The translations under genes were made by a program, and so were the position numbers. A stretch of DNA of 64,000 nt from a candidate division FCPU426 bacterium (lineage in GTDB: Bacteria; Oederibacteriota; Muellerivitia; Muellerivitales; Muellerivitaceae): NCBI GenBank assembly GCA_963738405.1, contig CAVTWJ010000023.1, positions 160,001-224,000 on the forward strand, written 5' to 3'. This document shows, one piece after another, positions 1-64,000 of the stretch. The notes below the pieces were generated by a model, which was not told where the DNA came from, ran no database searches, and saw only the letters and a program-made list of their open reading frames with translations. How positions within the stretch are numbered: position 1 is the first letter of the stretch; each line of letters begins with the position of its first letter.

Positions 1-188
1 CGCAGGTCCATCTGGGAATCCAGGGCCGCCAATTGGGCCGCCTCCACCAGGTCCGAAATATCCCCTACGGTGAGGGGCTTTTTATCTTCCGCTTGGGCCG
101 AACCCAGGAAACCCAATAGGATTCCGGATAGAAGAAAAATAATCCCCAAAGGGCGGGCGGCAGTCCAAAACCTTTTATTCGGGTTCAT
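1..188 (-). CDS. Exported protein, probably outer-membrane lipoprotein carrier LolA (only the N-terminus is in the window)
   Basis: Hand translation from ATG at 188: MNPNKRFWTAARPLGIIFLLSGILLGFLGSAQAEDKKPLTVGDISDLVEAAQ... Has a signal peptide with an AQA cleavage site and starts 1 nt after the ftsK stop. ftsK-lolA synteny is common. Confidence 0.55.
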   Translation of the reverse strand, partial: MNPNKRFWTAARPLGIIFLLSGILLGFLGSAQAEDKKPLTVGDISDLVEAAQLAALDSQMDL

Positions 189-189
189 A

Positions 190-2595
190 TCAATCCAGCT
201 TTTCATTGATTTCCTCATCTTCCGTCATCGGCCCTTCGTTTCCATTCATCGTTTGGACGAGGATCTTTCGGGGTTTGTTTCCATCGGCGGGGCCCACGAT
301 GCCCCTCACCTGCATGTCATCCAAAAGCCGGGCCGCGCGCCCGTAGCCTATTTTAAGCCGTCTTTGAAGCAGGGAGGTGGAGGCCTGCTTGGCCCTCATG
401 ACAATTTCCACCGCGTCGTCGTACAGCTCGTCCTCGCTGTCCTCGGTCACCAGATCCTTGTTCTTGGCGGGGCTTAAATCGGCCGAAAACAGGGGACCCC
501 CTTGGGAAGTCCAGAAATCCACCAAACGCTCAATTTCCTCCATCGTAACGAAGGCACCCTGGAGCCGCAAGGGTTTGGGGGCGCCGGAAGCCAGGTAGAG
601 CATATCCCCGCGGCCCAAAAGCGCCTCGGCACCGTTCATGTCGAGGATGGTGCGGGAATCGGTCTTGGAAAAAACCTGGAAGGCGATGCGGGAAGGGAAA
701 TTGGCCTTGATGATGCCCGTGATCACTTCAACGGAAGGACGCTGGGTTGCCAGCACCAAGTGGATGCCGACCGCCCGGGCCATCTGAGCCAGGCGGGTGA
801 TGGAATCTTCCACCTGGTCCTTCGCGGTCATCATCAGGTCCGCCAGCTCGTCCACCAGCACCACGATGTAATACATCGGAAGCTTGTCCTTTTCCCCCGC
901 TTCCCGCTTTGCCGCCATCTTCTGGTTGAAGGTGTCGATGTCGCGGGCGCCCACGTGGGCCAGCTGTTGGTAGCGGTCTTCCATTTCCCTCACCAGCCAC
1001 TTGAGAGCCAAATGGGCTTCCTTGGGATCATTCACCACCGGCAGGGCCAGGTGGGGCAGGCCCTTGTAGATGGTCATCTCGACCCTCTTGGGGTCGACCA
1101 ACACCATGCGCAATTCTTCCGGGGTGTACTTGAAGATCAAACTGGCGATGAAGGTATTGACGCACACGCTCTTGCCCGAACCGGTCGACCCCGCTACCAG
1201 TACGTGGGGCATTTCCTTGATGCTGGCGAAGATGCCGTCCCCGGCGATGTCCTTGCCCAGTGCCACCAAGAGTTTCTTGCCGGACGAGATGAATTTGTCC
1301 TCGGCCATAAGTTCCTTCAGGGTCACGATCCGCCCGCTGGCGTTGGGCACCTCCACTCCCACGGTCGCCTTGCCGGGGATGGGCGCGACAATGCGCAGGT
1401 GGCCGCATTTCAAAGACAGGGCCAGATCGTCGGACAGGGAGACGATACTGGTGATCTTCACCCCGGCGGCGGGCTGGAGTTCGTATTGGGTCACGGTAGG
1501 CCCGGGATTGACCCCCACCACCTTGGCTTCCACCCCGAAATTGGCCAGGGTTTGCATGAGGGTGCGGCTGACGGCCTCATAATCATCGACCACCTTTTCC
1601 CTGGAGTCCTCGAGGGTCTTGAGGATATGCACCGTCGGCAGCTGCCATTGGCGGATGATCCGCTTGGGGGTTTCTTCTTCTGGTTCTTCTTCCTCATCCG
1701 CCATCTCGATGCTGGCGGCTTCCATTTTTTGCTTGGTGGTCATGGAATTGCCGGTGGCACCCTTGGCCTCGGCGAGGGCCGCCGAAACCATATCCTCTTC
1801 TTCCGGGAGATCCGATGTTAAAGCGGGTTTTTCTTCGATTTCTTCGGCAACACCGGTGAAAAGAATGGGAGCGGGTTTGGAGGGCTGGGGTTTGACGACA
1901 GCTGTTGCCGGTCTTTCGGGGGCAGAGGCGTGTGTGTGGTTTTTCTGGAGCTTTTCACGGGCCGCTTCCGCCACCGACTTGGTTTCCTGGCGCGTTCGAT
2001 AATCCTGATAGGCTTTTTGCAGGCGTTCCTTAAGGATGGTCACCGCCTCAAACCCGTGTTCCTCAAGGAACTTGCCGCCCCTTTGGAACCCTTCCCCGAC
2101 TCTCTTGGCGGCTGTGACCAAGTGTTCCTCTTTTTCCAAAAACCAGGCCGAGAGGACCAAAGTCATCAAGCAAATCACCACGGTGCCAAACCGGGTGAGA
2201 ACCGATTCCATCCGGTCTCCCACTTGGATTCCCAGCAAACCCGACCATTCCACGCCTTCCCGCATTTGGGAGGGGGAAAACATCTGCACGCCGTGAAAAA
2301 AGACCCGCATCAGGACGCAGGTGGAGAGGATGCCCAGGAAGAGGCCCAACAACTTTAACCCAGGTTTGGTGAAGGGAGCGTCTTCATACCTGGAATAGGC
2401 GAACCGGAAAAGCACCAGGGGGAAAACCCAGGCGCAAAGCCCGAACCCCGCGTAGAGGAAATAAGCCACATAGGAGCCGGGCATTCCCAGCAGGTTGGGC
2501 TTGTCGGCGGTGGGTACCAGCGCCAAAAGCAGAAGAATCCCAAAACAAGCGACAAGAAAAACCACCAGGAAATGGTGGCGTTCGTTTTTGGCCAT
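190..2595 (-). CDS. ftsK: DNA translocase FtsK/SpoIIIE
   Basis: N-terminal TM domain, linker, Walker A GSTGSGKS, DELADLMM, LATQRPSV, gamma domain SLLQRRLKIGYGRAAR. Confidence 0.97.
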   Translation of the reverse strand: MAKNERHHFLVVFLVACFGILLLLALVPTADKPNLLGMPGSYVAYFLYAGFGLCAWVFPLVLFRFAYSRYEDAPFTKPGLKLLGLFLGILSTCVLMRVFFHGVQMFSPSQMREGVEWSGLLGIQVGDRMESVLTRFGTVVICLMTLVLSAWFLEKEEHLVTAAKRVGEGFQRGGKFLEEHGFEAVTILKERLQKAYQDYRTRQETKSVAEAAREKLQKNHTHASAPERPATAVVKPQPSKPAPILFTGVAEEIEEKPALTSDLPEEEDMVSAALAEAKGATGNSMTTKQKMEAASIEMADEEEEPEEETPKRIIRQWQLPTVHILKTLEDSREKVVDDYEAVSRTLMQTLANFGVEAKVVGVNPGPTVTQYELQPAAGVKITSIVSLSDDLALSLKCGHLRIVAPIPGKATVGVEVPNASGRIVTLKELMAEDKFISSGKKLLVALGKDIAGDGIFASIKEMPHVLVAGSTGSGKSVCVNTFIASLIFKYTPEELRMVLVDPKRVEMTIYKGLPHLALPVVNDPKEAHLALKWLVREMEDRYQQLAHVGARDIDTFNQKMAAKREAGEKDKLPMYYIVVLVDELADLMMTAKDQVEDSITRLAQMARAVGIHLVLATQRPSVEVITGIIKANFPSRIAFQVFSKTDSRTILDMNGAEALLGRGDMLYLASGAPKPLRLQGAFVTMEEIERLVDFWTSQGGPLFSADLSPAKNKDLVTEDSEDELYDDAVEIVMRAKQASTSLLQRRLKIGYGRAARLLDDMQVRGIVGPADGNKPRKILVQTMNGNEGPMTEDEEINEKLD

Positions 2596-2744
2596 CAGGT
2601 CCTCAAGGGGGGTGTGGAATCACCCCAAAAATTTAGTGTTTGCCGGGGATAGAAGAAAAAACACATGCTGGAAATAAAGTATAACTGAGGCTTAAGGACC
2701 TTTTGAAGCAAATACTTGGTTTAATGGTTCTTTCCAAACAAAAA

Positions 2745-2920
2745 TTTTCACCACCAAGACACATGCCGACCTTCCATTAAGACTTTTGAAGAGGTCGGTA
2801 TAGTCCTGGATCCCTTAGCCCAAACGGCTAAGGAGGACAAAGACACCAAGAAAACCCAAAGGTATTAAATCTAAAATCTCTGCGCTGTTCTTACTTGGTG
2901 ACTTGGTGCCTTGGTGGTTA
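2745..2920. repeat. Intergenic octamer (CACCAAGA)-type tandem/inverted repeat element with nested hairpins
   Basis: Left arm ttttcaccaccaagacac...aaagacaccaag, right arm cttggtgacttggtgccttggtggt; related element at 38656-38751. Confidence 0.75.
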
Positions 2921-2995
2921 TACAGACTTTGCCTATCTTGGTCATTGGATTTTATGATAAAAAGGTGGGCCCCAAATCTGACCCTAGGCGGAACA

Positions 2996-3916
2996 ATGTT
3001 CACCTTTTTCTTCCATGTCGCATTCAACGTTGTGCTTCCCATTTTTCTGGTCATGGGCCTGGGCTACGGCCTGGCGAAAAAATTCACTCTCGATTTGAAC
3101 ACCCTTTCCAAACTGAACTTTTATGTCTTCATACCGGTTTATATGTTTTACAGCCTCCTTTGGTTCAAGCCCAACTCCCAGGACATGGTCGAGTCGGTCG
3201 GCTTCAATGTTCTTTTCGTGGGCCTTTCCTTCGCCGCCATGGCTTTGATCGCGAAGGTCCTGCGCTTCCAACCCTCCCTGGTTCCCATGTCGCTGCTCAC
3301 TTCCGTGATCTTCAACTCGGCCAATTACGGCATCCCCGTGGTCCAGCAGGCTTTTCAGGGCGAGGCTATTCCCATTCAAATCGTCACCATTACCGTCATG
3401 AATGTTTTGACCTATACGGCGGGAGTCTTGATCACGGGAGGTTGGGGAGAATGGCGGGAGGGGCTCAAGACCATCCTCAAATTACCCATCCTTTACGCCC
3501 TTTTCGGCGCATTGATCTTGCGGGCCCTGACACTTCCCCTGCCGGACGCCTTAATGTCTTCCCTCAAGTGGACCTCGGATGGAATGTTGGCCATCGCTTT
3601 GTTGACCCTGGGGGCCCAGTTGGCCCAAGGCGGGCTTTCGTTAAAACATCCCAAGGAACTATGGGTGACGGTGGCAGGACGCCTCATCTTGGGGCCGATT
3701 TTGGCTCTATTAATTTTAAAAGTTCTGGGAATCACCGGCCTGGCGGCCAAGGTGCTTTTCGTTTCCAGCGCCTTCCCCACCGCGGTGATCACCGTGATGT
3801 TCGGCATCGAATATAAAAAGTCCCCCCTATTCGCGGCCGATGTGGTGTTCCTCACCACCCTGCTATCCGCTGGCAGCGTAACCCTCGCCATCGGATTGGC
3901 CAATTACTTGTTTTGA
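2996..3916 (+). CDS. AEC (auxin efflux carrier/malate permease) family transporter
   Basis: About 10 TM segments, NSANYGIPV and FPTAV motifs. ATG at 2996 preferred because the longer ORF begins inside the repeat. Confidence 0.9.
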   Translation: MFTFFFHVAFNVVLPIFLVMGLGYGLAKKFTLDLNTLSKLNFYVFIPVYMFYSLLWFKPNSQDMVESVGFNVLFVGLSFAAMALIAKVLRFQPSLVPMSLLTSVIFNSANYGIPVVQQAFQGEAIPIQIVTITVMNVLTYTAGVLITGGWGEWREGLKTILKLPILYALFGALILRALTLPLPDALMSSLKWTSDGMLAIALLTLGAQLAQGGLSLKHPKELWVTVAGRLILGPILALLILKVLGITGLAAKVLFVSSAFPTAVITVMFGIEYKKSPLFAADVVFLTTLLSAGSVTLAIGLANYLF

Positions 3917-3924
3917 GGAGTTCC

Positions 3925-4089
3925 ATGAAACGGCCTCCCAATCCTTTCAACAGCAAGCACCAAAAGCTCCTTAAAAACCCGGCCTATAAAAACATGATCA
4001 ATCCTTACGAAAGCAAATACCCCCAAACAAATGCCGCGCGAAAAAAACCAATCCCCGGGCTTTACGGACACAAGGAAAAATCCAAATGA
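3925..4089 (+). CDS. Small basic hypothetical protein (54 aa), not in ORF track
   Basis: GAGGAG RBS 4 nt before ATG; MKRPPNPFNSKHQKLLKNPAYKNMINPYESKYPQTNAARKKPIPGLYGHKEKSK; its stop overlaps the GH2 start as ATGA. Confidence 0.65.
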   Translation: MKRPPNPFNSKHQKLLKNPAYKNMINPYESKYPQTNAARKKPIPGLYGHKEKSK

Positions 4090-5831
4090 TCTTTCCGCAA
4101 AAAAACACTTTCCGGCAGACTCAAGACCTTTCAGGACTTTGGGAATTCAAACTGGACCCCAAGGGAGAGGGAAAACAAAAGAAGTGGTACCTCGGCCTCA
4201 AAAAAACAAGAAAGATCACCGTTCCTTCCAGCTGGGACAACCAGTTCGAAGATACCCGAAATTATTTGGGTGACGCCTGGTACCAACTGCGGTTCAACCC
4301 CTCTCTCAAGGGCGCCCGGCAATTCATTCGATTCGGTTCCGTAAATTATCTGGGCGAGGTTTGGCTCAATGGCCGCCGCTTGGGAGCGCACGAGGGCGGA
4401 CATCTGCCTTTTGTATTTGAAATCACCCAACACCTGAAAAAAAGCGGGAACCTTGTGGCGGTTCGGGTGAACGGCTCCCTGGCCCCCGACCGGGTTCCCC
4501 CGGGAAAGGTTCCTTTCGATCCCCGGGACGCCTTCGCCAACAACTTCAACCCGCCCGCTTCTTTCGACTTTTTTCCCTTTTGCGGCATTCAGCGTCCCGT
4601 TCAACTCTTTAGCTTGCCGATGAAATCCATTCAAGATGTGACCGTTACCACCGACATTGAGGGAAAAACGGGAAGGGTCCGGGTTGCGGCAGAAACCCAA
4701 TCCTCAGCCGGGCTTTCTTACCGGATTTCGTTAAAAGGTTTTGGATGGGAGACCCGTTCGGGAGGACCCCTCAAATCCAACCATATCGAAACCCTTTTAT
4801 CCGTTCCGAACGCCAAACTTTGGGCGCCCGGCTCGCCCAACCTCTACCGCCTCCAGGTGGATTTGTTGAATGGGAACAAAACAGTCGATCGAATCGATCT
4901 TCCCGTCGGTGTTCGCACGATCAAAGTAAAGGGAAGCCAATTGCTCCTGAACGGAAAGCCGGTTTTTCTTAAAGGTTTTGGCCGCCATGAGGACAATCCT
5001 AAAACCGGACGTTATCTGCCCCCTGCTGTCATGAAAAAGGACTACCAAAATTTAAAGTGGATCGGCGCTAACTCCTTTAGAACCAGTCACTACCCCTATT
5101 CGGACGAAGACATGGATATGGCCGACCAGCTGGGTTTCCTCGTCATTGATGAAACTCCCGCCGTGGGGCTCTTTTTTCATGCAAAGGGATTTAAAAAGCG
5201 CCTTCAGCTTTGCCGTCAATTCACCCAAGAGCTTATCGATAGGGACAAGAACCACCCCAGCGTGATTCTGTGGAGCATCGCCAACGAGCCCCATTCCAAA
5301 AGACCTTCGGCCGTTCCCTTTTTCAAAAACCTCATTCAATTGGCCCGAAAACTGGATAAAACCCGCCCCCTCACCCTGGCCAGCTACCTGGGAACCGAGG
5401 AAGAATCCTTCCGATTTTTGGATGTGGTTTGTGTAAACCGTTATTTCGGATGGTATAGCGAACCGGGAGATCTGAATTCGGCTATTCCCAAATTGTCCAA
5501 AGACTTGGACTCTATTTATCGCAAGTTTAGGAAACCCGTGATCATGACCGAATTCGGGGCCGACGCCATACCCGGAAGCCATGCCGACCCGCCCGAGATG
5601 TTTTCAGAGGAATACCAGGCTGAAATGGTGGAGCGATATTGGAAAGTCTTGAAGAAGAAACCCTATGTGGGCGGCGCCCAGGTCTGGAACTTGAACGACT
5701 TCAGGACCGCCCAAGCCACCCACCGGCCCAACGGAATGAACTATAAGGGATTCTTTACCCGGGACCGCAAACCCAAACTGGCGGCCCATACCTTGAAGAG
5801 GCTTTGGAGAAGCCCTTCATCCGGTAAATGA
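4086..5831 (+). CDS. uidA: Beta-glucuronidase, glycoside hydrolase family 2
   Basis: GFGRHED, RTSHYPY, WSIANEP (acid/base), MTEFGAD (nucleophile) and the GUS-type NxKG motif NYKGFFTRDRKPK. No signal peptide. Confidence 0.9.
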   Translation: MIFPQKNTFRQTQDLSGLWEFKLDPKGEGKQKKWYLGLKKTRKITVPSSWDNQFEDTRNYLGDAWYQLRFNPSLKGARQFIRFGSVNYLGEVWLNGRRLGAHEGGHLPFVFEITQHLKKSGNLVAVRVNGSLAPDRVPPGKVPFDPRDAFANNFNPPASFDFFPFCGIQRPVQLFSLPMKSIQDVTVTTDIEGKTGRVRVAAETQSSAGLSYRISLKGFGWETRSGGPLKSNHIETLLSVPNAKLWAPGSPNLYRLQVDLLNGNKTVDRIDLPVGVRTIKVKGSQLLLNGKPVFLKGFGRHEDNPKTGRYLPPAVMKKDYQNLKWIGANSFRTSHYPYSDEDMDMADQLGFLVIDETPAVGLFFHAKGFKKRLQLCRQFTQELIDRDKNHPSVILWSIANEPHSKRPSAVPFFKNLIQLARKLDKTRPLTLASYLGTEEESFRFLDVVCVNRYFGWYSEPGDLNSAIPKLSKDLDSIYRKFRKPVIMTEFGADAIPGSHADPPEMFSEEYQAEMVERYWKVLKKKPYVGGAQVWNLNDFRTAQATHRPNGMNYKGFFTRDRKPKLAAHTLKRLWRSPSSGK

Positions 5832-5877
5832 ATCAGAAATTTTAAAAATCTTGAACCGGGTCTACCCACCAGTCTTA

Positions 5878-7026
5878 TTAAAGGTATTTCATAACGGTCG
5901 CCTGCCAGTTGGCACTTCCATCAAAAAAGGCAACATAAGTTTTCCCATTACTAACAAAAAGCGACGGGAAATTAGCCCCACCCTGTGTAAGAGCTCCACC
6001 ACCAAGAGCGAACCAGGCGCTCCCATTGAATTGCATTACCACTAGTTGATTATTTGAATTGATGTAGGCCAGGCTGGGGATGCCGTTGTATACAAAGAAA
6101 GAGGAGTTTCCAAAACCAATCGAGGTGGAAGTGAAACCTGGGATTCCGACCGTAACCCATGAGGTTCCAGTCCATTTCATAACGGTGGCGTTGCCGCCAT
6201 GTGCGGGATCGCTGAAGGCGACGAAAGGAACCCCATTGGAAGTTGAAAGGTAAAGAGCCACATCCTGGGTTGTCGCGAAGCCGGGGGTTCCAAGGTTGCT
6301 CCAGGTGCCCCCATTGAAGCTCATGACCGTGATGTTTCCAGAGGCGTCGGTATAGGCCACGCAGGTCATGCCGTTGGCGGCGCTGATCGCCGGGAAATAG
6401 GGAGGCGGGGTGAAATCCGGATTTCCCACAACAGCGCAGGAGCCTCCCTGGCACATTGTGACGGTGCCAGCGAAGCTGCTCATGGCGTCCCCGCTAAATT
6501 CGAGGAGTGCCCCGTTAAAAAAAGTGTAGGGCGGCTCGGACCCCTCGTAAAAACCGCCCACGGGCGTCTGGGACAATCCCTGCCAACCGCTTCCAGAGGT
6601 ATAGTCCGCGAGAAATAGATCAACGCCGTTGGAGGAAAAATACTCAACATAGGGGATGCCGTTATTAACGAACATTTGCGGCACGATATCAGTGGGATAG
6701 CAAAAGCCGAAATCGGGGCTGCCCACGTTTCCCCAGCTGGTTCCATTGAATTTTTCCACGGTGATGGAAACCCCATTGTCGGCCAAAGCCAGGTAGGGGG
6801 TGGTGTTATCCACAAAGAGCGATAGAAAGGAATTCGCGGGGCCGGAAAGTGACGTAAGGCCCTTTTGACCCACGACCGACCAGTTCGCGGCGGAAGGCAA
6901 TGGATTAGTTGGAAAAATGCCCCGACAGCCCCAGATACCAAGAACCATCCCGCCGATGATGACCGCGTATATCCAAGATGATTTTTTCCACGGCATGCGG
7001 GTTCCCTTAGCGGAAAGTCGGTTCAT
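5878..7026 (-). CDS. Putative lipoprotein with about 7 W-x-x-(V/L)-G-x-P-(G/D)-F repeats (beta-propeller-like)
   Basis: Lipobox-like IWGC after a hydrophobic stretch; repeats WSVVGQKGL, WGNVGSPDF, WQGLSQTPV, CAVVGNPDF, WSNLGTPGF, WVTVGIPGF, WFALGGGAL. Start may be 6996. Confidence 0.75.
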   Translation of the reverse strand: MNRLSAKGTRMPWKKSSWIYAVIIGGMVLGIWGCRGIFPTNPLPSAANWSVVGQKGLTSLSGPANSFLSLFVDNTTPYLALADNGVSITVEKFNGTSWGNVGSPDFGFCYPTDIVPQMFVNNGIPYVEYFSSNGVDLFLADYTSGSGWQGLSQTPVGGFYEGSEPPYTFFNGALLEFSGDAMSSFAGTVTMCQGGSCAVVGNPDFTPPPYFPAISAANGMTCVAYTDASGNITVMSFNGGTWSNLGTPGFATTQDVALYLSTSNGVPFVAFSDPAHGGNATVMKWTGTSWVTVGIPGFTSTSIGFGNSSFFVYNGIPSLAYINSNNQLVVMQFNGSAWFALGGGALTQGGANFPSLFVSNGKTYVAFFDGSANWQATVMKYL

Positions 7027-7135
7027 TCCAAACCCTTAATGATTCCAAAAAGAGTTTATCACAGGGTCTTTTGCCGCCAGGGAACCTTCATTTTAAAACC
7101 GGGTAATGGCCAAGCAGGACACGCCCAATCTATTC

Positions 7136-8467
7136 TCAACTCCCAGAAAGAGGGTCATTCACCCGGCCCATGAACAGCACAGTGTTCGAGGCGTTATCCA
7201 CGATCATGAAGATGAAAGGATGGTCCGCCACGAAGGGGATTGGGGGCGGCGGAATAAAAACCGCCTGGCAATTATTGCAACCTATTACGACCCCGGTCGC
7301 TGCGGCGGCGGTCGTTCCCTTTTCCGACACATCCACGTAGGCCTGGTGAACCACGTCCGTGATGTACAAATTATTCGTCCCGTCGATATTCCAGAAATTG
7401 GCGCCCATCATGGTCGTGGGACCAGGCGGGGTGAAGGCCAAGCTCATTCCCATGGAAGAAAGGGTATTGCTCAAATCATAGCTGGTCTTGAAGGTGAATT
7501 TCGGCAGGGCCAAATCCACCCGCGACACAGCTGTAGCGGAGGTCATGAGGGCCGAGTTAGCCGCAAGCCAGCTGTTGATGTTGTTCCCTGTCATGGCGCC
7601 CTCCAGGGCCGGCATGCCCCCTTCCGGTGGAAGGAATACGTACATGGAAGACTCACCATTCGTGTAGGGAATGGCCAGCACACTGGCTGCCCCGTTGAAA
7701 CTTCCCACGTTCGCGTTAAAAGTGATGTGCATCATGCTAACCGGCTCGGTGGTAGAGGTGGTGAGATTGAAAATCTGTTGGTTTGTATTGGTGACCGGGA
7801 ATTGGTATTGCCAGTCGCCCTTGAAATAAATAGCGTTGGTCAGCACCAGTTTTGTGTTGGAAGGGAGGGAAGAAAAAAGATCCGGAATAAACCCCGCCGT
7901 CTCCTGTGAAACCGCGCCGTTGATGGTCTGTAAGGCCGCCGTGGGGTTATTCACGAAATCCACATTGGTAACGCCCGCGTCATAATAGGTTTGAACGGTG
8001 TTGATATAAGCCTGTTGAAAGGGAAAACCCACCTGAAGCCACATGTTATCGGCCGTATCTAAGGTATAGGACTTGCCTGGAGCGTTGATTTCGTTGATCA
8101 GGGACTGGAAACCCGTCAACCTCGTCGTGGTGTTGGGGTTTAGGTTTAGGACATTCTGCATCTGGACCTGGGTGTTGCCGACCGCGCCTTCTTGGGCCAT
8201 GGCTAGACAGGTGATAATGCTGAAGGGTGAAAAAAAGATATTGCCGGATTGATTCTGATAAAAGTTATAAAGGCCGCAACCCAGCATATCGGTGGCTTGC
8301 GGAGGGGTATAAACCGCGGCGTTACTGGGAATGGGGGTGGAAACAGGACCGATGGGGCTGTTGGATAGCGGAGAAAGGGTGGTTTGAACCCGGCTGCATC
8401 CCGCGCCTCCCAAAAGGGTGAAAGTCGCCAAAACGAAACACATACCCAGCAAAAAATATTTTTTCAT
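7136..8467 (-). CDS. Serpin (serine protease inhibitor), predicted lipoprotein
   Basis: NIFFSPFSI, LVLTNAIYFKGDW, LPKFTF, hinge EKGTTAAAAT, FVADHPFIFMI, LFMGRV; lipobox GAGC. Confidence 0.95.
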   Translation of the reverse strand: MKKYFLLGMCFVLATFTLLGGAGCSRVQTTLSPLSNSPIGPVSTPIPSNAAVYTPPQATDMLGCGLYNFYQNQSGNIFFSPFSIITCLAMAQEGAVGNTQVQMQNVLNLNPNTTTRLTGFQSLINEINAPGKSYTLDTADNMWLQVGFPFQQAYINTVQTYYDAGVTNVDFVNNPTAALQTINGAVSQETAGFIPDLFSSLPSNTKLVLTNAIYFKGDWQYQFPVTNTNQQIFNLTTSTTEPVSMMHITFNANVGSFNGAASVLAIPYTNGESSMYVFLPPEGGMPALEGAMTGNNINSWLAANSALMTSATAVSRVDLALPKFTFKTSYDLSNTLSSMGMSLAFTPPGPTTMMGANFWNIDGTNNLYITDVVHQAYVDVSEKGTTAAAATGVVIGCNNCQAVFIPPPPIPFVADHPFIFMIVDNASNTVLFMGRVNDPLSGS

Positions 8468-8524
8468 GATGCTTTACTCCAAAAAACGATTTATCCCATT
8501 CATTCAGTCTCAGGAGGATTTCAA

Positions 8525-8554
8525 TGTGTAGTGATCAAAAGGGTTCTTTATTCC
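8525..8554 (-). promoter_or_regulatory. Putative ECF-sigma promoter for serpin (proximal copy)
   Basis: Minus strand reads GGAATAAA-N13-CACTACACA; same motif upstream of the ECF sigma gene. Confidence 0.6.
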
Positions 8555-8683
8555 ATGGCGGAAACAGAAAGGGGATAGTTACCCATTCAAAATCAGGCTT
8601 ATCGAGAAACCAACGTTTTCAGGCGATCCCCCCTTCAGAACAACCTTTTAGGTTTATGAAAATATTTCAACGAGGGGAATAGG

Positions 8684-8714
8684 TGTGTAGTGATTATCAA
8701 AACCGGTTTATTCC
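8684..8714 (-). promoter_or_regulatory. Putative ECF-sigma promoter for serpin (distal copy)
   Basis: Minus strand reads GGAATAAA-N14-CACTACACA. Confidence 0.55.
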
Positions 8715-8850
8715 CGTCCGAAATGGAATTTTTTATCAATGGGACTTTCCCGCCCTATTCGCATAGGCAGGCGGTAAAATGAACCGATTCGAGAATAGAA
8801 CTATAAATTATTAACCGATCATTTTTGTTTCCCAAAGGTCTTCGCCTCCC

Positions 8851-9228
8851 ATGAATCAACATTTTCCAATTAAACATTTTTCCCGCTTCCTAATCTTGAT
8901 CACCGCACTTTTTTTAGCCGTTTCCCCCGTCCCGGCCGTACAAACACCCCCCGATGGAGGTTGTTTCGTCTACCCCTCTCCGGCCTCCGGAAATCTGGCT
9001 TGGGTGGTTTACAACCTATCGGATAGCGGAACCGCCGCCATCTATATTTACAACGAGGCGGGAGACCTCATCACCCAGGAACAGGCTTCCAACTCCTCCG
9101 GCCTTCAACAGACACCCTTCGATCTCACCCATTACCAAAGCGGGGTTTATATATGCCGTGTGGTTCTTACCCTGGATTCAGGCGGCACCCAAGCGCTTAA
9201 ACTTTTCAAGTTTATCGTTATCAAATGA
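8851..9228 (+). CDS. Small secreted protein consisting of signal peptide plus one T9SS-CTD/FlgD-Ig-like domain
   Basis: Signal peptide, then FVYPSP...IYIYNEAGDLI...SGVYICRV...KFIVIK, the YPNP / IY-x-x-G / SGxY / K-hydrophobic-K pattern of type A sorting domains. Confidence 0.75.
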   Translation: MNQHFPIKHFSRFLILITALFLAVSPVPAVQTPPDGGCFVYPSPASGNLAWVVYNLSDSGTAAIYIYNEAGDLITQEQASNSSGLQQTPFDLTHYQSGVYICRVVLTLDSGGTQALKLFKFIVIK

Positions 9229-10562
9229 GGGACAGCGTCCGCAAACAATTTCGAATCTGTCTCTTTCTAGCAATAGCGGAAATCTTGTTGTGCCATTCCT
9301 CTTTTGGCCAAACGGTTTACACCACCGCCCTATCTACCAATCCCCTGGAAAATCTGGGCCATTCACCCCGAGCTTCGGCCATGGGAAACGCCTTCACGGC
9401 GATGGACGGCGACGCGGCCTGCCTTTTTTACAATCCCGCAGGATTGAACAACCTGTCGGAAACCCAATTATCCCTGGTTCACCAATCCTGGATTGCAGGG
9501 ATGTCGCAGGAAACCATGCTGGCGGGGGTTCCCACGGGATCCTTCGGGGCCTTTGCCGCAGGCGTCAATTACCTTAGCTACGGCATCCTGGATGGCTATG
9601 ACGCCACCGGTACCTCTACTTCCCCGCTGATCCCCTTTAGAGGCTCGCTCTCCTTGGGATGGGGCGGCCCAATGACCCGCAGTCTTTCGCTGGGGCTTGC
9701 CGCCCGCGGCCTTATTCAATCGCTCACGGCTTCCAACTCCAGTTTTTCCTCTTCCGTGCAAGCCGGCGCGCTTTGGACCTTTCCGCCCAATTTAAGACTT
9801 GGCGTGACTTACGATTTTTTGAATAACAATAACTCGTCCAAGTTCGGCGTCTTGACGCTCGGCATTTCCGGTTCCGTTCCCATCTTTTTTAAAATTCCTA
9901 CCCTATTGCTTGCCAACTATACCCTTCCCCTTTATTCCGTTTCCGAAATTCAATTTGGCGCGGAACAACACTTTCTCAATATCCTCTGCGCCCGTTTAGG
10001 CTACCAATGGGAAATTGACGATAACCAGATTACCGGCTTCAGGGGATTCACCGCCGGATTGGGATTCGAAATGGGGGATTTCTCTCTTGATTACAGTTAC
10101 GTTCCCGACGGTGATCTGGGCGACTCCCAGATGGTCGGCCTCAGCTATCGTTTCCCCGGAGAAAAACCGGCCCTCCATGCCACTTCCCTCACGCCCCTTC
10201 CCCCAGCCTCCACCCCGACTCCCTCATCCCAGCTCAACTTTAACCCACCGGCCCAAGTGTCCCCCGCAGACAAGGTGGTTAGGGTAGAAACCCGCTTCCA
10301 GATACCCGATACGGACAGCGCCCCCGCTTCGGAAGCCTACACCCCGGAACTCCGAAAAAATCTGGCGGCGGCGGGTATTAAGGTCGAGCAAAACCCAAAG
10401 GATTTTCAGGCCTGGATGGATCTGGGCAACCTCTATTGGCGTTTGGGCCAGGCGGATTACACCGTACAATGTTTCCAGGAAGCCCTTCATTTACAGCCTG
10501 AAAACGGGGCTTTAAAGGCCTGGTTGGACCATTATTTGAAGCTCCACCCCGGCAGGGAATAA
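9225..10562 (+). CDS. PorV/PorQ-like (FadL-fold) outer-membrane beta-barrel with Pro-rich linker and C-terminal TPR
   Basis: Signature SPRASAMGNAFTAMDGDAACLFYNPAGL, amphipathic strands ending GLSYRF, then TPR-like AWMDLGNLYWRLGQADYTVQCFQEALHLQPEN. ATGA-coupled to the upstream gene. Confidence 0.8.
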   Translation: MRDSVRKQFRICLFLAIAEILLCHSSFGQTVYTTALSTNPLENLGHSPRASAMGNAFTAMDGDAACLFYNPAGLNNLSETQLSLVHQSWIAGMSQETMLAGVPTGSFGAFAAGVNYLSYGILDGYDATGTSTSPLIPFRGSLSLGWGGPMTRSLSLGLAARGLIQSLTASNSSFSSSVQAGALWTFPPNLRLGVTYDFLNNNNSSKFGVLTLGISGSVPIFFKIPTLLLANYTLPLYSVSEIQFGAEQHFLNILCARLGYQWEIDDNQITGFRGFTAGLGFEMGDFSLDYSYVPDGDLGDSQMVGLSYRFPGEKPALHATSLTPLPPASTPTPSSQLNFNPPAQVSPADKVVRVETRFQIPDTDSAPASEAYTPELRKNLAAAGIKVEQNPKDFQAWMDLGNLYWRLGQADYTVQCFQEALHLQPENGALKAWLDHYLKLHPGRE

Positions 10563-10585
10563 ACCTTTTTCCTGAACACTATACC
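10556..10585 (+). promoter_or_regulatory. Putative autoregulatory ECF promoter of the sigma gene
   Basis: GGAATAAA-N13-CACTATACC ending 12 nt before the sigma ATG. Confidence 0.6.
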
Positions 10586-10597
10586 TGCGAGGAAGTA

Positions 10598-11170
10598 ATG
10601 CCCGACGAAAGGGAGCTGGTAAAAAAAATACTCGCGGGCAATGTGGAGGTGCAGACTTTTTTCTACCGGGAAAACGCCCGGCGCCTCTTCCACATCTGCA
10701 TCCACTTCCTGGGCCCGGAGGACGACGAGGCGGATGACATCGTCCAGCAAACCTTCCTCATCGCGCTGGAAAAACTGGGGACCTTCGAGTTCCGGTCGAG
10801 CCTCTACACCTGGCTTTCCAACATCTGCGCGAACCTTTGCTACGAAAGGCTGAGGCGTAAAAAAAAGGTCCTGGCTTCCCTGGAAGAAGAGTTGGAACAG
10901 CTGATGGTCCCGCCCCCCGGCACCACGCCGGATACGGAGATAGACGAGGATGAAAAAAAGGCCCGGCTGGCCCTTTTGGAGCGGTTGGTTCAATCCATGA
11001 GCGAAAGATGCCGACAGGTGCTGGAACTTCGGGATAAACGGGGAGAAAGTTACATCCATATTTCAAAGGCTTTGAAAATACCATTGGGAACGGTGATGTC
11101 CCAATTGGCCCGCTGCCGCAAGGCATTGGGAAATCTCTTCAAGAATGAATGGAACGGGAGCGGATTGTGA
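10598..11170 (+). CDS. ECF RNA polymerase sigma factor
   Basis: Region 2 EADDIVQQTF...FEFRSSLYTWL; region 4 SYIHISKALKIPLGTVMSQLARCRKAL; 190 aa. Confidence 0.93.
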   Translation: MPDERELVKKILAGNVEVQTFFYRENARRLFHICIHFLGPEDDEADDIVQQTFLIALEKLGTFEFRSSLYTWLSNICANLCYERLRRKKKVLASLEEELEQLMVPPPGTTPDTEIDEDEKKARLALLERLVQSMSERCRQVLELRDKRGESYIHISKALKIPLGTVMSQLARCRKALGNLFKNEWNGSGL

Positions 11171-11958
11171 AGGAACTGGTGGAAGATTACTTTAAGCGGG
11201 ATTTGAACCCCGAGGAAGAAGAGCGGCTGGGCAAATGGTTGGCTTCTTCCTCTGAAGGTTCCCAACGCTTGATCGAGTTGGCGGAAAACCATTTCCGTCA
11301 ACTGGGCGTTCAGGAACCCGATTGGCAAGAAGGCCCCTTGCCTTCCTATTTCCCGAAATCCCGCAGCCGTTTTCTTTTGGTCGCCCTTTGCGCCCTTATT
11401 ACCTGCGTGCTGGCTCTGCTGGGTTATTCCGCCATCCGCCGGTTCGGTTTGAAACCCACACCCGCTTCGTCCGTCCTCGAAACCAAAACCAATGTCGCGC
11501 CCAATCAACCCCTTACCTCTTCCACCTCCCAAAAGCAGGCGGTCAGCAAAAAACAGGAAGTCCCGGAAGATTCGTCCCGCGCATCCACTTCCGCGCCGTC
11601 TCTATCAACTGAAAAGGCGTCTCTCCATACCTTGCCGAGTGGAACGGCCGCAAATAACCCTTCATCCGTCCCTCCCGCCCTGGCGCCGCCTTCAACGGCC
11701 CAAGGAAAGCTCTACGAAGAACTTTCCGTCGTGGTCGAGACCGCCCATCCAGGCCTCGCCACCGTTAGGGTCTTGAACGATCAGAACAAGGTAATCCGCC
11801 TTCTCTATGCGGGCATCTTAGCGCCCGGGCAACGAACCTTTACTTGGGATGGAAAAGACGACAATGGAATAGTAGCTTCTGCGGGGATTTATTACCTGGA
11901 GGTAAATTCAGGAGCTAAAGTCATGCGACAAGAAGTGCGTGTGGGGCAAACTCCCTGA
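11149..11958 (+). CDS. Putative membrane anti-sigma factor with C-terminal FlgD-Ig/CTD-like domain
   Basis: Overlaps the sigma 3' end; N-terminal anti-sigma-like helices (YFKRDLNPEEEERLGKWL), one TM, S/T/P linker, then VRVLNDQNKVIRLL...FTWDGKDDNGIVASAGIYYLEV. Confidence 0.75.
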   Translation: MERERIVKELVEDYFKRDLNPEEEERLGKWLASSSEGSQRLIELAENHFRQLGVQEPDWQEGPLPSYFPKSRSRFLLVALCALITCVLALLGYSAIRRFGLKPTPASSVLETKTNVAPNQPLTSSTSQKQAVSKKQEVPEDSSRASTSAPSLSTEKASLHTLPSGTAANNPSSVPPALAPPSTAQGKLYEELSVVVETAHPGLATVRVLNDQNKVIRLLYAGILAPGQRTFTWDGKDDNGIVASAGIYYLEVNSGAKVMRQEVRVGQTP

Positions 11959-11979
11959 TTTAAAACTCATTGGGTGTCA

Positions 11980-12345
11980 TTACGAAATGGCTTCGTATTT
12001 GCGTTTGCCCGCCGAATAAGAAATAACCATCCGGGCGTCCGATTCGCCCAAATTTTTGAACCCGTGGGCTGAACCCGCCGGGGACAAAACCGAGTCCCCC
12101 GCGTTTAATATGATTCTTTCCTTCTCCAGCGAAACTTCCACCCTTCCCTCGGCGATGTAAATGAGCTCATGGCAATTGGAGTGGGCGTGCACGGGTGTTT
12201 TTTTCCCGCCCTTGATGGTCATCACCGCCACGCTGATTCCGACACCCGGCACGAGGCTGTCATCCACCAGCCATTCGGTACTGCCCCAATCTTCCTCGGT
12301 CAATTTGGGGCGCAAAGGGTGGATCGAATTGAAATGAAGACGCAT
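11980..12345 (-). CDS. Cupin domain protein
   Basis: PVHAHSNCHELIYIAEG and PAGSAHGFKN metal-binding cupin motifs. Confidence 0.9.
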   Translation of the reverse strand: MRLHFNSIHPLRPKLTEEDWGSTEWLVDDSLVPGVGISVAVMTIKGGKKTPVHAHSNCHELIYIAEGRVEVSLEKERIILNAGDSVLSPAGSAHGFKNLGESDARMVISYSAGKRKYEAIS

Positions 12346-12425
12346 GGAAAACCTTTTAAATGAAATTGGGGTTTCTAATTTCTGTTAAACTCTACCCCGT
12401 TACAATCCCTATTCCAGAGACATCG

Positions 12426-13280
12426 ATGAAACAATGGAAAGTTATCCTTTTCCCGGTTGTTTTGGCCTATTTGACCATCCTGGGAGGATTCTTACTGGCT
12501 CAAAGAAGCTTGATTTTTCATCCCGTTCCCCTCAACGGCACCACTCCTGCCCAATTTCACTTGGTCGCAGGTAAAGATTACCACGATGTCTCCTTTACTT
12601 CTGCGGACGGCGTCACGCTGACGGGCTGGTGGATTGACCACCAAGACCCAGGGTCCAACCGTCCCTTTCTTCTCTATTGCCACGGCAATGGGGATTGCCT
12701 TTCCCAATTGGCCGAAGTTTCTAAGTTGTTTTACAATTTTGGATTTAACGCCCTCATTTTCGACTATCGGGACTATGGCGCCAGCGGAAAGGGCCCTTTA
12801 AGTGAAAAGGCATTCGATGGGGATGCCCTCGCGGCTTACCGTTGGGTTCAAAACAAGGGTGTTCCTGAAAACCGCATCCTAATTTGGGGCCATTCGCTGG
12901 GTTCTTCGGTGGCGGCCTGGCTGGCAACCCAGACCCATCCTGCGGGCTTAATACTGGAAGGAGCGTTCCCTTCAACATTGGCAGTCAGTTACAAACGCTA
13001 CCCCTGGCTTCTGGTGCTTCCCTTCATGATTCAAGACCCTTTCGATACCGAGATTTACGTTCAAAAGAGAACCTGTCCCCTGCTCCAATTTCACGCGGAG
13101 AGGGACACCATCATCCCCATTGATTTAGGGGAAAGGGTCTATTCCAAGGCGGTGGAGCCGAAGCAATTTGTGGTAGTGAAGGATACGGACCACAATGATT
13201 TTCCGAGCGTGGCCGAACAATATAAGGATGTGGTGGTGGGTTTTACGAACCGGTGCCTGCAACAAGCGCCCAGCCATTAA
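12426..13280 (+). CDS. Alpha/beta hydrolase (ABHD12/13-like) with N-terminal anchor
   Basis: LYCHGNG, FDYRDYG, nucleophile elbow WGHSLG, Asp in AERDTII, His in TDHND. Confidence 0.9.
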   Translation: MKQWKVILFPVVLAYLTILGGFLLAQRSLIFHPVPLNGTTPAQFHLVAGKDYHDVSFTSADGVTLTGWWIDHQDPGSNRPFLLYCHGNGDCLSQLAEVSKLFYNFGFNALIFDYRDYGASGKGPLSEKAFDGDALAAYRWVQNKGVPENRILIWGHSLGSSVAAWLATQTHPAGLILEGAFPSTLAVSYKRYPWLLVLPFMIQDPFDTEIYVQKRTCPLLQFHAERDTIIPIDLGERVYSKAVEPKQFVVVKDTDHNDFPSVAEQYKDVVVGFTNRCLQQAPSH

Positions 13281-13291
13281 CGAAAGACGTC

Positions 13292-13873
13292 CTAGGATTT
13301 TTTGTAAATTTTATTTTTCATTTGGTCCAATTCTTCCAGCAAACGAAGAATGGGCCTTTCCAAAAAGGAATTCAAAACGTAATCCCCCGCCTCGCAACCA
13401 GGCGGAGTGACACAGAAAATTCCGGCCGCCTTGGCTCCCGCCACACCCTCCGGGGTCGTTTCAAAAGCGATGACTTTCATAGGCTTTAACCCGAGCGTAT
13501 CCAAAGAAATTTCATAGAGTTCGGTCCCCGGCTTCAAGACGGTAACATCCTCTTTGCAGCGGATGCTGTCGAAATCACTCGCCAAACCCGGGCCCGAAAG
13601 TTCCCGAACCACTTCCTCGGATGAAAGGTTGGAAGTCAGGGCAAGACGAATTTCATAACGCCGGAGATTGATAAAAGTTTCTTTTAAACCCTCGGCCGTG
13701 GATTTTAAATCCTGGTGGTCAGGCATGGGTCTTTCCGCCTGGGACATTTCGTGTTGAATCCAACCCAGATCAAAAAGAAGGGCCTTGGTGATCCAGTAGC
13801 TTTCAGGCGCGTGGGCGTAAAAACGGTTGTGGGGACTATTGACGTCGGAAGGGCCAAAATGAATAGGGCTCAT
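13292..13873 (-). CDS. HAD-like hydrolase (degenerate motifs)
   Basis: KALLFDLG, LALTSN, KPGTELY, AFETTPEGVAGAKAAGI resemble the beta-PGM/CbbY subfamily but lack the DxD and ED aspartates. Confidence 0.7.
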   Translation of the reverse strand: MSPIHFGPSDVNSPHNRFYAHAPESYWITKALLFDLGWIQHEMSQAERPMPDHQDLKSTAEGLKETFINLRRYEIRLALTSNLSSEEVVRELSGPGLASDFDSIRCKEDVTVLKPGTELYEISLDTLGLKPMKVIAFETTPEGVAGAKAAGIFCVTPPGCEAGDYVLNSFLERPILRLLEELDQMKNKIYKKS

Positions 13874-13878
13874 TCGAT

Positions 13879-15340
13879 TTAGGCGTCCAGCTTCTTCTTC
13901 AGAACTTCATTCACTAATTTAGGGTTAGCCTTGCCCTGGCTGGCCTGCATCACCTTGCCTACCAGGAAGCCGATAACCCCCTGTTTGCCGCCTTTGTAGT
14001 CAGCCACTACAGTAGGGTTTTCAGCCAGCACTTTATCCACGGCGCTTTCGATGGCCTTGGGGTCGGACACCTGGGCCATGCCGCGGGTTTTCACTACCTC
14101 GGCGGGTGAGATTCCTGCCTCGAACATTTCAGCGAAGACTTCCTTGGCTTGCTTGCTGTTAATGGTTCCCGCCTCGACCAGGTCTACTAATTCACACAAT
14201 TTCTTCTGGTCGAATTTGAGGTCTTTGAGTTCCTTTTCCTTTTCTTTCATCTGGGCGGCCATGTCGCCCATCATCCAATTGGCCAATCCCTTGGGGCTTT
14301 TTGTGTGCTTGGCCCCTTCCTCAAACCAATGGGCCAGTTCCTGCTCGGAGGTTAAAACGCCGGCGTCATAGGGCGTCAAGCCATATTGGGTGGCGAACCG
14401 CGCCATCTTGGCGCCGGGTAATTCGGGCAGGCAATCCTTGATCTTCTGAACATATTCCTCGCTCAAAATGATAGGAACCAGGTCCGGCTCTGGAAAGTAA
14501 CGGTAGTCGTGGGCTTCTTCTTTGGAACGCATGGTTTTGGTTTTGTTTTCGGTGACATCCCAAAGACGTGATTCCTGGACCACCCTTTCACCCTTATCGA
14601 GCAAGGCCGCTTGGCGCTTAATCTCGTATTCGATGGCCTGCTTGGCAAACTTGAAGCTGTTCATGTTCTTGATTTCAGTTCGGGTGCCGAACTTTTCAAC
14701 GCCCTTGGGGCGAATGGACACGTTGGCGTCGCAACGGAGGGACCCTTCTTCCATGTTGCAGTCGGAGACATCAATATAAAGAAGGATACTCTTAAGAGCC
14801 GTTAGGTAGGCGTAGGCTTCCTCAGCGCTTCGAATATCGGGCTCGGAAACGATCTCCACCAGAGGAATCCCGCCCCGGTTGTAATCGGCCAGGGAGTAGT
14901 CGGAAGAATCCAGGCGTCCAGCTTTGCCGCCCGCATGGACCAATTTCCCCGCGTCTTCTTCCAAATGGGCCCGGGTCACACCGATCCGCTTGGTTCCCTC
15001 TTTGGTGATGATATCCAAATGGCCCCCGTAATTAAGGGGCTTGTCATATTGGGAAATCTGGTAGGCCTTGGGCAGATCCGGGTAATAGTAGTTTTTCCGG
15101 TCCATTTTGGAATATTTGGCGATTGAGCAATTCAGGGCTAAGCCGATTTTGACCGCGTATTCCACGGCTTTTTGATTCATGACCGGCAAGGTACCGGGTA
15201 AGCCCTAAACAAACCGGGCAAACCTGGGTATTAGCCTCGTTGCCAAAAGTCGTGTGACAGCCGCAGAACAGCTTGGTAGCTGTTTTCAGCTCACAATGGA
15301 CTTCAAGTCCTATAACTGGTTCGTAATCTTCAATGGGCAT
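13879..15340 (-). CDS. gatB: Asp/Glu-tRNA amidotransferase subunit B, interrupted by a +1 frameshift near 15203-15205
   Basis: N-terminus [10 protein letters not shown]...CPVCLG in one frame; the rest (LPVMN...[14 protein letters not shown]...YRYFPEPDL) in another. Removing one G restores [12 protein letters not shown]. Confidence 0.93.
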
Positions 15341-16807
15341 TTAACTTTCCCTCAAACTTGGCTTTTGTTTATGCCAATCGGTTGCCTGTTCATAAGCGTA
15401 AGCGGTTTTTAATAAAGCGGCCTCATCGAAGGCCTTGCCGATCAACTGCAAACCGATGGGCAAGCCCGTCTTAGAAAGGCCGCAGGGCACGGACAAACCC
15501 GGTAAACCGGTGATGTTGATGGAAACGGTGAAGACATCTTCCAGGTACATGGAAAGGGGGTCGCCGGTTTTTTCTCCAAAACGGAAGGCCGGATTGGGCG
15601 CGGTGGGGGTAGCGATCACATCCACCTTCTCGAAAGCCTTATCGTAATCTTGTTTGATCAACCGGCGGACCTTCAAGGCTTTTAAATAGTAAGCGTCGTA
15701 ATAGCCGGAAGAAAGTGCGTAGGTTCCCAGCATGATGCGGCGCTTTACCTCGGGCCCAAACCCAGCCGCGCGGGTTTTGGAATACATTTCAACGATGTTT
15801 TCACCGGGCACCCGTAAGCCATACCGCACCCCGTCATAACGGGCCAGGTTAGAGGAGGCTTCGGAAGGCGCCAGCACATAATAGGCGGCTAGGGCATAGG
15901 GGGAGGCGGGTAGAGAAACTTCATGGATTTCCGCTCCCTGCTTTTTCAGCTCCTCAATAGCCTTTTTCACAGAGTCAGCCACTTCTTTGTTTAATCCCTC
16001 AGGGAAGAATTCCTTGGGGATACCGATTTTCAAACCTTTTACCGATTTCTTCATCTCGGCCGTGTAATCGGGTACCGGCAGATCGGCGGAGGTGGAATCC
16101 TTGGGATCATGCCCGGCGATCGCCCCCATCATGATGGCGCAGTCCTCAACGTCTTTTCCAAAGGGGCCGATCTGGTCAAGGGAGGAAGCAAATGCTATGA
16201 GGCCATAACGGGAAACCCGCCCATAGGTGGGTTTTAACCCCACGATGCCGCAAAGGGCCGCGGGCTGGCGGATGGAACCGCCCGTATCGGACCCCAGGGA
16301 GGCGAAGGCCTGGTCAGCGGAGACGCTGGCGGCGGAACCGCCCGAGGAGCCGCCCGGTACGCAGGCAAGGTTCCAGGGGTTTTTGGTTTTCTTGAAGTAA
16401 GAAGATTCGGTAGAGGAACCCATGGCATATTCATCCATGTTGGTTTTGCCCACTGAGACCGCGCCCATCGAGTAGAGCTTCTCGACTACCGTGGCGTTAT
16501 AGGGAGGGACAAAGTTCTCGAGCATTTTCGAGGCGCAGGTGGTGCGGATGCCCTTGGTACATAGCAGGTCCTTAATCGCCACTGGAACGCCGGTAAGAGG
16601 CGTGAGGTTTTGGCCCGAAGCCAAGCGCTTATCGGCCTCGGCGGCCTGCTTGAGGGCCTCGTCCCGAGTAATAGTGATAAAGGCCTGAACCTGGGGTTCT
16701 ACCTTTTCCAGGTGGTCCATGACGGACTTGGTCAACTCAACCGAGGAAATCTTTTTGGCCTTCAGGTCGACCGAAACTTCATGGATGGTTTTTTGATAAA
16801 GTTCCAT
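15341..16807 (-). CDS. gatA: Asp/Glu-tRNA amidotransferase subunit A
   Basis: Amidase signature [40 protein letters not shown]. Confidence 0.98.
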
Positions 16808-16814
16808 GGCGGCC

Positions 16815-17099
16815 TTACATGATCTTGGGCACTTTAAAGTGCCCCGATTGGACTTCCGGCCCGTTGGAAAGGACTTCCTGCTGGGTCAGGGAGGGACGAA
16901 CCACGTCTTCCCGAAAGACGTTCTTCACGTCCAAAGGATGGGTGAGAGGTTCCACATTTGCCGTATCGAGTTGGTTGAGCTGTTCGACATACTTAAGAAT
17001 ATTGGCTAATTGCCCGGTATATTTGGCCACTTCCTGGTCGGTCACTTCCAGGCGGGCCAATTTGGCCACATATTGAACGTCTTTTTCGGATAGGGACAA
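16815..17099 (-). CDS. gatC: Asp/Glu-tRNA amidotransferase subunit C
   Basis: VAKLARL...REDVV...FKVPKI; TTG start with AGGAG RBS. Confidence 0.96.
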
Positions 17100-17221
17100 A
17101 ACGGTTCTCCTAGGGGAAACTCAAGGGGGCTTATATTGCCAGAAGAAGAAAGAAAGCTCAACATTCAAGGCCGACGCTCTACTTTGTTCCCGTTGGCCAA
17201 CCCAGTGTTTAAAATAAGGCA

Positions 17222-18349
17222 ATGTCACCTTTGAAAACCCCGAATCGATTCCCCCTGCTCATCCTGTGCCTTCTAATAACTGGTTGCGCGACCACCCGCC
17301 CCTCGCTTTATATTCCACCCTCTGATTCCAAAATTCGCACCTTTGAACCTCCCCCTGCCACCATCATTCGCTTGCCGGTTAACTTTAATATGCCCCATTG
17401 GGAAAACCTGACTCCATTTCCAAAATGGGAGAGCATATCCAAATCCATGATCGACTTTTTCAACAGCCAGTTTAAAATTGTCAAACCCAACATCAATTTC
17501 CCCAGCATCAATCGGGTGCTTGAACCCTCCTTCGGGGAAATTTCAACTTTTTGGAGCTCGGCTCAGGAACCCATCTTTATCGACAAGGGCGTCTGGCTTT
17601 TGATTCAGCCCCAATCCATCAGCAGCGGCTTGACCCAACCCGACCCCAAGCACCCCCTGAAAATCAGGATCGACCTGGAAATGACCGCCTTCCCCATCCT
17701 GGTTTTTGGCAAGGAACCAGGAGTGGAAAAGAAAATCATGCCCCCTTTGAAAATCTACAAAACGGGGCCTTCCGGATTTCACGCCGTCAGCAACACCGTC
17801 ATCAGTTTCAAGGAAGCCAACAAACAGTTGACCGACCCCCGATTCGGATTGATTGACCGGGTCATTCCCGGAAGCGGGAATTACAAGCTTCGCATCGAGG
17901 GCCTCAAGCTATACGGCTCGGGGGGACAAGTGATCGTTGAGGTTAAAATTGAATATAACCCCCTCATTAACCTGGGCGACAAACCCGCCCATATGACGGT
18001 TTATTTCCGGGGTGTTCCCCAATATAACCCGCAAAAAGAACTATTTACTTTACGACATTTGGATTTCGACTTGAAAACCGGGGATTTGTTGATGCAGGTC
18101 GCCGATTGGATTTTCAAATCGGATATTTTGAAGGTTCTTCGACAGAAGGCCCGCGTACCCATCGGGCCCAAACTTGACCAGCTAAAGGAAAGAATGAACG
18201 AAGTCTTGAACCTGCCCGTGGGCCAGCACAGCCGGCTTCAAACCCAAGTGAAATCTTTTAGGGTGCTAAATGCTTTCGTGGACAGCGACGGGATTCAAGC
18301 TCAAGTGTCATTGGATGGGGATGCCCAGCTAAATATGTTCTGCCGTTAA
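17222..18349 (+). CDS. Putative lipoprotein, DUF4403-like
   Basis: Lipobox LITGC; WLLIQP and YFRGVPQY...LDFDLKT segments resemble DUF4403 from recall. Confidence 0.6.
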   Translation: MSPLKTPNRFPLLILCLLITGCATTRPSLYIPPSDSKIRTFEPPPATIIRLPVNFNMPHWENLTPFPKWESISKSMIDFFNSQFKIVKPNINFPSINRVLEPSFGEISTFWSSAQEPIFIDKGVWLLIQPQSISSGLTQPDPKHPLKIRIDLEMTAFPILVFGKEPGVEKKIMPPLKIYKTGPSGFHAVSNTVISFKEANKQLTDPRFGLIDRVIPGSGNYKLRIEGLKLYGSGGQVIVEVKIEYNPLINLGDKPAHMTVYFRGVPQYNPQKELFTLRHLDFDLKTGDLLMQVADWIFKSDILKVLRQKARVPIGPKLDQLKERMNEVLNLPVGQHSRLQTQVKSFRVLNAFVDSDGIQAQVSLDGDAQLNMFCR

Positions 18350-18357
18350 CCAAAAAC

Positions 18358-20559
18358 TCATTCTATCTTTTCAAGCTTTGCCAGTTTCACCAGCAATTGC
18401 TTTTTGCCGTGGTTGGGAAAAGACACCGTGACCTTCAAATCTTCCCCCGATCCCATCAGGCCTATCACCATGCCCAGGCCAAACATCTTATGTTTGACCC
18501 TATCCCCCAAGGCAAAGGGAATGACCGCTTCCTCATCCCATTCCGGATCCCGGAGTTCATCAAATTCCTTTTTCTTCACATTAGCCACTTCATAGAGCCC
18601 GGCCTGGGTAGCTACGATGGAGGCCGCCTTGCCTGTCACCTGGATCATGTCCTTAGGGATTTCAGAAAGGAAACGGGAGGGCGCCCGCCACTGGGGAGTG
18701 CCGTAAACGTAGCGGCAGGCCGCGCCCGTGAGATAGAGGATATCCATGGCCCGGGTCATGCCCACGTAGCAAAGCCTACGCTCCTCCTGCACTTCTTTAT
18801 CTTCTTCCATCGAGTTGTTGTGGGGAAACAAGCCCTCTTCCATGCCGGTAATGAAAACAATGGGGTATTCCAACCCCTTGGCATTGTGCATGGTCATGAG
18901 GGTCACGCAATTTTTTTTATCTTCCAGCTTGTCCACATCCGCCACCAGGGAAACCTGGTCCAGGTAGCCTTCCAGGGTGGGCGTTTCGGCCGTGGATTCG
19001 TAATCCACCACCGAATTCACCAGTTCCTTTAGGTTTTCAGCCCTCATTTTCGATTCCAAAGTGTCATCGGCCGCCAATTCGATCAGATAGCCCGAGCGTT
19101 CCAAAACTTTTCGGACAAATTCAGAGGGTTTGAGACCTTCTTTTTCGGCGATCAGGGAATCCATCATGGAAACAAAGAGACCCAGGGCCTGGGATGCTTT
19201 TTTGGGGAAATCGCCGTTCCCGGCGCATTCCCGGGCCGCTTCCAGCATGGTGATATCCTTCAATTTGGCGGTTTCTTCCAATTTTGCCACCGTTCCCGAT
19301 CCAATGCCCCGGATAGGTACGTTGATCATGCGGCGCAGGGCCACCGAATCTTTTGGGTTGGAAAGAACATGCAGGTAGGCCAGCATGTCTTTGACTTCTC
19401 TTCGGTCGTAGAACTTGAGCCCGCCCACAATGATGTAGGGAATATTGTTGCGCCGGCAGGCGTCTTCCAGCACGCGGGACTGGGCGTTGGTGCGGTAAAG
19501 AATAGCCACATGGCGAAAACTGCGCCCCGGCTGGCCCAGCCTCTCATAAATGGTTTTGAGGACGAATTCCGCCTCGTCCTTGTCGTCCTCGGCCTGGTAA
19601 TAGATAGGTGTTTCTCCCATTTCCCTGAGGGAAAAAAGCTCTTTTTCTTTGCGCTGGGAATTGTTTCGAATTACCGCCTGGGCGGATTGGATGATGGATT
19701 TGGTGGATCGGTAATTTTGCTGCAGCTTAAATACCTTAGCCCCGTAAAAATCATGTTCAAACCGGAGGATATTGCGGATATCCGCCCCGCGCCATCCGTA
19801 GATTGATTGGTCCGGGTCCCCCACCACGCAGAGATTGTTGAGGGGATGGGCGATCATGGAAATGAGTTGATATTGAGCTGTATTAATATCCTGATATTCA
19901 TCCACCGAAATGTACTGAAAGCGGCGCCGATAGCTTTCCAAAACCTCTGGGTGATCTTTTAAAAGGGTTACAGTATTAAAAAGCATGTCGTCAAAATCCA
20001 TCCCGTTGTTTTGTTTAAGTTTGATTTGGTATAGGGGATATATCCTGGCTACCTTTTCCATAAAAACCCCCGTAGCCATTTCCTGGTATTCCTTAGGGTT
20101 TTTCAGTTCGTTCTTGGCCGAGCTGATAAAGCTATGGACAGCATTGGGATGGACCTGTTTTTCGTCAAACTTGAGTTCCCAGAGGCATTCCTTGATCAGT
20201 GCCTTCTGATCCGAATCGTCATAGATGCTGAAGTTGGGCTGATAGCCTAATTTGTCCGCATGGATCTTGAGGATGCGCAAACACAAAGAATGGAAGGTGC
20301 CGATGAAAAGATCCCGGGCCTTGCCGCCGCCCGCCAAAACCGCCACCCGGTCCCGCATTTCCTGGGCCGCCTTGTTGGTAAAGGTAACGGCCAGAAGATT
20401 AAGGGGGGATACACTCATTTGATCCAGCAGACGGATCAGCCGGTAGGTTACTACCCGGGTCTTGCCCGAACCCGCGCCGGCCAAAATGAGGGCTGGGCCT
20501 GCGTTATGCAATACCGCTTCCCGTTGCTCTTCATTCAAGTCTTGATATGTGTTTTTCAT
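18358..20559 (-). CDS. pcrA: ATP-dependent DNA helicase PcrA/UvrD
   Basis: AGAGSGKT, VDEYQD, VGDPDQSIYGWRGA, QNYRST, LYRTNAQSR, AKGLEY, EERRLCYVGMTRA, C-terminal Tudor-like domain. Confidence 0.96.
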   Translation of the reverse strand: MKNTYQDLNEEQREAVLHNAGPALILAGAGSGKTRVVTYRLIRLLDQMSVSPLNLLAVTFTNKAAQEMRDRVAVLAGGGKARDLFIGTFHSLCLRILKIHADKLGYQPNFSIYDDSDQKALIKECLWELKFDEKQVHPNAVHSFISSAKNELKNPKEYQEMATGVFMEKVARIYPLYQIKLKQNNGMDFDDMLFNTVTLLKDHPEVLESYRRRFQYISVDEYQDINTAQYQLISMIAHPLNNLCVVGDPDQSIYGWRGADIRNILRFEHDFYGAKVFKLQQNYRSTKSIIQSAQAVIRNNSQRKEKELFSLREMGETPIYYQAEDDKDEAEFVLKTIYERLGQPGRSFRHVAILYRTNAQSRVLEDACRRNNIPYIIVGGLKFYDRREVKDMLAYLHVLSNPKDSVALRRMINVPIRGIGSGTVAKLEETAKLKDITMLEAARECAGNGDFPKKASQALGLFVSMMDSLIAEKEGLKPSEFVRKVLERSGYLIELAADDTLESKMRAENLKELVNSVVDYESTAETPTLEGYLDQVSLVADVDKLEDKKNCVTLMTMHNAKGLEYPIVFITGMEEGLFPHNNSMEEDKEVQEERRLCYVGMTRAMDILYLTGAACRYVYGTPQWRAPSRFLSEIPKDMIQVTGKAASIVATQAGLYEVANVKKKEFDELRDPEWDEEAVIPFALGDRVKHKMFGLGMVIGLMGSGEDLKVTVSFPNHGKKQLLVKLAKLEKIE

Positions 20560-20602
20560 GATTCCTGGGAAAGGCGGAGGATAAACCGCAAAGGCTATAA
20601 AT

Positions 20603-20634
20603 AAAAATCCCGCGAGGGAGAACCCTTGCGGGAT
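20603..20634 (-). terminator. Rho-independent terminator after PilZ gene
   Basis: Minus strand atcccgcaaggg-ttct-ccctcgcgggat followed by tttttatttat. Confidence 0.8.
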
Positions 20635-20672
20635 GTGGATTTTCTTATAAAGTTCCTAAAAATGCTACCGCA

Positions 20673-21029
20673 TCAAATCAAATGATTCACGAAATCGCGA
20701 ATAGCCTTCCGGGTTTCCTCATCCACGACGATGAACTGGTATCCCAAGTGCTTTTCGGAATTCCAAGCCAATTTGCTATAAACATCCACGGTCTTATCTT
20801 TATTGACCCTGAAGTTAAGTTTGAGAATATGACTTGGAGGTTTGGGAATTCCCAATTCCAACCTTATGCCGCCCTCGCTTAGATCAACGGCTTTGACGGT
20901 TAAAGGGTTTCCTTGAACCTCAAGAACATTTCCCGATTTTGATTCGACAACGGGATGAATTTGAACTTGATCCAGGAATCTAACCCGGGAATGTTTTCGT
21001 CTTTCATCTTTTCGTTCGGAGGCCGGCAC
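20673..21029 (-). CDS. PilZ-domain (c-di-GMP receptor) protein
   Basis: RRKHSR (RxxxR) and DLSEGG (DxSxxG) motifs. Confidence 0.9.
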   Translation of the reverse strand: MPASERKDERRKHSRVRFLDQVQIHPVVESKSGNVLEVQGNPLTVKAVDLSEGGIRLELGIPKPPSHILKLNFRVNKDKTVDVYSKLAWNSEKHLGYQFIVVDEETRKAIRDFVNHLI

Positions 21030-21160
21030 ATAATTTCCTTAATAAAAGGTAATAAAACGGTAAACTAAACCGCTTTAAGTTTCAATGGAAACCTGGAATC
21101 GTTATCTTGTCGTGTCTATTTTTTTATTGAAATTGGACCGCTTTTTTAAAAACAAATATC

Positions 21161-23107
21161 TTATTTTTTAAATAATTCCAGGTAAAAAATCCCAGAAACC
21201 CAGGACAAATATAAGTTTTTCCCCACCCACCGGGTGGAGACGGAAATATTCATGGGCTTACCCTGTTGGTCCAAAGCCCTCACTTTTAAACGGGGATCTT
21301 TTTGATAACGATACAAAACAAATTTTGCTTGGATCGGTTCCATTAGCACCGGTTCTTTTCCAATATCAAGAACCTTCGTTTTTTTCTCGTTATAAACCAT
21401 TCCAGTATTTTCACAGTGGGAGACCGCCGACAGGATCAGGTGATCCGAAACCGTAATAGCCTTGGGTGTAAGCGATGCCAATGCGAAGGAGGCATAGGTA
21501 TTCGGCGTTTCCATCGCCCAGGTTGAATTATTGAATTTGCGATGTCCCAGAAAGCCTATCAGGGCCTGAAACCGCGGGCTCTCAATTTTTACGATTCCCA
21601 CGTTTCCCTGCCAAGTCAATTGGCCCGTATCGGAGACAAAGGTTTTTGTCTTGGTGTCGATCTTAGCCTTCAATTTTCCCGAGATATCGGTTTGAATCCC
21701 CTTGGCTTCCAACCCAGACTTGTGGGCCTGAGCCGCGAGAGCCGATTCCATATCCAAAGTTTGTCCCTGAGTGAGCGTCGGAAGAACATAGGTTTTACCT
21801 TCTTTCAAATCTCCCCTCATAACCGCCAATGCGGCCAAGGGCCATTGGCTGGAAATCAGCGGATTCCCAATAAAACTATTGGGATCTGGCAAAGCTGTTA
21901 CATCTGAACTGGGGAATCCTTTCCCCACACAAGCCGACCAGCCCTGCAGACATTGTTGAGCGGCCATCCAAAGGGGCAAACCCGCGACATATTCATTGGG
22001 CCAATTCGCTGCCCACCGGACACCAAATGGTTGATTCAAGGGTCGTTGAGTTATCAATTGAAGAGACATGCTTTTCTCGGGATAAAGAACCCAAGGTTGA
22101 TCTGAGAAGGAAACAGGCGGGGAGGACGTTTGAGGCTGATCACCAGCTTCGGCCCACTGAACCGACGAAGAAGAATCCGTGGGCGTGTAAGCTGCGTTCG
22201 GTGAAGGTGTTGCCAATATTTCTTGGCTTTGATCAAAACCCCAATTTCTTGAGGCCACAGTGGCCTTCAAAGAATCATCTTCTTGAGAGTTTAAATTATC
22301 TTGGACGCTGACGGGTGCCTGAAACAGGACGGACACATCCAGGAGAGTTCCCCGAAAATCAGGAAGACCCGCCTTAACCGGAAACCATCCGGTCGTGTCA
22401 TTTATTATTGTCTTTTCGGGCTTAGGAGAAAGGGCCGTCACGGGAACCTGAATATCTGAGGCTGTTATGGCGAAAAGCATGGGCACCGGCGCCTTGCCTT
22501 CGGACTTAAAAAGAATGGCCTGGATCGGGACAGTTGGGCGTGGATTAGGCCAGGCAAAAAGATTAAGGCCCGTTTCAGCGCCCTTATCCTTGTGCCACCA
22601 AGCCAGGTAACTTTCGGCCGTGTCGTCGGCACCCCAAAAATTGACCAGTTCCCTTTCGACCCTCAAGGGGATCATCTCCACCTGAGAATCGGCGTAAACC
22701 ACGTCATATTCGGCGACTTTATTATCCGGACCCGTGGAGGCCCAGCGGCATCCCTGCAGAAAATATAACTCGCCTACGGTTTGATTTCCAAAAGGTATGG
22801 ACATTCCCTGGGGATACTGCGAAAGAGCCTTTCCCCTTAAAACCAAAAAGGAATGGCCGGAGTTTTGGACAGGGTCCAAAAGGCGAAAGGGTATTCCACG
22901 AAGGGTTTGGAGGCCCGTGGGAAGGTCTTTGAGGGCGTTTTGTTGTTCGGAGTCCCCCGGACCGGGTTCTTTCCCATCAAAGGGATCCGCAAAACCCCGG
23001 TTAGCCACCGTGGAAAGGTCCAAGTTCCAAAAGCGGGCATCAACCTGGGAGGCCGCGAAATAAATGAAAACCAGGGTGAAACTCGCGAGACAACGGCGCG
23101 AACCCAT
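21161..23107 (-). CDS. Secreted hypothetical protein related to carbohydrate-active enzymes, apparently degenerate
   Basis: Signal peptide; N-terminal beta-sandwich (LPTGLQTLRGIPF...WPNPRP), WPNEY...LQGW segment and C-terminal SDTGQLTW domain recalled from clan GH-A modular proteins. Confidence 0.6.
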   Translation of the reverse strand: MGSRRCLASFTLVFIYFAASQVDARFWNLDLSTVANRGFADPFDGKEPGPGDSEQQNALKDLPTGLQTLRGIPFRLLDPVQNSGHSFLVLRGKALSQYPQGMSIPFGNQTVGELYFLQGCRWASTGPDNKVAEYDVVYADSQVEMIPLRVERELVNFWGADDTAESYLAWWHKDKGAETGLNLFAWPNPRPTVPIQAILFKSEGKAPVPMLFAITASDIQVPVTALSPKPEKTIINDTTGWFPVKAGLPDFRGTLLDVSVLFQAPVSVQDNLNSQEDDSLKATVASRNWGFDQSQEILATPSPNAAYTPTDSSSSVQWAEAGDQPQTSSPPVSFSDQPWVLYPEKSMSLQLITQRPLNQPFGVRWAANWPNEYVAGLPLWMAAQQCLQGWSACVGKGFPSSDVTALPDPNSFIGNPLISSQWPLAALAVMRGDLKEGKTYVLPTLTQGQTLDMESALAAQAHKSGLEAKGIQTDISGKLKAKIDTKTKTFVSDTGQLTWQGNVGIVKIESPRFQALIGFLGHRKFNNSTWAMETPNTYASFALASLTPKAITVSDHLILSAVSHCENTGMVYNEKKTKVLDIGKEPVLMEPIQAKFVLYRYQKDPRLKVRALDQQGKPMNISVSTRWVGKNLYLSWVSGIFYLELFKK

Positions 23108-23112
23108 GAAGG

Positions 23113-23853
23113 TTAGTTCACTTTTTTGTAGCGGTAATAATCCAAGATGATTTTTACCACTTCTGCGGGCTTATCCACGATATGGAAAATATCCAGATCC
23201 TCCAGGTTGATGTACTGTCGGTCCCTCAAAATGGTTTTTTTAATCCAATCCAAGCCCCCCGCCCAATAATCTCTGTCCACCAAGATGATGGGAACCGGCT
23301 CGATTTTTTGGGTTTGCACCAGGGTCAAAAGCTCAAAAAGCTCATCCAGTGTGCCAAAGCCGCCCGGCATGACCACCACCGCCGAGGCGTAGCGCAGGAA
23401 CATCACCTTGCGGATAAAAAAATAGTGAAAGTTGATGGGAAGATTCACAAAGGGATTACCCTTTTGCTCAAAGGGCAGTTCGATATTGCACCCGACCGAC
23501 CGGCCCCCCGCGTCATGGGCTCCCCGATTGGCGGCTTCCATGATCCCAGGCCCTCCGCCGGTGACGATGCTGAAACCCTTTTTAGAAAGTTGATGGCCTA
23601 TTTCCTGCGCCAGCTTGTAATCGGGAGAATCAGGCAGGGTCCGTGCGGACCCGAACACAGTGACGGCAGGGCGGATATTACGAAGGGCCTCAAAACCTTC
23701 CACGAATTCGGAGATGATGCGGAACATCCGCCAGGTATCTTGATCCTTGAAGTCGTTGGCGATCAGGGGGTTATAGGATTGCGGATGGTGATTGCGACCG
23801 TTGGTTTTAGGTTTCGACCCCTTCTTCTTGCTTGGCATGGCCATTCCTTTCAT
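23113..23853 (-). CDS. LOG family protein (TIGR00730-like nucleotide monophosphate nucleosidase)
   Basis: VFGSAR, TGGGPGIMEAAN, FFIRKVMF, PGGFGTLDE. Confidence 0.93.
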   Translation of the reverse strand: MKGMAMPSKKKGSKPKTNGRNHHPQSYNPLIANDFKDQDTWRMFRIISEFVEGFEALRNIRPAVTVFGSARTLPDSPDYKLAQEIGHQLSKKGFSIVTGGGPGIMEAANRGAHDAGGRSVGCNIELPFEQKGNPFVNLPINFHYFFIRKVMFLRYASAVVVMPGGFGTLDELFELLTLVQTQKIEPVPIILVDRDYWAGGLDWIKKTILRDRQYINLEDLDIFHIVDKPAEVVKIILDYYRYKKVN

Positions 23854-23862
23854 TTTTTAAAA

Positions 23863-24300
23863 TCAGGCGATAACAGCTTCCGACAGGCCTTCCAGCGCGT
23901 CCATGATCCTACGAGGGTGGTCCGTAATCATGGAAGGTAGTGAATCCACGGGGAAATACTTCAGTTCGCTCGTTTCTCCGCTCAAGCGCAGTTCCCCACC
24001 TGTCGCCCGGCACAATAGGGAGACCCTTACCGTATGCCATTCCCGGCCTTGGGCGTAATGTAATGATCCGTCCGTATCGGAATAAATTCCCACGAGCCGA
24101 ACCACCTCGGCCTGAAGACCCGTTTCTTCTTCCAATTCCCGTAAGCCAGCTTGGGCGACGGTTTCACCCAGTTCCATGTGGCCCCCGGGGATGCACCAAA
24201 GACCATTGTCCGTTCTTTTGGCCAAAAGCACTTCACCCTTTTCATTGAACACCAATGCGTTCACCGCGATTTTGGGGGTGATTTGGGGCCGATGGATCAT
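23863..24300 (-). CDS. NUDIX hydrolase
   Basis: Nudix box GGHMELGETVAQAGLRELEEETGL. Confidence 0.93.
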   Translation of the reverse strand: MIHRPQITPKIAVNALVFNEKGEVLLAKRTDNGLWCIPGGHMELGETVAQAGLRELEEETGLQAEVVRLVGIYSDTDGSLHYAQGREWHTVRVSLLCRATGGELRLSGETSELKYFPVDSLPSMITDHPRRIMDALEGLSEAVIA

Positions 24301-24330
24301 GGGACCTCTTAACCTAGCGGGATAGAAACC

Positions 24331-24368
24331 AAAAAAAATCCCACGCCCCTTTGGAAGGAACGTGGGAT
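24331..24368 (-). terminator. Rho-independent terminator after rplM-rpsI
   Basis: Minus strand atcccacg...cgtgggat followed by a run of T. Confidence 0.85.
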
Positions 24369-24414
24369 GGTAAACAGTCCGCCTCGATCGGGGCCCGAGG
24401 GACCCAAGAGACTT

Positions 24415-24810
24415 TTAGCGCTTCGAGAACTGGAAGCGTTTGCGGGCCTTCTTGCGGCCGTATTTTTTGCGCTCCACCATACGAGGGTCGCGGGTGAGAA
24501 ACCCGGCGGCCTTCAAGGGTTTGCGCATTTCCGCGTCCACTTTCAACAAGGCGCGGGAAATACCGTGGCGGAGAGCTTCCGCCTGTCCAGTCACTCCGCC
24601 GCCGGTTAGGTTGGCGTAAACATCATATTTATTGGAAGCCGAAACCAGCTCCAGAGGTGCTTTCACCGTGGGCACTTTGGCGAAGGGGAAAAATTTCTCG
24701 AGGGGCAGTCCGTTGATGATAAACAAACCCTTGCCGGGACGGAGAATCACGCGGGCCACGGAAGTTTTCCGGCGGCCCGTAGCGATGAATTGTTCCTTGG
24801 ATGCGGTCAC
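24415..24810 (-). CDS. rpsI: 30S ribosomal protein S9
   Basis: [11 protein letters not shown]...[25 protein letters not shown]. Confidence 0.99.
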
Positions 24811-25268
24811 TTGGCTTCTCCTCTTTTGGCGGGGTGGGGCAATGCTAGGGGCTGGGGTTTCTGGGCCGAATGGGGGTGAACTTCACCCTTATAGATATTC
24901 ACACGGCCAAACATCTTGTCCCCTTGGCTGGTCTTGGGCAACATGCCCTTGATGGCGTATTCCAAAATCCGCTCCGGTTTGGTGGTTCGGATGACCTTGT
25001 ATTCTTCGGTCGACAAGCCCCCCGGACGGCCGGAGGTGCGGTGATGGGCCTTGGTTTCCCACTTGTTGCCGGTGAGAACAATTTTATCGGCGTTAATGAT
25101 GACCACATGGTCCCCGTTTTCGACATGGGGCGTGAAGTTCACCTTATGTTTCCCGCGAAGAACGGCGGCGACCTGACTGGTCAAACGGCCGAGGATCATG
25201 TCCTTGGCGTCCACAATCCACCACTTCCGGTTGATTTCTTTTACTGTCGGCAAATGAGTTTTTTGCAT
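24807..25268 (-). CDS. rplM: 50S ribosomal protein L13
   Basis: WWIVDA...LGRL...LRGKHK...KGMLPK...[11 protein letters not shown] at 25268. Confidence 0.99.
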
Positions 25269-25340
25269 GGATCCTAACCTGTAGCTTTTCAAAAGGGCGT
25301 TAAAAGGGCCAAAAAGGCCTCTTCCTTGACAAGGGGTTGA

Positions 25341-25368
25341 ATTATAAGGTTTTTAATCAACGTGTCAA
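25341..25368 (-). promoter_or_regulatory. Consensus sigma70 promoter of rplM-rpsI
   Basis: Minus strand TTGACA-N16-TATAAT. Confidence 0.85.
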
Positions 25369-25394
25369 GGAGAAGGTGGGGATCAATCCCAGCT

Positions 25395-26666
25395 TTAGGG
25401 AAGGGAAAGCCTAAGCCGGGCTTCCCCCTGCACCATGGAGAAACTGACGGCGCCCCGGTGCCTTAAGACCCATTCTTCCAAACGGGTTTTCCCCAAGGAC
25501 CTTCGGGGCGCCGGAATGCCAATCAAGTCCGCCAAAAAGCCGGGTTTGATTCGCCCCAATTGATGACCAAGACCCAAGGCCCTGGCGGGTTTGGTGGTCG
25601 CCATGGAAAGAATCTCTAAAGCGGAAACTTCCGGATGTTTTTTTTGAAACAGCCTCATCTCCCTAAAAAGGGAAAGGGAGGAATTGCTGGCCAGGCTGTC
25701 CGTTCCCAAGCAAACAGGAATACGGTGCCGTTGGAGCCTTCGGTAGGGAAAAGGATCATGTTTGAAAAAAGCGTGGCTTCCCGGGCAGTGTACCACCGTG
25801 ATGCGGTTTTTGGCCAAGAGGGTTAGGTCCCTTTCATCCGCGTGGTTCAGGTGAACCGCCAGGTCGATTTTCGGCAACCAGCCGCATTGGTTGAGATACT
25901 GCACGGGAGTGGTGCTCCGGGGAAGGTTCCAATCCGGATTCAGGACCTTGATCCGGTCCGCCAAGGGCCCCTTCCCTTTTCGGAAGAAATTCCATTCTTC
26001 CCTGCTCTCCCCCAAATGGAGGGTTGTGAGAATTCCACGATGGACGGAGAGAAACTTTCCCAGGAGGCCAAAGATTTCCTTCGACACCGTAAAGGGAGTG
26101 TGGGGCGAAAAACCGGCTCGGACCAGACCCTGGGGGTCGCCCTCCGTGGACAGGGCTTTCCACTTCTCGAGGGTTTGTTTCCAATAGGCGGCAGGGGAAG
26201 CCTGCCCCAGATCTAGAACTTCCAAAAATCCAAGAGCCCGCAAACCTGATTGAAAAAGGGGCTGAAGGCTTTCACCGCTGGTGGCCACGTCGCAAAGGGT
26301 GGTCGTTCCATAGGCCAGACTTTGTTGGATCCCCTCAAGGGCGGATCTTTTGAATTCCGAACGGGGAGTCAGGCTCGTTTTCATTCCCATGGTTCTGAGC
26401 CATTCGCGGAAAGAGTTCCGGTAAGGAACCTTTTCCTTGAAGCGAGTAAAATCCAAGTGACAATGGGCATTGATCAAACCGGGCAAGAGGACCGTATCGC
26501 CCAGATCGAGGGTCCGCACCGAGGGAAGAAAGGCCAGATCCTTGCGCTGACCCACCTGCAAAATTCGGCCGCCCTGAACCAGCACGAAAGCATTCTCAAC
26601 GGGCTTAGGTCTGTCGAGGGTGAGAAGGTATTTTGAAAAGAGAACCAACCGGTGGCTCGTGTTCAT
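25395..26666 (-). CDS. Amidohydrolase (COG0402-like), candidate aminodeoxyfutalosine deaminase
   Basis: PGLINAHCHLD, SPHTPFTVS, HLGESREE, AVH, GTDSLASN metal ligands. The specific function is inferred from the mqn cluster nearby. Confidence 0.8.
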   Translation of the reverse strand: MNTSHRLVLFSKYLLTLDRPKPVENAFVLVQGGRILQVGQRKDLAFLPSVRTLDLGDTVLLPGLINAHCHLDFTRFKEKVPYRNSFREWLRTMGMKTSLTPRSEFKRSALEGIQQSLAYGTTTLCDVATSGESLQPLFQSGLRALGFLEVLDLGQASPAAYWKQTLEKWKALSTEGDPQGLVRAGFSPHTPFTVSKEIFGLLGKFLSVHRGILTTLHLGESREEWNFFRKGKGPLADRIKVLNPDWNLPRSTTPVQYLNQCGWLPKIDLAVHLNHADERDLTLLAKNRITVVHCPGSHAFFKHDPFPYRRLQRHRIPVCLGTDSLASNSSLSLFREMRLFQKKHPEVSALEILSMATTKPARALGLGHQLGRIKPGFLADLIGIPAPRRSLGKTRLEEWVLRHRGAVSFSMVQGEARLRLSLP

Positions 26667-26780
26667 GAACCTAGGTTACCAGCCTCGCCTCCGACCATAC
26701 AATCCAAAGGAAAAGACCATTTCTGTTCTCTTTTTCTTCTGGGTTGACCCTGACACAGGGCTCGCTTAGATTAGGCCCTC

Positions 26781-28073
26781 ATGCTCGACAATCAAATTTC
26801 AAACACCTTTTTCGATTTTACCAGCAAACTGACCACCCGTTTTCCCAGGGGTGGAGCATGGTTTTTTGACCACACTCTGATTCCTGCCCTCGGCAACCCG
26901 CTGACGAGACACTTGACCAGGCGCCATACCCTAAACACGCTCAAATCCATCAAGGATTTCCAGAGAATCCTGGTGGTATCGGATATCCACATCGGCGACG
27001 CCATCCTGGCGGCCGGGGGCGTGGCGGTTTTCAGGGACTTCTTCCCCAATGCCCGCATCGATTATGTGGTCAAAAAAACGGTGGCGTGCTTATTTGAGGG
27101 AAACCCGGACATCACCAACCTTTACCCCGTCTTTACCGGTGGGCAGTTCCCCAACGAAACAGACTTAGACGCTGTTAAAAAACTGGCTTTCGAGAACGAT
27201 TACGACCTTTGTCTTAACTGCTGTCCTTTTATCGAGGACGGGAAAATCTTTCCCCGGGGCCAGCGCGTGCTCAACATGGCGGTCCAGGGCGCCCCGAAGA
27301 TCCTGATGAACTTGACAGGTAAGACCGGCACCTGCCATTTCATGTACTCAACCTACGATCTGGCGGGGGAATTCCTTCCGAAAATCACTGGAAAAACCAG
27401 CCCCCGGCCCTTCAAGGGCATTCCCGTCACCCTTTCCGACCAGGCCCATTCCCTAGCCCTGGCCTTTATCAAAGAATCCAAGATACCCACGGATGGTCAT
27501 CTCTTTTTTCTGAACCCTGACACAGCCTCCCCCTTTAACCGCATCCCCTTTGAAAGCCAGTTGGTCCTCTTAAAGGGCCTGCTCAACCTGCCAGGGCATG
27601 TGCTCTTGGGTTCGGCCTTTACGGCCAAGGACATCGAACATCAACTTGTGGAAAGACTTTCGGAAAGCGAAAGAGCCCGCCTGACGGTTGTGCCTAAAAC
27701 ATTGGAATTGGACGCCTATGCGGCCTTGCTAGATTTTTCGGATATCTTTATTTCGGGAGATACAGGCCCCCTGCATATTGGCGCGGCCCGCAAGGTTTCT
27801 AAAACTGGAAATATAAAATTCAGGAATAAAACTTATGTCGTCTCGGTTTTCGGCGCCACCAACGCACGCATGTCGGGGTACGACTCCACCAATCCCCTTT
27901 TTCCGCCCGCGGACCAAGACAGTCCCTCGCGTTGTTATGTTTCCGAAAGCCCCTGCCGCAACATCACCTGCATGAACAAGATGTCCAAAACCTGCAAGGC
28001 CGTCCGCTGTTTTGAGTTTTTGGATGTGGAAAAGATTCTGGAAGATATCCGTACCCATCTGAAGAGCCTCTAA
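26781..28073 (+). CDS. Glycosyltransferase family 9 (heptosyltransferase-like)
   Basis: HIGDAIL, FPNARIDYVV, FISGDTGPLHIGAA, VSVFGAT. Confidence 0.85.
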   Translation: MLDNQISNTFFDFTSKLTTRFPRGGAWFFDHTLIPALGNPLTRHLTRRHTLNTLKSIKDFQRILVVSDIHIGDAILAAGGVAVFRDFFPNARIDYVVKKTVACLFEGNPDITNLYPVFTGGQFPNETDLDAVKKLAFENDYDLCLNCCPFIEDGKIFPRGQRVLNMAVQGAPKILMNLTGKTGTCHFMYSTYDLAGEFLPKITGKTSPRPFKGIPVTLSDQAHSLALAFIKESKIPTDGHLFFLNPDTASPFNRIPFESQLVLLKGLLNLPGHVLLGSAFTAKDIEHQLVERLSESERARLTVVPKTLELDAYAALLDFSDIFISGDTGPLHIGAARKVSKTGNIKFRNKTYVVSVFGATNARMSGYDSTNPLFPPADQDSPSRCYVSESPCRNITCMNKMSKTCKAVRCFEFLDVEKILEDIRTHLKSL

Positions 28074-28139
28074 ATCGTCCAATGTTACTGCACCAAGCCG
28101 GGAGCTTGGTGTTCCCCGCCGCTTACAATATTTATAGTC

Positions 28140-28688
28140 CTATTTTCCAGATATTAATTTAGTAACTGGAGACGGTTTAATATTTTTAAATTTTCCATCC
28201 GGATCAACTAATTGCCGCAAGAAAAGAACACAAGCATTGAAATCGTCTGGCAATTTAGAAATTCTGTTAAGTTTTCGGATCAAAAGAATCAAATTAAAAC
28301 TTGCAACAAATATCCAAAAAAAGACCGATCGCCAAGGTTGATCAAAATACATAATTGGTAAAATGGTCCACAAAATCACGGACTTAAAAACAAAACCAAT
28401 CCAAATCCTAAAGTTTGAAATGCCATATACAGCAAGGCCATTACCATCCATGCCATAACCCTCCCACCTAAACGTTACAGAAAACGTGTCATCTTTCTTA
28501 ATGTTACGTCCGTAAATCTTTTTTACCAAACTCACATTCGCAGAAATACCTTTTTCATCCCATTCAGAAACTTGAAAATAGGGAACATGATTTTTCTCTA
28601 ACATTTTTTCATGTTTTTTAAAAACATCGTTACATCCTTTCAAATCCAAATCGGTTCTAATATGTGTTATTTTGGGAATCGAAAACAT
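28140..28688 (-). CDS. Hypothetical membrane protein (AT-rich gene)
   Basis: Open frame with two C-terminal TM segments; start 28688 or 28739. Confidence 0.6.
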   Translation of the reverse strand: MFSIPKITHIRTDLDLKGCNDVFKKHEKMLEKNHVPYFQVSEWDEKGISANVSLVKKIYGRNIKKDDTFSVTFRWEGYGMDGNGLAVYGISNFRIWIGFVFKSVILWTILPIMYFDQPWRSVFFWIFVASFNLILLIRKLNRISKLPDDFNACVLFLRQLVDPDGKFKNIKPSPVTKLISGK

Positions 28689-28769
28689 ATTGCCCCTGAC
28701 GTTATTTTCTTGTCCACGACGGGTCCCCGTCGTGGACAAGATTTATGATCAAAACAAAACCAACAATTC

Positions 28770-29678
28770 CTATTTCGGCAATGTCTTGGGTGGTCCCGAC
28801 TTGGGAGTGGGCGGGGGCGGGGCGGTGGAACGCCGCACCATCAGTTCTGGCTCGATCAAGATATGCTGCCGGGCCTTTTGGGGGTCCAGCACGATAGAAT
28901 CCAACATCTCGACGGCAATTCGACCCATCTCATAGAAGGGCTGGTGGATGGTGGTCAATGGCGGGCTATGCAAGGCAGCCTGGTCGTAATTATCAAAACC
29001 CACCACCGAAAGATTTCCCGGAATGCGCAGGTCTATTTCTGCCGCTTTCTGCATGGCGCCAAAGGCGATCATGTCGCTGGCGCAGACTAGGGCCGTGGGG
29101 CGCACCGTTTCGGGCAGGGCCAAAAGCTCTCCCGCCGCTTCCCTTCCGAAATCGGAGGAAAATACCCCATGCCTCACCCAATCGGCGTTTTCCAAGATGC
29201 CCCTTTCCTTCATCGCCGTTTGAAACCCCGCATAGCGGTCCCGGGCGTTGGAGGAAAGCTCCAATTCACCGCCCAAATAGCCGATGCGGTTGTGACCCAG
29301 GTGGATTAAATGTTCCGTGGCCTTGCGGGCTCCCTCCTGGTTGTCCAAATCCACCCAGGAATATTCCTCCCCCTCATCCCTGTGGAAAAGAAGAACAATA
29401 GGGATTTTGACGTCTTTCAGGATGCTCAAGTCCTGGTTCCGAGTGCGGGGCGCCATAATGACCAACCCCGAAAGCTCTTCTTTCTTAAGAAATTCCGCCT
29501 CCCCTCCCAATTCACCTACCACATTTTTCAGAAGAAGGGGAAATTCAGAACGGGTGATGCCGTCAATGATGCCGGTAAGGGTTTGCTGATAATAGGTTTC
29601 CGAAAGATGAGGGGAACATTCCCAGAAGGAAAGAAGTCCCAGGGAACGGTGGGATTTGGATATAGAGTTTTGAGTCAT
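28770..29678 (-). CDS. LacI-family ligand-binding domain protein lacking the DNA-binding HTH
   Basis: VDLDNQEGARKATEHLIHLGHNRIG, PTALVCASD, LSVVGFDN, PPLTTIHQP; in-frame stop 13 codons upstream. Confidence 0.85.
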   Translation of the reverse strand: MTQNSISKSHRSLGLLSFWECSPHLSETYYQQTLTGIIDGITRSEFPLLLKNVVGELGGEAEFLKKEELSGLVIMAPRTRNQDLSILKDVKIPIVLLFHRDEGEEYSWVDLDNQEGARKATEHLIHLGHNRIGYLGGELELSSNARDRYAGFQTAMKERGILENADWVRHGVFSSDFGREAAGELLALPETVRPTALVCASDMIAFGAMQKAAEIDLRIPGNLSVVGFDNYDQAALHSPPLTTIHQPFYEMGRIAVEMLDSIVLDPQKARQHILIEPELMVRRSTAPPPPTPKSGPPKTLPK

Positions 29679-29732
29679 TCTTTGCCTCGACCAAAGCTTG
29701 GACCACAGAATTACTCAAAAAAAGATAATTTA

Positions 29733-29812
29733 GCCACAGATTCATGAGATTCATGGGATCAAAACCATTTACGTCTTTTGCTTCATCTGCTTGCATCCCA
29801 TGCATCTGTGGC
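29733..29812. repeat. Nonamer tandem/inverted repeat element
   Basis: gccacagat-tcatgagat-tcatgggat ... atctgcttgc-atcccatgc-atctgtggc. Confidence 0.7.
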
Positions 29813-29869
29813 AAAAAAGCTTTTGGCTACACAGTAAAAATCTTACGCCTCAACTTACGTTATGAAAAC

Positions 29870-30769
29870 TTATTTCGTCACGTAATCTTCCATGGTCTCA
29901 AACTTATCGAAAGGTTTTTTATCCGTGGAAATCCCCCCGCGCGTTTTGAGCACTTGGAGTTCCTCGTTGGTGGGATCCACCCGGTAAAGGGAGGGAGTGA
30001 AATAGTCGAAAGTTATCCCCTGTTTTTTCAATTTCTTCACGTTGGATTCCATCACCCGGATTGAAATGGGGGAAGCGGAAGCCATGCGGTAGGTCCAGCC
30101 CATTCCAAAACAGGGCATTTCTACCCGGGCAGTGAGAATGTTCGAAAACACCGAGCGGAAGGTTTTATAAATCGTGGCGAAGGAGTCTGGAAAGAGATAA
30201 TAGTTGTCCGTGTGAATTCCGATCAACCCGCCCTTCTTCAACCTTTTCTTGCAGGTTTGGTAAAACTCCTTGGTGTAAAGCATCTTGGAAGGACCATGGG
30301 GCTCCGTCAGGTCAATGATGAGCACATCGTATTTTTCGGGGTTTTCTACCAGCCGCTTGCGGGCGTCTTCGTAAATGATCTCCACCCTTGGATCCTTGAG
30401 GCACTTTTCAATTTCAGGGTAATTTTTCCGGCAAAAATCCACCACGCCCTTGTCAATCTCGACCATCAGGATGCGCTTGAGGGTCTTAAACTTCACCGCC
30501 TCTTCCAAAGCGAAACAATCCCCTCCCCCAATCACACAGATGCTTTCGGGTTTTCGGTGGGCTAATAGCGGCGCTGAGACTAGGTACTGGTGATAGCGGT
30601 TTTCGTCCCCGCGGCTGATCTGGATTTTTCCATCCAGAAAGAGCAGAGTCCCAAAGGTGTCGTTCTCGAAGATTTCCATCGATTGATAGGGCGTCTGGCC
30701 CTTATAGAGGGACTGGCCCTTATAGACATGGCCGAAGGTATTGGTGGTCCACTCTGTTTTGATATCCAT
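29870..30769 (-). CDS. speE: Spermidine synthase / polyamine aminopropyltransferase
   Basis: TPYQSMEI, LFLDGKIQ, IGGGD, MVEID, YDVLIIDLTEP, LYTKEFY; ATG at 30769. Confidence 0.88.
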   Translation of the reverse strand: MDIKTEWTTNTFGHVYKGQSLYKGQTPYQSMEIFENDTFGTLLFLDGKIQISRGDENRYHQYLVSAPLLAHRKPESICVIGGGDCFALEEAVKFKTLKRILMVEIDKGVVDFCRKNYPEIEKCLKDPRVEIIYEDARKRLVENPEKYDVLIIDLTEPHGPSKMLYTKEFYQTCKKRLKKGGLIGIHTDNYYLFPDSFATIYKTFRSVFSNILTARVEMPCFGMGWTYRMASASPISIRVMESNVKKLKKQGITFDYFTPSLYRVDPTNEELQVLKTRGGISTDKKPFDKFETMEDYVTK

Positions 30770-30857
30770 TGGGATGGCTCCTGGGGAGGGGGTGCTTTTG
30801 CCGGGGATTATATCGGAATTCAGGGAAAGGGCCTGGAAAAACCTTGGTAACAAATAG

Positions 30858-32063
30858 CTAGAACAGATATAGATCCAGGGAAAACCTTAAATCAAAGCCT
30901 GTGTAATCAATGGCGGCATAGTCCCCATTGCCCTGACCCAGGCTTTGGCTGGACTGAACCCCCAGCGTGCCGTTTCGCAAAACTGCCAGGGCCGCCGTGG
31001 TTCCAACCGCCTGGTTGGTGGCGCTTCCCTGAACCTGGGGAATCTTGGCATAACGAAACCTGCCGGAAAGTTCCAGACCCACTTCTCTCGTCACGAACCA
31101 CTCGTTTCCTACCCCTAAGGCGCAGCCCAAAGCCCCGCCGGTAAACTGTCCCACCACCGGGTTCATGGGATCGGCCTGGTAATACCTTACCTGAGTAAAA
31201 TAATATCCGACCCCGCCCATGGCGAACAAACGGCTTTTGCCGCTTGTCAAATTTCGGTAATAGTTCAAATCCAAAGCGTAGGTGTCGGGAGTCACCGACT
31301 GAATCAGATTGGCGTTTGAGGAAACCACCGTAACTTGGTAACCCTCGCCGCCTAAATAATCCAACCCCACGGAAAACACATTCGCCTCATCCAGGTTGCA
31401 TCCCCCTTCCAACCCCAGTTCGACTCCCGTATTGCGGGCGGTGGCCAAGCCATTGGAGGTTCCGATACCTGAGGATTTATTCCAAGACTGAGCCCCCGAT
31501 TCCAGGTCCGACATGTTGGCGAAACCGAAGCTGGAATTTAATTTGAGCCAAACCGGAAAACGGGGACCTGAGGGTTTATGGGATACATAGGATGGATAGG
31601 GCATGGCGTAACCGGAAACTTGGGCCAAGAGATCGGTGGAAACGATCACGGCTTGCGGATGGGCATAGCCGTATTCGACCGTCTCAAGGGGCTGCAAGGA
31701 AAAGGAAGAAGTTAGGGAGGAGGACGAGAACTGCAGTTTCTTGAAATTATTGAGAAGTCCCGGATTGTTGGGATTAATCTTTAAGCTTTCCTGATAGGCC
31801 CCCATCGCGGCGTCCCTTTGCTGAAGGACAAAATAGCAGTTACCGATCATGTGGTAGGTTTTCCAGGAGTCCAGGTTTTCATCGGCGGCTAAATAGAAAT
31901 GGTGGAGGGCTTCCTGGTACTTGCCTAACTGGTAAAGATGAAAGCCCGTTTCATATTCCAAGGCTCCGGACTTTTCAGGAGCGCCAAAACAAGGCGAACC
32001 TATGAATAGGCATGGGACCATGAGCCATAACCGCCAAAGGTGTTTGGGAGATGAAAAGATCAA
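30858..32063 (-). CDS. TPR-containing protein with C-terminal outer-membrane beta-barrel
   Basis: Signal peptide, TPRs (YQLGKYQEALHHF, IGNCYFVLQQRDAAMGAYQESLKINPNN), amphipathic strands ending LDLYLF. Start uncertain. Confidence 0.7.
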   Translation of the reverse strand: MIFSSPKHLWRLWLMVPCLFIGSPCFGAPEKSGALEYETGFHLYQLGKYQEALHHFYLAADENLDSWKTYHMIGNCYFVLQQRDAAMGAYQESLKINPNNPGLLNNFKKLQFSSSSLTSSFSLQPLETVEYGYAHPQAVIVSTDLLAQVSGYAMPYPSYVSHKPSGPRFPVWLKLNSSFGFANMSDLESGAQSWNKSSGIGTSNGLATARNTGVELGLEGGCNLDEANVFSVGLDYLGGEGYQVTVVSSNANLIQSVTPDTYALDLNYYRNLTSGKSRLFAMGGVGYYFTQVRYYQADPMNPVVGQFTGGALGCALGVGNEWFVTREVGLELSGRFRYAKIPQVQGSATNQAVGTTAALAVLRNGTLGVQSSQSLGQGNGDYAAIDYTGFDLRFSLDLYLF

Positions 32064-32268
32064 AAAAAAGCCGATCCTGTTATTTATTTTTTTAAACGGA
32101 CGGGGAATAAAAAGGAGTTGTCATCCGTAAAGAAAAGCTCACCCAATATCTAAGCTTTTACATTTTACCCTTACCCGGCCTGCTCAAAGATGATTTATCT
32201 CTTCATAGCTTTATGGGCCGGGAGGGTTAGCCGCCGCTCAAATCCCATGTTTTTAAAGGGGATTCGCA

Positions 32269-32299
32269 GGTGTAGACGGGAAGGAAGCGGCTTTATTCC
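32269..32299 (-). promoter_or_regulatory. Putative ECF-sigma promoter upstream of the TPR-barrel gene
   Basis: Minus strand GGAATAAA-N14-GTCTACACC. Confidence 0.5.
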
Positions 32300-32362
32300 A
32301 ATTTTTTCAGGTTTAAAAATGAAGAAAAAACGAAGAAAAAGAGGAGTTTAGAGGAGAAGGAA

Positions 32363-32764
32363 TTAAGACTTTTTCATTCCAGGGGCCTTCCCAAACTGGG
32401 CCGTAATGGTGGAATGCATGCCTCCACGGGTGTTAAAGACCCCTGTGACCCGGCACCATTTGGGTTTGGCGGCCGAGGTAAAGTCGCGGAGCATCCGATT
32501 AACGGCGTTTTCGTAGAAAATGCCAATATTTCGGTAGGCCAAAATGTAATCCTTCAGGGATTTCAATTCCAGGACAAGTTTCACCGGTTCATATTCAAGA
32601 ATAATGGTCCCGAAATCGGGCAGGCCTGTTTTGGGGCAGACGGCCGTGTATTCGGGTATCTCAATGCGGATGGTATAGGCGGGATACATATTGGGAAAGG
32701 TTTCAATGGGAGGAAGCTTGGTCCCTATTCCCGACTTGGCGTGGCTTTCGTTATAGGACTTCAT
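32363..32764 (-). CDS. queF: 7-cyano-7-deazaguanine reductase (preQ1 synthase, type I)
   Basis: EYTAVCPKTGLPDFG, ELKSLKDY, FYEN, FNTRGG; ATG at 32764. Confidence 0.95.
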   Translation of the reverse strand: MKSYNESHAKSGIGTKLPPIETFPNMYPAYTIRIEIPEYTAVCPKTGLPDFGTIILEYEPVKLVLELKSLKDYILAYRNIGIFYENAVNRMLRDFTSAAKPKWCRVTGVFNTRGGMHSTITAQFGKAPGMKKS

Positions 32765-33167
32765 TTTCCCTCGCTTTTTTCGTTTCGGTTGAGGAGAACT
32801 CAGGGCGGATCGTGTGGTCCGAAAAACCCACGATATTACCCCAGGGGTCGGAGACTTCAATGATCCATCCGGCCGGCATCTGGATCGGTTCGGTGGAAAC
32901 AAGGTCTCTTAACCGAAGCCAACCCTTGGCTTCGTGGGCGTCTTCGACCTCCACAAAAAGCCGCGCGTGATGGGGCGATGACTTAACCGGGGAAAGGTTC
33001 TCTTTTTTCAAAACCAGGTTTTGGCGTCCCTCGCCAATGCCCATCACCACAACGCCCAAACCATCGATATGAAACTTGTACCGGAATCCCAGTTTTTCAT
33101 AAAAAACTTTCGCTTGATTCAAATCCCCGACAGGAAAAATCACATTGGTGATGCCAAGAATTTCCAC
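32751..33167 (-). CDS. VOC/glyoxalase family protein
   Basis: VGDLNQAKVFYEKLGF...DPWGNIVGF. Confidence 0.88.
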   Translation of the reverse strand: MEILGITNVIFPVGDLNQAKVFYEKLGFRYKFHIDGLGVVVMGIGEGRQNLVLKKENLSPVKSSPHHARLFVEVEDAHEAKGWLRLRDLVSTEPIQMPAGWIIEVSDPWGNIVGFSDHTIRPEFSSTETKKARENEVL

Positions 33168-33197
33168 GGGATCGCCCTTTAAGGAAAGGTTGCGTCT

Positions 33198-34274
33198 TTA
33201 ATTGACAAGATTGTAGAGAGTATCTCTTTGGTGCGGCTCAAAACCCATTTCGCTGATCAGGCGCCGCATTTCGTTAAGTTCCATCGTGTAGTGGGTGCCT
33301 GTGGAGGAAACCACATTTTCTTCCAACATGATGCTTCCTAAGTCGTTGGCCCCGTATTTGAGGCCCAGTTGACCGATCTTCTTTCCGGGCGTCACCCAGG
33401 AAGCCTGAAGATTGGGCAGGGTGTGGTTCAAGATGACCCGGCTTAAGGCCAAGGTTTTTAAATAATCCATCCCGCTGGCGCTTTTTAAGCCCAGCGCTTC
33501 ATTGCCCGGCTGGTAAAGCCAGGGGATAAATCCTAAAAATCCGCCCGTCTCTTCCTGCAGTTCCCTTACTCTAAAAACGTGCTCGATACGGTCCTCGATG
33601 GTTTCCACATGACCGAACATCATGGTAGCGGTGGAGCGCATGCCGATGGAATGCAGGTCGCGCATCACGCCCAGCCATTCTTCGGTGGAGGCCTTGAGAG
33701 GCGCGATTTCCTTGCGGACCCGATCCACCAAAATCTCGGCGCCGCCGCCAGGCATGGAATCCATGCCCGCTTTTCTGAATTCCTTGAGAATCTCAATAAC
33801 TGGCATGCCGAAAAGGCCTGAAAAATGGATGAGTTCGGGGGGCGAAAAGGAGTGCAGAGTGATATCCGGATGGGCCTGCTTCACTTTGGAAAGCATATTG
33901 ATATACCAATCCATCTTCAGATCGGGATGATGCCCGCCTTGGAGGAGAATCTGCGTAGCGCCCTTGGCCTTGGCCTCGGCGACCTTGTGGATGATCTTAT
34001 CCGCCTCGTTCACGTAGCCTTCGTTGGTATCCCCCGGTTCGCGGTAAAAAGCGCAAAACTTGCAGTAGGTTACGCAGACGTTGGTGTAATTGATGTTGCG
34101 GTCGATCAGGTAGGTGGCCATCTGGTCGCCCTTGGAGCGAGTTTTGAGCGTGTCAGCGAGCGCCCCCAGGTCGTTGAGCGGCGAACCTTGAAAAAGCTCC
34201 AAAGCCTCTTCCCGATTCACCACATGCCCATCGAGAATTTTTTCTTGTAATGTTTCAACCGATACAAGCGCCAT
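33198..34274 (-). CDS. mqnC: Cyclic dehypoxanthinyl futalosine synthase (radical SAM)
   Basis: DRNINYTNVCVTYCKFCAF, QILLQGGHHP, PGGGAEIL, QASWVT, GANDLGSIMLEENVV. Confidence 0.93.
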   Translation of the reverse strand: MALVSVETLQEKILDGHVVNREEALELFQGSPLNDLGALADTLKTRSKGDQMATYLIDRNINYTNVCVTYCKFCAFYREPGDTNEGYVNEADKIIHKVAEAKAKGATQILLQGGHHPDLKMDWYINMLSKVKQAHPDITLHSFSPPELIHFSGLFGMPVIEILKEFRKAGMDSMPGGGAEILVDRVRKEIAPLKASTEEWLGVMRDLHSIGMRSTATMMFGHVETIEDRIEHVFRVRELQEETGGFLGFIPWLYQPGNEALGLKSASGMDYLKTLALSRVILNHTLPNLQASWVTPGKKIGQLGLKYGANDLGSIMLEENVVSSTGTHYTMELNEMRRLISEMGFEPHQRDTLYNLVN

Positions 34275-34290
34275 AGCGACCCTCTTTGAA

Positions 34291-35235
34291 TTAAAAAATC
34301 AGTCCTTCTTCTTTCAAGAGCTTCTGGAATTCGTTCTGGCCTTTGACTTCCTCGGGCCCATATTCGTAGCGGATGTTCTTTTCGAGATATTCCTTGGACA
34401 GGTTCCGGCGAAACACCCAGATGCCCGGATATCCATCGGCGATTTCTTGGTAATGCTTCACACCCTCGTTTCGGCAGGCCAAGAGATCATGCTCGATTTC
34501 CCGGGCGACGGGAACCGAAGCCGTCATCCAAACCGCGAAAACAAAAGGCTTTTGGGTGCGTAAAAACCACTCTTCTCCCAGGTCGGTAACGGTCATACCC
34601 GAAGGGGCCGATTCCAGGGCGATATCGCCGAATTGAAGCACTACTTCCCAGGGTTTGACCTGGTTGGGATGGAATTGTTCCATGTCAACCGGCACCACAT
34701 TCAGTCCCTTGACCCCGTACCATTTTTTCAGGATCAGCCGGGCAAGTAGAACCGAGGTTTCAGAACGGTTGTCCACGAATAGGCATTGGGCCTCGGGCAA
34801 AGGATTATAGGATAGCAACCGCACGCTTTTTACCGGTCCCTTACAGCCCACCGCGGCAATAGGAACAATCTGGAGGCTAGGGTCTTTGATATAGGCGGCG
34901 ATGGGGGCGATGGCCACATCCAACTGGCCCTCTTTTAACATCTTCGCCATTTGATTCGGCGCCACTTCGATGACTTTGTGGTGCTTAGTCATGTCCCAGG
35001 TCAAGGGTTGAACATTGAGAAAATGGTAAACCCCGATCCGCATGGGTTTTGATGTGAACTTGACCGGCTCAGCGGGTTTGGGAGCGGGAACCGCAATGGC
35101 TGGCTTGTCCCCCGCAGCAGGAGCGGAGGGGGAAGCGGCAACCGGAGCGGCCGCAACCGCAGGAGCCGGAGTTGCGGCAGGTGCGGGGGTAGTAACAGGC
35201 GCGGCTGGCATTGGATTCGCTGGTGTCTCGCTCAT
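34291..35235 (-). CDS. mqnA: Chorismate dehydratase with Pro/Ala-rich N-terminal extension
   Basis: FLNVQPL, GPVKSV, SETSVLL, GDIAL, DLGEEW, PFVFAVW. Confidence 0.88.
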   Translation of the reverse strand: MSETPANPMPAAPVTTPAPAATPAPAVAAAPVAASPSAPAAGDKPAIAVPAPKPAEPVKFTSKPMRIGVYHFLNVQPLTWDMTKHHKVIEVAPNQMAKMLKEGQLDVAIAPIAAYIKDPSLQIVPIAAVGCKGPVKSVRLLSYNPLPEAQCLFVDNRSETSVLLARLILKKWYGVKGLNVVPVDMEQFHPNQVKPWEVVLQFGDIALESAPSGMTVTDLGEEWFLRTQKPFVFAVWMTASVPVAREIEHDLLACRNEGVKHYQEIADGYPGIWVFRRNLSKEYLEKNIRYEYGPEEVKGQNEFQKLLKEEGLIF

Positions 35236-35281
35236 GGTTCTTCCTTAATAATGGAAAATATCCGACTTCAAAGCTAAACCC

Positions 35282-36406
35282 TCACCCAACATTTGCGGTA
35301 ACGGTTTGGGGTTTTAATTCTTTATAAAGCGTGTCCCGCTCCACGGGGATGCGTCCCGCCTCGCGGATCAAGTTTCTCAACTGCTGGTCGGTCATGACCT
35401 CCGGGGTCTCGGACCCCGCCATATGGTAAATCTTTTCTTCAATCACCGTGCCGTCTATATCATCCACCCCGTAACCCAATGCCAATTGGGCCAGTCTCGC
35501 ACCCAAAGTAATCCAGTAGGCTTTGATATGGGGAAAGTTATCCAAGTAAACCCGGCCCACGGCCAGGGTCTTTAAGTCTTCCATGCCGCTGGGGCGGGCA
35601 AAATGGTCCATGGCAGTGTGGTCCGGGTGAAAGGCCAGGGGAATAAAAGTTTGGAAGCCGCCTGTCTCGTCTTGTAATTCCCTCAACCGCCGCATGTGGT
35701 CCACCCGGTGGTGGTATTTCTCAATGTGACCGAAAAGCATGGTGGCGTTGGTTCGTAATCCCAGTTGATGGGCGGTACGGTGAATTTCGATCCATTGATC
35801 GGCGTCGGCCTTGCCGGGGCAGATCTGTTCCCTCACTTCGGGATGGAAAATCTCGGCTCCCCCGCCGGGCATGGAATCAAGCCCCGCCTCTTTAAGGGTG
35901 GAAAGAATCTCCCGATAACTCATGTTGAACTTGTTGGCGAAAAAGTCGATCTCCACCGCGGTAAAGCATTTCAAATGGACCGAGGGCACCTCTTTTTTCA
36001 GTATGCGAAGCATGGTCAGGTACCAGTTCAGGTCGTACTGCGGATGAAGGCCGCCGACAATATGAAGCTCGGTGATATGTTCTTTTTCGAAAGCCTCTTT
36101 GGCCTTTTCCAGGATCTGCTGGTGGGTGAACTCGAAAGCCCCTTCTTCCCCCTCAAACCGGGAAAAAGCGCAGAATTTGCAGGTCGTGGCGCAAACATTG
36201 GTGTAATCGATGTGCCGGTTGATGTTGTAGTAGGTGAAATTGCCGTTTTTGCGCTCACGAACCAGGTTGCCCATGGCGCCCAATATATAGAGATCGTTAG
36301 TTTCAAAAAGCCTCAGGGCGTCCGCTTCAGTTAAGCGGGTTTCGGACTCGACCTTTTCATATAAGTCTTTAATTGGAGAATGCTGTAGGCGGTATTTCAG
36401 AACCAC
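35282..36406 (-). CDS. mqnE: Aminofutalosine synthase (radical SAM)
   Basis: NRHIDYTNVCATTCKFCAF, ELHIVGGLHP, FTAVEI, HIKAYW, GVDDIDGTVIEEKIYHMAG; GTG at 36406 with GGAG RBS. Confidence 0.93.
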   Translation of the reverse strand: MVLKYRLQHSPIKDLYEKVESETRLTEADALRLFETNDLYILGAMGNLVRERKNGNFTYYNINRHIDYTNVCATTCKFCAFSRFEGEEGAFEFTHQQILEKAKEAFEKEHITELHIVGGLHPQYDLNWYLTMLRILKKEVPSVHLKCFTAVEIDFFANKFNMSYREILSTLKEAGLDSMPGGGAEIFHPEVREQICPGKADADQWIEIHRTAHQLGLRTNATMLFGHIEKYHHRVDHMRRLRELQDETGGFQTFIPLAFHPDHTAMDHFARPSGMEDLKTLAVGRVYLDNFPHIKAYWITLGARLAQLALGYGVDDIDGTVIEEKIYHMAGSETPEVMTDQQLRNLIREAGRIPVERDTLYKELKPQTVTANVG

Positions 36407-37266
36407 AAGGTCGCTCCCACAACCAGAAAGTAAAGAACAGCGATCCAACCGTTATAACCCATCATGGCGGGAGAAAGGCTAAATTGCGTGTCCCCGCCCT
36501 TCTTCTCAAACCGATAGGCCAAACGGTGCTGGATCAGAAGAATCAGTCCCACCAGGGCCACCCCCCCGTAATAAAGCGGGGAAAAACCTTCTTGAGCCCC
36601 GAAACCAGCGAGGAATCCTAACATAAGGGTATGGAACAATCGAGAGGCCAAAAGGCTCTTGGAAATACCCCACCGTACCACCCAAGAATGAAGTCCTTCC
36701 TGCTTGTCGAAGGAATAATCCTGCGTGGCGTAAAGAATATCGAATCCCGCCAAAAAACATATCACCGCGCCCATCAGCCAAAGGGGCTGGGTTTGGAATT
36801 GCCCGGTGGCCGCAATCCAGGCCCCCACGGGAGCCACGCCAAGGGCGATCCCCAGAAAGATATGGGAGGTCCAGGTAAAGCGCTTCGTATGGGAGTAAAA
36901 ATAAATAATGGCCAGAGCCAAGGGAGAAAGTTTGAAGGCCAGAGGATTGATGAAGTAGGTGGTTCCCACAAGCCCAAAGGCTGTCAACACGACGATGAGG
37001 CGCACCTGCCAGGTCTTGATCCTTCCCGTCGGCAGATCCCTGTTTTGGGTACGGGGGTTCTTGGCGTCTACATCGGCGTCCACCAGACGGTTATAGGCCA
37101 TGGCCGAGGTCCGGGCCAAAACCATACAAAGAACAACCAGCAAAAGAATTCTGATAGGAGGATGGCCATTAGTCGCCGTCAGCAAGCTCGCGAGGGCGAA
37201 GGGCAGGGCGAAAACGGAGTGGGGCAAAACAACCAGGTTGCTAAATGTTTTTAATTTCTCGAACAT
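36397..37266 (-). CDS. UbiA-like polyprenyltransferase (MqnP-type)
   Basis: HSVFALPFA, ARTSAMAYNRLVDADVDAKNPRT, YSHTKRFT, FDILYATQD. Confidence 0.92.
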   Translation of the reverse strand: MFEKLKTFSNLVVLPHSVFALPFALASLLTATNGHPPIRILLLVVLCMVLARTSAMAYNRLVDADVDAKNPRTQNRDLPTGRIKTWQVRLIVVLTAFGLVGTTYFINPLAFKLSPLALAIIYFYSHTKRFTWTSHIFLGIALGVAPVGAWIAATGQFQTQPLWLMGAVICFLAGFDILYATQDYSFDKQEGLHSWVVRWGISKSLLASRLFHTLMLGFLAGFGAQEGFSPLYYGGVALVGLILLIQHRLAYRFEKKGGDTQFSLSPAMMGYNGWIAVLYFLVVGATLWF

Positions 37267-37315
37267 TTTTCTCGTTTGAAATCGGAAATCAGAAGGAGCC
37301 CTTAGAACTTCATTT

Positions 37316-37891
37316 CTATTCGTTGCCTTTAACTGATGTTTGTTCTTCGACCCGCCACCGTTTAGAGACTTCCGCCTGAACCCCCGCATGGTCGTAAACC
37401 CGGGCGATAACCGTATCCACCAAATCTTCGATGGTTTTGGGATTGCCGTAAAAGCTGGGCGTCGCCGGGATGACATGTGCTCCCGCCAGAGTTAAAAGTT
37501 CCATGTTTTTAATTTGGATAAGAGACAAAGGAGTTTCCCGGGGTACCAGAATAAGTGTGCGTCTTTCTTTTAAAAACACTTCCCCGGAACGGGTGATCAG
37601 GTTATCGGCGATGCCGTGGGCCAGCTTGCCTAACGTGGTGGTCGAGCAGGGGATAACCACCATCGCCTCGAATTTGTTGGAACCGCTGGCGGATGGAGCC
37701 GTCAGGTCCTTCTCGTCCCATTCTTTGACATGGGGAGGAAGGTTGAGCCCCCCTTCATGGGAAGCCACCAGCCGGGCGGATTCAGAAACCACCGCGTGCA
37801 CTTCCCAATCGTCATAAGGAAAGTGCTGAAAAAACCTTCGGGCATAGATGCTTCCCGAGGCCCCCGTCACTGCCACCAGAATTTTTTTCAT
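37316..37891 (-). CDS. ubiX: Flavin prenyltransferase UbiX
   Basis: TGASGSIY, ASGS, PCS, LKERR, RETPL, PSFY. Confidence 0.95.
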   Translation of the reverse strand: MKKILVAVTGASGSIYARRFFQHFPYDDWEVHAVVSESARLVASHEGGLNLPPHVKEWDEKDLTAPSASGSNKFEAMVVIPCSTTTLGKLAHGIADNLITRSGEVFLKERRTLILVPRETPLSLIQIKNMELLTLAGAHVIPATPSFYGNPKTIEDLVDTVIARVYDHAGVQAEVSKRWRVEEQTSVKGNE

Positions 37892-37916
37892 GATTCCCTC
37901 GAATGAACGAAAACCC

Positions 37917-38606
37917 TTATTTGCGAATCCCCAAAACGCTTACGGCGATACCCATAGTCTTAACCTCGGCGGAAACGTCTTTAAACCCATTTTTTTCCAT
38001 CAGCGCCCTGAATTCGTCCAAAGAGACGAAATTCTTGGCTGATTGCTGAAGGTATTCATAGGCATCCTTGTTTTTGGAAACCGCCCCGCCGCACATGGGA
38101 ACAATGGTGCTGACATAAAATGCGTAGGCCAGTTTCGCTAAAAACCCCGTCGGTTTGAAGAATTCAAGAATGACAGCCCGCCCGCCCGGTTTCAATACCC
38201 GGGCGATTTCCTTCAATCCCGCTTCCAGTGAATCCAAGTTCCTCACCCCAAACCCGCACACAATCGCGTCAAAGCTGTAGTCCTGGAAGGGGAGCTTCAG
38301 GGCGTCGGCCTGGAGGAGATTCACCCCCTCCTTCCCCTTCGCCTTGTCTTGGGCCAGTTTGAGCATAGGCTTGGCGAAATCAGCCATTAAAACATGGGCT
38401 CCGGGGGCCTGCACTTTCACTTCCAAAGCGAAATCTCCCGTGCCAGCGCAAAGGTCCAGCACCCTTGAGGGTTTGAAACCGTCTTTCAACAGCTGTTTCA
38501 CGGCATCCTTGCGCCATTGAATGTCTTTATTAAATGACAAGGCATGGTTGGCCTGGTCATAGGTCGGCGCGATATTGGAAAACATGGTTTGGATCTTAAC
38601 GCTCAC
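37917..38606 (-). CDS. menG: Demethylmenaquinone methyltransferase UbiE/MenG
   Basis: MFSNIAPTYD, LDLCAGTGD, GFGVRN, RVLKPGG, YEYLQQS; start estimated at GTG 38606. Confidence 0.92.
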   Translation of the reverse strand: MSVKIQTMFSNIAPTYDQANHALSFNKDIQWRKDAVKQLLKDGFKPSRVLDLCAGTGDFALEVKVQAPGAHVLMADFAKPMLKLAQDKAKGKEGVNLLQADALKLPFQDYSFDAIVCGFGVRNLDSLEAGLKEIARVLKPGGRAVILEFFKPTGFLAKLAYAFYVSTIVPMCGGAVSKNKDAYEYLQQSAKNFVSLDEFRALMEKNGFKDVSAEVKTMGIAVSVLGIRK

Positions 38607-38655
38607 TTGGAACCCCGATTCATTATTTAAGATTAAGGCGTAAAACGAGACCCGT

Positions 38656-38751
38656 TTTACCACCAAGACACCAAGACACCAAGACCGCAAGATAGAAAAC
38701 CAAAACTAAACCAAAGGTTTACTTGGTGTCTTTGTGCCTTGGTGGTGAAAA
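38656..38751. repeat. Octamer (CACCAAGA)x3 tandem/inverted repeat element
   Basis: ttttac-caccaaga-caccaaga-caccaaga ... cttggtgt-ctttgtgc-cttggtggtgaaaa between ubiD and menG. Confidence 0.8.
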
Positions 38752-38756
38752 TCTTT

Positions 38757-40211
38757 TTACTCTTTAATCAACCCGTACTTTTTCAACAAGGGCAAGACTT
38801 TCTTTTCAACTTCCGGGTCCATCCATAACTCATCGGGCCATTCCCGATTGAACCCTTCCTCTTTCCATTTTCTCGTGGCATCGATTCCCATCTTGCCGCC
38901 CCAGCCCCACTGGGGCGAGTTATGGTCCAGAACATCCAAAGGCCCTTCCCCAATCACCACGTCTCTTTTGGGATCAAAGCAATTCCCTACCCGCCACAAG
39001 ACCTGGCTGTAATCATGCACATTGGTGTCATCATCCACGATCACCAAAATCTTCGTCAGCATCATTTGGCCCAGCCCCCAAAGGGCGTTCATCACCTTTC
39101 GGGCGTGCATGGGATACTGTTTTTTGATGGAGACAATGGCCAGGTTGTGAAAGATGCCCTCGAAAGGCAGGTCCATATCCACCACCTCAGAAACGATTTT
39201 CTGGAGGATGGGAAGAAAAAGTCTTTCCGTGGCCTTGCCCAAATAGTCATCTTCCATCGGAGGCTTTCCCACGATCGTGGCGGGATAGACGGGGTTCTTG
39301 CGGTGTGTGATAGCGGTGACATGGAATACCGGATAGGGTTCGGCCAAGCTGTAATAACCCGTGTGGTCGCCGAAGGGTCCCTCGATCCTTCTTTCGCCCG
39401 GCTCCACATAACCCTCCAGCACAAAATCAGCGTCGGCATTCACCCAAAGGTCCACCGTCTTGCATTTCACCAGCTCCACCGGTTTGCCCCTTAGGAATCC
39501 CGCGAACAAAAGCTCATCCACGCCGTCGGGTAATGGCGCCGTGGCCGAATAGGTCAGGGCCGGGTCTCCCCCCAGGGCTACCGCTACTTCCAGCCGTTTT
39601 CCCAATTTCTCGGCCGTTCGGTGGTGGGCCGCCCCATGGTGGTGCACCTGCCAATGCATTCCGGTGGTTTTGGAACCGTAAATTTGGATGCGGTACATGC
39701 CGATGTTTCGCGAGCCCGTTTCCGGGTCTTGTGTATAGACCAAGGGCAGAGTAATAAACCGCCCGCCATCCTGTGGCCAGCATTTAAGAACCGGGAGCGT
39801 GTTTAAATCCGGTTCCTTTTCAACCACTTCCTGGCAGGCGCCCTTGGAAACCTCCACCGGGGGAAACTTGGCGAGATCCGCCAGTTTGGGAAGCAGTTTC
39901 ATTTTCTCGACAAAGCCCTTGGGGGGCTTCAAGTCCATCAGTTCCCGGATAGCCTGGGCCTTTTCTTCCAAATCTTCGACCCCCAAAGCCAGACTCATGC
40001 GCTTATAGGATCCGAAAGCGTTGATGAGAAGGGGATAGGGACTACCCTTGGGTTTTTCAAAAAGCAGGGCCTTCCCCCCGCCGGGGGATTTGGAAACCTT
40101 GTCGGTCAAGGCGGTGATTTCCAAGACCGGGTCCACTTCCTCTTGTATGCGGACCAGTTCCCCGCGCTTTTCGAGGAACTCGATGAATTCAGTTAAGGAA
40201 GAATAGGCCAT
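38757..40211 (-). CDS. ubiD: Menaquinone biosynthesis UbiD-family decarboxylase (MqnL-type)
   Basis: DGGRFITL, NIGMYR, GMHWQVH, EGPFGDHTGYY, GKPPMED, KMGIDAT. Confidence 0.93.
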   Translation of the reverse strand: MAYSSLTEFIEFLEKRGELVRIQEEVDPVLEITALTDKVSKSPGGGKALLFEKPKGSPYPLLINAFGSYKRMSLALGVEDLEEKAQAIRELMDLKPPKGFVEKMKLLPKLADLAKFPPVEVSKGACQEVVEKEPDLNTLPVLKCWPQDGGRFITLPLVYTQDPETGSRNIGMYRIQIYGSKTTGMHWQVHHHGAAHHRTAEKLGKRLEVAVALGGDPALTYSATAPLPDGVDELLFAGFLRGKPVELVKCKTVDLWVNADADFVLEGYVEPGERRIEGPFGDHTGYYSLAEPYPVFHVTAITHRKNPVYPATIVGKPPMEDDYLGKATERLFLPILQKIVSEVVDMDLPFEGIFHNLAIVSIKKQYPMHARKVMNALWGLGQMMLTKILVIVDDDTNVHDYSQVLWRVGNCFDPKRDVVIGEGPLDVLDHNSPQWGWGGKMGIDATRKWKEEGFNREWPDELWMDPEVEKKVLPLLKKYGLIKE

Positions 40212-40256
40212 TAGTTTCCCCGGATGATTCGATTTGAACCGGCAAGACCCGACATT

Positions 40257-40853
40257 TTACGCTGTTGGAAGGGGTGGCTCAACCTTCGCTTTGAGTTGCC
40301 GGGAAATGAGATAAGCGCCTAAACAAAGTACGATTCCACCAACCGCCGGGGCCCAAAGCGCCTTCAAGGTCGGCTGTAAAAATAGGTTAAAAAGGGCGGT
40401 GTAGCTCGCCCCCCATCCGCAAGCCATCCAGAAACGGGCGGCCTTTTCACCGGCGCTGGCCGCCATGAACCCCGTGAAATAAGCCGCCATGGTGAACCCC
40501 ACCCCAAATAGGTGTAGATAGGCCATGTGTTTGATGAACATTTCGGCCTTGTCCCCCAAGTTCGAGACGATAGCCAGCCAAACGAAACACCAAAGCACCA
40601 GCCAAAAGACGGTCAAAAGGGCCGCCCCATGGGACACCATCCACAATCCCTGCCCCCCCTTATCCCAAGATCGAAAAGAAAGAAAAATCGCCGCCAATCC
40701 CAAAAGGACTGGAAACCCAAAAAGAATCGAGACGCTCATCCAGTTATCGGGATGCTGCTGAAGCGAGCTGGCCATGGGTTCTTCCCCAGCCGCCAAAAGG
40801 GTGAGGATCAACCCCGCCGCGCCAATTCGAAATAGCCATATAGGAAACTTCAT
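40257..40853 (-). CDS. Hypothetical integral membrane protein
   Basis: About 5-6 hydrophobic segments; ATGA-coupled to truA. Confidence 0.75.
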   Translation of the reverse strand: MKFPIWLFRIGAAGLILTLLAAGEEPMASSLQQHPDNWMSVSILFGFPVLLGLAAIFLSFRSWDKGGQGLWMVSHGAALLTVFWLVLWCFVWLAIVSNLGDKAEMFIKHMAYLHLFGVGFTMAAYFTGFMAASAGEKAARFWMACGWGASYTALFNLFLQPTLKALWAPAVGGIVLCLGAYLISRQLKAKVEPPLPTA

Positions 40854-41644
40854 TCCTCATCCTCCTGCTTAGGCTTCTTGAGCCGAACCGGTGGAAAGGT
40901 TTTGGGGTAATCCACCCTCATCAAAAAAAGACCGGTCGGGGGCAAGGTGGGCCCTGCCTTCTTGCGGTCTTTGGATTTTAAGATGGAGGGTATTTGTTCG
41001 GGCTTGAGTTTGCCCGTTCCCACGTTAACCAGGGTGCCGGTCAAGATGCGGATCATCTGGTGGAGGAAGGAAACCCCAAAATAGTCAAACTGAATGTCTT
41101 TTCCCTTTCGGGTAATGGCGATTTTATAAAGCGTCCTTTGCGGATTCGCCCATTTGCCCAGGGTTCCACGAAAAGCGGTAAAGTCGTGGGTTCCTTCCAA
41201 ATGTTTAGCCGCCCGTTTCATGGCCTTCAAATCCAAGGGCTTACGGAATAGCAGATAGGTGTTACGGTCAAAGACCGTGTAGTCCGGGCTATTGCGGATG
41301 ATGTACCGATAGAGCTTGGCCTTGGCGTGATAGGTGGCATGGAAGGCCGCCGGAACTTCTTTTATATCGGCGATGCGAATGTCATGGGAAAGAAGGTAGT
41401 TCACCACTTCTTTCAGGCGGGTAGCGGGCATGGGGGAGGTCGTGCGGAAATTAGCGGTTTGGCCCAGGGCGTGAACGCCCGAATCGGTGCGGCCCGCCAC
41501 CAGGAGTTCCACCTTATGGCCGCAGACAAAACCTATTTTTTCCTCAAGGGTTCCCTGGACCGTGGGAGAGGAGCGCTGTTTTTGCCATCCGGCGTAGGCG
41601 GTTCCGTCGTACTCCAACGTCAAACGCAGGTTGCGTTCTTTCAA
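40850..41644 (-). CDS. truA: tRNA pseudouridine(38-40) synthase
   Basis: EYDGTAYAGWQ, AGRTDSGVHA, GTHDFTAF, FLHQMIR; TTG start overlapping the upstream stop. Confidence 0.95.
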   Translation of the reverse strand: MKERNLRLTLEYDGTAYAGWQKQRSSPTVQGTLEEKIGFVCGHKVELLVAGRTDSGVHALGQTANFRTTSPMPATRLKEVVNYLLSHDIRIADIKEVPAAFHATYHAKAKLYRYIIRNSPDYTVFDRNTYLLFRKPLDLKAMKRAAKHLEGTHDFTAFRGTLGKWANPQRTLYKIAITRKGKDIQFDYFGVSFLHQMIRILTGTLVNVGTGKLKPEQIPSILKSKDRKKAGPTLPPTGLFLMRVDYPKTFPPVRLKKPKQEDEE

Positions 41645-43830
41645 CGGGAAGCGCCGGGCCCGACCAGAGGGGCGTGGGCCAATAATTGGAGCCCGTCCAG
41701 CGCCTCTTTTTGCTGGGGATTGATTGACTGAGATGCTCGGTAGGCCTGTTCGGCGTCGCTCAGATCGTTCATCATCCTGAAAGCATCCCCAATCTTGGCG
41801 AAGGCATAGGGGTTCCGGGGCTCGCGCTTGATGCATTCCTGGTAGGAATTAACCGCGTTCGCGTAATCCCCCAAGGCCAGCCGGGTTTCCCCCTGCATCA
41901 GATAAATTCGCGACAGGGTCTGGGGCTGGCGGTATTTCAGGGCGTTGTCAAAACTCCATTCGGCCAGGTCGTACATCTTGTTCATATAGGCGAAATAACC
42001 AGTAAAATCGTGGCCGATTCCGTAAGAATCCTTCATGACGTCGGTGTATTCGTCCCAATAGCCCCGATCCTCCGGGTTAATATTCCTCAAACGGTAGGTG
42101 CCCCACAGCTCGTTCAATCGGGCGGAGGTGAAGGGGTAGTTTAAGTCCTTAGTGTTGGCGATTCTCCAAAGGAAACCGTCGGGCATGGAAGATGGGTTTT
42201 TCTCGCGCATCCACTGGGCCGTAAAGATATTGGTGTAGTAGAAAGACCGGTCCTTGGCGTGTTGATCAATCATGTCCTGAACCACCGTCTCGGGGCGGAT
42301 ATCGACCCGTCCATAGGGGTCGGTCTTCATGGGAACCGCCAAAAAGGGCCAGCGGGTCATCAAGGGGTCCCTGTACCAGTCGTAGGGGATCAACTGCATG
42401 GTGAAACTCACAACTTCCGGCCTCTTTCCTTCCACGAATTGCAGATACCAAAGGGGAAGGATGTCGATATCGCCGTTGCAGAGGATGACCCCATCGCGGT
42501 TGACCGTCTTGAGCATGTTCATGCCCTCGTCGTAGGAACTGACGTACCGGCTCTGATCGTTGAGGGGGTAGTTGATCTGCAGGGGAATCAGGGACAACCC
42601 CAAACATAAGGCGCCGGTATAGAGGGGCGCACCGTTGACCTTCCAGTTTTTAGCGGCCCAAAAGCAAAAGGAAGCGGCCGTTGCCGCCGCGAAAATGGAA
42701 AACATCATGAAGACCGGGGTGAAAAAGTTGTCCAGCGTCCATTGGTATCCTTCCAGGGGATTGTTAAAGACTATGACCCCAAAAAAGACCCCTGAACCGA
42801 ATAAAAGAACGCCGATGGCCGAAGCCTTGTTGCGCCGATAGAGCCAGATCATGCCCCATAAGGCCATCAAAAAGACCAAAACGGAAAACCAGGAGCCAAA
42901 CTGGTCATTAGCGTGGAACCAGAACCGTTTGAGATTTCGCATCACGGTCGTCCAAGAACGGGTGTCGCCGATGCCTTGGTAACCCTTTCGAACCACCGTG
43001 CCCCAAAGCCGGTCAAGATTATTGGGGTTCCACCAATTGACTAGGGGGTTCTCCATAGAGCGGATGGGAAGGTACAGATAAACCGATAGCGAAAGAACCA
43101 ACATGGTGAGGCCCCGCACAATATTGAGAGCCCCAATGGCGGAAAGGACATTGGTTAGCTTTTCCATCAAATCAAAGGGCCTCAAGAGGCTCTTAAAGAT
43201 TCCCCAGAAAGGCTCTCTCTTTTGGCTTGCAAGGAAAAACCAGAGGTATGCGGGAGCCATCACCATTTGGTTGGGCCAATGGTGGGCAAGACTTAATCCG
43301 TAAAGGAAACCCATTAAAAGGATCGATTTGATGAACCAACTCTTTTCCCGCATTTTGAAGAAAAGATAAAGCATGAAGACCGAAAGAAAGGTGTTCAGGG
43401 TGTAGATGCCGCCTTTGGCCCCGCAGGCCTGAAACCACTGCTGATAGGAAAAGGCAAAAATCAGCGCCCCAAAAAGGGCCGGAATCTCGAGCGTCCACGG
43501 GGCCAGCGGGGTTTGCCCCCCGGTTTTTTCATCCGTGGTGAAGGGTAGTATTTCTTTGAACATCATCTTGAGGACCCAATAGAGCATCACCACCGAGATA
43601 CTGCCTGTCAGAAGGGAGCAAAAGGTGACGCGGAACATGGGTTTACCCAGGGGAAGAAGACAGTTCAACCGCCCCCAAAGCGTGTGCAGGGGATAGCCGG
43701 GGGAATGGCTGATGGTTAAAAGGTCGCAGACCATGATGGTCTCGCCCGAATCGTTGATGTTGAAGGTGGCGCAGACCGTGCGCAGGTATATATAGAAAGC
43801 AAAGAGAAAAAGACCCACAGGGATGAACAT
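41641..43830 (-). CDS. DUF2723/TMEM260-like membrane glycosyltransferase with C-terminal TPR
   Basis: DSGET, SHSPGYPL, GLSLAHH, YLYLPIRS, GDIDILPLWYLQFVEGKRP; many TMs; TPRs at the C-terminus. Confidence 0.85.
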   Translation of the reverse strand: MFIPVGLFLFAFYIYLRTVCATFNINDSGETIMVCDLLTISHSPGYPLHTLWGRLNCLLPLGKPMFRVTFCSLLTGSISVVMLYWVLKMMFKEILPFTTDEKTGGQTPLAPWTLEIPALFGALIFAFSYQQWFQACGAKGGIYTLNTFLSVFMLYLFFKMREKSWFIKSILLMGFLYGLSLAHHWPNQMVMAPAYLWFFLASQKREPFWGIFKSLLRPFDLMEKLTNVLSAIGALNIVRGLTMLVLSLSVYLYLPIRSMENPLVNWWNPNNLDRLWGTVVRKGYQGIGDTRSWTTVMRNLKRFWFHANDQFGSWFSVLVFLMALWGMIWLYRRNKASAIGVLLFGSGVFFGVIVFNNPLEGYQWTLDNFFTPVFMMFSIFAAATAASFCFWAAKNWKVNGAPLYTGALCLGLSLIPLQINYPLNDQSRYVSSYDEGMNMLKTVNRDGVILCNGDIDILPLWYLQFVEGKRPEVVSFTMQLIPYDWYRDPLMTRWPFLAVPMKTDPYGRVDIRPETVVQDMIDQHAKDRSFYYTNIFTAQWMREKNPSSMPDGFLWRIANTKDLNYPFTSARLNELWGTYRLRNINPEDRGYWDEYTDVMKDSYGIGHDFTGYFAYMNKMYDLAEWSFDNALKYRQPQTLSRIYLMQGETRLALGDYANAVNSYQECIKREPRNPYAFAKIGDAFRMMNDLSDAEQAYRASQSINPQQKEALDGLQLLAHAPLVGPGASR

Positions 43831-44041
43831 TCTGGGTTATTCCTAGTAAAGAGGTTAGAACTGGAAGTGGATTATAGCCAAGGCCGCCCCCGGCCCAAAG
43901 GGCTTTTTGCCTCTCATAGGGACGTGTTTGCCCCGAAAATCGGACCCATCCTTTGTGGATTTTATCCTCGGGAATGGACGAGAATGGCCCGCCCTATCCG
44001 GCTTTTCCTGGCCGGATAGGTATATCCCAAGGTTTTTATCA

Positions 44042-44512
44042 ATGGAGCCACGCTTGAAAATAAAAAACTTTAAATTCAGAACGGCCCTGACGCTCATCAT
44101 CGCGATAGGGGTTTTCACCGTCTTCGGGGCCCAAGGGTCTAATATGCCCGCGCCCCAGCCGAAGATTGATTTTGATAAATCCGTTTTGCCCATCTTTCAA
44201 AGAAGCTGTTTCCCCTGCCACGCCACTTCCCTGACCAATGTCCAATCGGTTCTGCCCAACCCCGATTTCGTCAAAAGGCAAGAGGTTGAGGCTCAGCACG
44301 GGCAGGATGATTTCACCATGGGGCCCCAGTTTCCCTTTCCCGATGACGACCGCCCCAAAAAACAGCTGGATAAAATGGAAAAAAAGCTGCGCGGCAGGCG
44401 GATGCCCCCCAAAGCTCAGCAAAAGCTGAAGCTGGGCATGGCCCTTTCGGATTCGGACCGCCAGTTATTGCTGGATTGGATCGGCCAGATGCGGGCAGAC
44501 TACCCAAATTAA
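44042..44512 (+). CDS. Exported monoheme c-type cytochrome-like protein
   Basis: N-terminal hydrophobic segment; VLPIFQRSCFPCH (CxxCH), distal RMPP, LLLDWI. Confidence 0.8.
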   Translation: MEPRLKIKNFKFRTALTLIIAIGVFTVFGAQGSNMPAPQPKIDFDKSVLPIFQRSCFPCHATSLTNVQSVLPNPDFVKRQEVEAQHGQDDFTMGPQFPFPDDDRPKKQLDKMEKKLRGRRMPPKAQQKLKLGMALSDSDRQLLLDWIGQMRADYPN

Positions 44513-44530
44513 AACAAACACTTGTTCTTC

Positions 44531-44570
44531 AAAAAAAAGCCACTCCTTAAAAAAGGAGCGGCTTTGAAAA
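44531..44570. terminator. Bidirectional terminator between convergent cytochrome gene and tpx
   Basis: aaaaaaaagccactcctt-aaaa-aaggagcggcttt. Confidence 0.8.
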
Positions 44571-44594
44571 AATTAATTTCTTAACTGGTTATTA

Positions 44595-45107
44595 TTAAGC
44601 GTTGGCCTTCGCCACGGCCAAGGCGGCGTCATAGTTCGGCTCGGTGGTAACTTCCTTCACAATTTCCACATGCTTCACCTTGCCGTCCTTGCCGATGACA
44701 AAAAGAGACCGGGCTTCCAACCGCAGTTCCTTGATATGGGTTCCGTAAGCGTCCCCAAAGGCCAAATCCCGATGGTCCGACAGGGTCTTAATGGTGATGT
44801 TTTCCGCCCCGCAGAAACGGGCCTGGGCAAAAGGCAGGTCGGCCGTAATGGTCAAAACCTCAACCGTCGGGGGCAAATTCCCGATCTCTTTGTTGAACCG
44901 ATGGGTCTGCATCGAACAAACCGGCGTATCCAAAGAAGGAGCCACGGACAAGATCAGCGTCTTCCCCTTGAACTGGTCCAACGTTACTTCCTGAAGGCTG
45001 TTGTTTAAAAGTTTAAAAGCGGGAGCCGTATCGCCCACCTTGATCTCAGGGCCGATCAGGGTCAAGGGTCCGCCCTTGAAGGTAATCACTCCGTTACGTT
45101 CTTGCAT
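44595..45107 (-). CDS. tpx: Thiol peroxidase (atypical 2-Cys peroxiredoxin)
   Basis: PSLDTPVC, DLPFAQARFC, EPNYDAAL; ATG at 45107 with AGGAG RBS. Confidence 0.95.
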   Translation of the reverse strand: MQERNGVITFKGGPLTLIGPEIKVGDTAPAFKLLNNSLQEVTLDQFKGKTLILSVAPSLDTPVCSMQTHRFNKEIGNLPPTVEVLTITADLPFAQARFCGAENITIKTLSDHRDLAFGDAYGTHIKELRLEARSLFVIGKDGKVKHVEIVKEVTTEPNYDAALAVAKANA

Positions 45108-45221
45108 GCTTCTCTCCTTTAGTTTCTTTAAGCGGATAGGTTGTAACAAACCTAGAGAAATAAAAGCAACCGTCAGAAGAGATTATCCGGCAGGGGGGGA
45201 CTGTGCCCGACCCCCACTCGG

Positions 45222-46301
45222 TTAGATATGGCCCTTATGGATCAGGTATTCGGCCACCAGCATGCCGCCCTTGGCGGCGCCCATCTTGGTGTTATGGGAA
45301 ACCAGCACAAACTTGACGCCGTTCGATAGGGCGTGGTCCGCGCGCACCCGGCCCACACTGGTCACCATACCGCCCTGCCGGTCCCGGTCCAAACGAGGCT
45401 GGGGACGGAAAGGGTCCTCACTGACTTCCATCAGGTGAGGGGGGCAGGAAGGCAGTTTCAAGTCGATGAATTTTTGCCCCCATTCCCGCATGGCCTTTTT
45501 GACCTCTTCGACCGTGGCGGGTTTCTTGAGCGACACGTAAACGGCCTCGGTATGAGCCTCTAACACGGGAACCCTGGTGCAGGTGGCCGAAACCGGAAAG
45601 GGCGCGGGAACAATGTCTTCGCCTTTGAGTGTCCCCAATATTTTTTGGGTCTCTTTCTCGACCTTTTCTTCTTCTTTTGGGATGTAAGGAATCACGTTAT
45701 CCATGATGTCCAAGCCGATGACCCCGGGCGAACGGCCCGCGCCCGAGCAGGCCTGCATGGAAGTCATAATCACCTGCTGAATTCCAAAAATCTCATGGAG
45801 GGGCTTCAAGGCCATGGCGAGCCCTGTCGTGGTGCAGTTGGGCACGGGAGTGACGAAACCTTTCCAGCCCCGGTTCTTTTTTTGAACCGGAATCAGCGCG
45901 TCGTGGTTTTCATTGACCCCGGGGATAAAGATGGGCACATCTTTTTCATAGCGGAAAGCCGAGGCAGTGGAAACCACCGGGGTGGTTTTGGCGTAGCGGG
46001 GTTCCAGGTCCTTGGCTGCGTCGGATTCGACGGCCGTAAAGATTAAATCGACCTTGGTGGCGTCCAGTTTGGAAGCGTCTTGGACGGTGATCTGGGCGAA
46101 GGCCGGGTCCAGGGGTTCCTGGCAATACCAGCGGAAGGCCCCGGAAGCGTCGGTGATGGCGTCTTTAAAAAGCTTACCCGCCGAGCGTTCGCTCGCGGCT
46201 AAGGCTACAACCTCAAACCAGGGATGGCCCGAGAGGGAGGCCAAAAACTGCTGACCCGCCACGCCCGTGGCGCCGATGACGGCTACGGTTTTCTTTTTCA
46301 T
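45222..46301 (-). CDS. asd: Aspartate-semialdehyde dehydrogenase (archaeal/eukaryotic type)
   Basis: GATGVAGQQF...HPWFE...ASERSAGK, PNCTT, MQACSGAG, CTRVPV, RPQPRLDRD. Confidence 0.93.
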   Translation of the reverse strand: MKKKTVAVIGATGVAGQQFLASLSGHPWFEVVALAASERSAGKLFKDAITDASGAFRWYCQEPLDPAFAQITVQDASKLDATKVDLIFTAVESDAAKDLEPRYAKTTPVVSTASAFRYEKDVPIFIPGVNENHDALIPVQKKNRGWKGFVTPVPNCTTTGLAMALKPLHEIFGIQQVIMTSMQACSGAGRSPGVIGLDIMDNVIPYIPKEEEKVEKETQKILGTLKGEDIVPAPFPVSATCTRVPVLEAHTEAVYVSLKKPATVEEVKKAMREWGQKFIDLKLPSCPPHLMEVSEDPFRPQPRLDRDRQGGMVTSVGRVRADHALSNGVKFVLVSHNTKMGAAKGGMLVAEYLIHKGHI

Positions 46302-46389
46302 TCCATTTCCTCTATGTCAATGTCACCGGCTGGGCCGGGAATGGCAAAGGATAACATATTTGCCGGGGGTTTCAATAAAGGTGTGGAGA

Positions 46390-47022
46390 TCAGGGAATCT
46401 CGGTTTTGGAACTGGCCTGGTAGGTTTTCTTTTTCACGTTGATGTCGATGAAGCAAAGATAAATGCCGGGCGGCATGGGCCGGTTTTCCTCATCCTTCGC
46501 GTCCCAGCGAAAGGTGTGGGAACCCTGGGTCAGGTAGTCGGGGCTGTCGGTTTTATTAAACTCAAAATCCCTCGCAAGCCTGAAACCCGATGTGTAAATC
46601 TTGAGGAACACGCTTTCGGCGGGGATATTCACGCCCCAATCGAAGCTGATTTTTCCCTCGGCATCAGGCTTGGGGGAAACCTTAAACTCGAATACCCCCG
46701 GTGTAGGTGTGTAGGTAGGAGTTAGGGTAGAAGTTCGAGTAGAGGTTTGGGTGGGGGAGGAAGTGACCGTTGGGCTCAGGGTGACGGTTTTCGTGAAAGT
46801 GGGAGTAGCGGATGGCGATTGAGTGCCGGTGATGGTCGCCGTCGGGGTATTGGTTGGACTGGGGATGATGGTGGGGGTTAGGGTAGCCGTGGGGGTCACG
46901 GTGGGCGCCAGGGTGATAACAGGTTTTAAGACCAAGGGGGTGGGAGTCGGCTGATTTTGGGCGAAAACTAATTGGGCCGCAAAAAACAAAACGAATGAAC
47001 CTGTGATTCCAATGTATTTCAC
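46390..47022 (-). CDS. Secreted protein: Thr/Pro-rich linker plus FlgD-Ig/CTD-like domain
   Basis: Signal peptide, about 80 aa of (T/S)PT repeats, then LKIYTSGFRL...FRWDAKDEENRPMPPGIY. Confidence 0.78.
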   Translation of the reverse strand: MKYIGITGSFVLFFAAQLVFAQNQPTPTPLVLKPVITLAPTVTPTATLTPTIIPSPTNTPTATITGTQSPSATPTFTKTVTLSPTVTSSPTQTSTRTSTLTPTYTPTPGVFEFKVSPKPDAEGKISFDWGVNIPAESVFLKIYTSGFRLARDFEFNKTDSPDYLTQGSHTFRWDAKDEENRPMPPGIYLCFIDINVKKKTYQASSKTEIP

Positions 47023-47040
47023 ATTAGCCCTTCGCGTTTA

Positions 47041-48111
47041 TTATTTAATTTCAGAGCAGACCGCTTCTCCCATTTGGACGCAGGAGACAGTCTTTTCACC
47101 CTTTTTCGCCAGGTCCGCAGTTCTCAGGCCCTTTTCCAGCACCTTTTCAACTGCCCCCTCAATCACATCGGATTCCTTTTGAAGGTGGAAACTGTATTTG
47201 AGCATCATCCCGACGGAAAGGATCATAGCCAGGGGGTTCGCCTTGCCTGTTCCGGCGATATCGGGCGCCGAACCGTGCGACGGTTCATAGAGTCCCACCC
47301 TCCCCCCCAGAGAGGCAGAAGGGAGCATGCCGAGGGAGCCGGTCAGCATGGAAGCCTCGTCTGAAAGGATATCCCCGAACATGTTCGTCGTGACCATCAC
47401 GTCAAATTGTTTGGGGTTCAGGATCAACTGCATGGCGGCGTTATCAACGATCTGATGCTCAAACGCCACATCCGGATAGCCTTTGGAAACTTCCTCCGCC
47501 ACGTCGTGCCAAAGCCGGGAGGATTCAAGGACGTTGAATTTATCCACACTGGTAACTTTCTTACGGCGCAGGCGGGCCAAATCGCAGGCTAGTTTCACAA
47601 TGCGTTCGACTTCAGGAGTACGGTAGATTTCGGTATTGACCCCGTACCGGTCCTTCCCTTCTCCATGGATGCCCCGGGGCTCGCCAAAATAGATGCCCGA
47701 GATGAGTTCCCGGACAATGAGCATGTCCACCCCGTCAATGACCTCGGTCTTGAGGGTTGAGGCTTCTTTAAGGGCGTTGAACAGCTTTACAGGACGGAGG
47801 TTGGCGTAGAGATCCAGCCCCTTGCGAAGGCCTAAAATGCCCGCCTCGGGCCTTTTTTTATTCTCAATCTTGTCCCACTTGGGGCCGCCCATGGGGGCCT
47901 TGAGGACCGCCTGCGCGGCCTGGCAGGCCTTGAGGGTGTGGTCCGGCAAGGGGTTGTCGAACTTGTCGATGGCGATTCCGCCCGCGTCTTGGGCTTCGTA
48001 TTCAAACCTATGCCCGAACACTTCCCCCACTCGGTTGAGAACCTTTTTGGATTCCTCGCAGATTTCGGGCCCGATGCCGTCACCGGATAAAACGACGATG
48101 TGAAAGTTCAT
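47041..48111 (-). CDS. leuB: 3-isopropylmalate dehydrogenase
   Basis: [44 protein letters not shown]. Confidence 0.97.
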
Positions 48112-48131
48112 GGTTTCAAGGCTTCCTTTAT

Positions 48132-48431
48132 TTAATGCGGAGGATTCTTCAATAACCTTCGCCCATGCGTAATAGTCACAACATGAACGATGTTACGCCC
48201 CGCGTCATGGCGGTAAATAACGCGGTAACTGCCAACGATGATTTCCCGATGGGCAAGAAGTGGAAATTCAGGAAGTCGGCGTCCAAGATTCTGGTAGCTT
48301 TTTAGTTTTTCAACGGATTCGTATAAGGTTTCCACCTCCGACCTAGCGTAACGCGGGGAATCCTTAGCGATATAATCAAATATATTTTTCAGGTCTGCGG
48401 TCGCTTCCCGCGTCCACCGGATTTTTACCAT
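48132..48431 (-). CDS. Type II toxin, RelE/ParE family
   Basis: IRWTREATADLKNIFDYIAKDSP...GRRLPE...REIIVGSYRVIY...HGRR. Confidence 0.9.
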   Translation of the reverse strand: MVKIRWTREATADLKNIFDYIAKDSPRYARSEVETLYESVEKLKSYQNLGRRLPEFPLLAHREIIVGSYRVIYRHDAGRNIVHVVTITHGRRLLKNPPH

Positions 48432-48604
48432 TTCCTTATTTTTTTCAGAAGGTCTTCATGGGATATCGTCCTTTTTCCCCGTATATCAGATTCGCCTTTT
48501 TCGATTTTTTGGAGCAGATAAAGGCGATACATGAAATCTTCCAGATCCACCTTTTCGGGAAGGTTTTTAACCATCTCCGCGACTTGGCTTTTCATTACTG
48601 TCAT
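48425..48604 (-). CDS. Putative antitoxin
   Basis: About 59 aa, LPEKVDLEDFMYRLYLLQKIEKGESDI...ISHED; overlaps the toxin start. Confidence 0.8.
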   Translation of the reverse strand: MTVMKSQVAEMVKNLPEKVDLEDFMYRLYLLQKIEKGESDIRGKRTISHEDLLKKIRKW

Positions 48605-48724
48605 TGAAGCACCCCCATCCCTAACTTTATAAGGTCTCATTGTATCAAACCCTTGGAAAAACCTTAGAGCGATGTGAAATTCAACCCTAAGCGGTGAATT
48701 TTCAGATCCCGCTAAATCAGAATA

Positions 48725-49270
48725 CTAAGTAAGTGATTTTCTAATCTCTTCTATTTTGTTACTTAACAAATGATCGGAATAATTATTTGAATCTTCCGCC
48801 CCATTTCCCCGTGTACGTTTAATTTTCGCCACATCATCAAAACTAAAATAAAACCAACTGTCTGGTTTTCCAGCCTTCTTAGTTTTCACATTTTCTATGA
48901 ATTTAGTCATATCCTTATTCGAAAATACCAATATTAACGGCAACCACGCGGATGAAGTTTTTCGAGATTTTTCTATGTCGGGGTAAACGGCAACAAGAAA
49001 AATAAACTCAGCATTTCCAGGAACTTTAAAAGTATTGAAACAAATATCGAATTTAGGTCCATGAGTTCCGGGATAAAAACGCGAAGCTTTTACCTGAATT
49101 GATATTAACTTATTTTCATTTTTATCACGTCTAGCAAGAATTAAATCAACCCCTTTTTCCTGTCTTGATAAGGGGACATAAACTGAATACCCATCTTTTT
49201 TCTTAAAAGTTTCAGAAAGTTTTTGCGCTACACAAAATTCAGAATAAGGGATAGTAAATATGGGGTCCAT
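48725..49270 (-). CDS. PD-(D/E)XK nuclease-like protein (AT-rich gene)
   Basis: SE...EKGVDLI...IQVKASR resembles the restriction-endonuclease-like core. Confidence 0.65.
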   Translation of the reverse strand: MDPIFTIPYSEFCVAQKLSETFKKKDGYSVYVPLSRQEKGVDLILARRDKNENKLISIQVKASRFYPGTHGPKFDICFNTFKVPGNAEFIFLVAVYPDIEKSRKTSSAWLPLILVFSNKDMTKFIENVKTKKAGKPDSWFYFSFDDVAKIKRTRGNGAEDSNNYSDHLLSNKIEEIRKSLT

Positions 49271-49343
49271 TTTCCCTCTCTTGGTAACAATCCAACTTGA
49301 AATCACAATTCACAGTTTGAAAGTCAAAAAAACTCACCCAAAC

Positions 49344-49376
49344 AAAAAGGCCCTGGCTTTTTGAGCCAAGGCCTTT
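49344..49376 (-). terminator. Rho-independent terminator after leuA
   Basis: Minus strand aaaggccttggctc-aaa-aagccagggccttttt. Confidence 0.75.
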
Positions 49377-49381
49377 AAATC

Positions 49382-50983
49382 TTAAAGTTTCAAACCCTTT
49401 TGAATATTAAAGGCCGCCTTGGCGCTTTTCTTCTCGTGTTTTAAAAGAAGCTTGTTCACCCCGTTGATGTAGGCCTTGGCCGAGGCCTCGATGACGTCGG
49501 TAGAGACGCCCCTTCCGTTAGCCTCGTCGCCGTTGATGGCGACCGTTACCGTCACCTCGCCTTGGGCGTCCCGCCCCTGGGTGAGGGCCTTAAGGGAATA
49601 GTTTTCAAGCTTGCCCTTAAAGCCCGTGGCCTTGTCGATGGCGTTAAAAACCGCGTCCACAGGCCCGTCGCCCGTGGCGGCTTCTTCCAAAACCTTCTCG
49701 CCCTTTTTGAGTTTAAGGGTCGCCGTGGGCCGGGTGGTCGTGCCCGCCGAGGTGTGCAGGTAAGTGAGCTGGTATTGGTCGGCGGCGGAGACCATCTTTT
49801 CCTCGATCAGGGCTTCAATATCCTCGTCATAGACGCTCTTTTTCTTGTCCGCCAGGTCCTTAAACTTGGCGAAGAGGCCGTCGATGGCTTCCTGCGCCAG
49901 GTTGTAGCCGAGATCCTCCAGCCTTCTGCTGAAGGCGTGGCGGCCCGAGTGCTTTCCCAATACCAGCCGGCTTTCGGGCATGCCGATGGATTCGGGGGTC
50001 ATGATCTCGTAATTCTGGCGGTACTTGAGCATACCGTCCTGGTGGATGCCGCTTTCGTGGGCGAAGGCGTTGTTGCCCACGATGGCCTTGTTGGGCTGGA
50101 TCATGAAGCCCGTCAGGGTCGAGACCAGGCGGCTGGTTTTGTAGATTTCTCGGGTGTTCACGCCCGTCTCGTAGGGGTAGAGGTCGTGGCGGGTCTTTAG
50201 GACCATTACGATTTCTTCCAGGCTGGCGTTGCCCGCCCTTTCCCCGATGCCGTTGATGGTGCATTCCACCTGGCGCGCCCCGTTGCGGATGGCGGAGAGG
50301 GAGTTAGCCACCCCCATCCCCAAGTCGTCATGGCAATGGACGGAAATAACCGCCTTGTTGATGTTGGGCACCCGGTTCTTCAAGGTCGCCACCATGTGGC
50401 CGTATTCGGTGGGGATGGCGTAACCTACCGTGTCGGGCACGTTCACCGTCTTGGCCCCGCTCTTGATAGCCGCCTCGACCATGCGGCACAAAAAATCCAG
50501 GTTGGAACGGGAGGCGTCCTGGGCCGAAAATTCCACATCGTCGGTAAAGTTCCGGGCGTATTTCACCGCTTCCACAGTGGCATCCAGGGCCTCTTCCCTG
50601 CTCTTGTGGAACAGGTGCTTCAAGTGGATGTCGGAGGAAGAAATAAAGGTGTGGATGCGGAAGCGCTTGGCCGGTTTCAGGGCTTTGGCGCAGGCGTCGA
50701 TATCTTTCCGCATGGCCCTTGAGAGACCGGCAATGATGGTCTTCTTCAGGGTTTTGGATATTTTCTCCACCGCCTCAAAATCGCCCGGAGACGCGGCGGG
50801 AAAACCCGCCTCAATGATATCCACCCCCAGCTTTTCCAGCTGGAGGGCGATCTTCATTTTTTCGGCGGTATTCAGGCTGGCCCCGGGGGCCTGTTCCCCG
50901 TCGCGCAGGGTGGTATCAAAAATATAAACCCGTTCGCCGACGGTTGAAGATGTGGAAGTTTTTGAACTTTTTTTAGTTTTCAT
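49382..50983 (-). CDS. leuA: 2-isopropylmalate synthase
   Basis: FDTTLRDGEQ, HCHDDLG, GIGERAGN, HESGIHQDG, GKHSGRH, regulatory domain GDGPVDA. Confidence 0.97.
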   Translation of the reverse strand: MKTKKSSKTSTSSTVGERVYIFDTTLRDGEQAPGASLNTAEKMKIALQLEKLGVDIIEAGFPAASPGDFEAVEKISKTLKKTIIAGLSRAMRKDIDACAKALKPAKRFRIHTFISSSDIHLKHLFHKSREEALDATVEAVKYARNFTDDVEFSAQDASRSNLDFLCRMVEAAIKSGAKTVNVPDTVGYAIPTEYGHMVATLKNRVPNINKAVISVHCHDDLGMGVANSLSAIRNGARQVECTINGIGERAGNASLEEIVMVLKTRHDLYPYETGVNTREIYKTSRLVSTLTGFMIQPNKAIVGNNAFAHESGIHQDGMLKYRQNYEIMTPESIGMPESRLVLGKHSGRHAFSRRLEDLGYNLAQEAIDGLFAKFKDLADKKKSVYDEDIEALIEEKMVSAADQYQLTYLHTSAGTTTRPTATLKLKKGEKVLEEAATGDGPVDAVFNAIDKATGFKGKLENYSLKALTQGRDAQGEVTVTVAINGDEANGRGVSTDVIEASAKAYINGVNKLLLKHEKKSAKAAFNIQKGLKL

Positions 50984-51035
50984 TTTTAAAACCTCATTTT
51001 AAGTAAGGGGTGAATGACCGTTTGGAAAAACTGGA

Positions 51036-51917
51036 TCAGCTTTTGGGATTGGCCTTGAGAGGCCTTCTAAGTCGACCCAAGCCCTTTTTGGTGAAAAACT
51101 TGATGATTCCCCAGAAGAGATAAATGGTTAATAGGGCAAAAGCCGAAAATTCAAAAGCGTTCACCAAGGCGATCAAAACCAGGCCGATAAAGGCCAGGGT
51201 CCAGGGCTTGATGAATTCCCGATTCAGCTTTTTTAAGGAGGGAAAGGGGATGGTGGAAACCATGACCAGGGCAATGACCACCGTCAGGACGGGCACCCAG
51301 AGCTGGATGGCGTTCAGGTTTTCCTCGTACCATCCCATGACCTTGTTCAAGACGATGCCCTTGTCGTAGAAACCGCTCCACCGGGATAGCAGGACATAGC
51401 TGGTCAGGATGCCCGCGGCAGCGGGGCTGGGCAGGCCCATGAAAGAGGTCTTTTCCTCGACCTGGGCCTGGACATTGAAACGGGCCAGGCGGATGGCGGC
51501 GCACACCACGTAAAGGAAGGTGATGGACAGCCCCCACCCGCCCATATAGCGCAATACCGTCAGGTAAATCAAAATGGCGGGCGCCATGCCGAAACTGACC
51601 AGGTCGGACAGGCTGTCGAATTCCTGGCCGAATTTGGAGGTGGTGTGGGTGGCGCGGGCCACCATGCCGTCAAACAGATCCATGAAGGCGGCGATCACGA
51701 TCAGCCGGGCCGGCCAGACGAAGGGGATCGTATTGTTTTCCGGGAACAGGGATAGTGTCAGCGAGTCGTTGATGGCCCAGGTGATAGACCAGATGCCCAG
51801 CACCATATTGGCTGCGGTGAACATATTGGGCAACAGATAGATGGTTTTGCGCAGGCGGGAGCCTACCGGTTTTTCCGGGGCCTCATCGATGGTTGTTTTT
51901 TTTCTTTGCGCCGCCAT
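51036..51917 (-). CDS. pssA: CDP-diacylglycerol--serine O-phosphatidyltransferase
   Basis: LPNMFT, DLFDGMVAR...FGQEFDSLSDLVSFG, RLARFN, GLPSPAAA. Confidence 0.92.
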   Translation of the reverse strand: MAAQRKKTTIDEAPEKPVGSRLRKTIYLLPNMFTAANMVLGIWSITWAINDSLTLSLFPENNTIPFVWPARLIVIAAFMDLFDGMVARATHTTSKFGQEFDSLSDLVSFGMAPAILIYLTVLRYMGGWGLSITFLYVVCAAIRLARFNVQAQVEEKTSFMGLPSPAAAGILTSYVLLSRWSGFYDKGIVLNKVMGWYEENLNAIQLWVPVLTVVIALVMVSTIPFPSLKKLNREFIKPWTLAFIGLVLIALVNAFEFSAFALLTIYLFWGIIKFFTKKGLGRLRRPLKANPKS

Positions 51918-52595
51918 TTAAAACTCTCCTAAAACCGTCACTCCAGCCCTTACCTGGTCTCCCAGTTTCACCGAGGGCTTGAAATCCTTGGGTAGAAACA
52001 AGTCCACCCGGGACCCCAGCAAAATCCTGCCAAAACGCTCTCCCCGGGCCAAAACCTCTCCCGGTTTCGGATCGGTTTTTACCCGCCGGCACAACAGCCC
52101 CGCAATCTGTTTGAGGACAATTTTTCCGGGCGATTTAAACCCCTTAACGCCCTTGAGTTCCACCACCAGGTGGCACTGCTCGTTCACCAGGTCGGCCTTG
52201 TCGTCATAGGCGGCCAAAAACTCGCCGGGGTGATAGTCCTTTTTGACAACCTTTCCATCAAAAGGCATCCGCTGGACGTGGTTGTTGAGCGGGTTCATGA
52301 AGATGGCGATATGGACCGCCTTTTTTTTCAGGTGGAACTTTTCCACCGCCTCGGCCAGCACGACCACCTTGCCGTCGGCCGGGCTGATGACTTCCTTGGG
52401 TTTTAAGGGTCGGCCCGGTTTGCGCTCGAAATCCCTGAAGAAATTCAGCATCAACAGGGCAAGGGCCAAAAGCACCGCCCCCGCGAAATCCAGCCAGGGA
52501 TTTCGCGTGCCCAACCCCCAGCCCAGCAGGGCCGAGCCAGGGATTAGGGCGGGAAGGACCATGGTCCAGGTTTCCGGCATAAACGGCAGTCTCAC
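51918..52595 (-). CDS. psd: Phosphatidylserine decarboxylase proenzyme
   Basis: FFRD, SPADGKV, IFMNPLNNH, QIAG, GSRVD self-cleavage site. Confidence 0.92.
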   Translation of the reverse strand: MRLPFMPETWTMVLPALIPGSALLGWGLGTRNPWLDFAGAVLLALALLMLNFFRDFERKPGRPLKPKEVISPADGKVVVLAEAVEKFHLKKKAVHIAIFMNPLNNHVQRMPFDGKVVKKDYHPGEFLAAYDDKADLVNEQCHLVVELKGVKGFKSPGKIVLKQIAGLLCRRVKTDPKPGEVLARGERFGRILLGSRVDLFLPKDFKPSVKLGDQVRAGVTVLGEF

Positions 52596-52641
52596 CCCAG
52601 CCTCCCCCGCCGGGTCCCGAAGGCCGGCTTTAATGCCAAAT

Positions 52642-53631
52642 TTATTTCTTCATCCAGCTGAACATGCTGCGCACCTGGGTTCCCACCTTCTCGATCATGT
52701 GCTGGGAATCGTTACGCAAGAGCGAGTTGTAAACGGGCCGGTTGGCCTGGTTTTCCAGCACGAATTCCCGGGCGAAGGAGCCGGATTGGATTTCCGCCAA
52801 TATGCGCTGCATCTCGTGACGGGTGTTGTCGTTGATGATGCGGCGGCCCCGGGTGATATCGCCGTACTTGGCGGTGGTGGAGATGGCGTCCCTCATGCCG
52901 GTGATTCCCTTTTCGTAGATCAGATCCACGATCAGTTTCACCTCGTGCAGGCACTCGAAATAGGCCACTTCCGGCTGGTAGCCGGCGGAAACCAAGGTCT
53001 CAAAACCCGAACGGATCAGTTCGGACAGGCCGCCACAGAGGACCACCTGTTCGCCAAAAAGATCGGTTTCGGTTTCTTCTTTAAAGGTGGTTTCCAAGAC
53101 TCCGGCGCGGGTGGCGCCGATGGCCTTGCCGTAGGCCAGGGCCAGCTTCAAGGCGTTGCCCGTGGCGTTCTGGTGGATGGCCACCAGGGCGGGAACTCCC
53201 TTGCCGTCCACATAGGTGGTACGCACCAAGTGGCCGGGGCCTTTGGGCGCGATCATGAAGACGTCGATATCGGCGGGCGGCACGATCTGGCCGAAATGGA
53301 TGTTGAACCCGTGGGAAAACATGATGGCCTTGCCGGCTTTTAATCCCGGCAGGACGTCATTTTTATAAAGGGACCCTTGCAGGTCATCCTGAATGAGGAT
53401 CTGGATGATGTCGGCCTTGGCCGCCGCTTCCTTGGCGTCGTAAGCCTCGAACCCATCCGCCTTGGCCTGGGCCTTGGTCTTTTCGGAACGGGCGCCGATG
53501 ATGACCTTGATACCCGAATCCTTCAGGTTCAGGGCCTGGTTGCGTCCCTGGTTTCCGAAGCCAATGACCGCGATGGTCTTTCCCTTCAGCGCGTTTAAAT
53601 CCGCATCTTGTTCATAATAGATTTTCGCCAT
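52642..53631 (-). CDS. ilvC: Ketol-acid reductoisomerase
   Basis: [41 protein letters not shown]. Confidence 0.98.
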
Positions 53632-53663
53632 TTGCCGCTCCTTGGTTTTCTTGAATTAAAAGA

Positions 53664-54206
53664 CTAAAGGTTGGATTGCCCGGCCTTGCCGGCCTTGACC
53701 TTGACCTGCTTTTCTTCTTCCTCATGCACCTTCTTGCCCCGGGAAATAGCCACTTCCCCGGTGCGGACCATCTCGATGATGCCGTAATTCTTCAGGAGCT
53801 CGATCATGCCGTTGATCTTGCTCTCCTTGCCCGTGACCTCGACGATGAAGCTTTTCAGGGCCACGTCCACGATTTTCCCGTCGAAACACCGGACGATTTC
53901 CATGACCTCGCTTCGGGTATGGGTCTCGGCCTTGACCTTGATGAGGGCCAGGTCCCGGGAAATGAAATCATCCTGGGTCAGGTCGACCACCTTGATGGTA
54001 TCCACCAGCTTGTTGAGCTGTTTTTCAACCTGGTCAATCACCCGGTCGTCGCCCCGGACCACGATGGTCATGCGGGAAACCTTTGGGTTGTCCGTCACGC
54101 CGACCACCAGGCTGTCGATGTTGTAGCCCCTTGCGGAAAAAAGATTGGAAACACGGGACAGGACGCCGCTGTGGTTATTCACCAAAACAGATATGGTGTG
54201 CCTCAT
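53664..54206 (-). CDS. ilvN: Acetolactate synthase small (regulatory) subunit
   Basis: GVLSRV...RGYNIDSL...QLNKLVD...EMVRTG. Confidence 0.97.
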   Translation of the reverse strand: MRHTISVLVNNHSGVLSRVSNLFSARGYNIDSLVVGVTDNPKVSRMTIVVRGDDRVIDQVEKQLNKLVDTIKVVDLTQDDFISRDLALIKVKAETHTRSEVMEIVRCFDGKIVDVALKSFIVEVTGKESKINGMIELLKNYGIIEMVRTGEVAISRGKKVHEEEEKQVKVKAGKAGQSNL

Positions 54207-55969
54207 TTGCCCCCTCCCTTGGGCCGAGCAACCTTGGCCTTGATTTCCGCCATGACCCTTGCCCGGTCTTCCTCTTTGGACAAAACCATGTCCTTGGTCG
54301 AACCGCCCGCGGGCACCATGGGATAGACGTGTTCCTCCGGATCAACCATCAGGTCGACAATACAGGGCTCCTTGCTTTTAAAAACTTCTTCCAAGGTCTT
54401 CGTGGCGTCTTTGGGCGTTTCGGCCCGGTAGCCTTTGATGCCATAAGCTTCGGCCAGCTTGACGAAGTCGGGTTGGGCTGGAATGGAGGTAGCGGCGTAG
54501 CGCTTGTCAAAGAAAAGATCCTGCCATTGCTTGACCATTCCCAAAAATTTGTTGTTCAGAATGATGACCTTGACGTTCAAGTTGTGCTGCTTCACCACCG
54601 CCAATTCCTGAAGGGTCATCTGGAAGCTGCCGTCGCCCGCGATGTCGATCACCGTCGAATCGGGATAGGCAAATGCGGCGCCAATGGCCGCCGGAAAACC
54701 AAAGCCCATGGTCCCCAACCCGCCCGAGGTAATCCAACACCGGGGTTTGTTGAACCGGTAATATTGGGCCGCCCACATTTGGTGCTGACCCACTTCGGTG
54801 GTGATGATGGCGTCGCCCTTGGTCAAACGGTAGATTTCGTCCACCGCGAACTGGGGCAGGATGGGCCCATTCGGATCCTGTTTGAAGGCGAGAGGATGTT
54901 TCTGGTGCCAGGCGTCCAACTGATCGTACCACTCGTCGTAATCGTGGGAACCCGCCGTCTTGGTCAGGGACTCCAAAATAGTCCTCATATCGCCCAGGAC
55001 ATGGGCGTCCACCTTGACGTTCTTGCCGATGGAGGTCGGGTCCACGTCGATGTGGATTTTCTTGGACAGAGGGGAAAATTCGGAAAGTTTCCCCGTCACC
55101 CGATCGTCGAACCGACTGCCGACCGCGATCAAGAGGTCGCAATGGGTCAGGGCCATGTTGGCCCGGTAGGACCCATGCATGCCCAACATGTCGATGAACT
55201 GACGGTCATTAGCCGGATAGGCCCCCAGGCCCATCAAGGTTAGAGTGACCGGAATGTTCGTCTTTCGGGCAAATTTATACAAAGCCTCGGAGGCTCCGGC
55301 GTTGATGACCCCGCCGCCCGCGTAAATTAAGGGGCGCTTGGCATGGCGCAGCAACTCGGCCATTTTATCCACCTGCGAGAAATCGATGGAAGGAACGAAT
55401 TTCGACGGGGAGATGGATGAATGCTTAGGGTAAGGCACTTCCGCCGAGGAGGCCGCGATATCCTTGGGGATATCGACCAGCACCGGACCCGGCCTGCCGG
55501 AACGCGCGATAAAAAAGGCGTCCCTCAAAATTTGGGGCAGTTCTTGGATGTTTTTCACCAAATAATTATGCTTGGTGCAGGAACGGGTGATACCCACCAC
55601 ATCGGCTTCCTGGAAGGCGTCGGTTCCAATTAAGGCCGAGGGAACTTGACCCGTGATGGCAACGAGTGGGACGGAGTCCATATAGGCATCGGTCAACCCG
55701 GTGACCAGGTTCGTAGCGCCGGGGCCTGATGTGGCGATGCAAACCCCCACTTTTCCCGTGGCCTTGGCGTAGCCCTCGGCCATGTGGATGGCACCCTGCT
55801 CATGGCGCGTATCAACAAGACGAATGCGGTCGCTATTTTGGTAAAGGGCGTCAAAAATGGGGAGAGCGGCCCCGCCGGTTAGACCCCAGAGAATTTCCAC
55901 GCCCTCGTCCACCAGCATATCCACAACCATTTGGGCACCGGTTTTGAGCTTGGGATTGTGCTTTTTCAT
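54203..55969 (-). CDS. ilvB: Acetolactate synthase large subunit
   Basis: RHEQGA, TSGPGATN, AFQEAD, RFDDRVTG, SGGLGTMGFG, TPP motif GDGS...NN. Confidence 0.98.
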   Translation of the reverse strand: MKKHNPKLKTGAQMVVDMLVDEGVEILWGLTGGAALPIFDALYQNSDRIRLVDTRHEQGAIHMAEGYAKATGKVGVCIATSGPGATNLVTGLTDAYMDSVPLVAITGQVPSALIGTDAFQEADVVGITRSCTKHNYLVKNIQELPQILRDAFFIARSGRPGPVLVDIPKDIAASSAEVPYPKHSSISPSKFVPSIDFSQVDKMAELLRHAKRPLIYAGGGVINAGASEALYKFARKTNIPVTLTLMGLGAYPANDRQFIDMLGMHGSYRANMALTHCDLLIAVGSRFDDRVTGKLSEFSPLSKKIHIDVDPTSIGKNVKVDAHVLGDMRTILESLTKTAGSHDYDEWYDQLDAWHQKHPLAFKQDPNGPILPQFAVDEIYRLTKGDAIITTEVGQHQMWAAQYYRFNKPRCWITSGGLGTMGFGFPAAIGAAFAYPDSTVIDIAGDGSFQMTLQELAVVKQHNLNVKVIILNNKFLGMVKQWQDLFFDKRYAATSIPAQPDFVKLAEAYGIKGYRAETPKDATKTLEEVFKSKEPCIVDLMVDPEEHVYPMVPAGGSTKDMVLSKEEDRARVMAEIKAKVARPKGGGK

Positions 55970-56141
55970 TTTTTCTCCTCCATGGGCTTCCCCCGCCTGG
56001 GGGAAAGCGCTAGATTTTACAATAATTCACCTGTTCAGGTGATAAATAGTGGTTAAAAACCCCACAAAACAAACGACTTTTAGGGTTTGACCCTTCTGGA
56101 ACCAGGCTTTAGAGAACCGTTGGGAGGGGAATACTGGGCTC

Positions 56142-56182
56142 AAAAAAAAAGCCGCAGAACCCCTGGCGGGGCTCCGCGGCTT
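56142..56182 (-). terminator. Attenuator terminator of the ilv-leu operon
   Basis: Minus strand aagccgcggagcccc-gcca-ggggttctgcggc followed by T9, 11 nt after the leader stop. Confidence 0.9.
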
Positions 56183-56193
56183 GGTAGCCGTCT

Positions 56194-56271
56194 TTAGGAG
56201 CGAACCGCCTCCGGACGCAATACGAGTACCAGTACCAAAAGCACTAAGGTGATTGCGATTCCGAAGGTCAT
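56194..56271 (-). CDS. ilv operon leader peptide (25 aa), not in ORF track
   Basis: AAGGAG RBS; MTFGIAITLVLLVLVLVLRPEAVRS with a run of ten consecutive Leu/Val codons plus two Ile. Confidence 0.9.
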   Translation of the reverse strand: MTFGIAITLVLLVLVLVLRPEAVRS

Positions 56272-56298
56272 GAAAAGCTCCTTGTTTTCTGTGGGTGA

Positions 56299-56327
56299 AA
56301 TATACCCTTCTTGCTTTTGACTGTCAA
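56299..56327 (-). promoter_or_regulatory. Sigma70 promoter of ilv leader
   Basis: Minus strand TTGACA-N17-TATATT. Confidence 0.85.
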
Positions 56328-56445
56328 GGGAGGCGCCCTATCGATTGATTTTACATGGTCATTTTCGACAAATTGATACTTCAACACTGGTTGAAATGGG
56401 AGCCATTGCTACCGAACCCAGTTTTTACCAAGTCCCGATGTCTCT

Positions 56446-57162
56446 TTATGAAGACGCGATCCATTGAAGAATAATAAAAATAATCACGGCCACAATAACC
56501 CAAACAAGCCCATAACTCCGGATATCTTCCCATTGAATGAGCCCCTCCCTCCGGTTGAGGGAACGTTTGAAGCGGCCCAGAAAAAACAGGGCCAAAGGCA
56601 CCAAAACAATCAAGGCAAGAGCGGCCACGGCTACATCGTTTTGAAGGTCGGGATTCTTGACCATCCGCAAGGCCAGGAAAACCGCCACCAATGTCAAAAG
56701 AGTATGAAACATCCAAAAAAGCACATACTTAAATAACGCGGGGGGGATTTGAAAAAAACTTAAGGAAGGATGACTCAATTTCATGGCGTCCGAATGGATA
56801 TCCCGCGGAAGGCGCGTCCCGCAGCGGACGCAAAAACGCAGACTTTTCCCGTGGACGAACCAGCTTTGCTGAGCGATGAAATGCTTGTGGGGACAGGATT
56901 CCACAATCCACGAAATCGAGATGGCGAACCAAGCGCAAAGCACCACCTGCAGTAATAACCCCAAATATAGGAAACGATATTCAAAATTTCCCGTCACAAA
57001 GCTCAAGAATATATTTAGGAAAAAAAACCAAAACCAAGGTTCCAGAGTTCTTGTGATCTTAACATCCTCCGAGACCTCAACAAAATAACGCCATCCCTTT
57101 CCCATGACCCATAAAACCAAAACTAGAACCAAAAAATTTTCCCAAATCATACTTTTCTCCAA
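56446..57162 (-). CDS. Hypothetical membrane protein with central zinc-ribbon-like loop
   Basis: About 6 TMs flanking CPH...FCVRCG. Confidence 0.65.
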   Translation of the reverse strand: MEKSMIWENFLVLVLVLWVMGKGWRYFVEVSEDVKITRTLEPWFWFFFLNIFLSFVTGNFEYRFLYLGLLLQVVLCAWFAISISWIVESCPHKHFIAQQSWFVHGKSLRFCVRCGTRLPRDIHSDAMKLSHPSLSFFQIPPALFKYVLFWMFHTLLTLVAVFLALRMVKNPDLQNDVAVAALALIVLVPLALFFLGRFKRSLNRREGLIQWEDIRSYGLVWVIVAVIIFIILQWIASS

Positions 57163-57282
57163 AAATGAATCGGTTTTAAATTTTAAATACCTTTAAAGAA
57201 TAGAACACGGAACATTCATCAGCATCCTATTTTTTTCAAAATAATGGTCGATTTCGATCCTGTTTTTTTCTTGGATTCTTCA

Positions 57283-57996
57283 CTAGGAACGCAAAAGGGT
57301 AAAAGCTAAACCCAATAAAAGAGCCATCAACCAAATGGAAAAAAACCACCTCGCGGCCCTCGAAAAGTTTTCGATCTTCCAACCCGACAATTTTCTGAGG
57401 TGGAGAACTAAAAGGTAATTCAAAAAACACAGAAAATAAGCACCCAAGGCTAGGGGTATCCTTGGCCCTACGAACCTGACGGTTTGATACAAAAGGAGGC
57501 ACGAAAGGCCAAAATAAAAACCCATCCATCCCCAAACCCCCTGGCTCACCCAGGGTTGCTCCTGCCTTTTTTCGGCTATTTTGTTGTCGGCATCCCAATT
57601 GAAAATTTCAAGAAAATGGAAATAGAGCCGGATCCAAAGGGCTCCAAGAATCAAAACTACCAGGAATGAGATAGATTGGGCTTCTTGAAAAAGGGCTGTA
57701 GCCGTATCAATCCACAAAAAGAAAAAGGTCAAGGTCCAAAGGTTTCCAATCACTCCCGGCGGAAGGCTTGGAGTCCATACAACCATGAGTGTTCCAAGGG
57801 CCGAGATGAGAAGAGCGGAAAAGGCGATTAAACCCCTAATCCAAGAGGCCATCGAAAGATCGGCCCATTCGTTGAGCGCTAACAAACCATGGGTTTCTTC
57901 AAATAATGGAATATTGATAATAAATAAGAAATAAATGGAAGCGGAGAGGACAAAATAAAGGAAAACTTGAATGGCCATGCCCCATTTAACAGCCAC
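57283..57996 (-). CDS. Hypothetical integral membrane protein
   Basis: About 7 hydrophobic segments; GGAAGG before a GTG start. Confidence 0.7.
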   Translation of the reverse strand: MAVKWGMAIQVFLYFVLSASIYFLFIINIPLFEETHGLLALNEWADLSMASWIRGLIAFSALLISALGTLMVVWTPSLPPGVIGNLWTLTFFFLWIDTATALFQEAQSISFLVVLILGALWIRLYFHFLEIFNWDADNKIAEKRQEQPWVSQGVWGWMGFYFGLSCLLLYQTVRFVGPRIPLALGAYFLCFLNYLLVLHLRKLSGWKIENFSRAARWFFSIWLMALLLGLAFTLLRS

Positions 57997-58304
57997 GCTG
58001 ACCTTCCTTGTTAGTTATCCAAAAAAACGGCTTATCTTCTAGGAATTAAGATGGAAGGACATTAAAGACTTTATAACCAATTTTATATAGCTTTTTCACA
58101 ACAGTGATTTGCCACATAAATTACATTTTATTAATGTGCTAATTTTATAGTTGTCTTGTTTCTTTTGTGATTTACCAATTAATAACGTTTATATGTCATT
58201 GAAACTAAATATAACATAATATATCATAACATTGCTTAGTTTATGAGTCTAATTGGTTTAACAAATCTATAATTCAACGTGCAAAACCCTTCTAGGAGGA
58301 AGTC

Positions 58305-58766
58305 ATGAAGCAGAAATGGTCCAAAGAAAAGATCGTGGAAACCATTAAGGATTTACAACGCCAATCCATCGATATCTCTGCCAGCAATATATCAAAGAAT
58401 TTCATCCCTCTTTTCACGGCCGCTTGTTCAAGGCGTTATTTTTCTAGTTGGTCCAATGCGGTAAAAGCCGCCGGCATTGACTATGACCAAATTCTGGATG
58501 CGGGCAAGGCCAGGCGCCGTGAAAAGCTTACCAAATGGTCCAAAGATGAGGTATTGGAACAGGTTAGGCTCGCTGAATCAAAAAACCTCCTGACAACCTA
58601 CAGGGACCGTCTTGCCCTTTACTCGGCGGCCCGCCGGGAGTTTGGAAGTTGGAAACAGGCGCTTGAGGCAGCCGGATACCGTTTGACCAAGGGTGCCCAT
58701 AAGAATTCCAATCAGATATTCAAGAAGGAAGAAACGGTCGCGAAAACCCCAACGACAACCGTCTAA
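58305..58766 (+). CDS. Two-repeat helical protein (homing-endonuclease-associated repeat-like)
   Basis: AGGAGG RBS; duplicated KWSK(E/D)...AA..R.F.SW..A..AAG unit. Confidence 0.8.
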   Translation: MKQKWSKEKIVETIKDLQRQSIDISASNISKNFIPLFTAACSRRYFSSWSNAVKAAGIDYDQILDAGKARRREKLTKWSKDEVLEQVRLAESKNLLTTYRDRLALYSAARREFGSWKQALEAAGYRLTKGAHKNSNQIFKKEETVAKTPTTTV

Positions 58767-58792
58767 TCACCCGATTGATCAGGAGCCAGCTG

Positions 58793-60304
58793 TCAGTAAA
58801 TAATCGCCAACTTTTTCATGACAGTCTGGCTCCCTGTGGTGATGCTGTAAATATAAAGACCGCTTGCTAGACGAACGCCTCCCTGATTTACCCCATTCCA
58901 TGAAAATTGATTGTTTCCTGTTTTCGTTTGGTCGCTTCCAAAAGTCTCGGAAAATACGAGTGTGCCGGAAATATCAAATATCTTCATGCCCACATTTTGG
59001 GGATTCGACAGGTTGAATGAAAAGGTGAGATGCCCATCGTGGCTGGGGTTAGGAAAACAAAAAGTGGTTCTTTCACTAAATTGATTGTTCTCCGCAGAAA
59101 GGACTGTGGGAGTTGGGGAGAGGGATGTACCAAGCGCTTGAGGCAATATTTTAATCGAGTTGGAGCGCATGTGAGTCGTCACCAAATCTAATTTACCCGT
59201 TCCTCGGGTATCTAGAGCGGCCACTTCCACCGGGCCGTAGCTTGAATCCGGGTCGAATGCCACCTTCAAACTTTGTAAGGGTTGGAACAAATTACCGGTC
59301 CATTGATAAAGATCCAAAAGGTCCGAATCCCGGTTGGCGACAACGATGACCGGAACCCCTGTGTTATCCAAATCGGCAACCGTCAAACCATTGGGGTGGT
59401 TCCCATTCGTGGCAAGCGGGGCTTGAAGGGCTAATGAGCCGTCTTTTTGTTGAAGATAAACCCATAGAATATTTTTAGTGAAATCAATCGCGGCTATGTC
59501 CGCTTTTCCATCACGGTTCAGGTCGGTTATTCGTAGATCCGAAAGATCTGATCCTGGGGCCGGAATCAGATACTGAGAAATCGAATAGGCGGAAAGATCA
59601 TTGGGAGTGCTGGAAGACGGGCTTAAAACCACCAATTGCCCAGTCCCTAAACAGGCCGCCACAATCTCATTAAAGCCATCGCCATGCAGATCGCCCACCG
59701 CCACTTGAGTGGGACCTACGGGAACCGCGAAATCATATCGAGTACCAAACTTTCCATTCTTAATCTCATAAACTGATATTTGATTGTTTCCGTAATCCGC
59801 GACTGCCACAAAGGGAATGCCTCCTGCCCGGGTAATGCCGTAACAAACCCCGACTGGTTGATTGAGCGTCGATGTTTCATCAAGTTTTTTAAATTGTGAG
59901 CCATTCCAATGAAATAACTGCAAAAGCTTGGAGTCGTAACACGAAACCAAAAGATCCTCTTTCCCGAAACCATCGGGTACCGCAGCTAAGCTCCGGGGGC
60001 TCCACCCGACAGGAATTTCGCTGATGAGAGCTAATCCCGATGGATTGGGCATAAACACCTGAACGGTGGACTTTTGATTGACGAGAACGCTCTGGGATGT
60101 GGACTGGCCAATAAAAGTAGGAGACCCAAAGTTAGCCACCGCTAGACAAGCTTGGGAGTTGTCGGTGAAATGGCCAACAATCAAACCTCTGGGAGAAGAA
60201 CCAACTAAAATGGAAACCGGATTCTGGAATGAAATAGAAGCTCCGATTCCTACCATTGGAATCAAGATTACTATTGAAACAATCATTAATCGAATGGGGC
60301 TCAT
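58793..60304 (-). CDS. Secreted FG-GAP/VCBS-repeat protein with C-terminal T9SS-CTD/FlgD-like domain
   Basis: VGDLHGDGFNEI, TDLNRDGKADI, ADLDNTG repeats; FPNPS...KIFDISG...WNG...ASGLYIY...KKLAIIY. Confidence 0.85.
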   Translation of the reverse strand: MSPIRLMIVSIVILIPMVGIGASISFQNPVSILVGSSPRGLIVGHFTDNSQACLAVANFGSPTFIGQSTSQSVLVNQKSTVQVFMPNPSGLALISEIPVGWSPRSLAAVPDGFGKEDLLVSCYDSKLLQLFHWNGSQFKKLDETSTLNQPVGVCYGITRAGGIPFVAVADYGNNQISVYEIKNGKFGTRYDFAVPVGPTQVAVGDLHGDGFNEIVAACLGTGQLVVLSPSSSTPNDLSAYSISQYLIPAPGSDLSDLRITDLNRDGKADIAAIDFTKNILWVYLQQKDGSLALQAPLATNGNHPNGLTVADLDNTGVPVIVVANRDSDLLDLYQWTGNLFQPLQSLKVAFDPDSSYGPVEVAALDTRGTGKLDLVTTHMRSNSIKILPQALGTSLSPTPTVLSAENNQFSERTTFCFPNPSHDGHLTFSFNLSNPQNVGMKIFDISGTLVFSETFGSDQTKTGNNQFSWNGVNQGGVRLASGLYIYSITTGSQTVMKKLAIIY

Positions 60305-60439
60305 AAGGTCTCCTGGAAAGGAATAAGGTTATTTTACCCCTCAATTTTAATTTTTAGGCTAATGAAACGGAAAGGGTTTAAGACAGGGATTCTTAAATGT
60401 TTAAAGGGAAAGGCGATGGACGGATGTAATTTTAAGAGG

Positions 60440-60961
60440 TTAAAACTTGTAAGCCATTGCCAAAATAGGGTGATCATTTTGGAAGAAAACTTCAGGTTTC
60501 AAGCCGTGTTCATTGTTGTAATCTTGGGCCACAGTAGGCGCATGGGCCATATCAATGATCCAAAGACCACCAAATGCGATGATTCCACCCCATATCAGGT
60601 TGGACCCAATATTATCCGCGTTCGTCGGATCGCCTAACAAACCCCCGGAAAAAGTAGTGGTATCAGACTTGATGAGGGCCCCTAAGCCGACAGAAAGAAC
60701 CGAAAGCACCTCCCCGCCCAACAATACATCCCCGGTGATATTGTCATCCGCATAAAAGTGGCCATAACCATGAATGAGGAGGCCGGGAAAAAAGGCAAGG
60801 AGAAATGCCTTATTCGGATCTTTATAAAAATAATTTTGGTGGTTGGTTTCTAGGCTGCCGGACAACCCAGGATCGGACATTTGGGCTAAAACGATTGCTG
60901 GGAAGGATAGTAAAGCGATTCCTAAAAAGAGAAACATAAAACGCCAAAATTTGTGGGTCAT
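60440..60961 (-). CDS. Hypothetical exported/membrane protein
   Basis: Signal peptide; KDPNKAFLLAFFPG..GYGHFY motif (TM2/DUF5683-like). Confidence 0.65.
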   Translation of the reverse strand: MTHKFWRFMFLFLGIALLSFPAIVLAQMSDPGLSGSLETNHQNYFYKDPNKAFLLAFFPGLLIHGYGHFYADDNITGDVLLGGEVLSVLSVGLGALIKSDTTTFSGGLLGDPTNADNIGSNLIWGGIIAFGGLWIIDMAHAPTVAQDYNNEHGLKPEVFFQNDHPILAMAYKF

Positions 60962-61035
60962 AATTTTCTCATTTTACGTTCAGGAATCACCAGGGTCAAA
61001 AGAAAATTCCGGGTCCTTATCGAGTGAAAAGCTTG

Positions 61036-61506
61036 TTAAGAGGGGGCCGTTTCTTTTGAATTCTCCACAACATCTATTGGTTCAGTGGATGTTTGTTTAA
61101 CTTTCTTCGCCTTTTTTTCGGTCGAAGGCTCTACAGACTTTTCTTCAACAGGACGATCCACCATCTCCAGAAATACCATTTCAGCCCCATCTCCAGGGCG
61201 GAAGCCAAGCTTTAACATCCTGGTGTATCCACCTTTCCGTTGGGCGTAGCGGAAAATAAGGGTCTTAAAAAGTTTGTTAACCACTTCTCTTTCACGGACA
61301 AAACCTAATACTTCCCTTTTGGCGGCAAGGGTTTCCTTTTTGGCCGCAGTTATCATTTTTTCCGCGTAACGGCGCACTTCTTTCGCCCTGACTTTGGTCG
61401 TCTTGATCCTCTCGTGTTTTAACAACGAGGTCACCATATTTCTAACCATGGCTCTACGATGGGCGGGTTGTACACCCAATCTTCCATGGTGGGCTTTATG
61501 ACGCAT
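61036..61506 (-). CDS. rplQ: 50S ribosomal protein L17
   Basis: MRH...HRRAMVRN...ERIKTT...RKGGYTR...GDGAEM. Confidence 0.99.
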   Translation of the reverse strand: MRHKAHHGRLGVQPAHRRAMVRNMVTSLLKHERIKTTKVRAKEVRRYAEKMITAAKKETLAAKREVLGFVREREVVNKLFKTLIFRYAQRKGGYTRMLKLGFRPGDGAEMVFLEMVDRPVEEKSVEPSTEKKAKKVKQTSTEPIDVVENSKETAPS

Positions 61507-61533
61507 TTGCTTCTCCTATCGTGTCTCGAAGGG

Positions 61534-62547
61534 TTAAACGGCGGCTTCCACGCGGGGAGGGGTTGTTGATTTTCCCTTCGCGAGGATTGAATCCACATCC
61601 ATTCCAAATGACAAGCCCATTCCACCAAGGATTTCTTTAATTTCGTTGAGGGATTTACGGCCGAAGTTTTTATATTTCAGCATATCCGTTTCAGTCTTGC
61701 GGACCAGATCCCCGATGGTTTTAATGTTTGCGGTTTTGAGACAGTTTGCCGAACGAACAGACAACTCCAGTTCCTCAACGCTTTCATTCAACAATTCGCG
61801 AAGGCGCTCTTCCTCTTCGCTCACGGCATCATCTTGAGCGGAAGGCTCTTCCTCGAAATTAATAAAGATCTGCACAGAATCGCGAATAATTTTCGCGGAA
61901 TGAGCCAGGGCATCTTCAGGATGGATCCGGCCGTCTGTCCAGATTTCAATGATAAGTTTATCGTAATCCGTCATTTGTCCGATACGAGCCGATTCCACAG
62001 AGTACTTCACCTGAGTTACAGGGGTAAATACGGAATCGATGGGGATCACACCGATAGATTGACCTTCCCGTTTGTTACGATCAGCAGGGGCATAACCTCT
62101 GCCTTCCGCGATCTCGATAACAACATCTAATAATGCGTCTTCTTCCGTTAAAGTTGCTAAATGCAGCTGCGGATTTAGGATTTCAACATCCGAATCAATT
62201 TGAATGTCCGCCCCTGTCACTTTCCGTTCACCCTTGACATTGAGTCTTAAAGTTTTAGCCCCTGTCCCAAACATTTTGATTTTAAGCTCTTTTAGGTTCA
62301 GGATAATTTCAGTGGTGTCTTCAACAATTCCCGGGATAGAAGAAAACTCATGAGAAACACCCTCAAACTTAACCGAAGTAACAGCGGCTCCAGAAATAGA
62401 TGAAAGCAGGATTCTCCTGAGCGAATTACCAATCGTATGGCCATAACCCCGCTCAAAGGGCTCGGCGATAAATTTTCCATAAGTCGGGGTTAAAGTTTCC
62501 TTTTCGTAATCAAGAAACTTTGGAATTTGAACGTTACCGATTTGCAT
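61534..62547 (-). CDS. rpoA: RNA polymerase alpha subunit
   Basis: [21 protein letters not shown]; alpha-[13 protein letters not shown]...[10 protein letters not shown]. Confidence 0.99.
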
Positions 62548-62574
62548 GATCCCTCCTACGCGGGTCTTTCCTGT

Positions 62575-63195
62575 TTACTTCGAATACAATTCAACAATGA
62601 GCTGTTCCTGCACCGGCAAGGCAATCTCTTCCTTGGTGGGCACCTTCTTGAAGACACCCGATAAAGTGTCCGTGTCTACCTCCATCCATTCAGGAACACC
62701 ACGTTTTTGAAGCTGTTCCATTGACTTCTTTAGGAAGACATTATCCTTATACTTTTCCGCAATCGACACTTTATCGCCCGCTTTGAGCGTATAACTCGGA
62801 ATATCAACTTTCTTCCCATTGACCAATACCTGACCATGGCGAACAACTTGCCGCGCTTGCGTCCTTGATTCCGCAAATCCCATACGGTAGATCGTGTTAT
62901 CAAGCCGCTGTTCAAGCAACTGAAGCAGCGTCTCGCCGGTGACGCCTTGTTTACGGGAGGCTATGACAAAATAACGGCGAAACTGTTTTTCAAATAAGCC
63001 GTAGATTCTTTTAACTTTTTGTTTTTCGCGCAATTGAAGACCATATTCCGTGTCTTTACGACGCTTCTGACCATGCTGGCCAGGCGCGTAACCACGACGT
63101 TCAAAGGCACACTTATCCGTTTCACAACGGGTGCCCTTCAAATAAAGTTTCATCCCTTCCCGTCGACAAATCCTACAAACGGATTGGTCACTCAT
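62575..63195 (-). CDS. rpsD: 30S ribosomal protein S4 (zinc-binding type)
   Basis: CRICRRE...RC...KC, PGQHG, QLREKQK, IVELYSK. Confidence 0.99.
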
Positions 63196-63207
63196 TCAAA
63201 AGCTCCT

Positions 63208-63651
63208 TTACACACGCCGGCGCTTGGGCGGCCGGCAACCATTATGGGGGACGGGGGTCACGTCCTTAATTATTGAAATTACCAGACCGCTGGTTTGAAT
63301 GGCGCGGATGGCGGCTTCACGGCCCGACCCGGGACCTTTTACAAAAACCTCAACTGATTTCATACCGGCATCCACGGCTTTTTTCCCTGCCGTTTCTGCC
63401 GCAACTTGTGCGGCAAAGGGTGTCGATTTGCGACTGCCTTTAAAATTCATCGATCCAGCCGAGGACCAAGCAATCACATTTCCCCGTGGATCCGTTATGG
63501 TGACCAAAGTATTATTAAAGGTACATTGAATATGTACCACGCCGTTACGTGGGGCCTTTTTCCCTTTTTTGGAAGCCGACGACGCGGGTGCTTTGTCCGC
63601 AGATGCGGGCACCTCAGCCTTCACGTCTTTCGATTCTGGTTTATCTGTCAA
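63208..63651 (-). CDS. rpsK: 30S ribosomal protein S11
   Basis: [35 protein letters not shown]. Confidence 0.99.
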
Positions 63652-63703
63652 AATCCATCTCCTTCATTTCCCGACATATAAGCGAGTTGCTTCAAAACTA
63701 ACC

Positions 63704-64000
63704 TTATTCTTCTTTTTTACGTCCGCTACCAACAGTCTTTTTCGGGCCCTTCCGAGTACGTGCGTTGGTCTTGGTTCTTTGTCCACGGACCGGAAGCCCC
63801 TTGCGATGACGGCTGCCGCGGTAAGTTCCAATATCAATTAAACGCTTGATGTTCATAGTAATTTCCCGCCGCAAATCACCCTCGACCTTGATATTTTCAG
63901 TGTTGAGGGTACTCGTAATGCGGGAAACTTCATCTTCTTTAAGATTTTTAACCCGCACATCGGGATTGACATTAGCTTTAGCCAATATTCGCTTCGCCAA
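63704..64000 (-). CDS. rpsM: 30S ribosomal protein S13 (5' end outside window)
   Basis: VEGDLRRE...[26 protein letters not shown]. Confidence 0.99.

Follow-up and report, generated by a model that had tools for sequence, protein, structure and literature searches.

The locus consists of four plus-strand genes in the window, i.e., the whole stretch of 64,000 nucleotides that was analyzed. The host is a soil bacterium of an uncultured lineage. In order, the genes encode a CTD-only protein (gene 1, 8851–9228, 125-aa ORF), a PorV/PorQ-family outer-membrane barrel with a TPR tail (gene 2, 9225–10562, 445 aa), an ECF (group 4) sigma factor (gene 3, 10598–11170, 190 aa), and a predicted single-pass anti-sigma factor (gene 4, 11149–11958, 269 aa). 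An earlier note on this DNA had described four tightly linked plus-strand genes, and the ORF positions were exactly as given there. The ATGA overlap of genes 1 and 2 at 9225–9228 was likewise found. The overlap of 22 nt described for the sigma and anti-sigma genes is present if the latter starts at ATG 11149, but the alternative start GTG 11167 gives a 4-nt GTGA overlap. Because of this GTGA overlap, and because the GTG start aligns exactly with the N-termini of three paralogous anti-sigmas of the same genome, GTG 11167 is probably the true start. Genes 3 and 4 are thus coupled in translation. The unit is flanked by a divergent serpin gene (7136–8467, minus strand, 443 aa; PF00079 Serpin, E 6e-102) and by a convergent cupin gene (11980–12345, minus strand; ORF and domain call). 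Downstream of the serpin gene, on the same strand, lies orf382 (5878–7026), which encodes a 382-aa secreted protein without Pfam family.

The domain calls of genes 1–4 all exceeded the curated cut-offs. Gene 1 matched PF18962 Por_Secre_tail (33.5 bits, cut-off 27) and TIGR04183 (31.6 bits, cut-off 23), in agreement with its earlier description as a signal peptide plus a CTD-like Ig domain only. The signal peptide, with likely cleavage after A29, precedes the CTD, and the mature product of ~96 aa is essentially nothing but a T9SS type-A-like CTD. Its identity to the CTDs of paralogous PA14-CBM9-CTD proteins is 37% and 33%, and small orthologs of 118–161 aa occur in 14 loci. Gene 2 matched the NF033709 PorV/PorQ family (102.4 bits, cut-off 90), and its best PDB matches in Foldseek were the PorV chains 8gl6_F (E 6.5e-12) and 6h3i_F (E 9.3e-11), which upholds the reading of this gene as a PorV/PorQ-like barrel. 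The domain search of gene 2 gave no Plug or TonB_dep_Rec match. In the structural model (pLDDT 85.8), the barrel at residues 81–309 (9465–10151) is followed by a disordered linker (residues 310–372) and a four-helix TPR-like tail at residues 374–440 (10344–10544), which was assigned to the periplasm. The TPR part noticed earlier is therefore seen in the model, but it is short (~two repeats), and single-repeat TPR Pfam models fell just below cut-off for the window copy (TPR_1, 25.8 vs 27.8); the paralogs scored above the cut-offs.

Gene 3 matched Sigma70_r2 (45.3 bits), Sigma70_r4_2 (31.2 bits), and TIGR02937 (78.1 bits, cut-off 42.9), as expected of the ECF sigma factor that it had been taken for. 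The model of gene 4 comprises three cytoplasmic N-terminal helices (residues 2–51), one TM helix (residues 72–98), a disordered S/T/P-rich linker of ~95 aa (residues 99–192), and a beta-sandwich at residues 193–265 (11725–11943), which corresponds to a periplasmic FlgD-type Ig domain. The single TM segment and the long S/T/P linker of the earlier description are thus both reproduced. The N-terminal domain superimposed on the MucA cytoplasmic domain (8z6g_A) with Z 7.4 and an rmsd of 2.0 over 55 residues, a level of agreement that small helical bundles can also show by chance. The domain search of gene 4 gave no FecR domain. The MucA-like N-domain, the N-in single-TM topology expected of an anti-sigma, and coupling to a sigma gene in 68 of the 70 units surveyed (see below) together predict that gene 4 encodes an anti-sigma factor.

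By sequence, the C-terminal domain of gene 4 is a FlgD-type Ig domain (PF13860 FlgD_ig, 40.2 bits, cut-off 27, residues 204–254; FlgD 7eh9_A, E 1e-10), and profile searches of gene 4 gave no match to any CTD model. FlgD equivalog models stayed far below cut-off (31.3 vs 230). By structure (VIA), FlgD (Z 8.7) and the PorU T9SS CTD (Z 8.3) matched about equally well, with further matches to PorZ (Z 6.8), the mirolase CTD (Z 6.7), and the NucA CTD (Z 6.5). The name T9SS-CTD/FlgD-like, given to this domain before, is accordingly borne out for FlgD by sequence, but for the CTD by structure alone. Aligned with hhalign, the Ig domain proved remotely homologous to the module CTD (probability 68%, E 4.8e-5). 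Across the host genome, the FlgD_ig and Por_Secre_tail models match many of the same cargo tails. Fusions of a barrel with OmpA in this genome also use FlgD_ig as their periplasmic spacer, and the domain may thus be generic.

Conservation was surveyed in 70 anti-sigma units from 30 related genomes, where a unit was counted as complete when sigma, anti-sigma, barrel, and CTD/lectin genes occurred on one strand within 4.5 kb. Complete units made up 54 of the 70, and the window's own arrangement recurs at 14 loci in 12 genomes of 8 genera. Gene order varies among the units (CVSA, SALV, SAVC, and SACV), and linkage that is kept through such permutation suggests that the association itself is under selection. 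This conserved co-occurrence supports the four genes as a conserved functional unit, and the domain and fold assignments held in the HMM and Foldseek checks. The window sigma, the sigmas of 13–14 small-CTD units, and that of the C9 pair of the host genome form one clade (SH-aLRT 97). Of the sigma/anti-sigma pairs of this family, the host genome has exactly four, three of which adjoin a CTD protein and a TPR-tailed barrel. The barrel gene always has a gene for a protein with a T9SS-type CTD at its side, and sister units carry a PA14+CBM9+CTD lectin in place of the CTD-only protein. No barrel or CTD gene was found near the sigma/anti-sigma pair in 6 of 62 units, nor in L156, L157, and the C9 pair, and thus an Ig-ended anti-sigma can exist without an adjacent barrel. 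Searches of the host for T9SS components did not detect PorK/L/M or PorU and thus give no support to a canonical T9SS translocon context.

The TPR tail is present, on a tether of ~60 aa, in 49 of 53 module barrels, and three of the four barrels without it are cut by the end of the locus or contig. In the host genome, each of the five PorV-like barrels with a TPR tail has a membrane transducer as its neighbor: three anti-sigmas, one HAMP histidine kinase with an OmpR-type regulator, and one sCache-HAMP-SpoIIE protein (PP2C phosphatase). In contrast, none of the 13 barrels with other tails (fn3, FlgD_ig+OmpA) or without a tail has such a neighbor. The kinase and phosphatase variants share the front end of cargo and TPR-tailed barrel, and their periplasmic parts are not CTD-like. 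CTD cargo genes that adjoin a cognate PorV-like barrel gene, with no regulator nearby, are common in this genome.

An ECF-type motif, GGAATAAA-N13-17-CACTA, was found upstream of the sigma genes of this family. Of 63 sigma upstream regions, 36 matched it strictly (spacer of 14 or 15 in 34 of these), and 41 carried a -35 block with at least 8 of 9 matches. The candidate promoter of the window sigma gene, GGAATAAA-N13-CACTA at 10556–10581 (plus strand), is the best hit in the genome (PWM 29.7), this site having belonged to the training set of the PWM. It is located in the 35-nt stretch between the barrel and sigma genes and overlaps the stop codon of the former. Two further candidate sites point toward the serpin gene on the minus strand: a distal one at 8688–8714 (PWM 22.3; outside the training set) and a proximal one at 8529–8554 (PWM 19.5), whose -10 block precedes the start codon of the serpin gene by ~60 nt. 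The window contains 7 PWM hits of at least 14, compared to 1.5 expected from shuffles, and 10 of the 14 orthologous loci have one or two divergent sites. Outside the training sites, 56 hits of at least 17 were found in 68 loci, compared to 4–8 in shuffles. Genome-wide, there were 4 hits and 0 in the shuffled genome; two of the four precede GH30/59-like and GH43 CTD enzymes that adjoin the paralogous C14 unit.

These sites, as far as sequence can tell, predict that the serpin, a secreted or lipoprotein-like protein, is an output of the unit; a serpin homolog also lies within the related unit L094, directly after a motif site. A second possible output is orf382, whose homolog is the divergent, motif-preceded neighbor in the orthologous locus L057. 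The lectin and barrel genes of SALV units are inside the sigma-driven operon, and for this reason the barrel/CTD genes could be regulon members, not sensors; in the window, no ECF motif precedes genes 1 and 2 themselves, the best score being 5.9.

With moderate confidence, we interpret the unit as a trans-envelope signaling system, a TonB-independent analogue of Fec built from T9SS-type parts. Such a unit would probably allow surface sensing of some kind, with neighboring genes for secreted proteins switched on in response. At the cell surface, the cognate barrel would hold the CTD protein, in the way that PorV does with CTDs, or let it pass through. Whether this barrel/CTD pair is ligand bound, occupied, or empty would be signaled via the periplasmic TPR tail to the Ig domain of the anti-sigma, which would then release the sigma factor. 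The freed sigma would use the promoter at 10556 to transcribe its own operon, and those at 8714 and 8554 for the divergent serpin gene and possibly orf382. Against this reading, the kinase and phosphatase variants have other periplasmic domains, so that the binding partner of the TPR tail would not be the Ig domain specifically.

The contact between the anti-sigma Ig domain and the barrel protein was modeled in a three-chain job (Ig domain, CTD-only protein, and TPR-tailed barrel). With its custom alignments this job lies outside the predictor's calibration, and it gave an ipSAE of 0.58 (runs 0.61, 0.56, and 0.58), compared to 0.00 for the best of three controls. When the barrel-TPR chain alone was replaced and the other two were kept, ipSAE dropped to 0.00. 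At least 77% of the contacts agreed between runs, with a partner pLDDT of at least 81. In the calibration on 157 solved complexes and 215 mismatched pairs, 116 of the former and 2 of the latter reached the mark; scores of 0.60 or under comprised 18 of the 157 complexes and both passing mismatches. The model thus weakly suggests that the Ig domain docks on the barrel-TPR protein, its chain taken whole.

An unlikely alternative is that the CTD, be it gene 1 or the lectin's tail, is itself, before its export, the periplasmic ligand of the anti-sigma domain or of the TPR tail, and that the barrel removes it by export, so that sigma activity reports export flux or backlog. In excerpts of PMC12152298 and PMC7712824, the PorA CTD of Porphyromonas gingivalis binds PorV and is also sufficient, acting from the periplasm, to switch on PorY-PorX-SigP. 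The reduction of gene 1 to a signal peptide and a CTD, kept in 14 other loci, fits a CTD-only function, and Ig-Ig pairing is conceivable between the remotely homologous Ig domain and module CTD. However, a soluble CTD ligand alone leaves the conserved TPR tail and the three transducer classes unexplained, and the docking predicted for the Ig domain was lost when the barrel-TPR chain was replaced. Moreover, the PA14+CBM9 lectins of sister units driving glycoside-hydrolase genes point to an external cue and not to secretion state, against the earlier proposal that sigma activity reports secretion or envelope state.

It is more doubtful still that the ECF sigma and anti-sigma are a local regulator of a general envelope cue, with the CTD/barrel pair merely co-regulated or co-inherited. 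Such a regulator would agree with the many regulator-free cargo/barrel pairs of this genome, with the sigma/anti-sigma-only units, and with the lectin and barrel genes in the sigma-driven operon of SALV units. It is at odds with linkage that persists through permutation in 54 of 70 units, with the confinement of the TPR tail to transducer-adjoining barrels (5/5 vs 0/13), with motif-less window-type genes 1–2 beside motif-bearing outputs, and with the weak docking support.

The earlier note had proposed that the anti-sigma engages the barrel or translocon through a domain that mimics a cargo CTD, with the CTD-only protein as competitor or ligand. In the form weighed here, the domain would occupy the CTD-binding site, for which the CTD-only protein would compete. 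Of this, the engagement of the barrel agrees with the weak docking prediction, but mimicry is not needed because a tethered TPR tail can meet a tethered Ig domain in the periplasm. In the solved translocon structures 8gl6 and 6h3i, the CTD reportedly touches PorV on its outer face. Mimicry is very improbable: the structural likeness to T9SS CTDs, the cargo tails shared by the FlgD_ig and Por_Secre_tail models, and a linker that could span the periplasm all fit it, but the domain is FlgD-type by sequence, an inner-membrane-tethered domain would need to cross the outer membrane to reach that face, the kinase and phosphatase variants have no CTD-like periplasmic domain, and the conserved TPR tail offers a simpler contact.

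Under the preferred reading of trans-envelope signaling through the TPR tail, the closest known system is PorA-PorV-PorXY-SigP of P. gingivalis. According to excerpts of PMC7712824 and PMC12152298, PorA is a small type-A CTD protein that binds the PorV barrel, and its CTD binds the sensor PorY in the periplasm and so controls the ECF sigma SigP from that side; PorA itself also has a lectin-like domain. PorA is thus a precedent for a small CTD protein feeding ECF signaling. As far as these excerpts describe it, the PorA route uses a two-component system with an orphan sigma and acts on T9SS components, whereas the window unit has its own single-pass anti-sigma and, as predicted outputs, neighboring secreted-protein genes. 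Unlike PorV, the window barrel, a dedicated paralog, has a TPR tail in the periplasm. The parts form one operon-like unit, with several copies per genome, and the host, with PorK/L/M/U undetected, is outside Bacteroidota.

Fec-type signaling runs from the TonB-dependent transducer FecA through the anti-sigma FecR to the ECF sigma FecI, and polysaccharide utilization loci (PULs) of Bacteroidota have SusC-like/anti-sigma/ECF regulators. The proposed route, from a barrel with a periplasmic extension through the C-domain of a single-pass anti-sigma to an ECF sigma and adjacent genes, resembles these, and, like a PUL, the sister unit with the lectin drives glycoside hydrolases. In contrast, the window barrel is PorV/FadL-like and not a TonB-dependent receptor, its extension is a C-terminal TPR tail instead of an N-terminal signaling domain, the anti-sigma has no FecR domain, and the surface part is a separate CTD-tagged protein. 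The anti-sigma C-domain shares a sequence motif and fold with the FlgD hook-cap (PDB 7eh9, 7bhq, 3osv), but the Ig domain alone is common to both, gene 4 being a predicted membrane-anchored anti-sigma and not a flagellar cap. Among T9SS cargo/barrel pairs, type B CTD proteins pair with PorP/SprF-like proteins in the excerpted text of PMC9143113, and there, as throughout this genome, a CTD cargo gene adjoins the gene of its own barrel partner. Unlike those pairs, the barrels of this genome belong to the PorV/PorQ family, their CTDs are type-A-like or FlgD_ig-like, and a subset of the pairs has acquired TPR tails and regulators.

The four genes form a discrete block on the plus strand, because a divergent serpin gene (7136–8467, minus strand) and a convergent cupin gene (11980–12345, minus strand) bound it on both sides. 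The open reading frames were located at 8851–9228 for gene 1 (CTD-only protein, 125 aa), 9225–10562 for gene 2 (barrel-TPR, 445 aa), 10598–11170 for gene 3 (ECF sigma factor, 190 aa) and 11149–11958 for gene 4 (anti-sigma factor, 269 aa), at the positions that the earlier note had read for all four. The ATGA overlap that it described between genes 1 and 2 is also present in the sequence. Its 22-nt overlap of the sigma and anti-sigma genes exists if the ATG at 11149 is used; the likelier start of gene 4 is the GTG at 11167, as this start creates a GTGA overlap and agrees with where the paralogous proteins begin.

Gene 1 begins with a signal peptide, read directly from the sequence, and continues as a T9SS type-A-like sorting domain (TIGR04183, 31.6 bits, cut-off 23; PF18962, 33.5 bits, cut-off 27). 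With both models over their cut-offs, the description of gene 1 as a signal peptide plus a CTD-type domain holds. This CTD shares 37% and 33% identity with those of the PA14+CBM9+CTD lectins encoded on contigs C14 and C11 of the same genome. Decay from a lectin gene was considered as the origin of gene 1 and ruled out, as the signal-peptide-plus-CTD form of 118–161 aa is kept in 14 other loci.

The product of gene 2 belongs to the PorV/PorQ family (NF033709, 102.4 bits, cut-off 90). The best PDB matches to its fold were the PorV chains of the T9SS translocon (8gl6_F, E 6.5e-12; 6h3i_F, E 9.3e-11), with FadL/TodX ranking lower. It is a member neither of PorV proper (NF033710, 46.1 bits, cut-off 250) nor of PorQ proper (NF033711, 83.6 bits, cut-off 220), and it differs from both by its TPR tail, which they lack. 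The model (pLDDT 85.8) comprises a barrel (residues 81–309), a disordered linker (310–372) and a four-helix TPR-like tail (374–440), and the proposed PorV-like barrel with TPR was thus recovered in family, fold and tail. The tail is found on 49 of 53 module barrels; of the four exceptions, three are cut short at the end of the locus or contig.

Gene 3 encodes a group 4 (ECF) sigma factor (Sigma70_r2, 45.3 bits; Sigma70_r4_2, 31.2 bits; TIGR02937, 78.1 bits, cut-off 42.9) in which no region 3 was matched. Gene 4 has the architecture of a single-pass anti-sigma factor, with coupling to a sigma gene, a helical N-domain and one transmembrane segment; a sigma gene adjoins the anti-sigma gene in 68 of 70 units. 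Its model shows three helices (residues 2–51), a transmembrane helix (72–98), a disordered linker of ~95 aa and a beta-sandwich (193–265). By sequence, this sandwich is a FlgD-type Ig domain (FlgD 7eh9_A, E 1e-10; PF13860, 40.2 bits, cut-off 27), and by structure it is about equally close to FlgD (3osv_A, Z 8.7) and to the PorU CTD (6za2_B, Z 8.3), in agreement with the FlgD-Ig/CTD-like ending assigned to it earlier. Profile-profile comparison of the Ig domain with the module CTDs gave a probability of 68% (E 4.8e-5). Gene 4 is not a FlgD hook-cap protein, the best such model (NF005176, 31.3 bits, cut-off 230) matching the Ig domain only. The ESM Atlas held no match to gene 4 at 0.9 or above, and the CHU_C, Por_Secre_tail and zf-HC2 clusters at 0.82–0.88 serve as leads only.

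The modelled N-domain of gene 4 bears a suggestive likeness to the sigma-binding domain of MucA: it aligned with the MucA cytoplasmic domain of AlgU-MucA (8z6g_A) over 55 residues with Z 7.4 and rmsd 2.0, which is within the chance range of small helical bundles. The values for RsiW (5wuq_C; Z 7.2, rmsd 12.9) are likewise within the range of unrelated small helical bundles. No Pfam match to the N-domain was obtained at E <= 1, and no sequence match in the PDB. Elsewhere in the window, a 210-aa ORF at 46390–47022 (minus strand), flanked by isopropylmalate/isocitrate dehydrogenase and aspartate-semialdehyde dehydrogenase genes, matched FlgD_ig at 22.3 bits (cut-off 27); it lies outside the anti-sigma family.

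With HMMs built from the window proteins, four sigma/anti-sigma pairs of this family and no more were detected in the genome, and three of them adjoin a CTD protein and a barrel-TPR. The gene order is CTD-only protein, barrel, sigma, anti-sigma in the window and sigma, anti-sigma, PA14+CBM9+CTD lectin, barrel-TPR in the C14 and C11 units. The fourth pair (G000:C9:89041–90347; L011:3041–4347) has no adjacent barrel or CTD gene, yet falls in the small-CTD sigma clade. Its partners may have been lost, or those of another unit may serve it in trans.

All of 24 other genomes from the same taxonomic family matched the anti-sigma profile, mostly at full length and in several copies, and a search across 99 genomes of the phylum gave matches in all 30 further members of that family. 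Outside the family, among the matches listed for the 99 genomes, full-length ones came from a single genome, G069, which belongs to a second family. As far as these sequence searches reach, the four-gene module appears to be confined to this family and a single additional genome within the uncultured candidate phylum. Of the sequencing runs listed, only two, both soil-metagenome DNA, contained small shares, and no RNA run was among them. In G069, a sigma/anti-sigma pair (L156, on G069:C2; 7663–9971) is followed by two barrel-less proteins of 347 and 330 aa that match the TPR-tail model only and may be a split form of the barrel-TPR.

Loci of ±7 kb were fetched around 60 places, namely all near-full-length anti-sigma matches listed for the 24 genomes and a few whose halves were listed separately, and 8 more were added later; matches to the C-terminal Ig domain alone were excluded. 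The four-gene co-occurrence expected from the earlier note was borne out: 54 of 70 anti-sigma units were complete (48 of 62, then 6 of 8), with sigma, anti-sigma, barrel and CTD or lectin genes on one strand within 4.5 kb. Among the 16 incomplete units, several are cut by a contig end or contain a very large cargo gene that places the barrel more than 4.5 kb away. Among the first 62 units, with C for the CTD protein, L for the lectin, V for the barrel, S for sigma and A for anti-sigma, the orders were CVSA (19), SALV (11), SAVC (10), SACV (6), SA (6) and others (10). The small CTD-only protein (118–161 aa) is encoded in 14 of the 19 CVSA units, from 12 genomes and 8 genera. In a quick IQ-TREE maximum-likelihood tree, the sigma clade of the window (SH-aLRT 97) had 15 rows, comprising 14 small-CTD units, the window included, and the C9 pair; one small-CTD unit (L100) fell outside it. 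The anti-sigma architecture recurred in 262 representative clusters at E <= 1e-30. Of the best 150 of these 262 clusters, 137 were single-stretch proteins of 201–300 aa covering nearly the whole profile, 11 were multi-repeat proteins longer than 1200 aa, and 2 matched in two stretches.

A motif, GGAATAAA-N14-15-CACTA, lies 38–105 nt upstream of most sigma genes. At least 8 of 9 matches to its -35 block were found in 41 of 63 sigma upstream regions, and 36 of the 63 passed a strict two-block test. Across the whole genome, the motif matrix, itself built from these sigma-upstream sites, gave 4 matches versus 0 in a shuffled genome. Matrix matches marked candidate promoters of the window sigma gene (10556, plus strand, overlapping the barrel stop codon) and of the C14 sigma gene, and candidate sites directly before two other C14 genes, which encode a GH30/59-like+malectin+CBM3 protein and a GH43+CBM6+malectin+CBM3 protein. 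The window contained 7 motif matches at a score of at least 14 versus 1.5 expected; the best untrained ones were two candidate sites at 8714 and 8554 (minus strand), both aimed at the serpin gene. Upstream of gene 1, on its own strand, nothing comparable was found (best motif score 5.9), and a sigma-70 consensus scan of 8300–12400 was uninformative (1 site versus 2.9 expected). A further motif match at 31483 (minus strand, score 20.3) lies inside the 401-aa TPR-protein ORF 30858–32063 and may be a chance match or an internal promoter.

The same pattern was seen in the orthologous small-CTD loci, where the motif occupied the barrel-sigma gap in 13 of 14 and one or two divergent sites preceded the opposite-strand neighbor in 10 of 14. 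These divergent neighbors differ by locus (NHL propeller, orf382 homolog, unknowns). In the lectin-type loci, the motif again followed the barrel gene immediately in 10 of 13 cases, and in 3 of 3 further loci. In total, 56 untrained matches at a score of at least 17 were counted in 68 loci (876 kb) versus 4–8 in shuffles. The serpin as a conserved output was ruled out, with serpin homologs in 2 of 60 fetched loci (L094 and L080). In L094 (G001:C21, from another genome; 574–6901), a serpin gene lies between the anti-sigma and CTD protein genes, directly after a motif site, and two more serpin fragments follow downstream. Therefore, serpins recur as candidate outputs within this genus.

The genome (3.18 Mb, 23 contigs, 90.66% complete) gave 21 match pieces to the PorV-family model, which were interpreted as 18 PorV/PorQ-family barrel genes. 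Their C-terminal extensions are TPR in 5, fn3 in 3, FlgD_ig+OmpA in 2, and none or unknown in 8. A membrane signal transducer directly adjoins all 5 TPR-tailed barrels of this one genome and none of the other 13. Three of the five stand beside anti-sigma/ECF pairs. The fourth, on C13, is preceded by a 400-aa protein without a Pfam family and has a HAMP histidine kinase and an OmpR-type regulator downstream; the fifth, at C11:44708, is followed by an sCache-HAMP-SpoIIE phosphatase. The nearest transducer candidates among the 13 are a cyclase two genes off one barrel and a FecR-domain protein three genes off another. Since the count comes from related barrels of one genome, it is an indication and not a statistical test.

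Complex prediction was run on the barrel-TPR and the CTD-only protein, both in mature form, together with the anti-sigma Ig domain, which was the partner that was scored. The Ig domain scored 0.58 (runs 0.61, 0.56 and 0.58) against 0.00 for the best of 3 controls, in a three-chain job with custom alignments that is outside the calibration of the tool and returned its output without an interface. The runs shared at least 77% of contacts, and the pLDDT of the partner was at least 81. Of 157 solved complexes, 116 reach the calibration mark, as do 2 of 215 mismatched pairs; only 18 of these solved complexes, and both of the passing mismatches, reach it with scores of 0.60 or less. By the verdict of the tool, the prediction lends weak support to docking of the Ig domain on the barrel-TPR protein. 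The predicted contact depends on the barrel-TPR, because replacement of this chain alone lowered the score to 0.00.

Anatomy, linkage, the association of TPR tails with transducers and the promoter pattern fit a trans-envelope signaling unit that controls neighboring secreted-protein genes. Its elements would be an outer-membrane barrel with a tethered periplasmic domain, the CTD-tagged partner of this barrel, and an inner-membrane anti-sigma factor with a tethered periplasmic domain of its own. We favor a relay from the TPR tail to the Ig domain, a reading about as apt to be right as wrong. A PorA-like role of the CTD protein, as a ligand acting in the periplasm, is unlikely; it has a precedent in PorA itself, and the Ig domain with the CTD-only chain but without the cognate barrel-TPR scored 0.00, which by the rule of the tool is no evidence against Ig/CTD-only binding. 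Mere co-location of the parts is somewhat less probable again. The proposal of the earlier note, that the Ig domain engages the barrel or translocon as a mimic of a cargo CTD with the CTD-only protein as competitor or ligand, shares the structural likeness to the PorU CTD and the predicted dependence on the barrel-TPR, and we consider it very improbable for a domain that is FlgD-type by sequence.

Beyond the TPR-to-Ig relay in this module, PorV-like barrels with tethered periplasmic TPR tails could make up a general class, so far undescribed, of signal transducers in the outer membrane, a proposal to which we give somewhat less than an even chance. If it is true, a T9SS-type CTD protein (lectin or bare CTD) and its private barrel would be a plug-in surface sensor, which evolution has connected to no fewer than three kinds of output at the inner membrane, namely ECF/anti-sigma, histidine kinase and PP2C partner-switching. 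It would also be a TonB-independent counterpart of cell-surface signaling and would point to a way for PorA-type signals to get to the inner membrane.

To our knowledge, trans-envelope ECF signaling has been described almost only for TonB-dependent transducers, and we know of one case, PorA, in which a T9SS-type CTD protein communicates with a regulator, by a path across the periplasm that is still under study. The unit would work similarly to Fec-type cell-surface signaling but is not a member, as gene 2 lacks Plug/TonB_dep_Rec and gene 4 lacks FecR at E <= 1. By analogy, the closest described relative in logic is PorA-PorV-PorY-PorX-SigP. Passages of PMC7712824 and PMC12152298 describe that the PorA-type small CTD protein binds PorV and that its CTD activates the sensor from the periplasm. 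The window unit does not belong to the PorA-PorXY-SigP system either, since it has no kinase or response regulator and carries an anti-sigma factor in that place; a kinase-coupled sister unit is present elsewhere in the genome (L150). In the literature searched, neither the coupling of an anti-sigma/ECF pair with a PorV-like barrel nor anti-sigma factors ending in FlgD_ig were described, and the main text and one supplement of the ECF re-classification paper do not contain the terms FlgD, PorV, Por_Secre or TPR. As far as this literature extends, the unit is a novel form of trans-envelope ECF signaling. By wiring CTD protein, PorV-like barrel, anti-sigma factor and ECF sigma factor firmly together in a compact module that is present in multiple copies, with clear candidate promoters and output genes, it offers a directly testable model of surface-to-sigma signaling via a non-TonB barrel. 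It also suggests a candidate function for many unexplained PorV/PorQ paralogs and FlgD_ig-ended small membrane proteins of uncultured soil lineages, and a route to predicting the secreted enzymes and inhibitors that these bacteria switch on at surface cues.

Canonical T9SS export uses SprA/Sov with PorK/L/M/N, and the PorU sortase cuts off the CTD. In this 90.66% complete genome, a SprA-like frame of 1973 aa was matched in four pieces (104.6, 69.8, 44.5 and 31.1 bits), each below the 200-bit cut-off; the PorU model matched CTD tails only, and the GldK model had no match. GldM and GldL gave no match either, and these blanks are weak because their controls matched nowhere. TIGR04183 has 30 matches in the genome, of which 24 exceed the cut-off, and FlgD_ig has 34. 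Many PorV/PorQ-family barrel genes lie directly downstream of a gene for CTD-tailed or FlgD_ig-tailed cargo. Large cargo genes with such a tail have their own barrel gene directly behind them in very many cases, examples being C19:32790/31672, C22:9094/8168, C11:44442/44825 and C5:39410/38389. With PorK/L/M and PorU undetected, these pairs may represent a one-cargo-one-barrel scheme of export or anchoring distinct from the canonical T9SS.

Two PorV-like barrels are fused to a C-terminal FlgD_ig and an OmpA peptidoglycan-binding domain (C5:59132–60877, L146:9132–10877; C5:10219–12654, L151:4219–6654). Outer-membrane proteins of this organism therefore also employ FlgD_ig as a periplasmic spacer or adaptor. 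Flagellar genes are present as well, and a flagellar cluster includes two PorV-like barrels (G000:C1:185503–189220; L149:4503–8220), one of 719 aa and one of 522 aa that has an fn3 tail, between a FapA/sigma-28-like region on one side and FlgF/FlgG/FlgA genes on the other.
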